Program-made: the position numbers and the translations under genes
Assembly (NCBI GenBank): GCA_030141605.1
Contig: JAQGDQ010000066.1
Location: 726,958-738,113 of the forward strand
Length of the DNA stretch: 11,156 nt
Source of the DNA: Tubiluchus corallicola
Lineage: Eukaryota; Animalia; Priapulida
Direction of reading: 5' to 3'
Notes under the pieces: generated by a model
What the model saw: only the letters and a program-made list of their open reading frames with translations
Databases searched by the model: none
What the model was told of the DNA's origin: nothing
Shown here: in pieces, positions 1 to 11,156 of the stretch
Numbering within the stretch: the first letter of the stretch is position 1
How the letters are laid out: every line of letters starts with the position of its first letter

Positions 1-3
1 ATC

Positions 4-100
4 ATAAAACAAACCTGATATGATTATAACTGTCTAATATAATCACATATTGTTGCATATTTGTAAGGCTTGATTACCATTATTTAAAATTGGTGGCATA
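4..100 (+). repeat. Left arm of a perfect 97-bp inverted repeat (partner 6894-6990)
   Basis: ATAAAACAAACCTGATATG...AATTGGTGGCATA (4-100) is base-for-base the reverse complement of 6894-6990. Identity stops at 101/6893 and at 3/6991; only 3 nt are visible on the outer side. Confidence 0.97.
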
Positions 101-555
101 AATTGTATTGTGTAAAGTCCGACTGTGATTATATCCGCATGATATTTTCTGTCTGCAGTTGCTCCAGTCGATCTGTAGGTAGGTAATTCATCACATGGCC
201 TAGTTTAATTACAAATAAGTTACACCTTATTGGAGTTTCATAAACTGGTACATGTAGAATAGGGTCCTATGAGATATTATGATAGGAACTTGTTTGGAAA
301 GTAATGAGCTTTTCTTTCTCTGTTTCTGCTTTGTTAAACCAGCGTTTTTCTCCAGTAGTGCTAGTTGAGTTTTAATTTGAAGGATAAGAAACTGATTTAA
401 TTTTTGCATGATAATTCTCTTAAGTAGCTGATGTAGCCCATTTTGCAAAATGCAATGCATGGAATTTTGTAAAGATAGTCTCAGGGGAGACTGAAACCTT
501 CTTTAATTTCTAGATATTTGGAAAAAGATTTTGTGACCCATAATGATTTTTATAG

Positions 556-738
556 GTACTTGTAGTATATGTCAAATCATGGAACCATTTGGTCGTGACT
601 GTGTGGGTCCATATAAGTGGCGTGCTGAGCAAACCAAATCTTACCGTTCGGGTTGGAGATATAGACAGTACCCAAAATATCCTCCGGATCATTGGACGTT
701 TCAGTCCACATTGGAACTTCAAACTTTACCATTTCTTG
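556..738 (+). CDS. Internal exon of a polycystin-1-like (PKD1L-type) gene, TOP/polycystin domain
   Basis: Acceptor TTTTTATAG|GT at 555/556 and donor G|GTAAGA at 738/739; 183 nt, phase 1-1. Encodes (G)TCSICQIMEPFGRDCVGPYKWRAEQTKSYRSGW...HWTFQSTLELQTLPFL(G), which has the C..C...Y....E....Y..GW and W.F/YQS patterns of the polycystin TOP domain. Splices in frame to 1158. Confidence 0.9.
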
Positions 739-1157
739 GTAAGAAAGATTGCGTGATTTTTATGCCATTGTAATTATTGTTTTTATCTTAGTTGCTTGGA
801 ATGGTGCGTCAGTCACCTACAAGTGCTTTCTATGCTGCGCTCAGTGACATTAGATTGACCGTTACTGTATGCAGAAGATACAAGTTTTTTTTATTTCAAC
901 ATTTACTGGTTCTTAAACTAGTCAGTTTTACTAGTGTTTCCCTGACTAGTTTTGAATTTGTGATAATTAGTGATGCAGTTTATCAGGACTCTCATTCAAT
1001 AATCATATATTTTCGCTTGTGTTTCTAATGCAGCATTAATAAGGTTAAATGTAAATGGTATTGCTGATGTCAAGAGATATTTTTACGAGCAAGTAAAGTA
1101 TGCACATATAGGTAATTACTAACATAGTACTCATTATACTAATATTTGTGTTCACAG

Positions 1158-2284
1158 GTTTACTTGCACTCTACAGTGGTGGTGGTTATGTGGCTGAGCT
1201 AACACGTAACATCACACAAAACAAAGCTCTTATAACCTCTCTCATCGACTCAAGATGGATTGATGATTACACTCGTGCCTTAGCAATCGAGTTCACTTTG
1301 TTCAATTCCAACTCAAATCTGTTCAGCATTGTATCTTTGGTAGTGGAATTTAGTGGTACTGGTGGTGTTTTCTCAACTTATAAGATTTACACGTTGAATC
1401 TCATCAAGTATGTGCAGACGGTAGAGTGGAAACTAATGACAAGTGAAATTGCTTATTGCATATTACTAGCCATTTTCATCTTCAGGGAACTCCGTAAGCT
1501 TTATGACCTGCGCTTCAAGTATTTATCCCATTTTTGGAACTGGATAGAACTGTGTATTGTTTCATTGTCCATTACTGCTCTGGCACTGTTTGTAAAGAAA
1601 ACAATGCATGTTGACAAGCTTTTGGAAAAGCAGTCATCAGAGAAGGATGCTGCTTTCGCCAGTTTTTACCAAGCTGCCTTTTGGGATTTCACTTTGACTT
1701 ACATCCTAGCATTTTTGGTCATTTTAGTCACTTTGAAGCTTTGGAATATGTTATTGTTTAACAAGCCTTTGTTGAAACATTTTTTTGTGCTGTCGACATC
1801 ATTGTTTCCTGCTGCTAACTTTTGTTTCATGGTGATACTTGGCTTGTTACCTTTTGTTCTTTTTGGAATGATAGCGTTTGGCAGTAAAATGCAAGAATTC
1901 GGTAAATTTATATTAGCTTTTAGAACAATGGTGATTATGATTGTGAGAGGTAGTGAGTTCCGCTCCTTCGAGCTTGCCCATCCGTATCTGGGACCGGTGT
2001 TTTTTGTAATTTTTACTGTGATTGCTATAACTGTCGTGGTGAGCATGTTTCGTGCGATATTGCTTAATTCATATCATTCCGTCGTAGTGGACTGGAGGAA
2101 TCAATGGGCAGAGTATGACGTTTTTGTCTATATAGCTGTAGCTGCTGAGCGACTACAGACGAAGCTAACTAGTAGATTTCGGCAACGAAAGGAAAGCATT
2201 TATGTTGAGTCCATGATCTCCTTATACCGTGATAGTGATAGCTACAGCAGAAGGAACACAATATCTGAATCCGAATCATCTTAA
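1158..2284 (+). CDS. Terminal coding exon of the polycystin-1-like gene: end of TOP domain, PKD channel helices S2-S6 and short C-tail
   Basis: Acceptor TTCACAG|GT at 1157/1158 (phase 1, 419-nt intron 739-1157); stop TAA 2282-2284. Motifs YSGGGYVAEL, WIDDYTRALAIEFTLFNSNSNLFS, YLSHFWNWIEL and AHPYLGPVFF are characteristic of the polycystin cation-channel domain. The ORF-track start at 1148 is intronic. Exact orthology cannot be assigned without a phylogeny. Confidence 0.93.
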
Positions 2285-2421
2285 GTTTTGCAAAATGTTA
2301 TATACAAACTTTTGATGATTGTTAAAGTTTGATAGAATTGTAGCTTGTTGTGTTAACTTGTACTGAAATTTTTTATATGTATGACTTTTAGAACTCAGTG
2401 TTTTGGTGATTAACAAATATT

Positions 2422-2427
2422 ATTAAA
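2422..2427 (+). terminator. Possible polyadenylation signal (ATTAAA) for the terminal exon
   Basis: ATTAAA about 140 nt after the stop codon, followed by T-rich sequence. The hexamer is common in AT-rich DNA. Confidence 0.3.
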
Positions 2428-2739
2428 TAGGATATTAGACTGATTTATTTTTAAATAATTCACCTGAATTTATGAAAGTGTATGAAAGATTGCAAGCCTA
2501 CATTAATTTTTCCCTCTAGATTAACTTAAACCAAAAAATGTTAACACATAAAGCAATTTTATTGAAGGTGTCAGTAATTCCACTGAAAAAATTACATTAA
2601 ATTAAATTGAATTACTGAAAAATTGTGAAATGTTTCTGTACGAAATGGTTGAAATTTGAACCATTAAAAATATTTGCAATTCAGTCTAAAAAACCGTTTA
2701 ACGGTTAACATACAAAAGCCACTTATGACCAAAGCCTGT

Positions 2740-2960
2740 TCTACCTCGCACAGTTCTTTTTTCGTCGGTCGCACCTACATATGAACTGTTCTCTTACAAT
2801 TGTGTCCTTTGGAAAACGTAAAAAGGCTCTTGAGCGGCACAAGACAGCCTGGTAATGACACAAACAGGAATGACCGGAAATCCGAAAACAATTTACCACA
2901 CTGCAACTATAATGCTGCGCGGCTAGAGAAACTTGTGACGTCAAACAAAAGTACCTTTCG
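2740..2960. promoter_or_regulatory. CpG-richer patch with CRE palindrome and ETS-like site; possible promoter/enhancer or TE relic
   Basis: TGACGTCA at 2936-2943, ACCGGAAA at 2873-2880, and locally more GC/CpG than the flanks. Confidence 0.25.
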
Positions 2961-3230
2961 GAGGCTGTAATACGTTACTAATTTTTTCGACAGTCGCATA
3001 CATAGTGGAATGAAGTTTTGAGGACATAAGTGTAATTTGAGCTTAACATTAAAAACTCGTTCAGCACTGCTTATATGTCTTCAAATCAAATTACAACTCG
3101 CTCGATCACGAGCACGTTATTATAAAATAATGTTTTCCAATAATGCATTAAAACTAACAGAAAGTATATTTTTTTTTAACTTTCCAGTGTTGTTTTTGAT
3201 ATTTATTCTTTAAATAAAGTCTAATCGCAG

Positions 3231-3470
3231 GTGTTGGATTTTTCTAATAAAAATTTTATACAATTTTATTATTATAGTAGTACTGCTAATTTAAACAATA
3301 ATTGTGCATTACTAAATTAAATTCATAATGTATTGTTTGAATTAGCAGTTATGTAACAATATATATAAGATGCATCGAGTTTTTAAATTCTTTATATCAA
3401 GAACAAAATCCGTTTCGTACCTACTATAACAATAAAATTGTATTAAATTGTTATTAGAAAAATCTAATGC
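3231..3470. mobile_element. Fold-back / MITE-like element with about 50-bp imperfect inverted arms
   Basis: 3231-3280 matches the reverse complement of 3421-3470 at 44/50 positions, with a 140-bp AT-rich spacer. No clear TSD. Confidence 0.7.
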
Positions 3471-3896
3471 ACGCTAGCACTCATCGCCAGGAATTACATT
3501 CAAATCCGCATATAGTCTGCATTTTTAGCTAAAAAATCTTGGTTTCAATAAACAAAGATATTTTAAATCAGTGGAATATGCGCCCTGTTGCAGTATGTCT
3601 ACTGGATGGTTTTATTTTCATTGGTTAATTACAACTGTATTTGATGTTATTAATGTGGCATTAATATTTTTAATAGCAAATAAAAATTTTTATTACTACT
3701 GCTGCTGCTATTACTACTAGCACAGTTGTACGTATGTTTAATGATTAATGAAGCTAATTATTATTATTTTTTGTTATTTAACTTGGTAGCTTGTGATGAG
3801 TGTCAGCTTCTTTTCGCAGTAATTTTCTTCCCGCAATGCGCACATGGTTATCTATCGCGCGTGGACAACATTAATGAAAATTATAATTCACAAAAA

Positions 3897-4016
3897 CCGA
3901 TCCGCCTTTTGGGTCCGCATTGTTCCTGATATTCAATAGTAGATCCGCAGTCCGATCCTATCCGCAAATTGTAGGTCTTGGTCTGATCCGGTGCGCACGT
4001 GATCTTCTCATCACTG
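3897..4016. mobile_element. Probable end fragment of a hAT-type non-autonomous DNA transposon
   Basis: Six TCCG cores (GATCCG / ATCCGCA variants) in about 95 bp, ending in CTCATCACTG (reverse complement CAGTGATGAG, resembling hAT termini). Partner end not found. Confidence 0.4.
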
Positions 4017-4055
4017 ATTCATAGTAGTAATTGCGTAAGCTTTGCATGAACATCT

Positions 4056-4619
4056 TTTTCTAAGCGCCAAAGATGACATTAAAAGCAGAAAGCAAAAAGC
4101 AATGCATGCTTTTCTTCAGCACAAGAATCTATTAACTAGGAAAAAAATTAAGTCTTAACGTAAGACTTCGATTATTTAATGCTTACGTTACCAGCATATT
4201 TATGTACAACAGTGAAACTTGGGGTTTAATGATTATTCAAGAAAAGGCGATTGACACATTTCATAGAAGTCTCCTTAAAAAGTTTTAAAGATAAGATGGC
4301 CACAGAATCAAAAGCGAAGATTTATACACCAAAACAAATGAAAGTTTTTGGAGTTCAAAAGTCAAGATCCGAAGATTAAGATGGCTATGACATCTAAGAT
4401 TACCAAATGAAGCACCAGTAAGATCGCCCTAAAACCTTGCAAAAAAAACCTGGTAAACCTAAAACAACTTGGATAACTAAGATGAATAAAGATGTTCGAC
4501 AACTTCAACCAAATCTATCTTTAGGAGAAGAAGTTACGCTGCGAGCTGCAGATAAAAGAGGGTGGAATACTCTGATAAAATACCTCAATGCCTACAACAG
4601 GTGAAATGACATTTTGATG
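4056..4619 (+). mobile_element. 5'-truncated, decayed RTE-clade non-LTR retrotransposon (3' end of the RT ORF)
   Basis: Frameshifted translation DDIKSRKQKAMHAF...LSLNVRLRLFNAYVTSIFMYNSETW...IRWP...EDLY...RRLRWL*HL...PGKPKTTW...AADKRGWNTLI, with stop TGA 4602-4604 and a short (TGA)n tail. Flanked by a 10-bp target-site duplication ATGAACATCT (4046-4055 and 4620-4629). Confidence 0.9.
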
Positions 4620-4647
4620 ATGAACATCTAATGCGACGGTTGCGACG

Positions 4648-4781
4648 CTGATTGGCTGACGAACTCAGCGTCACGGCTGCCTAGCAACTGTCTGTAGCAG
4701 ACTGCAGCCAAGGTTTTTTGTCTGATATATGAGTTGTTTCCGGTCAGTCACTTCTTTAGTTTCGGTGCGGGGAAGGTAAGT
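4648..4781 (+). promoter_or_regulatory. Candidate Pol II promoter and short non-coding first exon
   Basis: Reverse CCAAT box CTGATTGGCT (4648-4657); RFX X-box-like GCTGCCTAGCAAC (4676-4688); ETS TTTCCGGT (4737-4744); Inr-like TCAGTC (4744-4749); consensus donor AAG|GTAAGT at 4775/4776. A matching branch point CACTAAC (5559-5565) and acceptor TTTTTTAG| (5586) lie downstream. Confidence 0.55.
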
Positions 4782-5036
4782 GGTATAGCTCAATAACCGA
4801 GTTATTTTTTTAACTTATGAGATAAAATAAATTTTCAAGCAAAAAATGTTGAAAGCTTAGATTTTACATTTCCGAAAATACGTCCAGGAAAGTAAGCTGG
4901 GAAGACAAAAAATATGTAGATCAAATAACTTCTGTTTTGAGCGTCTTGTATTAAAGTGTGAAATCCATCAAATGGAATTTGAATCGCGTTCAACATTGGG
5001 GTTGTCATATTTTATTTTTTGCGTTCTGACCACAAT

Positions 5037-5495
<459 letters not shown>

Positions 5496-5728
5496 ACCAC
5501 AATGGTTGTGCCTGGGTGTACAGCAAGTACCCGTTTTGTTTAATGAGATGTTTTATGTCACTAACAGCTGATAAAACATTTTTTAGGTTTTCATCCAGTC
5601 AGGTTTAAAAGTGTCGCATTCTATACAATTGTTATGTGCCACGATTTTCCTACACATATAATCTGCCTATAGCTCCCTTCTTCTAGCATGACCTCATTAC
5701 CTACCCTGCTTAGTTCCCACTCATGCAT

Positions 5729-5810
5729 ACCAAATTACCACACTGCGAAAATGCCAATTCTGCCACACTACCAACTCACCACACTGCCAAACTGCTTGAT
5801 TAAGTTTGGC
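5729..5810. repeat. Degenerate 8-bp tandem repeat (RCCAMACT x about 8) ending in a small hairpin
   Basis: ACCAAATT ACCACACT GCGAAAAT GCCAATTCT GCCACACT ACCAACTC ACCACACT GCCAAACT, then an inverted unit AGTTTGGC at 5803-5810. Confidence 0.55.
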
Positions 5811-6117
5811 TGCTGGAATTGGTGAAAAATGAAATATATCAATGTATTAAACCAAGAGCACAAGACGAAATAGAAATAAAAGCGAAACTTAGGTTTTCTT
5901 GAGTTATGGAGATTACAGGGTTAAAAATGTATGTGAATGTAATGAAGTGAGTGAGAGTGGTATTTGCAGGTAAACTGAGTACAATGGTGGTTAAAATGCA
6001 CTTAATGTACTTAATAAAAATTATTTCAAAGAAGTTTGGAACACAATGAAATTTAGTAATTTAACCCCGAGAATGGTGATCTTAATTAACGTCACTCTGA
6101 TTTTCAAGTTGGTATTC

Positions 6118-6752
6118 GTTGTGTAAAACACACATTTTTGTAGCAAATATGTTCTTCAAATGACCATATTCCCAATTCTGATATAAACCTCCATTAGCTC
6201 GTAGTTTTAAGCATTCCCAACGTAATTCTTAAATTGACTTACCTTGAGTGCTTTCCGTTTCATCTAATTCATTTTTTCATGTTTGACCAAGTTTCAGAGT
6301 TATAGATTAATGTTGGTATTGCAAGTGAGTCAAAAAGTTTTAATTTTTGTTTCTACTGACATTATTCCGATATTATCAACATTTGCTAAGGAGTTAATAT
6401 AGCTTATTTTAAATTTGTTGTTCTCTTTTCACTTTTCTGTTAACTGCTTATAAGTATCTTTATGTATAGCTTTGTGTTTCATGAATTTTCCCTTTGGTAA
6501 GTTTTTCTTTTAGTGGAAAAATTCTTTTCTTTCTAGTCATCATTGTTTGCATTGACTGTGTTTTTAACACTGACCTTTAGTCTTTCTAATTCTTCAGTTT
6601 TTCTACAATTTTTAACCAGTCATTTAATAGTATATACATTACTAGATATCATCTACATATATCATCATTTCTGTTTCAAGCACAGGAGTTATTATTGTTT
6701 GCACTTTTTCAAAATAATTTATTCTGTTCACTGTTGCACAGCACAACAGTGA
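6118..6752 (-). mobile_element. Decayed non-LTR retrotransposon (LINE) reverse-transcriptase fragment
   Basis: Minus-strand translation with stops and frameshifts: LLCCATVNRINYFEKVQTIITPVLETEMMIYVDDI (YVDD at 6659-6648) ... IGIMSVETKI/KLFDSLAIPTLIYNSETWSNM...ELDETESTQGK...LRITLGMLKTT..ISELGIWSFEEHICYK. This is an RT catalytic motif plus the LINE thumb region. Boundaries are approximate. Confidence 0.85.
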
Positions 6753-6893
6753 GTGTGTTTTCACTTTCAGCTGCTAAAAACTTAAAATCAGGGGTGAAGC
6801 TAGATTCTAAAGTTAGCGGAAGCAAGCACATAAAAAGCGTTGTGACACGTACCAAGAAGGTGCTGTGGCAAATGAAGCAATTATATTTTCGTC

Positions 6894-6990
6894 TATGCCA
6901 CCAATTTTAAATAATGGTAATCAAGCCTTACAAATATGCAACAATATGTGATTATATTAGACAGTTATAATCATATCAGGTTTGTTTTAT
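6894..6990 (-). repeat. Right arm of the perfect 97-bp inverted repeat; intronic, starting 50 nt after the donor of exon 7206-7041
   Basis: Exact reverse complement of 4-100. Confidence 0.97.
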
Positions 6991-7040
6991 CGTATGACAG
7001 CTCCAATAGAGGATTTCAGGCAAAGAATTACTGTACTCAC

Positions 7041-7206
7041 CATCACTAGCTCTCAGTTGTCGTAACCTCGGCACACTTACAAGCCAACTAACCAGATCAG
7101 TGGCAAACCCTTCAGGAGCAGCTTTACCATTATACAAATAATCCGGAAATAAGCTTGGCTCTAACGTGTTGTTTATGTAATCCCACATAGTTGCAACATC
7201 CTTTAC
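7041..7206 (-). CDS. Internal exon of the polycystin-1-like gene (first half of TOP domain)
   Basis: Acceptor TTGATTAG| at 7207/7206 and donor G|GTGAGT at 7041/7040; 166 nt, phase 0-1. Encodes VKDVATMWDYINNTLEPSLFPDYLYNGKAAPEGFATDLVSWLVSVPRLRQLRASD(G), with the polycystin hallmark PRLRQLR. Confidence 0.92.
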
Positions 7207-7396
7207 CTAATCAAGTCATAAATACATAACTTATTAAACAAAGATGAATTTAATCACACTGTAACATAAGTTTACCAGATTCTCATTCAAGGTTACCTAT
7301 GCTGGGTTTGGAGAGTTTTACAGTGTCTACTCAGCAATAACGTAACAATCTTTCAACTGTCTCAAGTAGTAATAGAAAAATGATAAAAACACTTAC

Positions 7397-7472
7397 ATCA
7401 GTAAATTTTGTTTTCCCGCAATAAGCTGCGTTGATCACAACATCTTTTACGGTTTTTGTCACCATGAAAGAC
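7397..7472 (-). CDS. Internal exon of the polycystin-1-like gene (start of TOP domain)
   Basis: Acceptor TTTACAG| at 7473/7472 and donor |GTAAGT at 7396; 76 nt, phase 2-0. Encodes (R)SFMVTKTVKDVVINAAYCGKTKFTD. Phases fit both neighbouring exons. Confidence 0.85.
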
Positions 7473-7860
7473 CTGTAAATTGCAATTGCAAATAATGCCA
7501 TGCCTATATAAGTTCAACGAAAAGCAATCAAGTGCCAAAACTTTTAAATGTAAATAGGTACCAGATAGGAAGTTACAAGCACACAGGCTTCCAGCTGAAG
7601 CAAGTAGATAGAATGATTCTATCGGCTCTGTGTGGTTTATGACTCAAAAGTTGAGAGTTCTACTCTGCAGTTGGATAACATCAGATATTAAAAAATTTTC
7701 TTATGTCTCTCATTAGCACGAAGACGATGTTCTTGGTTAATATAGTTGCATATAAGTAAAAATGGACAGAAAAAAATGCACTGTGAATGTCGCTTTTGTC
7801 CAAGTGTGCTACATAGGCTGGTCTTATGGTTAAACAGGCAAAACAATTGCTAATGTTTAC

Positions 7861-8040
7861 CTGGCATCCCGAAAATAATACACAATGTTTGACAGCATCA
7901 TGATGAAAAAACCGAACATAAACAATTCTCTGATTAAGCGATGCATCTTTCGTTGGCGCTTTCTCTCCTTTCTATCTTTGGACAGCTTCCCTTCATCGGG
8001 TGGATTATAAAGTTCTGTGGTATCACGCGTCTGCATATGT
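7861..8040 (-). CDS. Internal exon of the polycystin-1-like gene (pre-S1 helix and S1)
   Basis: Acceptor TTGAAACAG| at 8041/8040 and donor AG|GTAAAC at 7861/7860; 180 nt, phase 2-2. Encodes HMQTRDTTELYNPPDEGKLSKDRKERKRQRKMHRLIRELFMFGFFIMMLSNIVYYFRDA(R), the Y.PP...R..R...KM..LIRE + TM + RD pattern of PKD1-like proteins. Confidence 0.88.
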
Positions 8041-9185
8041 CTGTTTCAAGTAATCATAAAACAAAAAACATGCATAAAGCTACAGTTGGTAGAAGATTTT
8101 TTGATATCAGCAAAAAAATGTTGAAAAATGTTTAGTTTACTTAAAAAACTACACAAATTTTAGTACAAAAAGGCATGTAAAGTAGAGCACACTGCTTAAA
8201 GTAGTAAACAGATATTGCATCAAATTTACTACTTTAAACAGTTTTCGTAAGTCACTCACAAGACGATTAGACTATAATTAGTAATAAAGAATAAGAACTG
8301 TTAAACACTATATTTATGACCTTGTAACTGTTAATTAGATGTTTATGCCTACGATAAACCAGAAGAGTCTAGCATCAGCATCCAGTCTACTAGCAGCGAG
8401 CAGCGAGATGCATTCAGTAGAGTGCATAAAACCATAGATTTGTGGTGATGACACATCACAGATTAATGAATCAAATGCTGGAAAATAAGTGTTCCCATTT
8501 TTCAGCCATTTCACATCATGTGTCTACTGGGCAGACAAAAAGCCTGCAATGGCGAGACATACTACTGTAAACAATAAGTCATCAGGAGAAATTTAAACAG
8601 GATTCGGATTTTGTGTACGTGCCTCCGTCCTCACATCTTACCAAGAGAAGGTAGAAAAATGATCATAAGCCACTGAATTCAAGCCACAGAAACTTTCTTA
8701 CTAAACTACCACTCAAGAATACCACTTATATAAGAACACTCATTCACTAGATCTTAATGGCCCCATCTTCGAATAGCATCTTCCTAACATAACTTTCACA
8801 AGCTTAAGCGATCTATGCCAAAAACCTATTCCAGTAGGGTACGAAGAGTACCTCACAAATCATGAACAGCTGCTTCTTAGTAATTGAAAAACACTAAAGC
8901 ATAGCGTAAAAGGAATATTACACAGACTAAGAAAAGTATTATTATTTGTAACAACATTCATTAAACACTGATTGATAACCAACTGATCACATTTGAAATC
9001 AGCAGCAGCTTCAAGTTTTTGAAAAAAACGTGTTTTTATAAGACAGCACAATATGTGTACTATATAAAATTCATTTGAAATATTTAAGTTCGATTTGTTT
9101 AATTACTTTAACTATTACATTATGTTCTCTTATAATTTTATTATGCTATTTCCGTTGTAGAATTTTTTACTTTGTTAGTTTTATG

Positions 9186-9509
<324 letters not shown>

Positions 9510-11086
9510 ATCATAACTAAATCGCAATTGAATAGTCATTGTCGACGCAAGCAGTTAGACTGTGTACACATGGTTCAATTTAATAAGTATATTTTAGGTC
9601 AATTTATATTTAATTTGTGGTTTAATAATACAAAAATATTTGTTTCATTTTAAAAACAAACTTTAACTTTGTACAAAGTCGCTCTTGTAAAGTTATTTAA
9701 TTATTCACACAATACTGTTGTAAATTAAACACCAAGTGATATAATATATATAATTATGTATATAAGTTAGCATTACAGTGCATATGAGCTGCAATAAAAA
9801 TTTTAGCCGGAATAATTCTGAGGCTTTCAAAAGGTGTAATTTGACACTAAAGAGCTTGAGCAGTCCATTTTTATAGATGCTGGCTCACAAATAAACTAAA
9901 CTGCACATACTAGTAGTAGTATAAATACCATATATTTTAATTATTGGTCTGTCAAGTAGTAACTACAGTAATGTTATAATTCAAATGAACAAGAAATTAG
10001 TGCACAATTTGTACTATCCTACACTGTGAATGAATCAGTTATTTAAATATAACCCTATTTCAACTGTAATAATATAGTAGCGTAATATTTATAAATAATT
10101 AAACAAATCAAGCTTGACTAGATCCATAACTTTTTGATATACGTTGTGCTATCTTACAGAACACAGCTGTTTATCAAGACATTGAAACGTTACAGTCTTG
10201 CTGATTTTAATTAAATGCCTATAACTAAAAAATATGTCTAGAGAAAAAAGCATATAAAGACTGGACTTCAGAAATACATGATAGACTTTCCAAGCATTTT
10301 GAAAATGAGAACATTTTCAGTGTATTTGCTGTTTTTATAAATAATTTTCTATGATTTTTATACTCTGTCTGGTTTGAAAGTTCATTTTAAGTTTAAAGCA
10401 CAAGAAAATTCTCATTATACATAAAGCTTAAAAAATTCGTCTTGAGATTTTATACCACTTACATACTGCCTTTTTCATGCAGGTCTTTCGTCTGCAGTAA
10501 TACTGCATAAAGCATGTAAATTTAAACTCCTGCGATGACCATTAGGCGCAGCCATTTTGATGGTAGCCTGTTTGATAAGTTTGCATTGCAGAAATCAGAA
10601 CGTTCGTAGCACATGTGTTACTAAGTAAAATTTTACATTACTGTATCTGCCAATAAGATTAAAAAGACATTTTTGCTTAGTAAATGGCGCAACCTGGAGA
10701 GTGAGCCAGCGACATTTTACTAACTGGCATGAACATTTTAAATTATTATTTCTAGTAACTTACGTCTTTCCAGCAGGTAAGCAAAATGCTAAGTAATATA
10801 GATTTTCATTGGAAATTTTTTCGGACATAATTTAACGTTGCCTTTTCCCCTGATTTACGTTTGCATAAATGACATATGTATAAAATTGCTTTAAAGTAAT
10901 AATTTTTTTGAGGCGATTTTTCTGAAACCTACTTCAGATACCCCCTTTTCTTGTCCATTAACATTTCTAAAAAACAAATCAACAGTTTAAAAATGTTAGT
11001 TTGCAAGGAAATCAATTAGTTAGCTTGCTTATTAAACTTTGTTAACAATGTATATAATCATAAAGACATTTTTAATTTTGACTTAC

Positions 11087-11156
11087 CTCTCATACATTTT
11101 ACACCACTCCTCATGCAACAGCTCGTCTTTCTCGTGTATGAGAGGCACATACACTT
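11087..11156 (-). CDS. 3' part of an upstream exon of the polycystin-1-like gene (runs off the window)
   Basis: Open frame VYVPLIHEKDELLHEEWCKMYE(R) ending at consensus donor GAG|GTAAGT (11087/11086). Phase 2 matches the acceptor at 8040 (3046-nt intron). Confidence 0.72.

Follow-up and report, generated by a model that had tools for sequence, protein, structure and literature searches.

The window, the whole stretch of 11,156 nucleotides of Tubiluchus corallicola DNA that we analysed, carries a polycystin-1-like gene split between its two strands. The record very probably represents an inverted (fold-back) template-switch chimera of one intact polycystin-1-like locus, and the split-gene arrangement is likely in the record only and not a real feature of the organism, in whose data the polycystin gene is intact and has no inverted repeat. 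The features concerned are as follows.

8040-7861, minus strand: polycystin exon, 180 nt, with the PPD motif and first channel helix (tblastn)
7472-7397, minus strand: polycystin exon, 76 nt (AG/GT ends and open frame in the joined reading)
7206-7041, minus strand: polycystin exon, 166 nt, start of the TOP domain (PF20519 positions 5-55, E 0.013, below the curated cut-off)
556-738, plus strand: polycystin exon, 183 nt, middle of the TOP/polycystin domain (AG/GT ends, open frame; PF20519 positions 58-112, E 0.076, below the curated cut-off)
1158-2284, plus strand: last polycystin exon, 1127 nt, channel domain and stop codon (Pfam and PDB matches)
4-100, plus strand: polycystin-intron piece 'R', 97 nt, in its native position and joined to 101 onward (596-nt contig unbroken across 100/101)
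93-100, plus strand: 8-nt site GTGGCATA, putative template-switch priming site (reverse complement of 6894-6901)
6894-6901, plus strand: 8-nt microhomology TATGCCAC at the probable chimeric junction (X1, X2 and X3 contigs depart at 6901)
6894-6990, minus strand: inverted copy of the 97-mer; in the organism's data this copy and 4-100 are one locus (depth)

A preliminary description of this DNA had reported perfect 97-bp inverted repeats, and the repeat is indeed exact: in the window sequence, 4-100 is the reverse complement of 6894-6990 at 97 of 97 bases. Microsatellites aside, the longest other exact inverted match in the window is 16 nt. The 97-mer starts at base 4, with only 3 bases of the record to its left, and these match neither native neighbour. 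Two candidate identities for the 97-mer were rejected. It folds no better than shuffled sequence (z +1.09; 179 of 200 shuffles equally good), with no notable fold, which rules out a hairpin, and its single-copy depth rules out a transposon end.

The two halves also form one gene, joined as had been proposed. AG acceptors are present in all five exons and GT donors in the first four, and the five exons joined from the two strands give 576 codons and a stop, without any internal stop. After flipping, exons 7206-7041 and 556-738 are separated by a 602-nt intron (147+455 nt) with AG/GT ends. Pfam Polycystin_dom positions run in order across the split (5-55, 58-112 and 117-199 in exons 7206-7041, 556-738 and the last), with the scores of the first two exons below the curated cut-off. 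A proposed 70-nt first exon, and with it a length of 599 aa, was not confirmed: we found no convincing further upstream exons in 8085-11150, where the sole open 70-nt AG-GT candidate lies within a microsatellite, and the count is therefore 576 aa.

The last exon matches PF08016 (E 5.3e-35) and PF20519 (E 5.5e-22) as well as, in the PDB, polycystin-2 (E 9e-46) and PKD1L3 (E 4e-30). The joined gene thus has a TOP domain (PF20519) followed by a PKD channel domain (PF08016), a combination common to PKD2 and so not diagnostic of a polycystin-1-like protein on its own. Among 11 proteins, the best blastp match of the joined reading is Saccoglossus PKD1L2-like (217 bits, 28% over 523 columns), with PKD2 proteins scoring almost equally (205-209 bits for the best three). 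In exon 8040-7861, the PPD motif of the PKD1-like loop precedes the first channel helix, and tblastn finds this exon from four of four proteins named PKD1-like 2 (E 8e-6 to 9e-5), whereas the five PKD2-named proteins gave E 0.22 to 3 or no match. The gene shares this motif placement, the TOP domain and the six-helix channel with invertebrate PKD1L2-like genes; it differs in that the N-terminal GPS, PLAT and REJ parts are beyond what the window search found. The N-terminal GPS/GAIN, PLAT and five further helices presumably lie past the window.

We compared the window with Logan contigs, which are simplified contigs rather than reads and in which rare variants are lost; k-mers seen once are described as being dropped (10.1101/2024.07.30.605881). 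Contigs of sample S1 (runs X1 and X2) match the window near letter for letter. X1 contains 0.93 of the window's words, and across its eight listed contigs there are 3 mismatches to the window in all; at 2 of these, X2 has the window's letter. By this likeness, S1 looks like the source individual of the record. Run X3, from a second study, was compared together with X1 and X2 as DNA-type runs over 6810-7260; 22 of the 51 matching records are listed for this interval, and the absence of the window's join there rests on the complete depth table. Two other runs gave side observations. X4, a low-depth run of S1, has depth 0 at 1-274 and 1.0 at 6851-7124. X6, by guess an RNA run, contains next to none of the window's words and yields a single contig of 172 nt, which aligns to 7039-7205 at 14 differences and has 5 letters loose; it fits a spliced paralogue or relative and has no bearing on the junction. 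The runs listed as carrying the window's words include no RNA run.

The 97-mer is present once in the S1 contigs. A 596-nt contig covering 9-604 runs unbroken across 100/101 at a depth of 194.3 in X1 and 7.26 in X2; when it is aligned to the second 97-mer, the loose end before 6894 is the reverse complement of 101-130. From the other direction, a 142-nt contig (6958-7099, 0 differences) bridges 6990/6991 in both runs, linking exon 7206-7041 to the 97-mer, and the depth sums exclude a contig that stops at 6990. A unitig carrying the window's join would be expected at about 6872-6923 and would raise the depth there. The depth over 6906-6953 (three bins) is 194.3 in X1 and 7.26 in X2, that of the 596-nt contig alone, and 6893/6894 as assembled is therefore bridged by nothing. 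Over 6810-7260, the join occurs in the contigs of none of the three DNA-type runs. The preliminary description had taken a lack of raw reads spanning 6893/6894 as the sign of an artefact; that sign is present in assembled contigs, as distinct from raw reads, and the chimera that it had listed as one option is supported.

On the right-hand side, contigs of 297 nt (X1), 1471 nt (X2) and 291 nt (X3) follow 6810-6901 at 0 differences and then continue with 41 other letters. This departure at 6901 is seen in all three runs covering that side, from two studies (samples S1 and S2), which places the join on the 8-nt match TATGCCAC. Because the X1 contig shares 30 nt (k-1) with the unique contig 5467-6675 and the X2 contig covers 5476-6901 in one piece, these contigs derive from the same locus and not from another copy of a repeat. 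X3 has depth 0 over 6906-7129, which leaves the 97-mer uncovered, so the second study backs the right-hand side only. The contigs show the native order to be the upstream exons (11156 towards 6991, reversed), the 97-mer, 101-6893, TATGCCAC and other DNA; the intact form is the only orientation in these contigs, which drop rare variants. Flipping 101-6893, as had been suggested, does rebuild the gene but not the native locus: a second 97-mer remains at a place that, in the organism, is occupied by other DNA.

In the proposed fold-back chimera, a growing DNA strand would leave its template at 6901, re-prime through 8 matching bases on the same-sense copy at 93-100 and from there copy backwards, through the 97-mer and on along the upstream exons. 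The 'inverted repeat' would be the stretch read twice, from the molecule's left end (base 4) to the priming site (base 100). Such a chimera would have formed in vitro, while the DNA was amplified or the library prepared, and a small contig may be what survived of one or a few chimeric molecules. The joined segments come from opposite strands of one locus, less than about 10 kb apart, the switch spanning 6.8 kb; they overlap by 8 nt at the joint, 6894-6901 being the reverse complement of 93-100 (chance about 3e-5 at the given alignment); and the junction is missing from contigs of the same sample's and species' other data. According to PMC9984789, most MDA inverted chimeras overlap by 5-8 nt, and the joined segments usually lie less than 10 kb apart.

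Several points count against a chimera. In the PacBio MDA data described in 10.1101/2022.08.13.503872, overlaps peak at 3 nt and distances at 750-1200 nt, which puts 6.8 kb in the tail, and unamplified HiFi data are described as having virtually no foldbacks (PMC12870357). The X1 depth is even, at 165-194 on seven of eight listed contigs, and a left end only 97 nt from the priming site is, for a chimera, a coincidence. Short microhomology is also described as typical of real cellular end-joining (10.64898/2026.06.24.734375).

The microhomology also fits cellular repair, and the record could conceivably, although we think it unlikely, hold a real but rare microhomology-mediated inversion or fold-back duplication (low-frequency somatic or private) in one haplotype, clone or individual. 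Such a rearrangement would be static, not a switch, and would break one copy of a recently multiplied polycystin-1-like gene, a loss that might be tolerated given that paralogues exist; its allele would have been caught in the assembled haplotype while being too rare to survive in contigs. It would explain both sharp ends of the 97-mer, and inverted duplications explained by staggered breaks are reported at 17 of 29 Drosophila inversion breakpoints (PMC1885836). With a heterozygous allele in S1, however, the join would be expected at roughly half depth, a branch that the assembler should retain, and the contigs of 596 nt and 297 nt should be interrupted; neither is. The S1 contigs are without a branch at 100/101 or 6901, which disfavours the recent inversion allele that had been put forward. 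Moreover, no contig of X1, X2 or X3 bridges 6893/6894, with S1 as the apparent source; the 3 bases left of the 97-mer have neither native neighbour's sequence; and among the matches listed no X1 or X2 contig extends past base 1, the only X1 record over a window end being the 7071-8200 contig.

It is highly improbable that the window holds an inverted paralogue or recent inverted duplication, in which the plus-strand exons would be preceded, left of the window, by upstream exons of their own and the minus-strand half would be a truncated copy. Close paralogues of the gene do exist in the genome (exons reach 2-3 times the single-copy depth, and some contigs carry 14-28 differences), but over 60-210 nt they show 7-28 letter differences, whereas between the two 97-mers there are none, and a second neighbour on either side of the 97-mer is in no contig listed. 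The single-copy depth of the 97-mer largely refutes this explanation, which had been offered earlier and is not needed. Scarcely credible is a reversible ON/OFF switch controlling a receptor-channel gene by inversion between the 97-bp repeats: the window's geometry, with an exact inverted repeat inside one intron and lesion-free halves, would suit it, but flipping retains both repeats in both states, whereas S1's intact form has one, at single-copy depth (X1, X2), with no notable fold and followed after 6901 by unrelated sequence, with the same departure in S2, so that the common form has no second repeat to recombine with and a repeat-driven switch is refuted for the common allele.

In the organism's data, then, the gene is intact and ordinary, and the arrangement has no biological significance. 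A perfect inverted repeat a few bases from the end of a record, with a gene 'restored' by a flip, is the expected look of a fold-back chimera, and neither gene models nor inversion calls should be based on the record.

Bacterial phase-variation invertons such as fimS and hin consist of a segment between inverted repeats whose orientation switches a gene, and they keep both repeats in both states. The window shares with them an invertible-looking segment between inverted repeats; it differs in that its intact state has a single repeat copy. Staggered-break inversions, as described by Ranz et al. 2007 (PMC1885836), similarly have non-repetitive sequence duplicated in inverted orientation where the reversed segment ends, but they call for another true breakpoint, at which downstream DNA would lie left of base 4, and for backing from genomic data; neither was seen. 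Overlapping reverse-complement alignments to one locus within one molecule also characterise the long-read foldback artefacts described in PMC12870357 and 10.64898/2026.06.24.734375. Nanopore follow-on foldbacks, in the latter account, carry about 35 adapter bases at the joint, whereas at the window's join the overlap is 8 nt, there is no insert, and the loop measures 6.8 kb. With the phi29 MDA inverted chimeras described in PMC9984789, the window has in common opposite strands of one locus, a distance below 10 kb, a short overlap (8 nt here) and a junction missing from the same sample's other data. It differs from them in being known from its sequence, with library amplification surmised, in a distance of 6.8 kb that exceeds the usual one, and in a duplicated arm of only 97 nt, which is so short because the record ends there. 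MDA-type inverted chimeric reads are reported to produce thousands of false inversions as well as misassemblies (10.64898/2026.06.11.730069).

The record carries the 97-bp inverted repeat originally described (4–100 against 6894–6990, exact over 97 bases), and window-wide, the longest other inverted match outside microsatellites is at most 16 nt. The arrangement is confirmed in the window, but public sequence data of the organism do not show it, and it is most likely not a real feature. Polycystin exons lie on both strands:

8040–7861, minus strand, polycystin exon, canonical splice sites
7472–7397, minus strand, polycystin exon, canonical splice sites
7206–7041, minus strand, polycystin exon, canonical splice sites
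556–738, plus strand, polycystin exon, canonical splice sites
1158–2284, plus strand, polycystin exon, canonical splice sites

Joined across an intron of 147+455 nt, as proposed, these five exons read continuously across the strands with no internal stop, but the product is 576 residues plus stop rather than 599, and the 70-nt first exon of the preliminary description was not found. The Pfam polycystin domain runs in order across the split (profile positions 5–55, 58–112, and 117–199).

Six public runs are listed, of which four hold the stretch: X1, X2, and X4 from one sample (S1) and X3 from a second study. These data are Logan contigs (k = 31) rather than reads, for which 10.1101/2024.07.30.605881 describes Minia3 simplification and removal of k-mers with a count of one. 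Because 0.93 of the window's words are present in X1, the eight X1 contigs listed differ from the window at three letters in total (365, 4664, and 8098), and X2 carries the window's letter at 4664 and 8098, as expected of heterozygous sites, S1 is probably the individual from which the window derives.

At 100/101, a 596-nt contig spans 9–604 unbroken in both X1 (depth 194.3; single-copy depth, 165–194) and X2. A second copy of the 97-mer flanked by other sequence would break this contig at 100. Depth at 6906–6953 (194.3 in X1, 7.26 in X2) equals that of the 596-nt contig exactly, and the contig's loose end (its letters beyond the stretch matching the window) at 6893/6894 is the reverse complement of 101–130. 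In these contigs, as distinct from raw reads, X1 and X2 depth leaves only the 596-nt contig and nothing spanning 6893/6894, an outcome previously equated with an artifact; X3 has no cover at 6906–6953, and the depth result is that of X1 and X2. At 6990/6991, a 142-nt contig (6958–7099, 0 differences) links the 97-mer to exon 7206–7041 in X1 and X2, and a 32-nt unitig common to this locus and a paralog accounts for all the extra depth at 6986–7001. At 3/4, no contig in X1 or X2 extends past base 1. Bases 1–3 fit neither the native DNA upstream of the 97-mer nor the native downstream DNA in reverse orientation and are likely end-of-record noise.

On the left side, contigs from X1 (297 nt), X2 (1471 nt), and X3 (291 nt) show 0 differences over 6810–6901 and then leave the window with 41 other letters. 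Though 6577–6901 resembles a repeat family, these contigs belong to this locus, because that of X1 begins at 6646 and shares a 30-nt overlap with the unique 5467–6675 contig, and that of X2 extends back to 5476. The printed X3 loose-end consensus is a blend of two contigs and, by visual count, matches that of S1 at 19 of the 30 letters, so the X3 claim is limited to departure at 6901 and the 41-nt loose-end length.

In gene direction, the native order is upstream exons, an intron with one 97-mer, exon 556–738, exon 1158–2284, downstream DNA to 6893, TATGCCAC, and other DNA; here the polycystin gene is intact, with no inverted repeat. In the window, the 97-mer and the downstream part run as far as 6901 and are followed by the 97-mer and the upstream part, both in reverse complement. 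These pieces have 8 bases in common (6894–6901 is the reverse complement of 93–100), with a chance of ~3e-5 at a given alignment. Because several other copies of the 6577–6901 repeat likewise depart at 6901, the 8-nt motif is a native part of that repeat, near the apparent divergence point of its copies. Repeats in the window are as follows:

5037–5495, very high-copy MITE with 15-nt terminal inverted repeats beginning CAGGG and an 8-bp target-site duplication, ACCACAAT
about 4100–4625, degenerate high-copy fragment, depth ~1e5 in X1
6577–6901, degenerate repeat family, patchy depth
9210–9500, compound (CT)n/(CTCACT)n microsatellite, ~290 nt

The MITE contains a (GA)n tract, reaches a summed X1 depth of up to 5.8e5 against ~175 for single copy, and has loose ends piling up at its boundaries, 5037 and 5495; its 8-bp duplication suggests the hAT superfamily. 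In translation, the ~4100–4625 fragment appears to resemble an RTE-type LINE C-terminal end. The 2154-nt X1 contig that begins at 7071 would stop at 9224, at the microsatellite start, and the stretch compared with the runs lies within 1–9224.

The PPD-motif exon is matched by four of four PKD1L2-named proteins (E 8e-6 to 9e-5), whereas the five PKD2-named proteins reach E 0.22 at best, and we therefore read the gene as polycystin-1-like rather than PKD2; on the channel exon by itself, PKD2 scores higher. Close paralogs occur in the genome (window 485–771, 1022–1714, and 6956–7280). Exon depth is 2–3x single copy, and contigs ~86–97% identical cover exons and intron parts in X1, X2, and X4, which suggests that the family has recently expanded locally. 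In X6, a run guessed to be RNA, a 172-nt contig nearly coextensive with the exon at 7039–7205 carries 14 differences and 5 loose letters on the donor side, as would be expected from a spliced transcript of a paralog or relative.

The window's arrangement is most likely an inverted chimera, presumably formed in vitro, in which two segments of one locus are joined on opposite strands by template switching. Against this, the window's library type is not on record, PMC12870357 reports virtually no foldbacks in the unamplified HiFi data it describes, 6.8 kb lies in the tail of the distances reported in 10.1101/2022.08.13.503872, a PacBio study whose commonest overlap was 3 nt, microhomology also marks real end-joining as described in 10.64898/2026.06.24.734375, and contig data may miss rare variants. 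A static rare or private allele arising by staggered breaks, of the kind described in PMC1885836, is improbable, needing either a carrier other than S1 or rarity beyond survival of graph simplification. An inverted paralog is very unlikely given the single-copy depth of the 97-mer. The reversible ON/OFF switch first envisaged, with the repeats flipping the 6.8-kb segment, is scarcely credible, as its intact state must retain both repeats and only one is present.

For the inverted chimera, we infer that a nascent strand would end at 6901, re-prime at 93–100 on a same-sense strand, and copy back the upstream part. The apparent repeat would then be the twice-read part, cut off where the record ends; the length and the three unmatched first bases suggest that the window is an entire small record. 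Such re-priming is described for inverted chimeras in multiple displacement amplification in PMC9984789, with overlaps mostly of 5–8 nt and distances usually <10 kb, and 10.64898/2026.06.11.730069 describes such reads in HiFi data as leading to thousands of false inversion calls and to misassemblies.
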